A DNA stretch of 64,000 nt, from the NCBI GenBank assembly GCA_951406725.2, contig OX597819.1, positions 29,946,001 through 30,010,000 on the forward strand, given 5' to 3'. This document shows, in pieces, positions 1-64,000 of the stretch. The DNA is from Octopus vulgaris. Taxonomy: Eukaryota. Every line of letters starts with the position of its first letter. Position 1 is the stretch's first letter. Position numbers and translations under genes: made by a program. The notes beneath the pieces are model-generated. The model was not told where the DNA came from, did no database searches, and saw nothing but the letters and a program-made list of their open reading frames with translations.

Positions 1-263
1 TGCAGAATTATTGTATAGTAATCGAGAAAATTTCCCCAGTAAATGAACGTTAAAATGTTATTTTAATTACCATACAAAGCAGATATGACAAGCTGCTGGC
101 AAACAACGAAAACGACGCTCAAAGTGATTTGTCATTAGCACTAATGCCACGAGAAAAAAATATGAGACGCTTCGCTGAAATGTCTCAAATTGGCAGTGAA
201 ATTTCCTTCAACTCGTATCCTACCATTTAAAACAAATAGGAAGGACACAGGGGGACAACACAA

Positions 264-704
264 GGATCTTTTCGGTTTGAACGACAGTTTTTAACATAAT
301 TTCTAGGTAACTAAAAAATTTTAAACTTCGTATACAGGTAGAATGTGTTTATAAAACATCTTTTTCTCTTGGCTTTATTGAGAAAATTCTACAGTTTGTA
401 AGATATTTGTTGTGTTTTTTTCTTCAATTTCCGCAATTTCAACCAATCAATGACGTCCATTGAGGTAAAAAACATTCTGTGCCGTATGAATATGTCCCTC
501 GTTTAAGAAACAGATTGGGTTTATTTACATTTGTGAAGAAAAAAAGATACCCTTCCCCCACCCTTAACCCTAAATCTAAACCTAACTAACCCTAACCCTA
601 AAAGAGATTGAAATGCAATAGATCGATTCTAGGGTCATAATTATGGGTAACAATTTCATATGACACCGCTAGAAAAAAAACTGCCGTTCAAACCGAAAAG
701 ATCC
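264..704. mobile_element. MITE copy 1 (Merlin-like: GG-terminal TIRs) with internal (CCCTAA)-like tract
   Basis: TIR GGATCTTTTCGGTTTGAACG(A/G)CAGTTTT at 264 and its reverse complement ending at 704; inverted relative to the copies at 30074 and 34097. No TSD visible for this copy. Confidence 0.88.
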
Positions 705-843
705 CTCCAATTATAGTCGGAAAGGTACGTTGTTTAGCTGACGTTCCAGTTATAGTGGAAAACTTACATAACTAGTTCAATTTCCAGTTATAGACTGCTA
801 GATTCATGTTTAGTGGATGTTATTGTTTGATATATATTTAAAC

Positions 844-979
844 TAGGGCTCCGCAACCGATTTGCGAGACAATGCTAGGTGTGTCGCAGTGTAATCTTTC
901 ATAATTTCAGTTCAGGTGTGTCGCCGAATTTTGAAAAGAATATGTGTACCGCAAATGAAAAAAAGGCGGCGGAGCAATG
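844..979. mobile_element. Short hAT (Charlie-type) MITE
   Basis: Degenerate TIRs tagggctccgcaacc / aaggcggcggagcaatg; 8-bp flanks atttaaac (836-843) and atctaaac (980-987) fit a hAT nTCTAGAn-type TSD. Confidence 0.65.
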
Positions 980-1352
980 ATCTAAACATGTGTAGTTGAT
1001 AGTCTAGTTACTGACTAATAGATACATTGCTACCAGTTGACCGAATCATAAAGGTATTAGTGATATACGCCTTGTTGATGTTTAAACCTTTTATTTACAA
1101 AATCATTAATCAATAGCCATCATTATATACACACGTATTTATACGCATGCACGCACACACACTCATGCATGCGCGCACAAATTTGCATATACATTTATGC
1201 ATAGTCTTGTGCATAGTGACTGGAAATAAGCGCTGGGATTGTCATGCCTAATCAGGATCTTTTATCGTAGGTAGCCCTGGAGCGAAGTACATCTTCCTTC
1301 ATACACGCACTAACACATACACACACTTATACACATTCACGTATAGATAGAT

Positions 1353-1384
<32 letters not shown>

Positions 1385-1935
1385 CTCAGAACGCTCTATT
1401 TTCTATGTTGCTATCTATGTAGTAGTCTATTGACAGTGTTGTTTAGCCCCAGAAAGTTCGTGGTTACTCATATCTATATAGATGGCTATTGACAATGTTG
1501 TTTAGCGTATGGTAGTCCCTGATCGATTAGACTTATAATCAAAAACGTTTCAAGCATAAATATCTCGCCCAGAACCAAGTGCTACATTATCCAATGTGTT
1601 CTTTATGAAAACAGTTGGTTGTGACATGAGCGAGATTGGTTTCTATTTATTGTTCAATATGTCGAGTCTCATTCGTTGGTTGTAGCTACTGAGAGTTTCT
1701 TTTCCGGCAAAGTGCATAGCCAGTGAGGAGTTACGAACGTTTGATCCTTCGACCAGTATCTTAACTTAGTTACTTGTACTTTTCAGTCCAGATTTATGAA
1801 AATCTGAGTTATTCCCAGATATTTAGAGAACAGAATTGGAAGTTATGCTATGCTCTGAATTCTCTTCTGAATTTAAATTGCATCCGAAAGATCTATACCA
1901 GTTGCCGATATAACTAACGAAGTTAAAAACAGTCG

Positions 1936-2063
1936 CCGAGATCGACTTTGCCTTTCAACTTTTCGGGATCGATAAATTAAGTACCAGTTGCGTACTGGGG
2001 TCGATCTAATCGACTGGCCCCTACTCTAAGCTTTCGGGCCTTGCGCCTAGAGTAGAAAAGAAA
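1936..2063 (+). mobile_element. 5'-truncated SINE family A (tRNA head + Nin/Deu-like central domain)
   Basis: gactttgcctttca..ttcggga tcgataaattaagtaccag core; flanked by the direct repeat ttaaaaacagtcg (1923-1935, 2064-2076). Confidence 0.8.
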
Positions 2064-2347
2064 TTAAAAACAGTCGACATAGAGTCGATTCGAGCCACCT
2101 AGATGTCTCCCAGCAAAAACGATCTTGGAACTATTTTCTTTCAATTACTTCGTCCTTTGCAATGGTAAGGCTTGAATATGCCTCATAAACTAACATTTAT
2201 CATCGTGAAAATTATCCAAGATGTCTTGTCTTATTTCAAATATCGAAGAAGAAATCCTGAGTCCATGGTCGAATACTTTTCTTGCTCTAGAGGAGAAAGA
2301 ATTAAGATGGATGTTCAACTAAAAGATGTTTATGTTTAATATTGATT

Positions 2348-2555
2348 TAAAATTTTGGCTCAAGCCCAGTAATTTCGGGTGAGTGAGCAACTCGATTACA
2401 TTGACGCGGGTTCTTAACTGGGACTTATTTTACCGTCCCCGAAAAGATAAAAGGCAGAGTCGGTCTCGACAGAATTTGAACTCAGAACGTAAAGACGGAC
2501 GAAATGCCGCTAAGCATTTTGCCGGCGTGCCGACAGTTCTACCAGCTTGCCGGCT
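2348..2555 (-). mobile_element. SINE family A, full length with 21-bp TSD
   Basis: Matches other family A copies; tgtttatgtttaatattgatt is present at both 2327-2347 and 2556-2576. Confidence 0.85.
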
Positions 2556-2586
2556 TGTTTATGTTTAATATTGATTAATAACACAG

Positions 2587-2800
2587 AAGGTGGCGAGCTT
2601 GTAGAATCTTTTGTACATCGGACAAAATCTTAACCGGAATTTCATCCGTCTTTACGTTCTGAGATTGAATTCTACCGAGGTCGAATTTACCTTTCATCCT
2701 TTCGGTGGGAGTGATAAAATAAGAACCAGGTTAACACTAGGGTCGATTTAATCCATTATACACCTCCCATGAAATTGTTGGCCTTGTCTCAAAATTTGAT
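2587..2800 (+). mobile_element. SINE family A, diverged copy
   Basis: Head aggtggcgagcttgtagaatc, core cctttcatcctttcgg..gataaaataag, tail ggccttgtctcaaaattt. Confidence 0.75.
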
Positions 2801-3139
2801 GTCAGTATTGATTAGTAATACCACAAATTTGACCACAAATTTGTATGAAATTTGTCGTCTGTGAGACGGAATCGAAGCTGGCTGATTTTGAGTTTGGATT
2901 GTTGAAATATATGAATAAATACTGCAGCTGGTTTAGTCTGACGGTCTACCTTCCCTGCAACTCCATTGCCTTTTTAAACCGAATATGATATATCAATCAT
3001 AGGATTCCCGCATTCTACATTCTTGACAATCTCACTGCCCTTCTATGTTAATAGCTGGTTCCTAAAATCAGGACAACACCTTAAATTTCAAGGAAGAAGG
3101 TACAGTTGATTATACTGATACTAGTATTTGAAAAGCATT

Positions 3140-4765
3140 TTATCGGAAGGATGAAAGTCAAAGTCAGCTTCAGAGTTGATATGAACTCAAAACGTAAAGC
3201 TACAATACTAAATAATAATGAAATAGTTTTACATTTTGTCTGTCATTCTATCAATTCAACCAAGTCATCGCCCACCTTGCAAGTTAATATTGACGTCAAA
3301 GTTTGGCACAAAGCCAGCAATTTTGGGGGAAGGGATAAGTCGTTTACATCGACCCCAATGCTCTACCGCTACTTATTGTATCCACCCCGAACGGATGAAA
3401 GGCAAAGTCAACCTCGGTGGTATTTGAACTCTGAACGCGAAGACGGACGAAATGCCCCTATGCATTTTGCCCGGCGTGCTAATGATTCTGCCAGCTCGCC
3501 GCCTTTTCTTGCAGGATAATATTCCTTTCTGCTATAAGCAGAGGTCCATAATTCTTGTGGAACAAGTTAAGTGACCCTAGCATTCGACTGGTACATATTT
3601 TATCGACCCCAAATGATTAAAGTCAACCTTGGCGGGATTTGAACATAGGACGTAAAGACGGACGAAATGCCGCTAAGTATTTTGATTGGCATGCTAACGA
3701 TTCTGCCAATTCGCTGCCTTATTACTGCAGGATGATATTGGTTTCAAATTTTGGCACAAAGCCAGCAAATACGTGGGAAGGGGAAAATCGATTATATCGA
3801 TCTCCAGATCTCAATTGGGACTTATTTTATCAAACTCAAAAGGATGAAAGGTAAGTCGACCTCGGAGAAATTTGAACTCAGAATGTGAAGACAGGCGAAA
3901 TGTCGCTAAGCATTTTGCCCGGCGTGCTTACGGTTCTGCCAGCTAATTCCCTTATTGCAGAATAATATTCTTTTCTACTCTAGGTACAGGGCCCGAAATT
4001 TTAGGGAAGGGGGCCAGTAGATTAGATCGACCCCAGTACGCAACTGGTACTTTATTTATCGACCCCGAAAGGATGAAAGGCAAAGTCGACCACGGCAGAA
4101 TTTGAACTCAGAACGTAAAGACATACGAAATACTGCTTTAAATAACAATAAACTTTTCTACTCTAGGCATAAGGCCCGAAATTTAGTGGAAATTTAGATC
4201 GACTCTAGTACGCAACTGATACTTAATTTAGCAACCCCGAAAGGATGAAAGGCAAAGTGGACCTCGGTGGAATTTGAACTCAGAACGTAAAGACAGACGA
4301 ATTACCGCTAAGCAATTCGACCAGCGTGCTGAGGTTTCTGTCAGCTCACCGCCTTATTGCAAGATATTCTTTTCTAATCTAGGCACAAGGCCCAAAATTT
4401 GGGGGGAGGGGCTAGTCGATTAGATTGACTCTAGTACGTAACTGGTACTTAATTTATCGACCCCGAAAGGATGAAAGGCAAAGTCGACCTCGGCGGAATT
4501 TGAACTCAGAACGTAGCGGCAGACGAAATACTTATTTCTTTATTACCCACAAGGGGCTAAACACAGAAAGGACAAGCACGGACAGACAAACGGATTAAGT
4601 CGATTATATCGACCCCAGTGCGTAACTGGTACTTATTTAATCGACCCCGGAAGGATGAAAGACAAAGTCGACCTCGGCGGAATTTAAGCTCAGAACGTAA
4701 TGGGAGACGAAATACGGCTACGCATTTCGCCCGGCGTGCTAACGTTTCTGCCAGGTCGCCGCATT
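3140..4765 (-). repeat. Head-to-tail array of about 8 SINE family A copies
   Basis: Repeated ~200-bp units (atcgaccccgaaaggatgaaaggcaaagtcgacctcggcggaatttgaactcagaacg), all on the minus strand, separated by a recurring TTGCA-GAT-ATATT spacer. Confidence 0.9.
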
Positions 4766-5781
4766 ATTGCAAGATAATATTCAATGATAAAAAGTGATAA
4801 AAAACACCGGAGTGTAATATGTTCTGGGTGGATCAAAACTGAAACTAGATTCGATTCTCAATTGGAAAAATTCACTTCACCTCTACAACACATAATCTCT
4901 AAAGAAGTATGATATACACAGGTTTTTGATCACCTAATTGCCATAAGTCGATTAAGAAAATAACGAATGCTGTATAAAATGGGAAATCCCTGTTGAGCGA
5001 CCATGACGTGAGGTTTCGATTCCCAGCTAGAACCATATCACTTCCTTTGCTGTAAACACCTATTACACTCACCTTATATATTAGGGTTTGGTGCATTGTA
5101 AAATAATAATGCTTATTAGATAAGAAAATGTGAACAGAGCAAAATTATAGAGTGGGAGAATTAATTTGCGAGTGTAACACGCGATCGAAGAACGGCGAAG
5201 ACAGAAGCCGTGAGTAAGTTTCTAAAATGTATAACCCCCTCCTAATTATTTGTTCTTGTTTGGCCCAGGTCATCTGTGATAGTACTGATCGATGATCAAT
5301 GACATTCCAGCCATGATCACCCACCCATTTTCCTTGCAGTAATAGTGTACTTCTGACAAAATTATCCAAGATGGTTAAGTATAGTTTGGGGAAAATTCAC
5401 TGCCGTTTTTCATAAGACGCGCGATCTCGTAAAGTCACTCCCACATTGCTTTCTAATAAGTAAATACGAGCTGTAAATGGATAGCAGATTCCCTAGGAAC
5501 CGAGTTTACGCCCCCTTTATAGAAGCGCAAAGAGAAAGAGTCACTGCCCCAACTAGCTGCTTACCTACACACTAAACGCATTGTAAAAGATTTCAACAAG
5601 TCTTCACTTCACTTGAAAACAACATTTTGAAGCGTAAGCCTCGATCCATTATTTCCAGTCATGGGATTATGTTACTTTATGAGATGAAGTAACAGAAGTT
5701 AGTGTATAATATAAGCATTATTTAGGTTATATCATGAAGCCACGTCTATGTCAGTCTGTGAGAATTCTTTATCTGTAAGTA

Positions 5782-6962
5782 CACAGACGTGACAGAAGTA
5801 AATGGACACACTTATAATCATTAACATTTATTTAAATCTGAAATTATACATTCAAATTATTTATTAATTGTTAAAATGTAAATATTTAATAGACCTTTGC
5901 ATTTTTCAATGAATATTCTCTTGAGGAATTTCTTGCCAAGTTTCATGCAGTAATCTCAAAAGATCTGGCTTTGAAGATGCTTTCTTGATCTTTTTATGAA
6001 GTGGCCTGTCCATTATGTCCCAGAGGTGTTCAATAGTGTTCATATCTAGTGACTGGCTTAGTCATGGAAGCTATTTGTTGCTATTCTCATCCAACAAATG
6101 TGTATGACAAGACGCTCCATCTTCCATAAATAAAGAGGCTTCTTTAATCATTTTACCACTGGAGAAGATTGGAAGGAGTCCTTTCTGCAATATGGACATA
6201 GATATGTCTGAGTTTATCTTTCCCTCACACTCCACCAGCTCTGATCAACCATTGCTCCAAATTGCTCCTCAGACCATCACAGAATAGCTGCCGTGTTTCA
6301 TTGTTGGCTGCAATCTTTTCACATTAAATTCTTGACCACAGTGCCTCCAGACCTACACTTGACCACTGTCAGGAAATACAGCACATCTGAACTCATTAGA
6401 GAATATCACAGTGTCCCAAAATGCCATCTCACCGGCCCAAACTTTTCTCCGCTTGGTGTTGGCTAGTCGAAGAAGGGGCTTCCTTCTTGTTGCTCTGCCT
6501 TAGTAACCAAGTTTGTGGAGATACCCGATAGCTGTTCTGAGACTGACATCAATTACTTCTACTATGTCAGAGGCCTTGCAACGAGGATTATCCTCCACAC
6601 TTCTCCTAGCAAAGAGAAGTGTCCTGCCAGTGGGCCCTGGTTGATCTCGGCAAGCTGATGTAGACTCCTCTCCCTCTCTGGTGAATTGCCCAATCACTCT
6701 ATTAATTGTAGAAAGCGAGTTCCCAAAGTTTTCTGCGATTCTACGCTATGTCCACTTTTAGAATGACCCACAATGCGACATCTTTGAAATTCAGACAGTT
6801 CCAAAGCTTATTTTGTACATGACATGATTAAACAGTCACATATAGAACCTGAAACATAACATAAAAATGTCAGTTAATAAAAAAAAATATACACCTTTAC
6901 AAATCAGAATAAACATAAAACGATGTTTTATGGTTTGTCTATTTACTTCTGTCATGTCTGTG
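5782..6962 (-). mobile_element. Tc1 DNA transposon, full length with decayed transposase
   Basis: TIRs CACAGAC(G/A)TGACAGAAGTAAAT(G/A)GACA with TA on both sides. Minus-strand motifs ELSEFQRCRIV, an HTH ORF (6500-6697), FWDTVIFSNE, FMEDGASCH and SQSLDMNTIEHLWD (DD34E-type), interrupted by stops and frameshifts. Confidence 0.93.
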
Positions 6963-6972
6963 TATATATACA

Positions 6973-7391
6973 CTTTACTCTTTTACTCTTTTACTTGTTT
7001 GAGCCATTTGACTGCGGCCATGCTGGAGCACCGCCTTTTAGTTGAGCAAATCGACCCCAGGACTTATTCTTTGTAAGCCTAGTACTTATTCTATCGGTCT
7101 CTTTTTGCCGAACCGCTAAGTTACGGGGACGTAAACACACCAGCATCGGTTGTCAAGCGATGTTGGGGGGACAAACACAGATAGACAAACAAACACACAC
7201 ACACCTATATACATATATACATATATACGACGAGCTTCTTTCAGTTTCCGTCTACCAAGTCCACTCACAAGGCTTTGGTTCGCCCGAGGCTATACTAGAA
7301 GACACTTGCCCACGGTGCCACGCAGTGGGACTGAACCCGGAACCATGTGGTTAGTAAGCAAGCTACTTACCACACAGCCACTCCTGCGCCT
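6973..7391 (-). mobile_element. SINE family B (tRNA head + CORE-like domain, internal microsatellite, (AAAAGAGT)n tail)
   Basis: Minus strand reads ggcgcaggagtggctgtgtggtaag..ggttcagtccc (A/B boxes), then a CORE-like tgggcaagtgtcttct; multiple copies in the window. Confidence 0.88.
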
Positions 7392-8048
7392 AGATATACA
7401 TCTATCTCTTTTTAGGAAAATTTACTACGTATTTTACTTTTGTATTTCTAATTCAGATAAATTCAAGTTTTCTACATCAACTTCAGTAAAACTCTAAGTT
7501 TTCTTCATCTACTTCGGAAGGCGTCGAAACAGAAGAATCCTCAGATTGTTCGATAGAATGCATTAGAGTATTTCTTCCGTCTCTCAGCATTCTACGTTCA
7601 AATTCTTTCGAAATCAAATTTGTCTCTCATCCTTTCGTGGTCGATAAAATAAAGAGAAAGGGCAATGGGGTGGACGGCAGGATTCCTAGAGCATCGATCA
7701 AGATTTGTTGAGGAGTATCTGTTCCAGTTCAAATCAATCCATTTCTAGTCACCAAGCAAAAAATAAAGTTTTTTTTTTTTTTTAATCTCTAATATTCTTG
7801 GGTCGAGAATTGCAGTCTATTGATCAGAAGAAAATAATAAAACGAAAGAAAATGAAAAACAAACTGTGACAGTTTCTTTCGTTCGATCATTACGTCGATA
7901 CTACTTCCGCAATACTTTGTTTTTCTATCTATTATCACTGAATCATATTTCCTTCGTGTAGCTCCCAAGTTCAATGAACTGGTGCTTATCACCTGGTTTC
8001 TGTACTGCTAAGCATAAAAAATAAACTGGTGATTACTGACTGTAATAC

Positions 8049-8788
8049 CTATTTCTTTACTACCCACAAGGGGCTAAACACAGAGAAGACAAACAAGGAC
8101 AAACGGTTTAAGTCGATTACATCGGCCCCATTGCGTAACTGGTACTTAATTTATCGACCCCGAAAGGATGAAAGGCCAAGTCGGCCTTGGCGGAATTTGA
8201 ACTCAGAACCTAACGGCAGACGAAATACGGCTACGCATTTCGCCCGGCGTGCTAACGTTTCTGCCAGGTCGCCGCCTTACCGACTGTAATACCACAGGTA
8301 AATGTCAATATATCACGACTCGATTTCACTATGCTAATGCTGCATGCAGCAGTAAAATATACCATACTATGATACATATTTCTTTACTATCCACAAGGGG
8401 CTAAACACAGAGGGGACAAACAAGGACAGACAAATGGACTAAGTCGATTACATCGACCCCAGTGCGCAACTGGTACTTAATTTATCGACCCCGAAAGAAT
8501 GAAAGGCAAAGTCGACTTCGGCGGAATTTGAACTCAGAACGTAATGGTAGACGAAATACCTATTTCTTTATTACCCACAAGGGGCTAAACACAGAGAGAA
8601 CAAACAAGAACAAACGGTTTAAGTCGATTACATCGACCCCAGTGCGTAACTGGTACTTAATTTATCGACCCCGAAAGGATGAAAGGCAAAGTCGACCTCG
8701 GCGGAATTTGAACTCAGAACGTAACGCAGACGAAATACCGCTAATCATTTCGCACGGCGCGTTAACGTTTCTGCCAGCTCGCCGCCTT
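8049..8788 (-). repeat. Cluster of three SINE family A copies (alternative-tail subfamily) with a duplicated ~98-bp flank
   Basis: Tail tatttctttactacccacaaggggctaaacacagag at about 8050, 8377 and 8561; 8278-8375 is duplicated at 8788-8885. Confidence 0.88.
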
Positions 8789-10181
8789 ACCGACTGTAAT
8801 ACTACAGGTAAATGTCAATATATCCCGACTCGATTTCACTATGCTAATGCTGCATGCAGCAGCAAAATATACCATACTATGATACCTACTTACGGCTACG
8901 CTCATTTGGTTAAGTATTTTTCACTGAGGATACGACGCAGTAACAATGTGTAGGAAAAGTGCCTCAGGGTATTTGTTCCGGCTACTTACGTTCTAAAATC
9001 AAACCCCACATAAAACAATGTCTTTCATTCTTCCGGCAGTCGATAAAATTGAATAATAGGCAAATATATAGATCGGTACAATCAACTGTTGCCGCCTACA
9101 AATTTCTGACCTTGTTCTTATGTTAGAAATTATATCATTACGATAATGACGACACAAAATATCTTGCAGTAATTTTAGAATATTAGAGAATTATAGAAGA
9201 CTATCGTGTAATAGAAATTTTGAATAACAATATTAGAAAGCAGTATCATTTTATGGATGCATTATTAGTGTTTAATAGATTGTCCATTTAAACATAATAC
9301 ATCAGAGCTTTTTCAAATATTTTATTCAAAATTTCAATTACGTTATTCTTCTACATAATTCTCTAAATTTTTCTTAATTTAAATTCATGTTAAATTGACA
9401 CTGTTTTTTTGAGCAATAGAGAATAAAACAAGGTAGAGGAGAAAACAATTACCATTGTAAATACCACCTCGTTTGACATGAACTTTCAGTGTGACTTTGT
9501 CTACTGATTGGAGGATTTCTCTGTCAACGGATGAGGTGGCTGATGACCTATTTCAGGAACCATCACAGGAGGATGTACAATTGAAGTACTTGCAATTTAA
9601 ATGCTGAGAACTCCACTATTGAGTTAACCAATTCTAGTAAAATTTCTCAGGAAACTCGGAGCTTTCAGGAGGAAAAAATTCCGATATGGAAGAATAGAAA
9701 TTCACGATATTATCCGTGAAAATCTGCAGGCTGCTTTGTTCTCGATACTGTTGGTCTCTATGGTAATGGCAGTGTTATAGTTCTGTTTGACTACTCCTGC
9801 AGCCCTTTCGGTATCAAAATAGACGGCATTGAGGATGTATTTATTTGATATTTATTTGATATTTATTTTGATACTTTACCTTGCGATGACTTTAAAATCC
9901 TAGCGATTATGACTGGAAAGGATATCATATATAGGATATTTAAATGTAACATAGGGAGGTTGAAGAACGAGGCGTTACATAAGGTCATATATCTTTAGCT
10001 GAGTTACAGCTGAATATTTATTTCGCGGCCTACTGTGATGTTAGCTTTCTTGGATGCATTTGTAATGGTTTTAGATATGGGTTTGAAAATAGATTAATGA
10101 TACAACCATCTGATGAGAATTAAATATGCCAACGGATTGCGTGTTAGCACCAGTGTCTATGTAACACACAAACATGCGAGA

Positions 10182-10268
<87 letters not shown>

Positions 10269-10325
10269 GAGAGAGGAAAAGTAAAAAGAAAACACAAAGA
10301 AAATGCACATTAGGTATAAGAAAAA

Positions 10326-13300
10326 CAAAGGCTTTTTTAAGAAAAGCAGTGACTTTGAATGAACACCGATTTCCAAACGCTGTTTGGTCTAATCGTACCT
10401 GAGTAAAAAGATTACATGATAGTGAGGTAAGCAGTGATGCAATTCAGGCAGATATGAATACTGGAATATGAATGGTGTATGGGATGTATTGAGATTAGTG
10501 GGATTATTGGTAAGGTTAGTTGTGTCCTGTATTAAGTTGTGTGTTCATGTTGAGCTATAGATGATATTTATTGATGAAAGTTGCCTCTTTATTTAATCTT
10601 TACTGTACTGAGGTATTCTGTGAACATTGATAAAAAGGGAAAATTAGGAAGTTCGGTTTAAGGTTCCTAGCACATCTTTCTATCTATTCACTGACCTGTG
10701 TCTGTCTATATTGTGAGTAGCGGGTTTGCTCCTTGTGAAGAGTTGTTCTTCGTCGGAGTGACATTCTTGTTTGGCCTGTATAGTGGTTTCTGCACCCTAA
10801 GCAGGTAATAGCATGGATTAAGTTTTCAGAGGCACCTACGACAACCATTTTTTAGACCTTAATCAGGGAAACAGAAATGTGAAATGGAACAAAATATATA
10901 TGAACAACCGAAAATAATCCATTTATCAAAGGAAATGCTCCGTACTACACAAACTAAAATTATAGCAAGAGGTTTGAAGTTTACGCCAACCCCACACAGA
11001 TCGAACCCGAATGAAATCAAGGATAACACTATGGATTTTTGCCGAAAATTACGCCTCACAGAAGCGCTTCACAACTACACCAGCGAAGATGACTCAATAG
11101 TAAAAACAAAAATGAATAATGTCCTATAAAAGGTGGAAATAAAGCACTTGATGACTTTTGTGAACACATTACTAATTATCCATTTAATACCCTACAAAAG
11201 CAACGAATTAAATCCAGCCTCAACACAAATGAATGGAAAAACCTAATCGAGTTAAAAAATGATATAAAACTGACCATTAAAGAAGTCGATAAAGGAAGTG
11301 CGGTAGTAGTGATGGACACAGACTACTACAAAAATTTAATACTCTCCATGTTGGAAAATAATATTTACTGAGAGGACAGAGCACTATATCCCACAGAAGA
11401 CACTTAAAAACTTATCCTCCTTACTACAAATACATGGAAAGGGTCTCACTAAAAAAGGAATTGACTATTTATCCAATTTTTATTTCCAGACCAAGTCTAT
11501 TCTGCAGATTACCTAAAATACACAAAATTCCAAGCCAATGCATTAATATTTCTCCCCCTACTGACCTCAAACTAAGACCCATCATTGCTGGTCCTGCTTG
11601 TGAAACCCACCGTTTGAGCAATTTCCTCGACATCTTACTCAACGCATTTTAAAAATATGTGAAAAGCTTCATCAGGGATGATTTAGACATACTTAACCAC
11701 ATCCCGACAACAATAAGTGAAGAAACCTTGTTTGCACCATTCGAACTTGTACACCAATATCCCACACGATTATGGTATCGAAGCAATCACCTTCTGGATG
11801 GAACACTACCCAGAAGAGATCCCAGGACGCATCAACCACAACTTCGTAATTGCAACACTGAAATTTATCCTACAGAACAACTATTTCATGTTCGATATAG
11901 TTTACCAGTGATTGCGAACCTTGTAATGGGTTATCTAGAACTTAAAATATACCAATCATCACAATTCTATTTAAAAGAGGTACTAAGATGATTGCATTAT
12001 ATTTTGAACGATAGCATGGACAAACTCCTCGATTTTTAAATAATACCCATCAATATCAGTAGTAACATACAATTCGCTATGGAACACAGCAATAAACAAC
12101 TTCCTTTTCTTGACATCTTAATTAAAATAGTCAATAACCACATCGAAACGGACAACTATAAACCCACAGATTCAAAAGAATACTTATTATTCAACTCATG
12201 CCACCCCATACACATAGAAATTAATATACCTAATAATCTAGTGATAAGAATCTGTACCATAGTTTCGGATACCAATACTTGTGAACGAAGACTCCTTGAA
12301 CTTAAATCAACGCTAATCAGGAGACATTATCCAACATCATTAATAAATGATGGGATTAAACGACCAAAGGAAATAGACATACAAACATTAATGGAAGTTA
12401 ACCGAAATACTAAACCAGATTTTAAAATACTCCCATACATCCCCACACATAACACTAGAAACAATGAGGGCTTCAACATCATCATCCAAAATCTACCTAA
12501 TCTCACTGGAGATAAAACAATAAACAAAATTTTAGGCTCGCACAAAATTATCAAGAGCAAAATGCAACCGAAATCATAGAAATAATATTAACCAGCGCAA
12601 GGCTATATCTATTAACAACGGAACCAAAAGTGAAAACATACGGGCGGCCTAACTGTGGCACATGCCCCAACTATTAGAGGAATACAGTTTCACTTTCATT
12701 TCAAGGTGAAATATTTAAGATAAAATCAAATTTCACCTGTGCTTCTGAAAATTTAATCCATGCTATTACCTGCTTAGGGTGCACTATACAGGAAAGCACT
12801 ATACAGGCCAAACAGCAATGTCACTCCGAGGTAGAAGAACTCTTCACAAAGAACAAATCCGCTAACCACCATATATACGGATACAGGTCAGTGGAAAAAT
12901 AGAAAGATGTGCGAGGAACCTTAAACCGAACTTCCTAATTTTCCCTTTTTATCAATGTTCACAGAGCACCTCAATACAGCAAAGATTAAATAAAGAGGCA
13001 ACTTTCATTAATAAATATCATCCACAATTCAACATGAACACGCAATTTAATACATGACATTACTAACCATACCAATAATCCAACTAATCCCCATGTACCC
13101 CATACACCATTCATATTCCAGTATTTATATCTGCCTGAATTGCATCACTTCCAGAAGTGCTTACCTCACTTGCATGTAATTTTTTCACACAAGTACTATT
13201 AGACCCAACACCTTTTGGAAATTGGCGTTCATTCAAAGTCACTGATCAGCTCTGACGATACCGTTATGACTTTGAATTTCTGTAATGATTCATAATAATG

Positions 13301-13376
13301 ATTTTTATACTTCATAATTCCACCCCAAATCATCTAATTGTATGTATATATCTTTGCTTTTCTTTAAAAAAAGCCG
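10326..13376 (+). mobile_element. Penelope-like retroelement (Neptune-like), decayed RT + GIY-YIG, with inverted 5' pseudo-LTR
   Basis: Fragments GLKFTPTP, IKEVDKGSAVVVMD, RLPKIHK, LRPIIAG, LYTNIPHDYG, ANLVMGYLE, YKPTDSKEYLLFNSCHP, PNCGTCP, CASENLIHAITC and YTGQT. 10326-10835 is a reverse-complement copy of about 12738-13376. Confidence 0.92.
13231..13277 (+). ncRNA. Degenerate minimal hammerhead ribozyme in the PLE pseudo-LTR
   Basis: Perfect 11-bp helix I (attcaaagtca / tgactttgaat) enclosing ctgatca..gatac cg tta; 2-3 changes from CUGAUGA/GAAAC..GUA. Confidence 0.55.
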
Positions 13377-13785
13377 ATATATATATATATATATACGTAA
13401 ATATAAGAGAGTTAACGTTAAGTGGTTAACTCTAGTGCTAAAAATAGCTCCTTATTCTGGTATAGCCACCGAAGTTGTTTCCACAGAAGAAATAACATTA
13501 CCTTCAACGTAAGGAAAGCGAAATACAACGAAAAGATAGATTAATGCTGAACAATTGTTCCTTTATCAACATAATATGCAATTATACTCACATATTTGTC
13601 TATAAGTCATCGGCAGCATTTGTCCTCGATACAATTTATCAGACCCTCACGGGCGATAAATATCCATGCGGTCTGACCGATTGCATACATAGTTGTGGTT
13701 TAGCTTCCCGCCAAAAGCATGCTAAGACTCACTGGAAACCAATACTGCATACAATATTTGCTGCAGCATATTTAATGTATAAATG

Positions 13786-13877
<92 letters not shown>

Positions 13878-13929
13878 TGTATGTATGTATGTATGTATGT
13901 ATGTATGTATGTATATGTATGTATATGTA

Positions 13930-14930
13930 ATAACAATAATACCATGCTAGAATTTATATTTAATACATCGCTACGTACGTTTCCAAAAATTAGATGATTT
14001 TAACATCAGAGTTGGTATCTTTGTGGTTAGTACTCTATTGTCCGTATTATCCGTGGGCATCCCCATTGGTCCACTTTATCAGGCGATATAGTTGGATGAA
14101 TCACGGAGGGATGTTTATCCCTTCTTGACTGTATGAAGGCCAATCTAGCTATGTGAGAATTTCTTTATGTACTTGGTAGGGGGAAGGTAGGTGATGGTGG
14201 TAGCGGAAGGAATGCTAGTAATATGGGGTCGGCGGTGTATGTGGTCGTGTTGGATTTATTTGCTATTCATTCTGAAGATTTTAAGGATGGTAATTCATTC
14301 AGCAGATTTAATGATGGTAGTATATCTCTTTGTTCTGTTTCATTCAAGACCGGACTCTACTCAATAAATTCTGAACCTAACAGGCGATCAGCTGCTATAT
14401 AATAGGGTTTGTTGACTACATTGGTTAATACCACCCCTCTTACGATGACTTTTTCACTGTTTCCACAGATCAAGGGATGGTATTAATCAATGTAGTCAAC
14501 AAACCTTACTATATAGCAGCTGACCGCCTGATAGGTTCGAGGAGAGTCAGGTCTTGAATGAAATAGGAACAAAGAGATGTACAAACATATTTAAATCTGC
14601 TGAATGAATGACCATCCTAAAAACCAAATGAATGAATAGCAAATGCATCCAACACCATCACATACACCACCGTCCCCATACTACTTCCATTCCTTCCTCT
14701 ACCACCATTACCTACCTCCCCCCTACCAATTACATACAGAAATACTCACATAGCTAGATTGGCCTTCATACTGGCCAGAAGGAATAAACATCCCTCTGTG
14801 ATTCATCCAATTATACAGAATTGCCTGAGGAAATGGCTCAATGATGATGCCCGCGGACATTTGATCTGTGGAATCGTACGTAGCGATCTATTAAATATTT
14901 ATAAATTCTAACCTGGTATATTGTTATTTT
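13930..14930. mobile_element. ~1-kb inverted pair of PLE pseudo-LTRs (non-autonomous)
   Basis: About 13930-14432 is the reverse complement of about 14478-14930 (diverged, with indels); each arm carries a hammerhead-like motif. Confidence 0.75.
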
Positions 14931-15071
14931 TATATTTATCCCATATTATATCGGTATAACCATTATGCAACCCCGAAAATCTGACTCACTAGTCTGTATC
15001 ATTAAACAGAAGCTGGCATAATGAAACAGGAGCTCTATTTTCATACTCCTAACGTTATCTAAACAAATTTA

Positions 15072-15095
<24 letters not shown>

Positions 15096-15104
<9 letters not shown>

Positions 15105-15711
15105 GTCAAATGCGATACAATAAAATTAATTATTATCGCCGGTGTTCTAGGACACGCCATATATTATTCATATATAAGTACATTAAAAGGCGAAGTGTGT
15201 ACTAGATACACAAAAGCTGGATAAATTTAATGAGATGAAAATTAAAAACTTTTACAAACTTAGTTCTTCTTAGACTGCAGTTTCGCCTATTTCATCAATA
15301 AAAATAATATTTATTTACTCAGGTAGGCTCTTCAGTAAGATTCCTGTTATTATGGGAAGCGCACATCAACAGAGGCACATGCGTCTATTAAATTGCTCTT
15401 TCTAAACTATTCAAATCACTGCGCAGACTCAGAACGTACCCGACAAAATAGGGTTTTCTGGTATATCGTCTAACGCTTAAATATTTATCGAGAAAATACG
15501 TAAACAAAGTCAAATGCGATACAATAAAATTAATTATTATCACCGGTGTTCTAGGACACGCCATATATTATTCATATATAAGTACATTAAAAGGCGAAGC
15601 GTGTACTAGATACACAAAAGCTGGATAAATTTAATGAGATGAAAATTAAAAACTTTTACAAACTTAGTTCTTCTTAGGCTGCAGTTTCGCCTATTTCAGC
15701 AATAAAAATAA

Positions 15712-15721
<10 letters not shown>
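15096..15721 (-). mobile_element. Retrozyme / pLTR-like 1.55-mer (404-bp unit) inserted in (TA)n
   Basis: 15096-15318 is repeated at 15500-15721; (TA)n on both sides; contains a hammerhead. Confidence 0.8.
15268..15340 (-). ncRNA. Minimal type-I hammerhead ribozyme, intact core
   Basis: Minus strand: tctta CTGAAGA gccta..taggc GAAAC tgca GTC taaga, i.e. helix I, core, helix II, palindromic helix III and a GUC cleavage triplet. Confidence 0.85.
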
Positions 15722-15810
<89 letters not shown>

Positions 15811-16117
15811 CAATGTGTGTTTTATGAATAAGTACACAAATGACAAATCATAATCGAAAAGCATTCAAGGCCAAGAGTATGGTGCTTATTTTCAGAGAAA
15901 AGTGGGGACAATTACATATATACACGTGTGTGTAAATATTTTTGTGGATAAAAATAACGAACATTGAGTAAAAACTTCATAGCTTCTAATTAGTGATTTC
16001 AATTTTTTTACACAGGACCAGGAAACTCGTGGTAGGGTGTAAGTCGATTATTTCTAACCCCCAATGTTCAACTAGAACTTATTTTATCCACCTTGAAAGG
16101 ATAAGAGGCAAACTCGA

Positions 16118-16380
16118 TCATTACATATCCTGTGGAGCATGCTGGTTTTATTTCTTTCAAGCTTGCTTTCAGATGTCCTCAGCAGTCACAACCCATGTTT
16201 CACTGCCATGTAACATAGCAGGCATCATACAATCTACCTTTCTTGCTGGGGGAGAGGCCTTTCATTACTTGCAGAGGTAGTAGCTCTCTGAATTTTTCCC
16301 AGCCAATTCTTATTCTTGGGGGCTATGCTTTTGGAACAACCTCCACAACTGCTAACTTGGTTACCTAAATAACGCTGTAG
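16118..16380 (-). mobile_element. RTE-clade LINE RT fragment splitting a family A SINE
   Basis: Minus-strand translation across frameshifts: RYLGNQVSSCGGCSKSI..RIRIGWEKFRELLPL..KGRLYDAC..MLHGSETW; SINE halves at about 16000-16115 and 16380-16465. Confidence 0.8.
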
Positions 16381-16567
16381 AATTTGAACCAAGAACGTGC
16401 AGACAGACAAAATGCCGCTAAGCATTTTGCTCGGCGTGGTAACGACCCTGCCAGCTTGCTGCCTCATAGATTCCAGTACTGATTAGAATATAATTAAGAT
16501 TTTGAATAAGCCACCAAAGTGGGGAAACATCGAAGTCAATATCAATTAAATATATATTGTGTACACA

Positions 16568-16664
<97 letters not shown>

Positions 16665-16757
16665 CTTTACTACCCACAAGGGGCTAAACACAGAGGGGAC
16701 AAACAAGGACAGACAAACCGATTAAGTCGATTACATCGACCCCAGTGCTTATAAGCA

Positions 16758-16827
<70 letters not shown>

Positions 16828-17179
16828 GAGGTGCTTATAAGCACAGTATGTTTAAGGACCATGTGCTAATGTTTGTTTCGCATCCCGATGGTTTTGGGTT
16901 CGATCCCACTGCGTGGAATCTCGTCCAAATCTCCATTTCTATAACTCTGCGAAAGTAATTGGCTAGATGGATACTAAAGCCTGTCGCGTGGATTTTGCTT
17001 GTAAGTTAAAGACACAACTTAGCAACTGTATTACACTGATTGTACTTGTAAATTTCGTTAAGAACACAGATATACATGGCACGATCAGACACCTATTTCA
17101 GGAATAGGTAATACATTTTTTCTGAACGGTTAAACCTTCAACGCCGAACGACGTAGATTTACCACCATCAGACTGGCAC

Positions 17180-17551
17180 TCTTTACTCTTTACTCTTTTA
17201 CTCTTTTACTTGTTTCAGTCATTTGACTGCGGCCATGCTGGAGCACCGCCTTTAATCGAGCAACTCGACCCCGGGATTTATTCTTTTGTAAGCCCAGTAC
17301 TTATTCTATCGGTCTCTTTTGCCGAACCGCTAAGGGGGACAAACACAGACACACAAACACACACGCACATACATATATATATACATATATACGACGGGCT
17401 TCTTTCAGTTTCCGTCTGCCAAATCCACTCACAAGGCATTGGTCGGCCCGGGGCAATAGTAGAAGACACTTGCCCAAGGTGCCACGCAGTGGGACTGAAC
17501 CCGGAACCATGTGGTTGGTTAGCAAGCTACTTACCACAGCCACTCCTGCAC
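17180..17551 (-). mobile_element. SINE family B with internal deletion
   Basis: Near-identical to 6973-7391 but lacks the central gacaaccgatgctgg block. Confidence 0.85.
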
Positions 17552-17774
17552 TAGAAGTTTTTTTTACAAAAGCTGCAGCATGTTCTCTTTTCAGTCAAAA
17601 TATCTGACTGACAAGACTGGTGGCCGTGTGTGGAAGCTTGTATTTACTTTCAACAATCGAATTAAATCATTTATTGTTTCCCTACGCCAGCTTTAGTACT
17701 TTTTCTTCCCTTTGTTGCCACATACATGCATGCGTACATACATACATGCATACATACATACATACATACATACA

Positions 17775-18074
17775 TCACGTGATCACGTGACCGACCAGAC
17801 CATCAGATGTTGTTACACATTGCTGGTCACAATGCGTTCGCATTGTTTTAGCCTTCGAATGACGCCACCCCGCTGGCTAAGCGAGCAGGCCAACAGAAGA
17901 AAGAGTGCGAGAAAGAGTGGTGAAAGAGTACAGCAGGGATCACCGCCCCCTGCCGGAGCGTCGTGGAGCTTCTAGGTGTTTTCGCTCAATAAACACTCAC
18001 AACGCCCGGTCTGGGAATCGAAGCCGCGCTCCTACGACCGCGAGTCCGCTGCCCTAACCACTGGGCCATTGCGC
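17775..18074 (-). mobile_element. SINE family C (tRNA-like head, LINE-like tail ending ggtcggtcacgtga)
   Basis: Minus strand gcgcaatggcccagtggttagggcagcggactcgc..ttcgattccc; further copies at 29230 and 50658. Confidence 0.87.
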
Positions 18075-18587
18075 ATGCATATATACATACATATATACAT
18101 ACATCTATTTATCTATCTATTTATCTATTTATCTTTTATCTTTTACATTGGATTTTTTTTCAGTCCAATAGCTAAAACAAATAAAAGATAAAAGATATTC
18201 TCAGCCTGCGTAACAACTTTAAGAAAGATTAGTAGTTGCTCATGTATGCATGTCTCCTCTATTTCTACCACGGGTATTTATCCAAAGGAAGGCCAATGAT
18301 TCGAACCATTTCAGTTGGACACCAGCGTCATTACAGACTTTGCAGTCAATACGTAAAGAACCAGAACAGCTACAGTAAGGCATCTTGCTAGATCTTCCAA
18401 CAATTCCATCAAATCGGATCGATAGATTATTGCGCAGCTCTCATAGTATCGATGATTTGTATATATTTAATGTGTATTAGATGTATTTCTGGTGACGTAC
18501 AGCTAATAGGCAGTGGCTTTCACTAGTCAAGTCCCCTGAGCTTTGAATAGATAATGAAAACAGAGGTAATTTTGCTTTTGTTTAACC

Positions 18588-20120
18588 CCTACTCAAGTAG
18601 ACCTATAAAGAAAAGTGTTGTATCTATAACTAAATGGGTTTCTTTTCTTTGAAATATAATGTATTCTTGACTACATATCCAGCATGTCCTTTTTAAAACA
18701 ATGGGTTGTGATTCGATGAATATACAGTTGCTGTTTCTAACATGTTGAGTGGCTGCGGAGAGGTTCTTCAATTGATTTGATGTGCCGAAGAATGAAATAA
18801 AGACTTGCTTTTCGAAATGTTTGTCTCACGAGGTTTGAGTTATAGAATCTGTATAATGAACAAAGTTTAACTTTTGTTCTGTTGTAATAGGGTTTTCTAA
18901 AGCTCTTTATATCCTTTCACCGAAGTGGAAATTATTCCAGAAGAATACTCCCTCGACATTTAGGGGTACATCTACCGTTAAAATGTAAATGAATCCAGCG
19001 CATAATGAATAAATCAGGTACGCTTGTCAAAACATCGTTTCGTTACTTCATTTCCGTTTTTCTTTTGCTTTCCTTCCTTAACACCAATCGGTGAAACAAG
19101 AACTATTTGTTTGTGCCGCTGGTCTAAATATCTAAAATATCGACATTTAATGGACTCAGTTATCTTACTCCAAGTTTACAAATCGTAAGAACAGGAATTG
19201 GCAATTCTTATACTATATATTCTTGACCTGTGGCGTTATATGATATATAATATATATAGGAGTTAAAACCATAATTGTTATAAGTTTTAAACCTTATTAA
19301 CTTACCTTTAATGCTTGTTATAAATTTTGTTCCTTTCCATTGTCGTTCGTTAAAGAAAATTTACATTAGAGCATCATGTGAATCTTCTTGGATTAAAATG
19401 GAGCGAGGCGGAAATAAAATGTGTTGTAATCAATATGGAAGTTGAAGAATTGTATATTATTATATTACTGGAATATATGTAAATAAAATTATGTGAGATG
19501 GAATGAAAAGTGAGTAGAATTAAATATGAAGAGAAATGTGTAGTAGAAAGAAATATGAATTCCTGTTCAAAACAAATAATCAGAATTAAATTAAGAATCG
19601 ATAGAGCACGTGTATGGAGGAGAGTTTGATTCTTAGATGCCAGATAATTAAGAATTCCTTAATGGGGGAATAGTTAATTCCCGTAGACTGTGATCAACTG
19701 ATAGGAAATGAACGGTCTCTTTAAACCGAAGAAGAAAGAAATACGATTTAGTGGTATGGGGATGATATTCAGACTAAGAAGGTACTAATGAACGTTATTG
19801 CATTGGTGTGTCTTGGAGTGTGTAGATATGTTAATCCTTTACTTAATTTGTGAATTAATCAGAGGTAAGGCCTTTTCATTACATAAATTTTGTTTAACAC
19901 CTAATCAAGTAGACCTATAAAGGAAAGTGTTGTATCTATAACTAAATGGGTTTCTTTTTCTTTGAAATATAATGTACTCTTGACTACATATCCAGCACGT
20001 CCTTTTTAAAACAATGGGTTGTGATTCGATGAAGATATAGTTGCTGTTTCTAACATGTTGAGTGGCTGCGGAGAGGTTCTTCAATTGATTTGGTGTGCCG
20101 AAGAATGAAATAAAGACTTG
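18588..20120 (-). repeat. ~220-bp direct repeats (18588-18808, 19900-20120) enclosing a probably decayed PLE
   Basis: The duplication is directly visible. The interior has only weak PLE-like words (KLSKGLTY; KPYYNRTKVKLC). Confidence 0.5.
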
Positions 20121-21049
20121 TGGAGGTTAAACAGTGCAAATTTGTTGAGCTATACCGCTATATCGTGCTATGATAGAGTTTTCATACTTCGTTTTAAGTT
20201 TCTATGTTTCTTTAATGCACCATCAACTCGTTTCATCGATAATACTGCAATGTATTCCAAGCAAACAGTCACTTCACCCGTGGAGAGTTCCAGGATTTTG
20301 GGAAGTGTGGAACCACCTTTTAGCCACTATTGTTTCCAGGTCCTCTCTAACTCTAAGTAATAGTAATAACCCTCAGAACCCCAGCTATGGTTATATAGCA
20401 TGTAAACATCCGCACCATGGTACGTTGAAATCATGTCACGTAGTGGAGGTGAACTATTGCACCAGATGAACCTGTTGAGTCAGAGGAGAATATCACTAGG
20501 TACTGAGCAGATGAACAGATAAAAAAACTGCCAATGGCCAGAACCAACCTGTTCAGTTGGTGAACTACTACCATCATGGTGTAAACGTGGCGTACGCAGA
20601 TGAGATATTTCAACTAGAGAAAGACCAATGTGACAAAAACTCAGGCTAGATATTTATGCATAGTCGCTTGATTAGGGATGCCTGGCGTAGAAGAGTTACA
20701 TTGGTCCGGGCAAATCACCGAGTGGATTGATAGAGAATTTCACCTGTACATGAAGCCTCACCTTTAGATGGGGATTTGGGCAGTGTAGTTAATACACGTG
20801 GAGCGATAGAGATCAAAACAGAAGATTTGACCCCGGGGCCACTACTTTGTATCGGTACTTCATTCAACCTCCAAATGAAGAAAGACAGAATTGATCTCGG
20901 CGGGATTTCATTTCAAAACACAGAACCAAAACGACTAACACAAGTCGATGTTTTAGCAACTCTGACCACTAGCCTTTTAGTGAAAGTTTTTTGACGAAAG
21001 AAAATAATTTCTCAGTATCAGCAATTGTTAATAGTAAATATATTTAGAT

Positions 21050-21780
21050 TTAAGGATATCTAAATGCGAGGAGTTTCTGCATAAAAGGTGCTTAAAAGAG
21101 GTCAATGTTAAGAAATAGAATCGAGAAGAATATTGATGCAAGCTGAAATGATAATAGTAACGAAATTTTGGATCTAATTGCTTAGTCATGGATGTAATCC
21201 ATAGGAAAGATATTTGTCCATGAAGTTAATATGCAAAGTTGTATCTACTGCAACATCCTTCTTTATTTTTTCAACACTATTATCTAAGCTAGTTATGTTA
21301 CGTATGTCATGATGGACAGTACATCAATAATAAATTTAACCTTATAGAATCTATATGGCCAGAAATAAAGATATAAAATACTCTAGCTGATATTAAATGA
21401 TTATTTCTTCCACTGTTAAATATTGGAGATTATTGGTAATAGGATGGTATTAATCATAAAATTAATGAGAATTCTGAGTGCTGGCCTATAGAATTCTTCG
21501 TAAATAATTCTGAAATGCATTGTTTGGAACTAACAGTTAATCTGAACTTAATTTGGCGATGTTGATAAAGCGAAGAATTTGAGAAGTTTGCAGGAGGAAA
21601 AAGAATTAAGAACTGTGGGCCATTAATTTCCCTGTAAGTGCAGAAGAGAGGGAGTGGTTGGAGTAAAAAACATTGAAAATTATCTGTAAAAGTTTTATTT
21701 GCACTAATTTCTTCAATTATAACCATCCCAGCGTTGAATTCACCGTTATTAGCAGTAAAAATTAATTCTGTACAGAATTA
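21050..21780 (-). pseudogene. Possible highly decayed PLE reverse transcriptase
   Basis: Weak resemblance only: NAGMVII (cf. DKGNAVVI) and KFRLTVSSKQCISE (cf. RPIVSS..S.TE). Confidence 0.3.
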
Positions 21781-22289
21781 ATTTTCAGGAATTTGTTATA
21801 TACAGACAAGATTCTTTCGAAAGTTCACAATTTTTTTATAAGCTCACGACAATAGAATATTGTAGACAAACATTAATCTCAACTGACAAGAAACATTAAA
21901 CTTCAGGGTATTTTATAGCTGTCTAATAACTGACGTATCCTTAACACACTTATTTGACACAATATAATTTTTCGTTACTTTTCTGAAGCACACGTTTCAA
22001 TGGATTCAATGTATAATTTCGTTGAGACTTTTTCTTCAAATTATAGTTTAATTTAAGTGATTGCTTCCATACAAGTAGGTCTGAAATATTTATCGAGGAG
22101 ATGAATATAGTCCGTAAAGGAGAGCGTTATTCTATTGGCGGTCCAAGACTGCTATACTTTCAATTATCGATTCAACTAAATTTATTTACTGTACAATTTA
22201 TGGCTTTGAGAAAGGTATGAATAATACAACACCTCATGTTTTACCCTTGATATATATATGTATATATGTATATACATATATATATATAG

Positions 22290-22375
<86 letters not shown>

Positions 22376-22768
22376 GTTTATATATATACACACATTGTCA
22401 TCTAAGAATTCGTAAGTAAAATAATATGTACTCGTATATTTGTCAATAGATTTGATATTTTAATCAAATTATACAGTATTGAAGATCTTACTAATCGGTG
22501 GCACACTGATTATTTAAACTGGATGTCAGATAAACAGCAAAGTTAAGTAACACCGAAGAGATGGCAGGTATGGAAAAAATATGTTTCCATACTTGTCATT
22601 TCTGCGGTATTACTTACATATTTTTTCTATAAGTACCATTTCTGGAGTGTGTGCAGTATCACCTAAGCGTGCTGTTCATCTAACAACGGTTTTAATAACC
22701 AGAGTGCAACTGATAGGTAAGTTTGACTTTTTTGTATGTCTGTATACTGTACTGCAGACTTTGATTAA

Positions 22769-22853
<85 letters not shown>

Positions 22854-22929
22854 ATAATATAAATTACTTTACTCTGCTATGGATTGAGTACCTTATTTAC
22901 TGTGGTTAACCCCGACTCAACCCGGGACC

Positions 22930-23002
<73 letters not shown>

Positions 23003-23953
23003 ATAGGGTTGCTTGTCACTTGTCTGTTAATATTCGATCAAAATTAATTTGATCGAATGAGGGAAATAGATATGAATAAATAGCTGCATCATTTTCTTAT
23101 CGTAATACTAAAGCATTTTCCAGTTAGGTAGCTACTTTCTACAAATGTCCTGGTTAGATTATGAAGCATTTACCATCTTGTGCATCAAATATTGAAATGT
23201 ATGTGTGTGTGTGTGTGTGCATCGAGGTTTTCATTTTTTTTAAATTCATTTTTTGCGATTATGCGTAAAATTTGGAATTTAGGAGAAAATGAGAGAAAAT
23301 GAAATCTTGGGACAGTTAATCTCTTTCCCAGGAAAATAAATGGAATGAAATATTCAACCAAGAATGGAAAGATCATCGAAGGAATTCACAAAGAACTTAA
23401 TCTTCCTTTCATGATTCTATTATTGAGAACTTCTAGAATCGATAAAATCTGCACCAGTTATGTACTGAGGTTTATAAAATCGACCCTTATTTTGACCATT
23501 GTTAAAATCTGGAGCCCTTTGCCTATGATAAAACTCTGCGACAATGAAATGGCTGAGACAGTCTTATAGATTGACAATTGATTGCTTCAAATTCGTATCG
23601 CAATGCGGTTAATTTCAGATGTCCTGGGTTCAGTGTCGATAAAAGAAATATCAATAATGTATTGAAGTCGATTCTAGTCTACCTCTCTCAAAATTGATCC
23701 TGTAGCTTTAAATGTAGGGTACGGCTCCTTCCCTTTCTCCCATCAATCTCAAATGTACACAAAGACGATGTAGGGGCTACTCTTTCACTTCTAACAATAA
23801 AAAATAGTGCAATATTATTACCAGTTCAAATATGCATGTGGTACGTTCGAACTCTTAAGCAAGCAATTTACTGCGTTTGTTCATGGAGAAAATTTCTCTC
23901 TGTGGACAAGCGGTGTGATAAACCTAAACAGTTCGCAGCGCCACCTTTCTAGA

Positions 23954-24001
23954 CTGTGAGATGCAAGCATTTCGGAATGATTATCTCCTCTTCGGTCACA
24001 G
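23954..24001 (-). ncRNA. Minimal type-I hammerhead ribozyme (CCGAAGA core variant)
   Basis: Minus strand: ctgtga CCGAAGA ggag ataatca ttcc GAAA tgc tt gca TC tcacag. A related copy at 38885 has canonical CTGAAGA. Confidence 0.78.
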
Positions 24002-27000
24002 ACACTAAGTAGGGGACTCTGCTAACCGGTAAAACAGATTGTTTCTCTGATGCTATTTCAATCACCGTACGATAACTGATAGTTGAAATATGCTTGTGAC
24101 TTGTTCGAACTCCTAAACAAGCCATTCTCCGTGTCCTATCATGGAGAAAATTTCTCGCTGTAGACAAATTTGAACTGGTAATACCCATTGCATTTATATA
24201 CATCACTGCTCAGCACTCCCGCTCCGTAATTTGTTTACGGTGAGCCGTCGCATAGCGCTATCAGTTATCGTACGGTGACTGAAATGGCACAAGGGAAACA
24301 ATCTCTTTTATCAGTGAAAATATTTGTAAATGAGGTTACAGGTTCAATCCTTGGACCGACCTACCACTATTTCACATTGCTTTAGTCTATACAGTTGTAA
24401 ATGAGTACCTGTTTAGTGCTGGTGCAACCCTTTCAACCTCCAGACATCACATCCTGAATGTTTTACTGGGTAAGGAGTGAGGGGTGAGTTTGATCGCGAC
24501 TACACAAGCACCTAAAACAATTTGCAGAAGCCAGTGCATGTTACCAAGCCATACTCAGCGAGTGGCGGCTGATTGTACTGTACTTTGTAGTATTAAGGTC
24601 TAACTGACAATTCTGAGTTATATATGTTCCTCCTTTACAGAATATACTTTTTGGTGCTGATGGGGTGGGGGGTCTCGAAGCAGATGAAACTATAAATAAT
24701 AGTATGTAAATATTGGGTCAAAATACCTTCTGGATAAGAAAAGTCGAAGACTGCTCGTGGAACGCGAACCCGCGGTACCACTGACAAGGTATTGGTCAAC
24801 CTGTGACAGTAGAATAGGTCTTCCGAAGGTGTTACATAGCTGGATTGAAAATAGAACAACTTGGTTGCAAAGTGAACACAAACATTTCTTTATTGACAGC
24901 ATTCTTTATTTAACTCCTACTACCAGGACGAATTAGACTGCTTTTACTGTTCGACAATAAGATATTGTCAACTAGGAATACACGTATGGGTGAAATATTG
25001 TATCAAATGAATTTTAAAATCGTAAGATCTTTGACCAAAATAGATTCCGAGGTGAAGCTGTAGACAACTATGCATATATATTCCTAAGTCTTATTTGAAT
25101 TCAAACCTCAACGCCTTGATTCCTTTTGATCTTCTCGGTTCTTTCAGAATTTTTGTGGCTCTCCAGAAAAAGATATTTGTATCTTTGACTAATTATAACT
25201 AATTGGATACCAGATAATGTGATGAACACTAAGGTAAATAAATAGATTTGATGCTTTAGTGTATCTAATTTATTTTGATCTAAGATCAAACGATAACAAA
25301 ATTTACTTTCTTTAACGTTCATGAAATAAGTACTTGTGATATATTAATCAATATTTGAATCAATCCAGTTGCTTTGTCCTAAAACAGGGTGGAACTTATG
25401 CTGAGTCGAAAGAAAATAATTAAAATATAAATTATTCAAATTTCGTCACTCTCTTTGACGAGATACACAAAAACACTGCCAACGGGAAACGCAAAGTAAC
25501 GCAAAAGATATCGATAGCAAGTTTGAACAGCGTACTTGAAAAGCTTACTTTCATGATTGAAATACTTAATATAGTGCAGAGAAATATAATTAGTATTAAT
25601 AACATTTCTCATCAAGAAAAGCATGGGAAACAACTCCGATAGTCAGTTTGGTTCAAAATAGAATGAGAACTTGCAGCAAGGTATGGATGCTATCTTTGAT
25701 TATTACGGAGACAACCACTACGTATTTTTCGATCTTATTACACTTCCTCAGTGGAAATAATCTTTATGTCTACCTACCAGAACTAAAATTGACTGACGAG
25801 TTGTATCGCTTTAGAATACTGAATTTACGATTTCTTTCATTTTCCAATTGTGACCATTTATAATAGGAAGGTTCGCTGGAGAAGCACATATTCATTTCTT
25901 TGCTTATCCTGAATATTATGTCTGCGTATGCAAGAAATTATTAGATATCAGTTGATATCCTTAGCTATGTTATGTCTGAGTAGTAAATCCTTCAATAAAT
26001 TTAGAGCATTTAGAATAGTTCTCCTGACAGGACACAACTTTCCATTTCATCTCGACCTTCAAAGTTGACAATAGTTTCACACAGAGATAACTTTGAAATA
26101 TTAGATATGAATTAAATATTTAAATTCTATTTAATTTTTACTAAGCTTTTCAGTTTTCATTTCCAAAATACCAGTTATCATAACGTTTATGTTTTTCTCG
26201 GGGGTGAAAACGACGTAAGTGGAGTGAACTTGCGTGAACTGAGAACAAAGATATGATTGTAGAAGACATAACATCAAACTATTGGCAGAGCAGTTGCATC
26301 GAAAAATGAATTTTGGTTTTTATATTCATTATTCACATTAGTTATAGATGCACGAACATGATGTTATAATACGAAAGCTATTGTTTTGACGAGTCGATAA
26401 TTATTACGGAATACGGAAAAAAATTGAAGGTCCATTAAATGTTGCACCAATGAATCCAAATAATTGTGTTTAGCTTTTCATCTTGCTTTTGTGTTTTTCA
26501 ATGTATCGTTTGAAAGACCTGGAGATAATGTCTAAGAGACCAAGTAATTCAATGGTTGAATGAATATGTGTTATCTTTGACACTACTTCATTTTATTAAT
26601 CAGTGTTGCTCTTGAGAAGTAATTAATACGTTTGGTGTAATTATTTGCCTATTTGTATAGACGAGACAACTTTTATATATTTAGAATTCAAATAACTCTA
26701 AACTTGTCTTTTTGTTTTGTTGTAACATTATTATAATACAATAATCGGGTTAAGTTGTTTATGTAATATGCATGTGAAGATCAAAGAAGATAGGTTGGAA
26801 GCAGGGAGAAGAATAGGGGATTAAAACAGATCATTGCTGGACACCATCATGAAAACTATAGATATGAGACCTCTTATGAGTTTATACAAACTTTGTATTT
26901 GTGTTTTGTGAAGAACCAATTTTATTGCTATTCTTTAGTCCCAGCTTAACCCTGGTCGAGTAGATCTATAATCGAAGGTGTTATACTTTTGTCTACTTTA

Positions 27001-27585
27001 CAAGACATAATCTGTCTAGGACAATATTGCTTAATATGTCTTGTCTTCCTTAAGACGAGGAAGTATATCAGAGGGAGATTTGGCTACTATTTGTAGCAGG
27101 TTAAGCCATCACGAATGGCTTATATTATGAGTCTATTTTTTTAAAAACCTTTAGTTGTTTTACTTTGTGGTTGATGTATTTCAGAATCAATTTAATCAGT
27201 AATTGGGGGCAGTGAGTTTGAGACCTTCTTACATGAATGTCTCTATGTAGAAAAAAATAATGCTCCGAAAGTAGATTGGAGGAAAACACAAATAATAAAA
27301 TTTGTTTAATCTCTGGATCACTATTTGTGCAATCTTTGTTTCCTACTAAATGTTCAAAAGATTTAAGGAACTGCTCTTTATTTTTACATATATAAATACG
27401 TACATACACAGACATCCACACCGCAAGGACAGACACACATCTAATATTAATGTTTATTTTTAACTCAAGTTATATATATATATAGAAAAATTGTTTTTTA
27501 AATGCTCTTTGATAGATTATGTTTATTAACCTTTTACAAGTAGAAGGGTGACAGTGACTTCGAAGTTTTACGCTGCTAGTATTCG

Positions 27586-27619
<34 letters not shown>

Positions 27620-27692
27620 CTTGTGTGTGTGTGTGGTGTGTATACGTGTATGGTGTATGTTTGGGGTGGTGGTGTTTGTGTGTATGTGCGAG

Positions 27693-27730
<38 letters not shown>

Positions 27731-27807
27731 TATCAATGTATGTATTATGTATTATGTATGTATGTATGTATGTATGTATGTATGTATGTATGTATGTATG
27801 TATATAG

Positions 27808-28410
27808 TGGTTGTCCTTATGCAGATTTTGACCACCTCCTGTACCTACACCTTACCGCCCACATGGCATCTGATGTGGCTTTTAAAACCAGACAATGTTC
27901 TGAAAGGACACCCACATAGATTAAACATTCAATTTGGACCACCAAGAGCTGCAGATAAGTTCTGATCTTTGTGGATCTTAAAATGTCTTTTGAGGCCTTC
28001 ATTAGATTTGCAAACCTTCTGGCATACACTGCACTCAAAGGTGTGCACAGACATATATGCAGAATAGTTGGTGGAGGTTAGTTTACCATGGGTTCACAAA
28101 TGAGATTTGAGCCCAGGAAAAGAAAGGCACGGTCTGTCACAAATTTTGCACACAAAAAGATCAATGTCATTCCCCTTCTCAATCATAACATTCTTCCTTA
28201 GATCTCTTTTGAGTCTTACATGTGTTATCCTGGCCTCTTGAAATGCTTTCACTCCACTCCACACTTTTGTTCGCCATCCAACTCGATCCGAAGAAAGGGT
28301 TTCTATGTCTTCTGGATCCATTCCAAGTGACTTCATAGTAGTCCTTATGCTGTCCTTAAGGCTTTTTTTTTAGATTTACACCGATAGCGTTTCCCCTCTG
28401 CAAGCTCACC
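27808..28410 (-). mobile_element. RTE LINE 3' end with three C2H2 zinc fingers and a (CATA)n tail
   Basis: KDSIRTTMKSLGMDPEDIETLSSDRVGWR (RTE C-terminus), then in the same frame CKICDRPC..KSHL*TH, CSVCQKVC..KRHFKIH and FNLCGCPF..KSHIRCH. Confidence 0.85.
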
Positions 28411-28463
28411 ATAAAACACATTTATACATACATACATACATACATACATTCATACATATATAC

Positions 28464-28554
<91 letters not shown>

Positions 28555-28555
<1 letters not shown>

Positions 28556-29108
28556 TGGGTTGGCCAAAATGTCCGTTCGGTTTTTGCAGGTACTGAACTT
28601 CGAGCACTCTAACAAATAGCTTATTTCACCCTGTCTCTTGCACATTCTCACTCGTTTTATACTTCATACTTCAACGTAGTTTGATGCCAATTTGCGACGA
28701 GACAGGTTGTATTTTGTGTGCTTGCGAACACCATGAAAATGGAGAGCCAAAACGGACTATATCGACTCGACACCTGATGCTTTTTTTTATTTAAAAAAGG
28801 CAAAAAGCAGCGGAAACTTGTAGGAAGATGTGCACTGTGTACGGAAATGGTGCTATAGAAAACGTGTGCTAGAAAAAGTTTTCATGATTTCGATCCGGAA
28901 ATCTTTTGGTTCTCGTTCTGGCCGGCTAGCTGAAATTAATAACGACAAAATGAAGGGGATAATCGACTCCAACCCTCGTTATACGACCAGGATGATTGCA
29001 GATATTCTCTGAATATCCAAATTGAGTGTTGAAAATTAACGTATGAACTTAGTTACATCAGAAGGCTTTATATCTGCGTCTCACATTAATTAAATGAGGT
29101 TAACCTCG
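28555..29108 (+). mobile_element. mariner transposon 5' half
   Basis: TA + TIR TTGGGTTGGCCAAAATGTCCGTTCGG; motifs AETCRKMCTVYGNGA, RSGRLAEINNDKMKGIIDSNPRYTTR and a degenerate WVPHEL. Confidence 0.85.
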
Positions 29109-29229
29109 GTCAAGAATAAGTCCTGGGGTCGATTTGTTCGACTAAAGGCGGTGCTCCAGCATGGCCGCAGTCAAATGACTGAAACAAATAAAAGAATAAA
29201 AGAAGAGAATATATATATATATATATATC

Positions 29230-29524
29230 CACATGACCACGTGACCGACCAAGCTATCAGATGTTGCTACACATCGCTGATCACAATGCGCGTCGCATTG
29301 TTTTAGCCTTCAATTGACGCTACTCCGCTGGCTAAGCGAGCAGGCCAACAGAAGAAAGTTGCGGCGAAAGAGTACAGCAGGTATCGCCACCACCCCCAGC
29401 CGGAGCCTCGTGGTGCTTTAGGTGTTTTCGCTCTATAAACACTCACAATGTCCGGTCTGTGAATCGAAACTGCGATTCTACAACCGCGTGTCCGCTGCCC
29501 TAACCACTGCGCCATTGCGCCTCC
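29230..29524 (-). mobile_element. SINE family C
   Basis: Same head and tail as 17775-18074. Confidence 0.85.
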
Positions 29525-29539
29525 GCTCACACACACACA

Positions 29540-29583
<44 letters not shown>

Positions 29584-30073
29584 TATATATGGAACAAAAA
29601 CGCAATAGAGGGCATTAATGCATTCGGACAATACAAAGGCGGACAAGAGACACAACAATTAGAAGGACAGGCAAAAAAGACGGGTTATTCTTGGTTTTCT
29701 TTCTTCAGTCAAGTCCCAGAAGTCACGACCATTACACTTGAGATGGTTCGATCTGGTTACCCTCAAAAAAGTCTGAGCTAAGAGCATTAGACCCCTTTGT
29801 AAGAAAGCTAGCGAATGTGTACGGCAACAAAGACAAAAAAAAACGGCGATCATGGTACACAATTACGAATACAAACAAGAGATAACAGGCGTCTTTCGAC
29901 TGAGAACGAATCAAATCAAAATAGGAGACTGGAAAACTTTTGGCACTATTTATTGGCCATTGCATGTGTTTCATTTTCTAAAACGAGTTGCAAAATAGCA
30001 CATGTAGCAGAAAACATGTAAGATACCGCTTCTTAATTCTTCAGACAGGGGGTAAAGTATTATTATCTGATTG

Positions 30074-30483
30074 GAATCTTTTCGGTTTGATCGGTAGTTT
30101 TTCTAGCGGTGTCATATGAAATTGTCACCCGTAATTATAACCCTAATATCGATCTATTGCATTTCAATCTATTTTACGGTTAGGGTTAGTTAAGGTTAGT
30201 TAGGGTTAGGGTTAGGGGTGGGGGGAAGGGTATTTTTTTCTTCACAAATGTAAAGAAACCCAATCTGCACAGAATGTTTTTTACCTCAATGGACGTCAGT
30301 GATTGGTTGAAATTGCAGAAATTGAAGAAAAAAACAACAAATATCTTACAAACTATAGAATTTTCTCAATAAAGCCAAGCGAAAAAGATGTTTTATAAAC
30401 ACATTCTACCAGCATACGAAGTTTAAAATTTTTTAGTTACCTAGAAATTATGTTAAAAACTGCCGTTCAAACCGAAAAGATCC
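30074..30483. mobile_element. MITE copy 2 (Merlin-like) with perfect 8-bp TSD
   Basis: TIRs as copy 1; TCTGATTG at 30066-30073 and 30484-30491. Confidence 0.92.
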
Positions 30484-30792
30484 TCTGATTGGCTATCTGA
30501 AGAACTTCTAATAGGAGATATCCTACAAGCTTTCGATTGACTACATCTACGATTTTATAACTCCTTTTAGCCAATGAAATACGTATAATGGTGAATAAAT
30601 ATACCAAAAAAGTTTCCGTCTTCTGGAGAAAATATTTTCAAATATTTTCAACCTCAAAAATATAGCATCTACAAGCGGATTTGGAAAACTAAAACAGATG
30701 TGCTTTAAGAGGATACAGCTTGGATTTCAATCCTTTGCATACACATACATACATACATACATACATACATACATACATACATACATACATAC

Positions 30793-31347
30793 ATGGTGGC
30801 TGCCCACTCGTTATCGTGTATGGCCATTGCACGAAGCTTAATCAATGTTGATATCGTGCAATGCCTGTGCAAGAAGATTTTTTTTAAGTGAGGAAGGCTG
30901 TGCACTGAGTCAATCCCACTCACTAAGCAACAGCAGCCATAATCCGAAAAGAAGAAGTCAACATCATCGGTAACCACTGAGCCGCAGGTTTTATGTCGGA
31001 GTTATCCCAGTTACCTGAGTTACCTTCTCCTAGAAGGATGCCCTAACAAAGGCTAGGAGTCCTTCACTCCCAATGGTTTAACCGCGCGATCGGGTATTCA
31101 GTCTGATTATTTCTATGTCCCCGCGCATAATCCAGCCTTAAGACATTTATTGGATGGCCGTTGGCTCTGAAGAGTTCCTCCGCCCTTTGACGAGTTTTGT
31201 TTTTCACCCCGCAGGGTGTGCAATAAACACCCTTCTCACCAAGCAAGCTTGGTGGGGGTGCCGGTTTAGCCGCCGACGACCCGACCATGCAACAGGTTGT
31301 ACTGGGTTACATGTTACCAGTAGCACTCAAAAGTGACCTGACACTAA
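30793..31347 (-). mobile_element. Non-autonomous RTE derivative (5' UTR joined to 3' tail) in (CATA)n
   Basis: GC-rich segment with the RTE-type 5' motif cctagcc..ggcatccttctaggagaaggtaactc, a short endonuclease-like start (AQALHDINID) and a tail running into (TATG)n; (CATA)n on both flanks. Confidence 0.6.
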
Positions 31348-31503
31348 CATACATACATACATACATACATACATACATACAGAGATACAGACAGACAGAC
31401 AGATAGATGTAGTTATAGATATAAATATAGATATGTGTGTGTACGTATACATACATATATGTATACACACACAAACAAACACACACATATATACATACAT
31501 ATA

Positions 31504-31719
31504 CGAGAGGTGCTGAAAAGTTCCTTGCTTTGGGTCAAAGAGAATATAGGAGGATCAGTTAATTATGATTTTATTCAACGTATTCTCCGCTTGGATTCGC
31601 ACAGTTATTGCAGCGGTCCTTCAGTTTTTCTAAGCACTGTAAAAGAACTCGTAAGGCTGGGGCTTCAACCAGGCCTTTCATAATACCCGTAAAGCCAAGA
31701 ACTTATCAAGACCCTCTCA
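31504..31719. mobile_element. mariner-derived MITE
   Basis: TA-flanked imperfect TIRs cgagaggtgctgaaaagttccttgcttt / aaagccaagaacttatcaagaccctctca. Confidence 0.65.
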
Positions 31720-31995
31720 TATATATACATGTTTAACTGCCATTGTATGTACGTGATGTGTATTACAAGCTGTCTTAATTCTACTCAAAAGCGCTTGTTG
31801 TACTCCAGCCTGATCTCCTCGACTAACCAGGTACCAAATGCTAAATATCAAATGAGACTGTCTCGCCCCCCCCCCCTTTATTGAACACCATTCCAGTTTT
31901 GAAGACAAATGACGTGGAAGGGCTAGCAATCGATGGATGGACATTTCATACCTTCGATAAAAGGAAGTCTTACAAGCTAAGCGATGTTAGACACT

Positions 31996-32068
<73 letters not shown>

Positions 32069-32345
32069 GGGGTGGCGGTTGCGGTGGGGTGGGGTTGCGG
32101 TGGCGTGGGGGTGGGGGTGGCGGTGGTGGTAGTGGTGGTGGTGGTGGTGGTGTGGTGGTGGCGGTGGTGGTGGTAGTAGTAGTAGTGGTGGTGGTGGTGG
32201 TGGTGGTGGTGGTGATTGTGGTGGCAGTAGTAGTAGTAGTAGTAGTAGTAGCAGCAGCAGTAATAATAATAAGAAGAAGAAGAAAAGAAGAAGAAGAACA
32301 ACAACAACAACAATAACAACAACAACGAGCAACAACAACAACGAC
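31996..32345. repeat. Compound trinucleotide microsatellite (TAG/TGG/AAG/AAC)
   Basis: Directly visible; source of the homopolymer ORFs. Confidence 0.95.
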
Positions 32346-34096
32346 CAACAAATCTTGATGTAGAAGTCAAGTCGCTCGCAAAAAAGAGGTGAATAATTAT
32401 AGAATCAAATCGTTGTTCCAATCAGTTATAATGTTGCTTATAATACATTTAGCACTATTAATGTTTGCGTTAATGTTTACGACAGTTGTAGTGCTTCATC
32501 ATGTTACAGGCAACAGTTGTGTCAATACGAACTGAGTGCTTAATTCAATTATAACTTAAACTCGACTGTGTTTTTTTCTTTAATTTATCTGTGCTGCTAT
32601 TTTGTGATTTCTGTCTCCTTACTAACTTTACATTCCGTCACCCCTACTACATCTAACATTAACCCATATTATGTGTAGTGAAAAATATGTATATCAATGG
32701 ATCTTTGTAAAATGTGAGATACTGGAGCAAGGAAAGCTGATTCAGTTGAACTTAGTTCCGCTAGATATACAAAGTTACAATAAAGACTGCCATCGAAAAG
32801 AAATTATATACAAATATCAAATTGTTCAATTTATATCTTATATATATTATCTTAAGGTATGTTATGCCTTATCCTCAGATATCCAAGCATATAATTTCGT
32901 ACAGCTATTATGAGAGTCATGTATTTATATTACTGCAGTTCTATAGAAATAAGCGTTATCAACTAATCTTAGACAACCTTAAGCTAGATAAGTCTTTAAT
33001 GCTCTCCCCAGAAGTAACAATAGATGTCCATTCATTATGAAATTATCAATGTGTTTGCATTGTTTACGCAGTTCCCTGAAAATAATTCCTGATAATGGCA
33101 TTGAATTCGAACTTGTCTTATCAAATACACTTTACCAATATTCAGTTCATATTATCACATAAATTGTTTTATAACAACCTGATTACACACGGCGCAAACT
33201 TATCTGTTAATCCATAACCTCAATTTATCTTATCTATATTTTTAACTTCTTTACAGTAACATCATTTTAGTAGTATTGAGTTATCTTATATGATATAATT
33301 GTAATTTCAGTCACGAATAGATCATAAACCATTTTATTCTCTTGTATAGAAAAACAGAATTACATTCTTAGATATTTTATTTTCAGTTTAAGAAATTCAT
33401 TGTTTGTTAATTAGTATTTTCCAAATTATTATTTTCGTTTACGTAATTACATTGCATCGTCTCACGAAAGTAATCGAATTTCTATCTCTCTCTGAACGTT
33501 ACTTTGCTCTGATTTCTCAACCAAAAAGATAAGCTTTTCTTTAAGAGGCGGAATTTTAACCCAAGGAGTGCGGATTGATCACCAAAAGATACTCACTAAA
33601 AGAAAATATCAGAATATTGTATACCTTACATCATTTTATAGTTTTAAAAAAATGAAGAAAAGCCATATTTCATATAACAGTTAATTAGTATTTAACAATA
33701 CATGCTAACACTTGGCTTCCAATTAACCTACAGATTCCCATTGCGTGTCTATTACTATCGCTGAACAATTATCATTGTTTTCATTATGTAATTAAACTGT
33801 CATCTTCTCAATTCCACTACTTCCCTCGCATCTCATACCACCCTACATCTATCATTTACTGCGAACACACTTTCTAGCCTTGCCACTTAACCTAGTAATT
33901 ATCCAACTTTTGGGTGTGGAACCTACAGCGACTTTCTAAACCTCGTGGAGCACATATTTATATTTCACAGACATCCCTACTCCTAATATTAATACGGCAT
34001 TATATGAAACAGAAACTATTGTAGAGAGACAATTTATTCATTAAAATAATTAACCATTTTTAGAATAGAGTTTAGTGCTAGTTTTATAAATAATTT

Positions 34097-34547
34097 GGAT
34101 CTTTTCGGTTTGAACGGCAGTTTTTTCTAGCGATGTCATATGAAATTGTTACCCATAATTATGACCCTAGTATCGATCTATTGCATTTCAATCTGTTTTA
34201 CGGTTAGGGTTAGTTAGGGTTAGGGTTAGTTAGGGTTAGGGTTAGGGGTAGGGGGAAGGGCATCTTTTTTTCTTCACAAATGTAAATAAACCCAATCTGT
34301 TTCTTAAACGAGGGACATATTCATACGGCACAGAATGTTTTTTTTACCTCAATGGACGTAATTGATTGGTTGAACTTGCAGAAATTGAAGAAAAATAACA
34401 ACAAATATCTTACAAACTATAGAATTTTCTCAATAAAGTCAAGCGAAAAAGATGTTTTATAGACACATTCTACCAGTATACGAAGTTTAAAATTTTTTAG
34501 TTACCTAGAAATTATGTTAAAAACTGCCGTTCAAACCGAAAAGATCC
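34097..34547. mobile_element. MITE copy 3 (Merlin-like)
   Basis: Perfect terminal TIRs; 8-bp flanks aataattt / aatatttt (1 mismatch); TTAGGG tract at 34203-34260. Confidence 0.92.
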
Positions 34548-34994
34548 AATATTTTTTTAATTATTGAAATTGCTCTTCTCTGTCGGAAACCAGAACCTCA
34601 TCATTCAATCCTAGGGTTTCGCAGAATCTATTTCAGAAACGATAATCTATCTTGTTCAGTTTTTTTACACTTTGAAAATTTAAAAAAAACCCAAAACGTC
34701 AGAATGTTTTACTCATTCCTCACGATAGCAAAACTGATATCAACAAACCTAAACCAAGGAGGCTTCCATGTAGACCATCAACTTGTTAGACTAAATTCCT
34801 TCAAATAAAATTTTCCTGTCATAGAAAGGGACACGTTTGATAACGTAGTATTGGGCTCAACAGCACATAGGGAAAAACAAGATGGTCACGAATGAAATGC
34901 TGTTGATTGTAGGTCTCCTTGATAAGGCATGGCATGGAGTTAAGCAACGATAACAGTCCTTACAATATGTATCATGCATTTATATCTAATTAAA

Positions 34995-35470
<476 letters not shown>

Positions 35471-35832
35471 GATGATATTGATTTTTTTTAATGTTTGCTA
35501 CTGATCACACATTTGGGGGAATAGGTGTAGTCGACTCAATTGAATCGACCCTAGTATTTGACTGAAACTCTATTGACACCAGCAGAATTTGAACTATGAC
35601 CTGGAGTGACGTAACTAATACCATAAAATGCACCGTACGACATTCTACCATATTAGTCGATTAATAATATCATAATTAAATATACTAATTAACTTATTTT
35701 GTTAACATAGATAAAAAATATCAAATAAACAAATAAAGTGCACCATATTATATGTGTGTGAGTGTGTGTTTGTATGTATGTATATGCACACATAGATATG
35801 CATATATACAAATATATATACAAATATGTATA

Positions 35833-35878
<46 letters not shown>

Positions 35879-35976
35879 CATATATATATATATACATATG
35901 TATATACACACACACTAATACATCTGTTTGTTTTGTACACCACCTGTCTTCGTCTTTTGTTTTTTTCATAAACTCT

Positions 35977-36030
<54 letters not shown>

Positions 36031-36939
36031 ATGTACGTATATGTGTGTGTGTGTGCGCGCGTGTCAGTCCCAAAAGAATGTGTACACACTTTAAATTATT
36101 ATAATAAATGATTATTGCGATATATCTGTGTTTTATGTGTACAATCCTTTGAGTTATCGCAAGTATTCGAGTATTGAGTTATCGCAAGTCGTTCTGGTCC
36201 AATCACAGCCGATATCGCGATGAGATGGGGCGGCAAATATCACGGAAAGTTTCGTTTGGTATTTAGAGCATTCTCATTCAAATACTGCTTTTGATTGTTA
36301 CAGTTTTTCTTTTTTTTCTTTGCTTTTTGTTTTTCTCAAAAACCGTACACTTCAGGTATAAAAAGACCAGAGGAGCGAGATCTGAGAAATACGAAGATCA
36401 CTCGGTGCAACTTCTTTGTCCAATCCCTCCGTCAAAATAGGCTCACATATTACGATTGCTGTGGGGGAGAAGTTTACACGGTGTTCAACCGTAACATGCA
36501 AGTTCTAAGGTGCCCAGTAGTTGCAGTTATGGATATTAAATAAGCCTGTTAACCCAAATGTGGTTTCGGTTTTACAGACAATCTTATTTTGAAAACTATG
36601 CATCTTCTGTACATTTTGCCAAGTACCACTCACAAAATTTTAATTTCTGGTCCCCAAAAGTCTAATAATTTCCCGCGTTTAGGCCTTTCCCTGTTTCAAC
36701 TGCAACTCCAAGCCCAAATTTAAAACACTGCCCCTCTTATGCACATAAATTCTTCATTTGAGCCTACCTTTTATCAAATTAACTTGAGGGCAGTAACTTT
36801 TCTCTTTTCTCTTTTCCCTTTTTCTCTCAATCTCTCTTCTCTCCCTCCCTCCCCCCTCTCTCTTCTACGTTTACGTTGCTATTCTCAACTTTTGTTTCAA
36901 GTAACTCACAAAAATTTGTTGGGAGTCGATTTGACTTAA

Positions 36940-37090
36940 AGAGACAGTTCGTAGTCAACCAGGAGAATTCTAAATGACTTCATGTCGGAAACTCTAATCT
37001 CACTGATGGCTAGTACATTTAAATCAAGAATTGAGCATCCCAGACACGAACGAAAATTCAATTTCAGTGTCAGTGCTGCCATTTTTTCAA
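36940..37090 (-). pseudogene. Possible LINE AP-endonuclease fragment
   Basis: LDLNVLAISEIR resembles the APE D-hhh-h(Q/S)ET motif; no further support. Confidence 0.35.
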
Positions 37091-37944
37091 TCGACAGTTC
37101 TTTTGTTTCCGTCAATCTTCCGTAGAGAGATTGTAAGAGTTCATTGCTCAGAGAGGCAACGCAGTACCCCACATCATTTGAGAAGACTACCATTAACCGT
37201 CAATAGAATGCTTATTTTGTTTTCTAAAAGAGTCTATTTATTAGGCAGTTTAAAACTTGTTTTTATTTTCTTTACTCCATCAGAACTGCGTTGCTTTTGT
37301 TGTTATGTTGCTCGCTTAGTCCTTCCATCAACTTTACATTCTTGTTGTGATTCACTATGACATTGAAACACTATTATTGGCAAGCAGCCCTTCCATGATG
37401 GGACCCGACATCATAGCATTCAGATTTGAACGTCTTCTCCGTTTCTTGGCATCTTATTCGTTTCTTTATTGAGTTCCAAACCAAGTTCCAAGTTCCATAT
37501 TCTCCTTTCGGAAACAGGACTATTGGCTGAAAATATCGCCTGTGGAATCTGGTTCAGTTTGTTTTGGAGGTGGAGTAGTTTTTGGGACTTGAGGCTCATG
37601 TCTTCGTGGCTGTTGGCGCTACCTATGAAGTTTAGACTAGTTGTGGTGTAACAGCAACGGAGTATTGCCGTCACCTTAATCTGTGTCCTTGCGAATTGTT
37701 CTCTGGAGACCTGCTGTTGTTGTTTTTATAAACATTTTCGACTTCCTATACCTTTTTTGTTTTTGTAAAAAGATACTCTGATATGATGTTTCCTTCCACA
37801 ACTCTAGTAATTGGACATTTTTGTTTTGGACCTGACTGATTTTTAAGACTGAAACCTCCTTAGGATATACATCGTATGATCCCAGTATCATTGGAATTAG
37901 GATATACATCGTATGATCCCAGTATCATTGGAATTATTAGTTAC

Positions 37945-38136
37945 TGTGTACCACTCGTTTCAAATGCAGGCTAAGTCTGCGCCGATAATCGGCAGCGACG
38001 TGGTCAGCGCATCTTCTGTGACGGTCGACAATCGATGGCAAGATGAACTGCTACGAATGACACTATCCCAAACTGTATGCATATGTGACCGATTATCGGC
38101 GCAGACTTAGCCTGCATTTGAAACGAGTGGTACACA
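37945..38136. mobile_element. 192-bp MITE with perfect 48-bp TIRs and TAC flanks
   Basis: tgtgtaccactcgtttcaaatgcaggctaagtctgcgccgataatcgg and its exact reverse complement; TAC at 37942-37944 and 38137-38139. Confidence 0.85.
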
Positions 38137-39368
38137 TACTAGTTAACCCCTAGCTGGGACCATAGCATGTGCTACTACTCCGGTCAAAGTAGACCTGGGA
38201 ACAACAGCGGCTAAGATGTGGTTCTATACTCTTCAAACTCCCGGAATTCCCCTACTAAAGCCCTACATAGTTTAAACTTAAAATTTTAATTAAACTTTAA
38301 ATTTTAATTACAGAAGAGTATTAGAGATTTAATTTTTATTTTTAATAATTGTAATATCTTCACTACATTATATTTTACTTGTTTCAGTCATTAGACTGCG
38401 CTCATTCTGGAGCACCACATTATACTTATAGACATAGTTTAAAGTATTACCCCCTTTACAACCTCCTCGTATAACTTCGTAAAAGATTACAAGAACTACT
38501 ATCGTTGACTCCGTTTCTGGCCGTCCTCATTACCAGATTTATTATGTTCCATAGAGCTGGTCTCATACCACACATCAGCTAAAGCCATTATGTCTTCCCT
38601 TCGAAGTAGATGAAGTCCTTTCCTTTCTCTGGAGAAACAGAATGACGTCAATTTTCTCCTCATGCAATCTTCGATGAACTCCTCAAACAATGAGAGAGGG
38701 TTCCAGTCGGTTCCTTTTGGAACACTTTGATTATATTACGGGATGGGAGCGCTCAGCAGTGATATGTATAAATGAAATGTTATTATCAGTTCGAATATGC
38801 GAGTGGTATGTTCGACCTTCTAAACAAGCCATTCAGTGTGTTTTGTCATGGAGAAAATTTCTCAATGTAGACACCACCCGGTTTCTGTGACTGAAGAGAA
38901 GATAACCACTGGATATGGGGCACTACGAGCTGATTTAGGTGTATTTACACCAGCTATCTATTTCTAATATCTTTATTGTTATTCACATTTCCTTACTTAT
39001 TGTAAATTGCTGTAATCATCATTGTTATTTTGATGCAAAACTGTGTTTCTGAAGTTACAACTCAATTCGTTCGCAAAATTTGCAAACTTTTGCATTGATG
39101 GGATACTTCCTTCACCCTCGCACCGTTATTATAATCTACCGAGACTATACAACTGCAGAAGTTGTCATGTTTTCAAGCAAATGAAAATTTGTAAATTACT
39201 ACTCAGCAAAAACTACCAAAGTTGAAAAATATTCTCTCTCTTTAGAAAGGAGGAGAGAATCTTTCTACTTCAAACACTATAAAAAAAAAATTACACTTCC
39301 GACAATAATACAATTTTTCGAACATAAAACCGGAACATTCAAACACGTCTGTCTGATTGTAAATCCGA

Positions 39369-39429
<61 letters not shown>

Positions 39430-40327
39430 TTAAAAATAATAATAATAACATTAATAATAATTTTTATAATAAAAATAATAATGTATGCTTCCATATTGTA
39501 AAGCTTAACTTTTGTAAGCAAAATGAAAATATTTCATTCCATTCTTTTTGTATACTTAAAATAGAAAGATACTTCCTTAGGATATTCGTGGTTCTAAAAA
39601 TATATGTCTGCGCAATATTATTTGCTTGAATTAATACTTATTCAAATGATTATGGATGCGTTATTCAAAATTCACTACTACTACTATTACAAACACCACC
39701 ACCACTACCACTTCTATTACTATGACTGATTTCATATTGACTTACGGCCATATTGAGCGAAATTCTAATTTAAGTTATCTAAGTTTTGAATAGTATTCAA
39801 TTATTTTCCCAAAAGAAAGCTTAGGCATCATGAAACAGCTAATAGGTTAAAGATAAATTTTTGGTTAATTAAATTTTCAACTCAGTTTCGATCCCCAGTT
39901 GTAGTCATTTTACTTCCATTATGTTATTTGAAAACGGAATGACAAAGAATTGTCATCTTTAGAAACATACACCGGTGTGTCCCATCCTAAAAAGAAGTGC
40001 AACTTCTCAGATCCTAGCGACTACTGACTTACTGCAATCACTAGATATAACTCAAGGGTGATAGAAACAATTGTTAACATTCATCTTCTCCAACTTTAAG
40101 TCTGTGTGTTTGTTTCTGTCTCTTAGCCTCTCGCTATCTCTTCTTTTCCTTCTTTTTGTCCTTCCTCGGGGACCACCGAGGCACTATGACTTCCATAAAG
40201 CCAGACGTACTTGGGATCCAATGTCACTCACCAGTGGTTCGCTAACTTCGGGATGTCTGTGAGCGCAATACCGTTGCACTTTTTGCATCTTTTCTGCATG
40301 AGGTAAGGCAGTGCTCATTACTCTTTA

Positions 40328-40396
40328 CAGCAGCCCCCTCCAACCTTTTTTCACCCATGACCGGTTTCATACAAGAAAATTTTTCCGCGGACCAGG
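40328..40396 (+). mobile_element. hAT-Charlie (MER1-like) terminal fragment
   Basis: cag..ccaaccttttt..cacc..gaccggtttc..aagaaaatttttccgcggacc resembles a Charlie/MER1-type end. Confidence 0.55.
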
Positions 40397-40498
40397 AATT
40401 CACGCACATAACAAAACAATAAAGTGCATAATAATTAATTTACTTATTTCATGTATAATACGCATATATTACATATATACATATATACATAATATATA

Positions 40499-40545
<47 letters not shown>

Positions 40546-40550
40546 ACATA

Positions 40551-40581
<31 letters not shown>

Positions 40582-40626
40582 CATACATACATACATACAT
40601 ACGTACATACGTACGTACATACATAC

Positions 40627-41094
40627 TTCTGTCAAATGTAAACGTAACAGGCCAGATATTGCTGTTTGGAACAGAGGCGCAAAGGTATGTATCATCATAG
40701 AGGTCAGCTGCCCTGCGGATATAAATATCTCTCTGAAAATCAAAGAAAAAGAGGATATCTATGGACAACTGCTTCGAAACCTCCAGCTTCTATATCTAGA
40801 TTATGAATTCATATACCAATAAGAATTGGATCATATACCAATAAGAATATACCAATAAGAATTGTTTTGTTAATAAATGCTTCAAGGCGAATCTGGATAA
40901 ACTGGGATTTTCAGAAAGAGAAATAGACCGGCTAATTCGTACATTACAAGTGAGTGGTGTAGTAAAAATATACAAGACTTTCCAAATGTGAATTTGTCTA
41001 TGTTAACTATATCCCAAAGATGGAGCCTTGTATCTTTGTTGGAAACCGGCTCTCTCCTCAGTGGAAGATTTATAATAATTAAATAATAGAAGAG

Positions 41095-41096
<2 letters not shown>
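40627..41096 (+). mobile_element. R4/Dong-clade non-LTR retrotransposon 3' end (restriction-like endonuclease)
   Basis: KCKRNRPDIAVWNRGAKVCIIIEVSCPADINISLKIKEKEDIYGQL..IPIRIG (PD-(D/E)xK RLE); embedded in (CATA)n/(TA)n. Confidence 0.85.
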
Positions 41097-41131
<35 letters not shown>

Positions 41132-41532
41132 CTTATATGCATGCATATATACATACATACTTACATGCATGCATCCATACATAGATACATACATACTTAC
41201 ATGCATGCATCCATACATAGATACATACATACACACACATACATACATACATACTTACATGCATGCATCCATCAATCCATCCATACATACACACATACAC
41301 GCATACATACATGCATGCATGCATACATACATACACACATACATAGATACGTACGTACATACATACATACATACATACATGCATACATACATGCATACAT
41401 ACATACATTCATACATACATACATACATGCATACATACATACACACGTACATAAATACATACATACATACATACATACATACATACATACATACATACAT
41501 ACATACATACATACATACATACATACATACAT

Positions 41533-41572
<40 letters not shown>
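41097..41572. repeat. (CATA)n-rich microsatellite
   Basis: Directly visible. Confidence 0.95.
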
Positions 41573-41725
41573 AAGGTTTTTAGCAACCGCGCCTACCTCC
41601 TGCCAGTCAGCTGTATCTATACGGGAAACCTAAGATAATCCCATAAACCAATCTTCGTCACTTTTAATATATATTGCTTTACATCTTAGAGTGTGCTTCT
41701 TCTTTCGCATTTATGTTATATATAT

Positions 41726-41960
41726 ATATTTCTTTACTACCCACAAAGGGCTAAACGTAGAGGGGACTAACAAAGACAGACAAAGGGATTAAGTCGATTA
41801 TATCGACCCCAGTACGCAACTGGTACTTTATTTATCGACCCCGAAAGGGATGAAAGGCAAAGTCGACCTCGGCGTAATTTGAACTCAGAACGTAACGACA
41901 GACGAAATACCGCTAAGCGTTTCGCCCGGCGCGCTAACGTTTCTGCCAGCTCGCCGCCTT
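41726..41960 (-). mobile_element. SINE family A, full length
   Basis: Complete head-to-tail match to the 8049-8278 type. Confidence 0.88.
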
Positions 41961-41975
41961 ATATATATATAAATG

Positions 41976-42048
<73 letters not shown>

Positions 42049-42049
<1 letters not shown>

Positions 42050-42480
42050 AGGCGCAGGCATGGCTGTGTTACGAAGCTTGCTTCCTAACCGCATGCTTCC
42101 GGATTCACTCCCACTGCGTGGTACCTTGGGCAAGTGTCTTCTACTATAGCCTCTGGCCGACCAAAGCCTTGTGAGTGGATTTGGTAGATGGAAGCTGAAA
42201 GAAGCACGTAGTATATATGTCTCTGAGTATGCGTATGTGTATGTGTGTGTGTGTGTGTGTGTGTGTCTTTGTGTGTCTTTGTGTCCCTACCATCCATCCC
42301 TTGACAACCGATGTTGGTGTGTTTACATCTCCATAACTTAGCGGTTCGGCAAAAGAGACCCATTGAATAAGTACCAGGCTTACGAAGAATAAGTCCTGAG
42401 ATCGATTTCTTCGACTAAAATGTAGTGCTACAGCATGGCCGCAGTCAAATGAGTGAAATAAGTAAAAGGATAAAAGAATA
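42049..42480 (+). mobile_element. SINE family B
   Basis: aggcgcaggcatggctgtg head, accttgggcaagtgtcttct CORE-like block, gcatggccgcagtcaaatga tail. Confidence 0.87.
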
Positions 42481-44856
42481 TATATGTATGTATGCTTGCA
42501 TGTATACGCTCATACACACGCACACACATAGATATATAAGAACAGTTACATAAATAGCATTTTAAAAGTCATAAATCGCATTGGAAAATAAAATTCACCG
42601 AACTGTTTTTGGAGATAATGAATTGATTTTTTTCATAAAATTTAAGAGCAACTAATTGTCTGTCCCGTGAGGCCATTAAATATTTTAGAAATGTATTTCT
42701 TAGTCCGAGAGATGAGAATACTGATTGATGTAAGCATGTCCATATCTAATCCGAACAGCATCATATTCATAAAAGGAATTTTAACCCTTTTGACACCTTA
42801 ATTAATGTTCAGTATGTCATCAAGTTACATTAAATCAGCATGAAAATAATATGTTTTAAAACTAAATTTTTTATACTTTCTTTTTTTTTTTAAAATTATT
42901 TGTTGGTGGTTTACGATACTTGTCCAGCTCTCGAAAATTGATCATTAATAGTGTCTGTAATATAAGCTGTAAGAAGGACATTTTTTTTTTATTGTTCATT
43001 TCTTGGGGATCTATAATTGTTTAAAATTACTTCAATTTCACGATTTATGAAAACATTTATGAGAATTGCAAAGGAATTGTTTTACTATTATCTATTACTA
43101 CAATTAAAGAATATTTTCAAAACTACACACTAAGCCATAGATTTGGGAAATGAAGTCTATAATCAATTTTATCGACCATGTATGTGATTGGTACTTATTT
43201 TATCGATCTCGGAAGGATGAAAGGCATCTGTAATAGATGACCTAAAGCCAAAGACAACCTTAAACACAGCACATTATTCACATTTTCAATAATACGAATA
43301 TCAATGATACAACCGCCTCACAGAATATCTCGCATACAATAGAAATCAAACACAACACCAGGCAACTATATTAGGAAATAACAAAGAAAATAGACCAAAG
43401 AATAGCGGAAGACATATACCATAAAACAACACAAGAAAAGTATTGGGGCCATACAAAACTCCTAAAAACCTAACAAAGTTGTTAACATAACCCTAAATAC
43501 TTTATGTTTACAAATATTATTTTACCCATCAAATATCTTCCACTTCACTAAACACTTCCAAATCCCCATAAACTAGAAAATGGACAAAATATTCAAAACC
43601 TTACAGCTTATAAAGCTAAACTGAATAAGATGCATACAGATCTATCAGCCACATAATTCCTAAAAGTCATCTAGATATTCGTCACTGACATCAGCAACCC
43701 AGGCACCCAAGATGTCTGGTGATGGTATGAAACCGGACGAAGGATTACATCTACTACCTAGTTAGGCCACAGAGGGAACTGAGCTCAAGGTATCAGGTTC
43801 AACGTCCTTCGATTTCACCAATCCATTTCCCTGCATGAGAACTTTGCTTTATCGACCCTGAAAAAGCAAAGTTAACCTCGGCGGAATTTGAACACCGAAT
43901 ATCAAAACAAATACCAGATGTTTTTTTTTCTGCCACACTCTAACCATTTTGCCAATTGATTGTATGCATTAATTATTCCATATGGAGCTGGTACTTCATT
44001 AAATCTGAACGCCTGATCTTTCAACTTAAAACGTTAGTTAATATGCCAGTTTAACTTTCCCGAGGCGGAAAGAGAGCAACCATAATTATTCCCATGTCTT
44101 CTGTGGCTGTTGTCAAGAAGGGGAGAATTTTTTCTCAAACCTGAGACTTGGGCCGAATTATTAAAACAAAGAGGATCTTGTTAAGGGAATTGAAGAAGCC
44201 AGATGGTCGGGGTGACTGGGATACAAATTAAATTTGCAACCCATAAATAGGAACAGTCTTTCTGAAGAGTTTCAACATAGCTTCCGTTTACCAATTTTCA
44301 CTTTGGTCGACTTTAGGTTATTGCAGAAGACACTCAAAGAGCAATGCTGTTGGATTAAAACAAAACAACATATAGTTGTGTAGGTGAACTTCTTAACCAC
44401 ACAACTAATATGCACTCAATGAGTGTTACAAGGCTATATTCCTCATTCTAATAAAATCTTTACGTGCAACCCACAGGTTGCCAGCAATTGAGACTAAACT
44501 GAAAGAACAATACGTGTAAATCAGGGTTCTTTTTTAGACCTGAACTAATAACGAAAAGTTACAGAATATAAAATCTGGATTTTCTTTCAAAAAATTCCCT
44601 AAGTGTTGTGAGTGGAGTAAATAAAAAAGCAAATTACAAGTCGGAAGACATGTATCTTGGTGATGCAACATACAGTTGCGTATTTCAATAGTTTTTCATG
44701 CGAACGAACGAAAGTTATGAGAAAGGTCAAAAGGCAGGTTTACAATAGACGCTAATTCAGAAGAAAATAGTTCGCGGGTGACTGCGGGATTAATATTCGA
44801 TTCATTGCTTCATATACATATCTATCTGTGTAGGTATCTAGTTAGCTATCTAGCTG

Positions 44857-44925
<69 letters not shown>

Positions 44926-45159
44926 TGAAAAATATATGTATGTGTGTAGGAGCATATATATTTATGTTAATATATACACGCATATTCACAAAGAACACTT
45001 AGAGACACACATGCATATATATACATATACATACGCTAATACATACATACATACATACATACATACATGCATGCATGCATACATACATACATACATACAT
45101 ACATGCATGCATGCATACATACATACATACATACATACATACATACATACATACATACA

Positions 45160-45191
<32 letters not shown>

Positions 45192-45998
45192 CACTTTTGA
45201 AAAGCCCATTTCCAGTGAAATAGCAAACAGTCAACTGCTGCTTGGTTGAATATTTCCAGTAGTAACCGATCTATTGGAAATTCAGGTCTTACAGAGATAT
45301 TTTGTTATAACCATAAAGAAGTATGATTGCATGAAAATCCAAATGCAAGGTTTATTGTGCGTCAGAATGAAACAGTTCAATATATTGATTAAAAAAGATC
45401 AATGGAACCAAAAATCATAGGAGAGTTCATTTTTGGATAACTATTCAAACTGAAATGGAACAATCAAAACTTTGCTTTCGAACCGATTTTTGCTGTAACA
45501 TTTGAAACAAATCTACTAATTAAATATTCTATAACATAAAATTATATTCGAATGGTAACACTTCGTAGACAGGAATGTGTGATTGTTTGTAAGTATGAGT
45601 GTGTTCGTGTGTGTGTGTGCGTGTGTGTGCGTATGTGTATGTATGTGTATGTGTGTGTGTGTTTTCACGGTATGTGCTGAAAATGCATTCATTCATATAC
45701 AATAGCAATATTTAAATATATGTGTGTATGTGTGTGTGTACGCGCGTGTGTCTGTGTATACACGCATATATCCTCGTATAAACATGCGCACACATATACT
45801 GCGTACAGTGACACGTGAGGAGGGAACTAATGCACTAGACAGTGGATCAATACTAACAGATGTATATGATATGTTTGAATTTTCTTTATATACATTCACA
45901 CACACACACACACACTTCTATGTATATGTGTGTGTGAGTGCGATTAGGTGTTTACGCTGGTATATAATGCGTACATATATATATAATTTTGTATTTTT

Positions 45999-46038
<40 letters not shown>

Positions 46039-46408
46039 GACAGGGAGGAGGAGGAGGAGTAATTTAGCACCATACCATCCCTGACAGAGCAGACTTATGA
46101 TCAACATCATTCCAGTTGAGACCATCAGGAGTTTCTTGTTATAATGCATGAAAATCAAAGAAGCCAGTGTGTCCTTCCTGTTGCAAAGAACTAAGATGTG
46201 GTTTGAAGATTTTTTTTCCTAGCTGGATCAGTTTATATTATTTGCGTATAATATACATACGTGCAAATGAATGTGTTTGAATATGCATATATATATATAT
46301 ATATATATATTCCACTTAAATGTGACTAACCCCTAAGGGTGGATGCTACTGTAGCTTGTAGCCCCAGGAGGACACCTCCTCCAGCTGGCTATTGACACAC
46401 TTTCTGTG

Positions 46409-46477
<69 letters not shown>

Positions 46478-46536
46478 ATATATATATTAAATTAGAGATA
46501 AAACCACTATTAGGTAAATCATACAATGAAAAACTT

Positions 46537-47975
46537 GTCTGTGATCTTATCGGACTGTAAATCCTGGACATCTTAGGGAAGAGGTTCCCTTCGGTCCTCT
46601 TCGGCCTCTACAGAGATGACGCCCTAGCCATCTCGAGAGGAGCTAACGGCCACACGTTAGATAGAATTAGAAAGATCTAATTAACACCTTAGGCTCAATG
46701 GCTCTCGAGATCACCAGTGAGACTAATTTCACCACAGTAGATATTACTTAGATATTACTTTATATCTGGACTCTGGTACATACAGACACTATCACAAGCC
46801 AAACGAGAGACTGTCTTATATTAGTAGTCTCCTGTCACCCGCTATAGTTTTCAAGAACCTAGCAAAATAAGTAAGCAAGAGGATTTCGAATCTATTCTCG
46901 AGCCAAGATATCTTCGACGCCGCTGCCCCTACTACAATAGGGCACTGGCATCGAGTAGGTTTAAGGACCGCATCTCCTACATGTCTGGCCTAAGCACCAG
47001 GGATAGGAAGCGCCGCAGAAATGTTGTTTGGTTTACTCTACCCTTCACACTCAACGTCATGACTTGTGTGGGAAAGAATTTCTTTAGATTGATAGACAAA
47101 CATTTCACACACATAGATGCAGGCATATATTTAACAGACACAACCTAAGAGTCTCCTTTAGTTGTGCGCCTAACATAAGAAAAACATTTTAACAAGTACC
47201 CACAATACAAGAGAGGAGGAGGTTGCTCTTACATGGTATATAATAACTGTCCAGTAGGAGGCCGATACGAAACTGAATAGGTCGTCTATGGGGCTATAGT
47301 GATAGCTGCTATAACAGTAACGTACCATCAAACAGCAATATTATTTGCAGATTAACCAGTTTCACGCCAATACAATTGCCACGCCTAGAGATAACAACCA
47401 GTCCGGGACCAGCATCGCAGAGAGCATCACCGAAGACCCCGGTACCACTGCCACGGATAATGGACAAACTATAGATACAGAAAGGGTGACCAGGCCTGCA
47501 ATGTATGTTACCACCAATACAAACGCCGCACCTAGAAACAATGACCTTTCCAAGACCAGCGATTTGGAGGAGGTATCCGCCGTTCCTAGTTCTGCCATCT
47601 CAGATGACCAAATATTTACCTTCGACATCGATGGGATGACCAGCCTGCGGAATATGTTACCAGGGGTACGAATAGGACCATATCACATGTATGTAAATAT
47701 ATTGGTTCTGCGAGTACTTCGTTCAAGCGACGTTTTCATAACCCCCGGCCATTCTTCAGAGTTCTAGAAAGACGGTTTGTCACGTCCCTGGCTTGCTATG
47801 TATGTCACTTTGAAGATCAAGGGACCCCGTGTGACATCAGGTGGAAATTAATTGATCATCCGGGCCCGTGTATTAATGGAAGTGGCTGTTGCAAGATCTG
47901 CATCGCGGAGAAAGCCAAAATTCTTAAGGACTATTAGAAATATGGCGCATTAAACAGCCATAAAGAAGTGTTTTC
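46537..47975 (+). mobile_element. Penelope-like retroelement (Naiad-like), decayed RT + GIY-YIG
   Basis: VCDLIGL, FGLYRDDAL, RRNVVWFTLPF..VGKNFFRLIDKHF, IFNRHNLRVSFSCAPNI, GCSY..NCPVGG, VVY, KYIGSASTSFKRRFHN, IRWKL, CKICIAEK and LNSHKEV. Clade assignment is an inference from the CxCx5C/CxxC motifs. Confidence 0.88.
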
Positions 47976-48049
47976 GCGACTTACTCCTCGCTTGCTAGTT
48001 AGGCCTCTTCGGGTATATAAGATTGTTTTTCTCTTTTGATTCAGGGGAG

Positions 48050-48128
48050 ATAACGAGTGGCATTACTGTGTGTGCTTGAGCCTCCTTACTATGGCAACAT
48101 TCTGGATACTTATTGATCAGACCGCGTA
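48050..48128 (-). mobile_element. mariner-like TIR fragment
   Basis: Minus strand tacgcggtctgatcaataagtatccagaatg, a typical TA-CG mariner end. Confidence 0.5.
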
Positions 48129-48782
48129 CAAATGTGTGTGTGTGTGCCCCAACACATTCATTTGCATGTTTGTATATTATACGCAAATAATATAAGCTGG
48201 TCCGGCAAGGAAAAATAATCTCCTTCAAACCACACCTTACTTCTTTGCAACAGAAGGGACACACTGGCCTATTTGATTTTCATAAACAAAAGCAAAATTT
48301 TCACAAGTAAAAGCAAAAATAAAACAAAAACAACAAAAGTCAAAAGGAGGTGCACAGTGAAAGAATTAGTTTGACGTTCAATTCTTGGTGGAAAAAAAGA
48401 AGGTGGGTGGCGTTTCGAGCAACGATTTTCGTTAGAAAGAGAAAAAGAGACCCGGTCCGGGAAGAATAAAAAGAATAGTCCGAGAAAAGCATGTGTGTTG
48501 TTGCATGGCTGATACATACATACATACATACATACATACATACATACATACATACATACATACATACATACATACATACATACAATATACCGTACTTAAC
48601 GAATGAGTGCCGTTAAAATGCCTGGAGCTGTGGGTTTTGTCCGGGAAAAATGTAGCACCAGGCTTTTCAAAGACACGCATACAGTAAGCATGTTATACTG
48701 ATAAAGTGTTGTTTTTTTTACTATGAAGCGATTTATATTGGTTTACTGGGATATATATATATATATCTATCTCTCCCCCCCC

Positions 48783-48821
<39 letters not shown>

Positions 48822-49599
48822 GTAAAACTAATTAAAAGGGCTAGCAACAGGCTGCTTCGCCGCATACCGAAGGAATTAGAAATGGCAGTCAAAGATTGTT
48901 TTTTTCATTTTCTATAAGTGGAGATTCCAAATACGACGGATCCTGCGGTTCACATACACAAAATCGGAGTAGCAAATAGACGTAAACAATCTCTTACCGT
49001 TAATAGCGAACATGTTTCTAGATCACAAGCTCAGAAAATAGCTTGATTTCCTTCATCGGCACTATATTCGATAGATTTACCAAATGCCACAGGCCCTCAC
49101 TTCTGACCCAGCGACATCAGATAGTGGGGGGAAGTGTGCAGATGTTAAAACTAAGTAATGACTGGGAACGTAAATTCTCCCTCCAAAATTCTGCCATGCG
49201 CGCCGTCTGGGTGATTGTAATAGAATAAGGGATCCACATGGTAATGCAATAAAAATGGTAAATAATTTTTCTGTGGTTTTTCATATAACAAACAATTATT
49301 TACCGGTAAATTTCGGTATGTAAATATGACAAATTCATCGTCAGGAACTTTTGTAAAGTTCAGTATATGGTAAAACTAATTAAAAGGGCTAGCAATAGGC
49401 TGCTTCGCCGTATGCCGAAGGAATTAGAAATGGCAGTCAAAGACTGTTTTTTCATTTTCTATAAGTGGAGATTCCAAATACGACGGACCCTGCGGTTCAC
49501 ATACACAAAATCGGAGTAGCAAATAGACGTAAACAATCTCTTACCGTTAATAGCGAACATGTTTTTAGATCACAAGCTCAGAAAATAGCTTGATTTCCT
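48822..49599 (-). mobile_element. Retrozyme / pLTR-like 1.4-mer (~548-bp unit) inserted in (TA)n
   Basis: 48822-49052 is repeated at 49370-49599; TA-rich tracts on both sides; hammerhead at 49003-49065. Confidence 0.8.
49003..49065 (-). ncRNA. Minimal hammerhead ribozyme candidate (CCGAUGA variant)
   Basis: Minus strand: atagtg CCGATGA aggaaatcaagc..gcttgtgatcta GAAAC at GTT cgctat; AACATGTT palindrome; base of helix II imperfect. Confidence 0.62.
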
Positions 49600-49613
49600 A
49601 TACATGTACATAT

Positions 49614-49678
<65 letters not shown>

Positions 49679-50197
49679 TATATGTATATATCACCACTTG
49701 TTTATTCAGTAGCATTGAAAAATATAACTGACAGTTAAATGCCAAGTAGATATAATATCTATGCTAAATACATTTGAATTTGTAGTATTTTAGAGCGGCT
49801 TCTAGCTGTTAGTGACGAGTACTTCATTCTTTCATGATATTCGCTGCATGTTTAGTACCTCTTCGTTGTATTCTGCGACCCAGCTAAACATGGATTTAAG
49901 GATGTAATTTTTAAATACATTTTTGATGTGGTTCTATAAGCGATTTTAATTGTTTATGGATGTATGGTAAGCTTTCCTTTCTAAAAACGCCAGTATAATT
50001 TTAATTTTAATTTAAGCGTAACTTCAACGAAATTTACTGTTATAAGGTTTGCTTCACTCCTTATCCTCAGGTCTCGTTTTCTGAATGTTGTAATTATTTG
50101 TCAGTTATACGCCACTCCACGTTTATTCAAATCGAGGATCCAGCACCACTATATGTAAGCATGTATATACATATGTATACATATATATATATATATG

Positions 50198-50328
<131 letters not shown>

Positions 50329-50626
50329 ACAGACAGATAGAGACAGATAATTGTATAGGGTACAATTATATTTGAGGGCACAGAAGCTGCCATGCCTGCA
50401 TGCTGAAAGAAGACGCCGAATTCGTCCAATCACTTTAAATGGTCACTCCGCGTATACACACAAGCTGAAAGTGGAAAGTAGACTGACTCAAAAGTGTAAA
50501 AAACAATTCAGTTAGTTTTGGGTCGTTCAGTTTCTCGATTAGTTTGATAACTCGTCTTAAATCAGCAAAATATACTAAACGAAATGAAAGTGAAATGAAA
50601 TATGTTTAGATATGTTTATATATATA

Positions 50627-50657
<31 letters not shown>

Positions 50658-50965
50658 CACCGTGATCACCGTGACCGACCAGGCTATCAGATGTTGCTAC
50701 ACATCGCTGGTCACAATGCGCTTCACATTGTTTTAGCTTTCAAATGACGCCACCCCGCTGGCTAAGCGAGCAGGCCAACAGAAGAAAGAGTGAGAGAAAG
50801 TTGTGGCAAAGGAGTACAGCAGGGATCGCCACCACCCCCTGCCGGAGCCTCGTGGAGCTTCAGGTGTTTTCGCTCAATAAACACTCACAACGCCCGGTCT
50901 GGGAATCGAAACCGCGATCCTACGACTGCGAGTCCGCTGCCCTAACCACTGGGCCATTGCGCCTC

Positions 50966-50967
<2 letters not shown>
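50658..50967 (-). mobile_element. SINE family C
   Basis: Same head and tail as 17775-18074. Confidence 0.88.
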
Positions 50968-51025
<58 letters not shown>

Positions 51026-51988
51026 TATGTATGTATGTATATGTATTTATGTATATATATGCAGGTATGTCTGTGTGTGTGTTTGTGTGTAAATTTGTAT
51101 ATAAGAATATGAGAAGCCAGAGATGCTAGGTGAAGGAAACAAAAAGGATAGAAGGACGGAGAAAGATGCAAAAACGATAAATCCTTCATATAACTACAAT
51201 ATGAAACAAAGTTTCGATTACAGGTTTAACTACTTTGAAAACAGCAGATCAGGAAAGTAAAGAGGTAGAATGTAACAAACAGCCTTGCATAACATCAGTG
51301 GTGTGAAGATGGCAGGCTTGTATTTATGGGCCACTACTGGCCTTCCATAAAAAAAATGCCACCTTGCCCGGACTTGTGCCTCGGAGGGGAACTTTCTAGG
51401 TGCAATCTCATGGTCATTCATGATTGAAGGGAGTCTTAACTTTTTACCGTGGCAGGTTAAGATATCTTGGTAATGTGGTAATGCTGCTGATGATGATACC
51501 ATCATCACCTGTTCCATTTTGTCAAAACGACAGAAGTTAGTGTGAGAACATATAAGCAAACACATACACACACACATACCTGCATATATACATACAAACA
51601 CACGCACACACGCATGCACGTACACAGTTATATAAATACACACGTCAGACGACGAATGAGGATTTCACAATTTCTTGCTGAACAACCACATAGATGATTT
51701 GTTAATAATGATCAAATGTTTATTTTCATAAGCGCACTCCTTCCATCGAATGGGCGTTGTCTGTATAGGTGCACACGAGTGCCACACGTCATATGTAAAA
51801 ATGATCACAGAGCCAAGTGAAATGAAGCGTTTTGCTCAAGAACCCAACGCACCGCACTCTCCGAGTATCGAAACTATAATCTAGCGATCGTTCGTGCAAC
51901 GCCCTAATCACTAGGCTAGAAAACAGACAAACATGCATACTGTTCATATCAACTTATGTTTCAGCAAATAAGTTTTGCCAACCTTCCA

Positions 51989-52488
<500 letters not shown>

Positions 52489-53025
52489 CAGATAGATAGA
52501 TAGAAATGCATTTGATTTTTCATTTACATCCCCTATGAAAATAAAAGTATCTGCTGATCAAAAGGTGTAATTTTTTTCAAAAAAACTGAAATTGAGAATG
52601 GAATGAAGGTGTTTTTACGAGCTATTATTTGTTATGTCATATACCCAATAACACGGTCTACAAAATGGAACATTCTGAAAATACCTTTTTGTTATTCATA
52701 TGTTACTTTATAAATATTTACTTTATAAATATGTTACTTTATAAATATAAAAAAAAAAGCTCTTTCCCATTACGTAAGGTTCAATGATAAAACAACATAA
52801 TTTGCAAGTAAATCTACTAATGGTAGAGCATAGTGAAACTAATAAAATTGAATTTGGCCCTTTATTTAGCAAAATAAAATGGCACAAATGCCAAAGGTGA
52901 GAAAATAGATTCTTACAAAGGTTCCATTCACTTTTTTTAGAGTCAGCATCTCAAATTCTCAACTTTTTCATTTGGAAACTTCGCCTAGATCTCTTACGCT
53001 TGCGAGCATTTGATGAACGTTCACG

Positions 53026-54525
53026 ATGCAATATTTAGCAGTAGTCGGACGTCTTATTGACACTCCATCTTCCTTGATATGTTCTTCCCATTCCCTTCAT
53101 ATCTTTAAACCTTTCCCCTTCTCCTCACTCATATCTCCCAGATTAACCGGAAATAAATCTAAATGGGCTTGTAGGAAACAAACCTTAATCCTTATTTTCA
53201 TCCCAAAGCCTCGAACTTTCCCAGCAGTCTTCCCACTATGTCTTTGTGGTTTGGATCCTTGTGATTACACAAGTTGTTCATCACACCTTTAAAACTAATC
53301 CATACCGCTTTTTTCAGAATCACTAAGAGAGTTTCCAAAATGTTCATCCTCGATGTCTGATGGAGCAGAAAACTTGCTACGCTAATACTTGATGCCTTCT
53401 GCAAAGCTTTTACGAATCGCTTCAAGCGGCCAAGTTTTATATGTAGAGGTAGCAAAATAGCTCTTTTCAGATCAACCGAACTTTCTCGAAGGATATTTTT
53501 GTTCCTGATATAAGCGTATCCCTTCTTGCCCATTCTATTTTAGACTGTTGGAGGTCCCTGGCTCTACTATCCCATTTATGTAAGAAACGAGGAAACCTTG
53601 TGCAGCCTGAATGTTGTCCAAGCAACATTTCAAGTCAGCAAAATTCCTCCAGCTTTGATCTTTGAATTTTATATTTCGTAAGAGTGACACTAAATTTTCA
53701 TGTTTCCTTCATGATCACCGAGGGTCCAACAGAGATGAAAGTATATTTATTACTATTATGCAGCAAAACACCTTCAAAACTTCTCTTTGAAGAGTCAATA
53801 AAGGGTATCCATTCGTTAAAGTTGTAACTTATGCCAAACTTTCCAATTAGTTCTGATGGTTCTGTACTATAAACCAATAAACCAAATTAAAATCTTGAGC
53901 AAAGTAAGGAACACAATCTTTTTCGAGCTTATGATACCAATAAAATAATGTGCCAGGGTTCTTGGATTTAAGGCTGAAACCTAAAAGTTTTTTTGACTCA
54001 TTTGCGAGCACTAAATCCCTCACTAAATCATTTAATTGACACTGGTTGAGGTTCTTCACCTTCATTGCCGTTGCTATTTCTGCCTACTGATTCAGGACTC
54101 AAGTGTATGTTTTCAAGGTTTCCTGGTGATGTTGGGATTGGAACGTCTGATCCATAGACAATAGGTCGCAATGCAAATGGAAGATTTGGATAAACAATGT
54201 TTTGTCCACTTTTCGAATTGTGTCCCTGCACCTTAAATGAGCAAAAGTAGTGGTCATCACTGTGGTTTTGAGGCACTTTCCATATCATTGGAACCGCAAG
54301 GCGAAAAGATTTCTTTGTATATTTTGTCCAGTGTCTTAGTTCTTCAACACAAATTGAGCAGGCCTTATAAGGAATCCATTCTTATCTCGGACCCCTACTT
54401 TCACACCGATGTAGGTATAGTAAGCTTTTTTGACAAATTCAGTAATGTTTCTCTGACGTGTATTCGCCTTAAACTCACCACAAATGTAACAAAAGTTATA
54501 TGGGCTAGACTTGCTGCACGTCTTC
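53026..54525 (-). pseudogene. Chapaev3 (CMC superfamily) transposase, decayed
   Basis: SPYNFCYICGEF, AVPMIWKVPQNHSDDHYFC, YPNLPFALRP, LNDLVRDL, FIDSSKRS..VLLHN, WDSRA, LLPLHIKLG..RFVKAL and SEEKGERF..YQGRW..DYC; many frameshifts. Termini not resolved. Confidence 0.85.
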
Positions 54526-56349
54526 TAGAAGATATCTTTGCTTCAAATGATGTGAAAATCTGTAAGGAAATGAAAATGGAACATTCTTATTAGTATTAGA
54601 TTTACCAACGAAATGTATACATAATATCATTTAAAAAGCATTAAAATGTAACATATTATGCGATAAAACAATGTATGTAGCATATATACATAGAAAAAAG
54701 ATATGAGGAAATAACTGAAATGAAAAATATACGTTTTAACCTAAGCGACTTGACTTCGTAACTTTGTAAAGTGCATTTTTCTCTCTTCAATCATTGCGGG
54801 TGACAGAAACTATAGACACCGCTCTGTGTCGGTGAAGCGGTCTAAACGTTGCCAGATGTAATTTTTCAAAATTACGTCTATTAGTTATACTGTTATAGTC
54901 AATTTAAATATGGCAATTAATTGTAATAATAAAAGACAGTTGTCAAATTTGGACGTAATGGTAAAATAAATTATGAAACTCTACGTTATAGTATGATTTC
55001 TTTGTAAATTTTGAAATTAGAAGATAAAGCTTGGTTAATTTCAACCAATAAAATTTAAAATCTTTTGGTCGCAGACCTGTGTATTGAATGTGCTCGATAA
55101 CATTTTCCCAATAACAATTCCTTCCGATAAATTCATTTGGTACATCTTTATGAGTATCCATCTGCACCAAGAGGATCGTTAATAAGCTTTATATTCTCAC
55201 CTCAACAAGAACAAATACGCGATGAAGGTCATAATTTTTCAGAAGAATATGTGATCGCTGTTAATCGTTCTTACTCTCTTCGATTAACATTCGATACATC
55301 TGATAATTAATAGCGAGGATTTAATCATGTTACTTGTTAAGGTTGTTTCTATAGATTTTCTATAGAAGTTATTGCCAGCGCTGCTCTATATATCTATAAA
55401 GATAACCTTAACAAATGATTTAATAGCATTGCTATCATAGTATTGACTTCTAAAGCGTTTAATATTTATTATATAAGCATATTATGGTTGCATAACGAAA
55501 CACGACGTCCCTACAAGTTATTAGTCATGTTAATCAGGAATTTAATTAAAATATTTGATAGATTCAATTTCAATAATGACATCACCATACTTGATTATAA
55601 TCTAACTAATCTACCATTTTACGTTTATTCCTATAGTTTCATTTGTAGGAAACAAATTTACCCTTTTTTTGGCCTAGAAAGTAGAAACTTTTGACAAAGT
55701 ATATACTTTCCTTTGCATGGTACTTTGGAAACGAAGAATCAGTGAAACGTCTTATTTTCAACGACGGTAGCTTAATAAGTTAACTAACGATGATGTTGAG
55801 AAACCACTGGTTGGGAAGATGGCATGCTGGATAAAATTCTTAGCGGAATTTCTTACGGATTTGCGTTCAGAGTTCAAATACTGCCAAGATCAAATTTGAT
55901 TTTCATCCTTTCGACGTCGATAATTTTTTTATTTTTTATTCAGAGCATTTCTATTTCTAAGTATACAACCAACAATAACTTTTCCATTCTTGATATTCCA
56001 TTTAAAAAAAAATTGCCTCCATTTTTTTTTTCTGTATTAGATGTAAGAGAAACCAATAGTTACGAAGCGGGCACGCCAGACAAAATGCTTAGATGTATTT
56101 TTTCCGGCTTTACGTTATGAGTCAAATACAGACGAGATCTGCAATGAAAATTTCGGTTTGTGGCTATGATTAGATTTTTAAGGTTATCGTTAAGGCTTTG
56201 TTAAGGTATATTGTTTACAACTAAGGAAATATTTGAAAAAAACAAGACTGAATTTGTGAAATTTTCATCACGATAATAATTTCCAACGTTTAAAACATAT
56301 AAATAATAGACTTCGCCTTTAAAAGTTTAAACCTGTCACAAGCACATAT

Positions 56350-56426
<77 letters not shown>

Positions 56427-56599
56427 ATTATACGTAAATGTCGAACGATGAAAATGAGAGTTCAACATCGCATTGCTGGATATAATTTCTTTATTTGTGA
56501 ATTAAGGCTACAATTCGTTTCAAGTGGGTGATATCCCAGTACCTTAACAATTTTTCAAGCCGATCACAAGGAGACAGGTGTTCGCCTCCAGGATTTTGG

Positions 56600-56705
56600 A
56601 TATATATATATATATACATAGTTATGTATGTATGTATGTATCTATCTATCTATCTATCTATCTATCTTATCTATCTATCTATCTATCTATCTTATTTATC
56701 TTATC

Positions 56706-56764
<59 letters not shown>

Positions 56765-56771
56765 ATTTATC

Positions 56772-56824
<53 letters not shown>

Positions 56825-56838
56825 AATCTATCTATCTT

Positions 56839-56922
<84 letters not shown>
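56600..56922. repeat. (CTAT)n microsatellite
   Basis: Directly visible; the same class occurs as (GATA)n at 52353-52503. Confidence 0.95.
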
Positions 56923-56923
<1 letters not shown>

Positions 56924-57849
56924 AAAGAACACAAATAGGTTAAGGTTCACTGCAGCTGTTTCAGACGTGGTTTTTTTATTGATGAGCAATTCGATTACAT
57001 CCTGAAAAAACCCGTTTTCTTCAGGTGAATTAAAATTTAAAATTTGGTTCGAAGAAAAAATACTAAGATATGAAATATGGATTGACCCTCTCATATATGC
57101 ATATGTATGTATAGATGCATATTTCCCGAATAACACTTGACGTGTACTGTGACTGAAACCGAATTCACGTGACTGTGACGTGTTCCTTACAGTCACGCTT
57201 GCGAAGTTTGCGTATTTGAGCGATAATTTTATTCGTACACGAATTTTGATGTGGTTGAAATATAATCCCCCCCCCCCCCGATATATGTGAGTAGAGTTAT
57301 TAACTACTTTTTCTTTCTTTTACAGATATTTTAAATTATTTTTATTTATTTATTGTTCAATGGTTTGATTGTGGATTGCATGTAGTAATTAGGGAGACAG
57401 ACAGACAGACAGACAGACAGGCAGACACAGGAAGAGAATAGAAAGAGAATGATGTTAAGAGGAGTGTAGAAGGAGTAGTAGAAAAGTCGGAGTAGAGGAG
57501 AAAAGAAGTTATAAACAAAGCAAGCGAGGTCAGGACTTTGAGGAGAAGTAAGAGGAAGACTATTAAAGGTGTTAGCAAAAGTCTTTCTATTGCCGCCATT
57601 ATTGTGATTGTTTTTGTAGCAGGAGGGTTGCTGTTGTTGTTGTTATTGCAAATACAATGTTTCCTTTTGCATGTTTTTTTTTTTTTTTTGCTTATTATTA
57701 TCATCATCATCATCATTTCTGTCTTTTAGAGCTGAGCTGAAAATGTAACCATTTGTTTTTACATGTACAAATCAATCAACCACATCGTTCTAGTCCTTCG
57801 TTTTTGACTTGATTTAGTTCAATAGACATGGTGGTCTGGTTTTCTTCTA

Positions 57850-57910
57850 CCAATGAATAGCTGACGTCATAACTTCAGTGTGCTGCGTAGCCAATCAAAT
57901 GGATAAATAT
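57850..57910. promoter_or_regulatory. Candidate CCAAT-CRE-CCAAT module in unique sequence
   Basis: CCAAT at 57850, perfect TGACGTCA at 57862-57869, GCCAATCA at 57890; motif evidence only. Confidence 0.3.
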
Positions 57911-58149
57911 TCTAAACTGTGCTCAGATGGGATGGGGGTGGGTGGGGCAGAGACATGTGGAAGAGTAGACGGGAAAAAACATGACTAAAGCATGAAATAT
58001 AACAAAAATTTATATAAAAAGAAACGAAATGGTTTAAATTCGATTCACATGCATACACTATTCTATATAAATCAGTGTGTATTCATGTATGTTAATTATG
58101 TTTATGCAATCGTAAATTTTGTGTATACACGTGTATGAGGATTTTGGTG

Positions 58150-60280
<2,131 letters not shown>

Positions 60281-61029
60281 TCAATGCTTGCTGAATACAA
60301 TTACGATATGAGTTTCATTCTCCGTAAGAATCTTCGCTGCTCATCACTGCATTCTATGTTTTCAGATCGGTGGTGGGGTGGTGCTCGGTTAGAGGGTATT
60401 CGTAAATATTGTGGAGTCTTTATTTTTTAATATTTTATTTTCCTGGGTAGGGAATCCTTTACACACACACCCATATATATATATATATATATTCATATAT
60501 AATTATATCTTTGGTTACTTTTTTTTTCTGCTGTATTAACTTCTCTCTTTCTGTCTCTCTCTCTCACTTGTTGTTGTTGTGAGAGAGAGAGAGAGAGAGA
60601 GAGAGAAGGAAGCGAAACCTCATTGATGCAAAAACACTACATACAGAACTTCGTTTGTTTTCAATATACAGAGCAGCTACTGTTGTTTATTTCTAATGAA
60701 TCATTTAAAGTTCGTTTCGTTGAAAGAATAGCTAACAAATTATTATACACAGTGGAACTTAAACTTAAACTTTTGTACCTTTTTCATGTTCTATAAACAA
60801 TCAGTGCTTTCTACCAATGGGCGATTGCCTCCCAAGGAAAGACACGTTGCAAGACGCAAGTGTTTTCACGATCATAGCTTTCTCGAGGGTATAAGCAGTG
60901 CAAAAGAAGTGTGCTAGATAAAACAGGAAACGGAACACAAATCAGAAACTCAACTTATACAACTGCTTGTTTTCCTTGTGCTCTACTCACTCCGTTGTGG
61001 CTTAATCTTTTTGCTGTTTTATCTTCTAA

Positions 61030-61514
61030 CTTGCTTCAGTCATTAAACTAGAGGTACGCTGGGTCACCGCCATGAAGTTGAATGAATCGACCCTAGTAGT
61101 TATTCATTTAAAGCTTGGTACTTATTTTATCGATCTATTTTGTCGAACCGCTAAGTTATTGAGACATAAACCCACCAGCACCGATTGTCAAGAGGTGGTT
61201 GGGGACAAACAGAGACAGAAACACATACACACACATACGAACGCACACACACAAACACACACATATATGAGTGTCTCCCCTACTTTCCTTCTCCTGTCTG
61301 ACCCTTCTGTCCAGCACTAGTCGCCATGATAGATCGTTAGCCACTACACACATTTTTTTCTCTCCTTATTTCTCTCGTTTTTTCCGTGTACCTTTCTGTA
61401 GTAGAGCGTAGGCTCGAAACGTAAAAGACTTTTTCTATTCCTGAACGTTATACTAACACATCTGTTTGTTTCGTACACCACCTGTCTTTGCCTTTTGTTT
61501 TTTTCGTAAACTTT

Positions 61515-61552
<38 letters not shown>

Positions 61553-61714
61553 GACGGGCTTCTTTCAGTTTCTGTCTACGAAATCCAGTCACAAGGCTTT
61601 GGTCAGCTCGAGGCTACAGTAGAAGACATTTGCCCAATATGCCACACAGTGAGACTGAACCTGGAACCATGTGGTTGGGAAGCAAGCCTCTTACCACACA
61701 CTCACACCTGCGCC
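61030..61714 (-). mobile_element. Diverged SINE family B with a nested insert (about 61270-61520)
   Basis: Tail at about 61030-61220 and head at 61550-61714. Part of the insert recurs at about 35913-35980. Confidence 0.75.
61392..61427 (+). ncRNA. Degenerate ultra-minimal hammerhead-like motif
   Basis: cttt ctgtagt a gagc gtag gctc GAAAC GTA aaag: helices I and II and GAAAC-GUA intact, CUGANGA box altered. Confidence 0.45.
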
Positions 61715-62048
61715 TGCTTGTTTTTGTATATTTTGTAGTTCCATTTTGGTTAATCAACAACGTGTGGAAATATAGTATAAAATCAACTTTGTCCGATACT
61801 TGATTTCTTTTCATCATCATTTTTTCTCTATCTTCTTTAGAAAAAGAAAGTCTAACATTTTAAAACTTACTATTTTAAAGGAAAGAACGGCTGTATATTG
61901 TTCAACTTTAACAGTGGGACCTACGATTATAAATGTAAGTGAGTTGGGCTCAACAATTGAGACTTGATGCTATTCAAGAAACAAGTCTGAAAACAATAGT
62001 TCTATGGTTCAAACCTTGCAAGATTTATTCAAATAAATACAAAGTAAT

Positions 62049-62213
62049 ACAGTTCTATATTTAAGAGATGAGGAATTATGTACATTACTTACATTTGACG
62101 GATATTTGTCCTCATCTTGTTTGCTGTTAACACAACGTTTCAGCTGATATACCCTCCAGCCTTCATCGGGTGTTTTAGGGAAGTTTCGAACCTGGGTTCT
62201 CATTCCTAAGCTG

Positions 62214-62247
<34 letters not shown>

Positions 62248-62442
62248 GTTGTTGTTGTTGTTATTATTATTTAGCTTACTGCCTGGAATAGAACTCAAAA
62301 TGTTGGGGTTAGTAGCCCGCGCTCTTAACCACTACGCCATATGCTCGTGATGAAGGCTGGAGGGTATAACAGCCGAAACGTTGTGTTAACAACAAACAAG
62401 ATGAGGACAAGTATCCATCAAATGTAAATAATGTAAATAATG
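62049..62442 (-). mobile_element. tRNA-headed, hammerhead-bearing SINE with inverted 5' partial repeat and 15-bp TSD
   Basis: TAAATACAAAGTAAT at 62034-62048 and 62443-62457; tRNA-like head 62345-62278 (A box TGGCGTAGTGG, B box GAGTTCTATTCC), (AAT/AAC)n linker, hammerhead, and inverted copy at 62348-62442. Confidence 0.85.
62129..62174 (-). ncRNA. Minimal hammerhead ribozyme
   Basis: Minus strand: aacac CCGATGA a ggctg gagggtatat cagct GAAAC GTT gtgtt; AACGTT palindrome. The inverted copy reads TGATGA a ggctg..cagcc GAAAC GTT gtgtt. Confidence 0.75.
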
Positions 62443-63080
62443 TAAATACAAAGTAATCTAAATGTTAAGTGCAACTCTAACGTGTTGTATCAAGTTGACA
62501 TAATGGAGCTATTGTGGTTGCTTCGACTCGGATTAGCTTTCACTGAGTAAATTTGTCAAAGGCGTTCTAATCGATTTTTTTTATCGGGAATTGTGTACCT
62601 AGACCTCTTTTCTCTCCTTAAGTTGGTAGGGCATAATTTGAAGTATTTGACAACCATTTTTATTAGATCGAGCGAACAAGAAGAGGTTCTTTCGTTTGAT
62701 CATACTGACGTAAGAATTTTGATAAGCACTTGGAGGGAATCATGTTGAAGTCTCCATTTTAGTCATTGGTTAATAAATTTTATTATAGGAGTAATTTTAT
62801 TTTAACTCTACCAGAAATAGTGGATGATCTTGCTGGATTCAGGTTTCGATTTAAGTGAGGAAAGAGGGCGATAATTCCATCCTGTTATACAAACCACCAA
62901 AATATTAGTCAGTCTACAACTAAATTATTCCTGTTCTAGTCAGAGCTATTGTATTCTTACATTTTCATATTTAAATGAGCTCAGTAATTTACTCGGGTAT
63001 TGCGTATCTAGAATTACATTTTCTATTCCTGTCGGTAGGATGTGATTTGAGGTGGTTGGCATTTATTTCTCGTATATGTC

Positions 63081-63363
63081 CTAGTGGTTAGAGCAGCGGA
63101 CTCACGGTCGAGGGATCGCGGGTTCGAATCTCAGACTGGGCGATGTGTGTGTTTATGAGCGAAACACCTAAGCTCCACGCGGCTCCGGCAGAAGGTAATG
63201 GCGAACTTCTGCTGACTCTTTCGCCACAACTTTCTCTCACTCTTTCCTCCTGCATCTTGCAGCTCACCTGCGACGGACCGGCGTCCCGTCCAGGTGGGGA
63301 ACCTATACGCCAAGAAACCGGGAAACCGGCCCTTATGAGCCAGGCATCGTTCGAGAAGGAACA
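63081..63363 (+). mobile_element. SINE with family C head and a different (V-SINE-like) 3' part
   Basis: Head and body match family C up to cactctttc; then cctgcgacggaccggcgtcccgtccagg..gaaaccgggaaaccggcccttatgagcc. Confidence 0.78.
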
Positions 63364-63969
63364 AATATACATATATATATATTTCTCGTACATGACAACA
63401 TCAGTGCAAAGCAGAAACTTCGAGGACCTACGAAATTTAAACGGCCATTCCGTTATATACTGAAATCATGAAGACCAAACTACCAAAGTTGACACTTTGT
63501 TACGGATATTGAAAGATATGCTCAAAAAAAAAAGACCATAACTATCATTCGCGTATGGCCTAGTAACATGTACCATGCTTTCGCAAATTGTGTTAGGTTC
63601 CTATGCAAGCACTAAAAGACATTGACGCCCTCTCGGCCCTCTTACCCCTGACCCATCGGAGCATGAGAAATTGGAGCAATGTGAAATAAAATGCCTTACT
63701 CAAAAGACGAAACGCACAGTCCGTTCCACAACATTAAGATCAGGAGCAAAGCACTCTAACCACTGAGACATGTATCTTCGTATTAGGCGAAGGATATGCA
63801 TTTTCGTCTAAATAAAGACGAATTTCACAAACACCAAGTTGTTTTTATGCTAATAGACATAGTGACTCGATAAAAGGAGCCAATTGTATCACTGATGAAT
63901 CTCAGCATATTTTCCAGCAATCGAAACTTTTCTACTCTATGAATAATGTATCATTTTATACATACTAGA

Positions 63970-64000
63970 GGATCTTTTCGGTTTGAACGGCAGTTTTTTC
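63970..64000. mobile_element. MITE copy 4 (left TIR, cut by the window edge)
   Basis: ggatcttttcggtttgaacggcagttttttc. Confidence 0.85.

Follow-up and report, generated by a model that had tools for sequence, protein, structure and literature searches.

A 64,000-nucleotide stretch of the Octopus vulgaris genome (contig OX597819.1, positions 29,946,001 to 30,010,000, hereafter the window) carries an insert that is probably a two-armed insertion of nothing but the pseudo-LTR (pLTR) of a protein-coding Penelope-like element (PLE) of the Penelope/Poseidon type, whose tRNA-derived module likely starts Pol III RNAs that are copied by the reverse transcriptase (RT) of the parent into SINE-like insertions. 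Such an arrangement would represent a direct route from a PLE to SINE-like repeats, combining a tRNA-derived promoter in a terminal repeat with internal priming, and this priming route needs neither poly(A) nor a defined RNA 3' end. A repeat of this abundance, which an annotation pipeline would file as a tRNA SINE, would then be the end of a PLE. The thousands of two-armed insertions also offer statistics on the poorly understood integration of PLEs, with its two priming sites and two cDNAs.

The insertion and its repeat family

Read on the minus strand, the insert runs from an inverted arm through a tRNA-like head and an (AAY)n linker into a 170-nt body with no poly(A) at its end, and the length between the two direct repeats that bound it is 394 nt (Table 1). 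The preliminary description had reported an exact 15-bp target-site duplication (TSD) around the insert, a minus-strand tRNA-like head with A and B boxes, an (AAT)n linker, a minimal hammerhead with a palindromic helix III and an inverted partial copy of the hammerhead and 3' region. All of these were found, with the linker read as (AAY)n, a mismatched B box and a mutated hammerhead core in the window copy, a helix III of sequence ACGU that has no loop, and inverted arms (62075-62167 and 62349-62441) that share 92% identity over 93 nt. The inverted arm of the window copy lacks the 5' strand of helix I and C3 and is therefore not a whole ribozyme. In its body arms the window copy has 94-95% identity to the column majority. 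ARAGORN made no tRNA call at the insert, and Rfam made no tRNA or hammerhead call, either at the gathering threshold on the whole window or in E-value mode on two stretches. The earlier view of the element as complete did not hold, as its 5' side is incomplete and many copies extend upstream into a PLE ORF.

Table 1. Features of the insert, in positions of the window
Feature	Position	Strand	Remarks
Target-site duplication, tail-bearing end	62034..62048		exact 15-nt direct repeat
Target-site duplication, tail-less end	62443..62457		exact 15-nt direct repeat
Tail-bearing arm, putative pLTR of a Poseidon-type PLE	62049..62348	-	starts at about -2 of the tRNA-like head
tRNA-derived module	62273..62346	-	nearest to tRNA-Arg among 33 host tRNA genes; no cloverleaf called
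A box	62329..62339	-	fits the consensus
B box	62286..62294	-	one mismatch in the window copy, G to T at 62290
(AAT/AAC)n linker, predicted 5' UTR	62218..62272	-	non-repetitive in sister family B
First 51 codons of the parent PLE ORF	62051..62203	-	ATG at 62203; open in the window copy
Minimal type I hammerhead	62129..62174	-	palindromic ACGU helix III at 62138-62135; U4 to C at 62168, likely inactive
Predicted hammerhead cut	between 62134 and 62133	-	U4 to C at 62168
PLE 'tail', about 26 nt	62049..62074	-	confined to the tail-bearing arm
Inverted tail-less arm	62348..62442	+	body positions 51 to about 144; 2-nt microhomology joins the head start

An insertion of this kind was present in 9 of 60 evenly spaced 10-kb stretches, which corresponds to about 42,000 (19,000-80,000) per genome for an assembly of 2.8 Gb, an estimate that takes in an older sister family, and ORF sequence was included in 1/9 of the insertions found in these stretches. 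The linkage of head and hammerhead, expected to be constant, was confirmed in 25 of 29 loci anchored on the head and in 20 of 29 anchored on the body, with the query's own locus excluded each time. The body arms (n=115) have a median identity of 95% to the column majority. The 3' ends of 266 arms fall into two groups, 155 of them lying at body positions 163-170 and 104 at 130-148, with 2 between, so that the family has two fixed 3' end points about 26-33 nt apart and no poly(A); raw reads and contigs have loose ends at the same two points. TSD-like matches at both boundaries occur in 49 of 75 two-armed insertions, far above the control value of 1.65% among 2000 mismatched pairs, and are 8-19 nt long with a mode of 12 nt; endonuclease-bearing (EN+) PLEs are expected to have a 30-40-bp tail at one end, a short TSD and no poly(A).

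An inverted arm is present in 45 of 77 insertions. Among these 45 pairs the longer arm is the tail-less one in 23 and the tail-bearing one in 12, with 10 of equal length, which favours two priming events, since simple folding back of the tail arm cannot produce a longer tail-less arm. Inverted pLTRs and a 'tail' are described as PLE signatures in the available portions of bioRxiv 10.1101/2021.04.23.441226 and PMC3846280. A recurrent junction, in which the inverted arm starts at the hammerhead core and is joined to the head start through microhomology, was observed at window position 62348 and at L003, L038, L075 and L081, in insertions whose flanks differ. The inverted arms, which are seen in transcript reads, are predicted to fold as long hairpins (z -14), and such hairpins may be RNA-editing substrates.

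The parent element and other PLE-related sequences

Upstream of the head, many copies share a common sequence corresponding to the C-terminus of a PLE endonuclease (16 motif hits), and searches with this endonuclease-coding sequence led to RT-bearing copies. At L291, an unbroken RT-endonuclease frame of 569 codons is followed by a stop, about 30 nt, and then the head, linker and hammerhead; the locus also has an inverted tail-bearing arm. The Pfam model RVT_1 matches L291 at E 2.7e-6, falling just below the cut-off, which L292 passes. The Pfam GIY-YIG model gave no match to the parent ORF at E<=1, and the L291 ORF is 24-37% identical to PLE ORFs that bear GIY-YIG. Homologues of the parent ORF numbered 2744, with PF01541 on 3 of 120 among the matches listed.

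The last 155 nt of the unit encode the first 51 codons of the parent ORF. An ATG at body position 16 opens these 51 codons, which run through the hammerhead, and in sister family B the frame is kept across an in-frame insertion after the ATG. At the tandem junctions L219, L223, L300, L399 and L412 the body continues directly into the rest of the ORF. The 51-aa frame of the window aligns to the N-terminus of P0003 (score 78; 0/300 shuffles; BLASTP E 0.001), a database PLE protein that is 55% identical to the parent; 1 of the 22 long homologues reached 0/300 shuffles with the window peptide. Since the unit both lies about 30 nt after the parent stop and encodes the first 51 codons, the apparent SINE is the parent's own pLTR: judged from these alignments, the repeat unit is the pLTR of an autonomous Penelope/Poseidon-type PLE, made up of a tRNA-like module, a 5' UTR and the first codons. 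The pLTRs of the parent stand both in tandem and in inverted orientation, the arrangement expected of a PLE. Mobilisation by a PLE rather than a LINE, as originally suggested, is thus upheld by the parent itself and by PLE-type ends, TSDs and inverted arms, and an autonomous PLE sharing the 3' segment of the insert, as had been proposed, is present at L291 and the tandem junctions.

The zinc-finger linker between RT and endonuclease is absent from the L291 translation and present in Neptune-like ORFs. Its absence points to the Penelope/Poseidon type by the criterion given in the accessible part of bioRxiv 10.1101/2021.04.23.441226, a placement that follows the linker rather than a tree including named references. 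Neptune-like elements were rejected as partners of the repeat. At L048 a GIY-YIG end is followed by linker and body, and the body is there in only 1 of 30 copies of that Neptune-like family; across Neptune-like families, 30 GIY-YIG loci and 20 extensions of 10 kb were without body sequence at their own ends.

The window itself holds a degenerate Neptune-like PLE at 10549-13036, with RT and GIY-YIG at about 45% identity to a 781-aa family and an inverted endonuclease arm at 10833-10549, and related repeats of about 170 bp are clustered at 2336-8788 and 41727-41972 in tandem and inverted orientation. Elsewhere, a young Neptune-like PLE family (L121-L124, L139 and others) has many open 781-codon frames, tandem copies, (TA)n flanks and a coiled-coil-like ORF upstream; a hammerhead pattern search in this family (L121-L124, L139) gave no match. 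The PLE insertion at L130 has a 766-bp inverted repeat (1620-2385 and 4017-4782), whose 100% identity indicates a very recent insertion. At L010:123 and L326 (minus strand, 3965) lies a further family of minimal hammerheads, which shares the core and the ACGU palindrome, differs in its helix sequences and ends before (TA)n. A tandem repeat of 359 bp at L307:2745-4763 (G000:C1:20000001-20010000; 5.6 copies, 98% alike) carries in every unit a type I hammerhead that looks canonical, with two more units on the other strand at about 7335-7700, and is likely a non-LTR retrozyme.

The 5' ends, the parent RNA and the hammerhead

The three best tRNA matches to the head, among 33 host tRNA genes of 7 isotypes, are all tRNA-Arg (z 7.7). 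Sister family B, which is about 85% identical, has the same tRNA-like module behind its ORF, and its loci (L368-L396, L407) carry this module and the hammerhead with a non-repetitive linker. Changes in the A and B boxes between families A and B remain within the consensus, and box positions have changed no less often than the rest (5/21 versus 8/53). Other tRNA-like segments, 66-68% similar to the head, occur in the window at 7380-7326 and 50957-50902 and probably belong to other repeat families.

The 5' ends of the copies were examined in 77 independent arms picked solely by their 3' end. The head is reached by 44 of them, of which 15 end inside it, 20 end at -12..+8 and 9 extend further; the other 33 stop in the linker (23, some perhaps with unrecognised heads) or in the body (10). 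Thus 20 of the 29 arms that reach head position +8 stop at -12..+8, forming a wall with a binomial p of 5e-19 against the upstream stop rate, where the window of -12..+8 was picked post hoc and the background rate comes from 9 events. The wall persists when head-to-head junctions are left out (14 versus 9, p 1e-12), the 14 arms abutting flank or non-head sequence, and also in tail-less arms (17 stop, 8 continue, p 3e-16). The 5' ends overall pile up at about -5 to +5, and the commonest arm start is -5 (21 of 68 arms), a count inflated by a small palindrome at the wall, TGCCC-AC-GGGCA, which could itself trigger template switching. The pile-up supports, as likely, the original suggestion of a Pol III start from the head. 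RNase P processing at +1 is disfavoured, as a number of arms retain the -5 leader and the head has no cloverleaf fold.

Over about 2.3 kb of sense strand, of which about 100 nt are counted twice, the majority sequence of the parent ORF holds no run of four or more T (T4+), where 3.1-4.6 such runs are expected by four controls (P 0.007-0.032); the count in four Neptune-like families with a similar T content is 4-8. Individual parent copies have 0.48 T4+ runs per kb versus 1.6-3.3, and eight more diverged copies have 0.45. However, several unrelated long ORFs also have 0-1 runs (for example L338, 863 aa, 1 run), so that the scarcity is only suggestive of Pol III. A second Poseidon-type family without the tRNA module, as a control for T runs, did not turn up in the search hits. 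The 5'-end pile-up and the T4-free ORF majority are together suggestive of transcription by Pol III, which may extend over the entire coding element.

In one raw RNA-seq run from a related organism, 8578 of 12.9 million reads matched the repeat, with both strands represented about equally (library of unspecified strandedness), and 73% of the reads on the repeat continue into unlike sequence. No pile-up of read starts or ends on the repeat was seen in that run, the cut site included. This pattern fits copies carried in host transcripts and neither demonstrates nor excludes a Pol III RNA. Between 57 and 82% of the repeat words are carried by 20 sequencing sets of 5 organism labels, none of those listed being recorded as RNA, with 14 guessed to be RNA.

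The family majority of the hammerhead fits every feature listed for minimal PLE hammerheads in the available text of PMC4209133, and all core positions are kept in 34 of 113 copies. The window copy differs by U4 to C in the catalytic box, a change common to 12 of the 113 copies, and by C11.1 to U; its ribozyme is likely inactive, to judge from the core change at U4. Between families A and B, 0 of 34 structural positions of the hammerhead have changed versus 13 of 106 positions elsewhere (p 0.038). No change is seen in the core, in helix II or in inner helix I, and no compensatory helix changes were found between the two families, those in outer helix I being non-compensatory. Of the consensus core and helix covariation that had been anticipated, the core (CUGANGA/GAAA type) is therefore kept in the majority, while covariation was not seen. 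Its overlap with coding sequence may be the reason why the hammerhead is conserved. Among 79 internal 5' ends, in a sample that under-represents starts beyond position 80, 2 lie at the cut site and 12 at the core start. Self-cleavage as a step of the cycle was not borne out, given so few ends at the cut site, no pile-up of read ends and a mutated core in the window copy. In the anole Poseidon element, cleavage is protein-assisted and dispensable for insertion, according to the accessible part of PMC11167929.

Proposed mechanism, alternatives and known systems

The RNA would start 13 nt ahead of the A box, at about -5, where a G follows a T, and would continue beyond the element. The RT-endonuclease would nick both strands of AT-rich DNA and prime inside this RNA at either of two neighbouring sites, which would yield one arm with the tail and one without and make poly(A) unnecessary. 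The two cDNAs would then be joined head to head through microhomology, leaving a TSD of about 12 bp, and hammerhead cleavage would not be needed. In the anole Poseidon, as described in the portion of PMC11167929 available here, both strands are nicked in vitro, internal priming at two sites yields the tail, and the minimal template extends past the RT start sites. The templates in octopus might be solo pLTR transcripts or the 5' end of full-length RNA; if the RNA is full-length, first-site priming would give exactly the 300-nt unit.

A more far-reaching reading, possible but unlikely, is that the whole coding PLE is transcribed by Pol III from a captured tRNA-Arg promoter in the upstream pLTR, with its ORF purged of TTTT, and that the SINE-like copies result from priming at the first of the internal sites, about 300 nt away from the RNA 5' end. 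The head was kept upstream of the ATG at 0 of 6 tandem junctions examined. Were this reading true, the element would provide a natural protein-coding Pol III transcript and raise the question of cap-independent translation, as an autonomous retrotransposon that is its own SINE must translate uncapped RNA. Ribozyme-linked cap-independent initiation is described for fungal virus UTRs in the accessible part of PMC13725137; in the octopus unit the ATG precedes the cut site.

A comparably small chance is given to the tRNA-like segment being an inert relic, in which case the wall would reflect a Pol II start, or a place where the RT stops or folds back on the palindrome, with the short copies as ordinary truncated PLE insertions. 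Palindromic head-to-head junctions in 5-6 of the 20 head-start arms are consistent with fold-back, although the wall remains in the 14 arms that abut flank or non-head sequence. Rotifer PLEs, in the part of PMC3846280 consulted, have palindromes at inverted junctions and pLTR promoters resembling TATA/Inr. The lack of an RNA start in the RNA-seq run and of variants specific to short copies also agrees with a relic, whereas both boxes hold the consensus in two families and the ORF is depleted of T4 runs.

It is improbable that the repeat is an independent tRNA SINE lineage with its own masters, processed by the hammerhead and mobilised in trans by a PLE. Copies do resemble a tRNA-derived SINE in their A/B-box head and in starting at that head (20 of 29); head-start arms outnumber ORF-linked ones in the 3'-anchored sample by 20 to 9, and some copies with a single arm and a TSD have their start at the head (L016/L290). 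However, head, linker and body are all parent sequence. A comparison of 68 head-start with 43 ORF-linked arms turned up no fixed differences, and the variants that arms share are not grouped by arm class (n=108, permutation p 0.73). The variant C82T, at a CpG site, is present in 0 of 41 ORF-linked versus 17 of 65 other arms, with p 0.0002 before correcting for about 240 columns. A non-autonomous lineage of its own, and with it the separate SINE first proposed, thus gave way to a unit that is entirely the pLTR of the parent, with no diagnostic or SINE-specific fixed variants found in 108-111 arms. The 34 hammerhead positions unchanged between families A and B would suit a hammerhead-processed lineage, but the coding overlap may account for them, and cleavage would strip 85 nt that every copy keeps, with few ends at the cut site; the reach of the anole minimal template beyond the RT start sites (PMC11167929, same portion) likewise speaks against it. 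A non-LTR retrozyme, with tandem copies cleaving as dimers, circularising and being reinserted by PLE enzymes, is very improbable: the hammerhead architecture is of the dimer type (PMC4209133, in part) and retrozymes are argued to derive from pLTRs (bioRxiv 10.64898/2026.07.22.740005, in part), but copies are head-to-head or single rather than head-to-tail arrays with a hammerhead in each unit, and the ends lie at the tail sites and the head rather than at the cut site.

The octopus tRNA-Arg-related SINEs OR1/OR2 and 'Twain' may be the same repeat, the head being Arg-like, in which case it would have been listed before among octopus SINEs. No description of a tRNA promoter in a PLE, or of a PLE-mobilised tRNA SINE in cephalopods, was found in searches of open-access literature. 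Such an element is not described in the available parts of the octopus repeat papers PMC13282606 (including a term search of its supplement) and PMC8967140, or of the retrozyme preprint bioRxiv 10.64898/2026.07.22.740005; PMC7229834 and PMC6962438 were covered by term search of their accessible text.

Several known systems share part of this architecture. Non-autonomous Chlamys elements such as MRC1 (bioRxiv 10.1101/2021.04.23.441226, accessible part) and non-LTR retrozymes are likewise short, PLE-dependent and related to the end of a parent; they are separate families for which the available text mentions no tRNA-derived promoter, whereas the octopus unit is the parent's own pLTR. The TRIMp3 elements Cassandra, Helenus and Ajax have a small-RNA-derived Pol III promoter inside a terminal repeat, as far as the portion of PMC10886601 at hand describes them, but are non-coding LTR elements, while the octopus host is a protein-coding PLE. 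The Schistosoma repeats SM-alpha and Sj-alpha are also short and combine a promoter of Pol III type with a type I hammerhead behind it. Their tandem units are freed by an active ribozyme (PMC6765202 and PMC8490949, both in part), whereas the octopus unit forms the terminus of an autonomous element that has been identified, occurs in inverted pairs and has no sign of cleavage-defined ends.

The octopus hammerhead has in common with the metazoan PLE hammerheads treated in the consulted sections of PMC4209133 a CUGAUGA core, an unpaired A before helix II, G10.1-C11.1, the absence of loop 3, a palindromic 15.2-16.2 and a 5-bp helix I; it differs from that set in its GUU cleavage triplet and in keeping the full core in only 34 of 113 copies. 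A close likeness is also seen in the Poseidon element of Anolis carolinensis. In the accessible text of PMC11167929, this element has a single ORF for RT and a C-terminal endonuclease without a zinc-finger linker, which starts inside the pLTR and overlaps the hammerhead, as well as two 3' ends separated by the tail, inverted arms, a short TSD and AT-rich targets. The octopus element differs from this account in its A/B-box module, which lies about 100-150 nt before the ATG, the pile-up of 5' ends and the T4-depleted ORF. It is a member of the PLEs, not a retrozyme, and works like a tRNA SINE without forming a lineage of its own; what is new is the piling up of 5' ends at a tRNA-Arg-like A/B-box module, together with a T4-free parent ORF majority, in a PLE.
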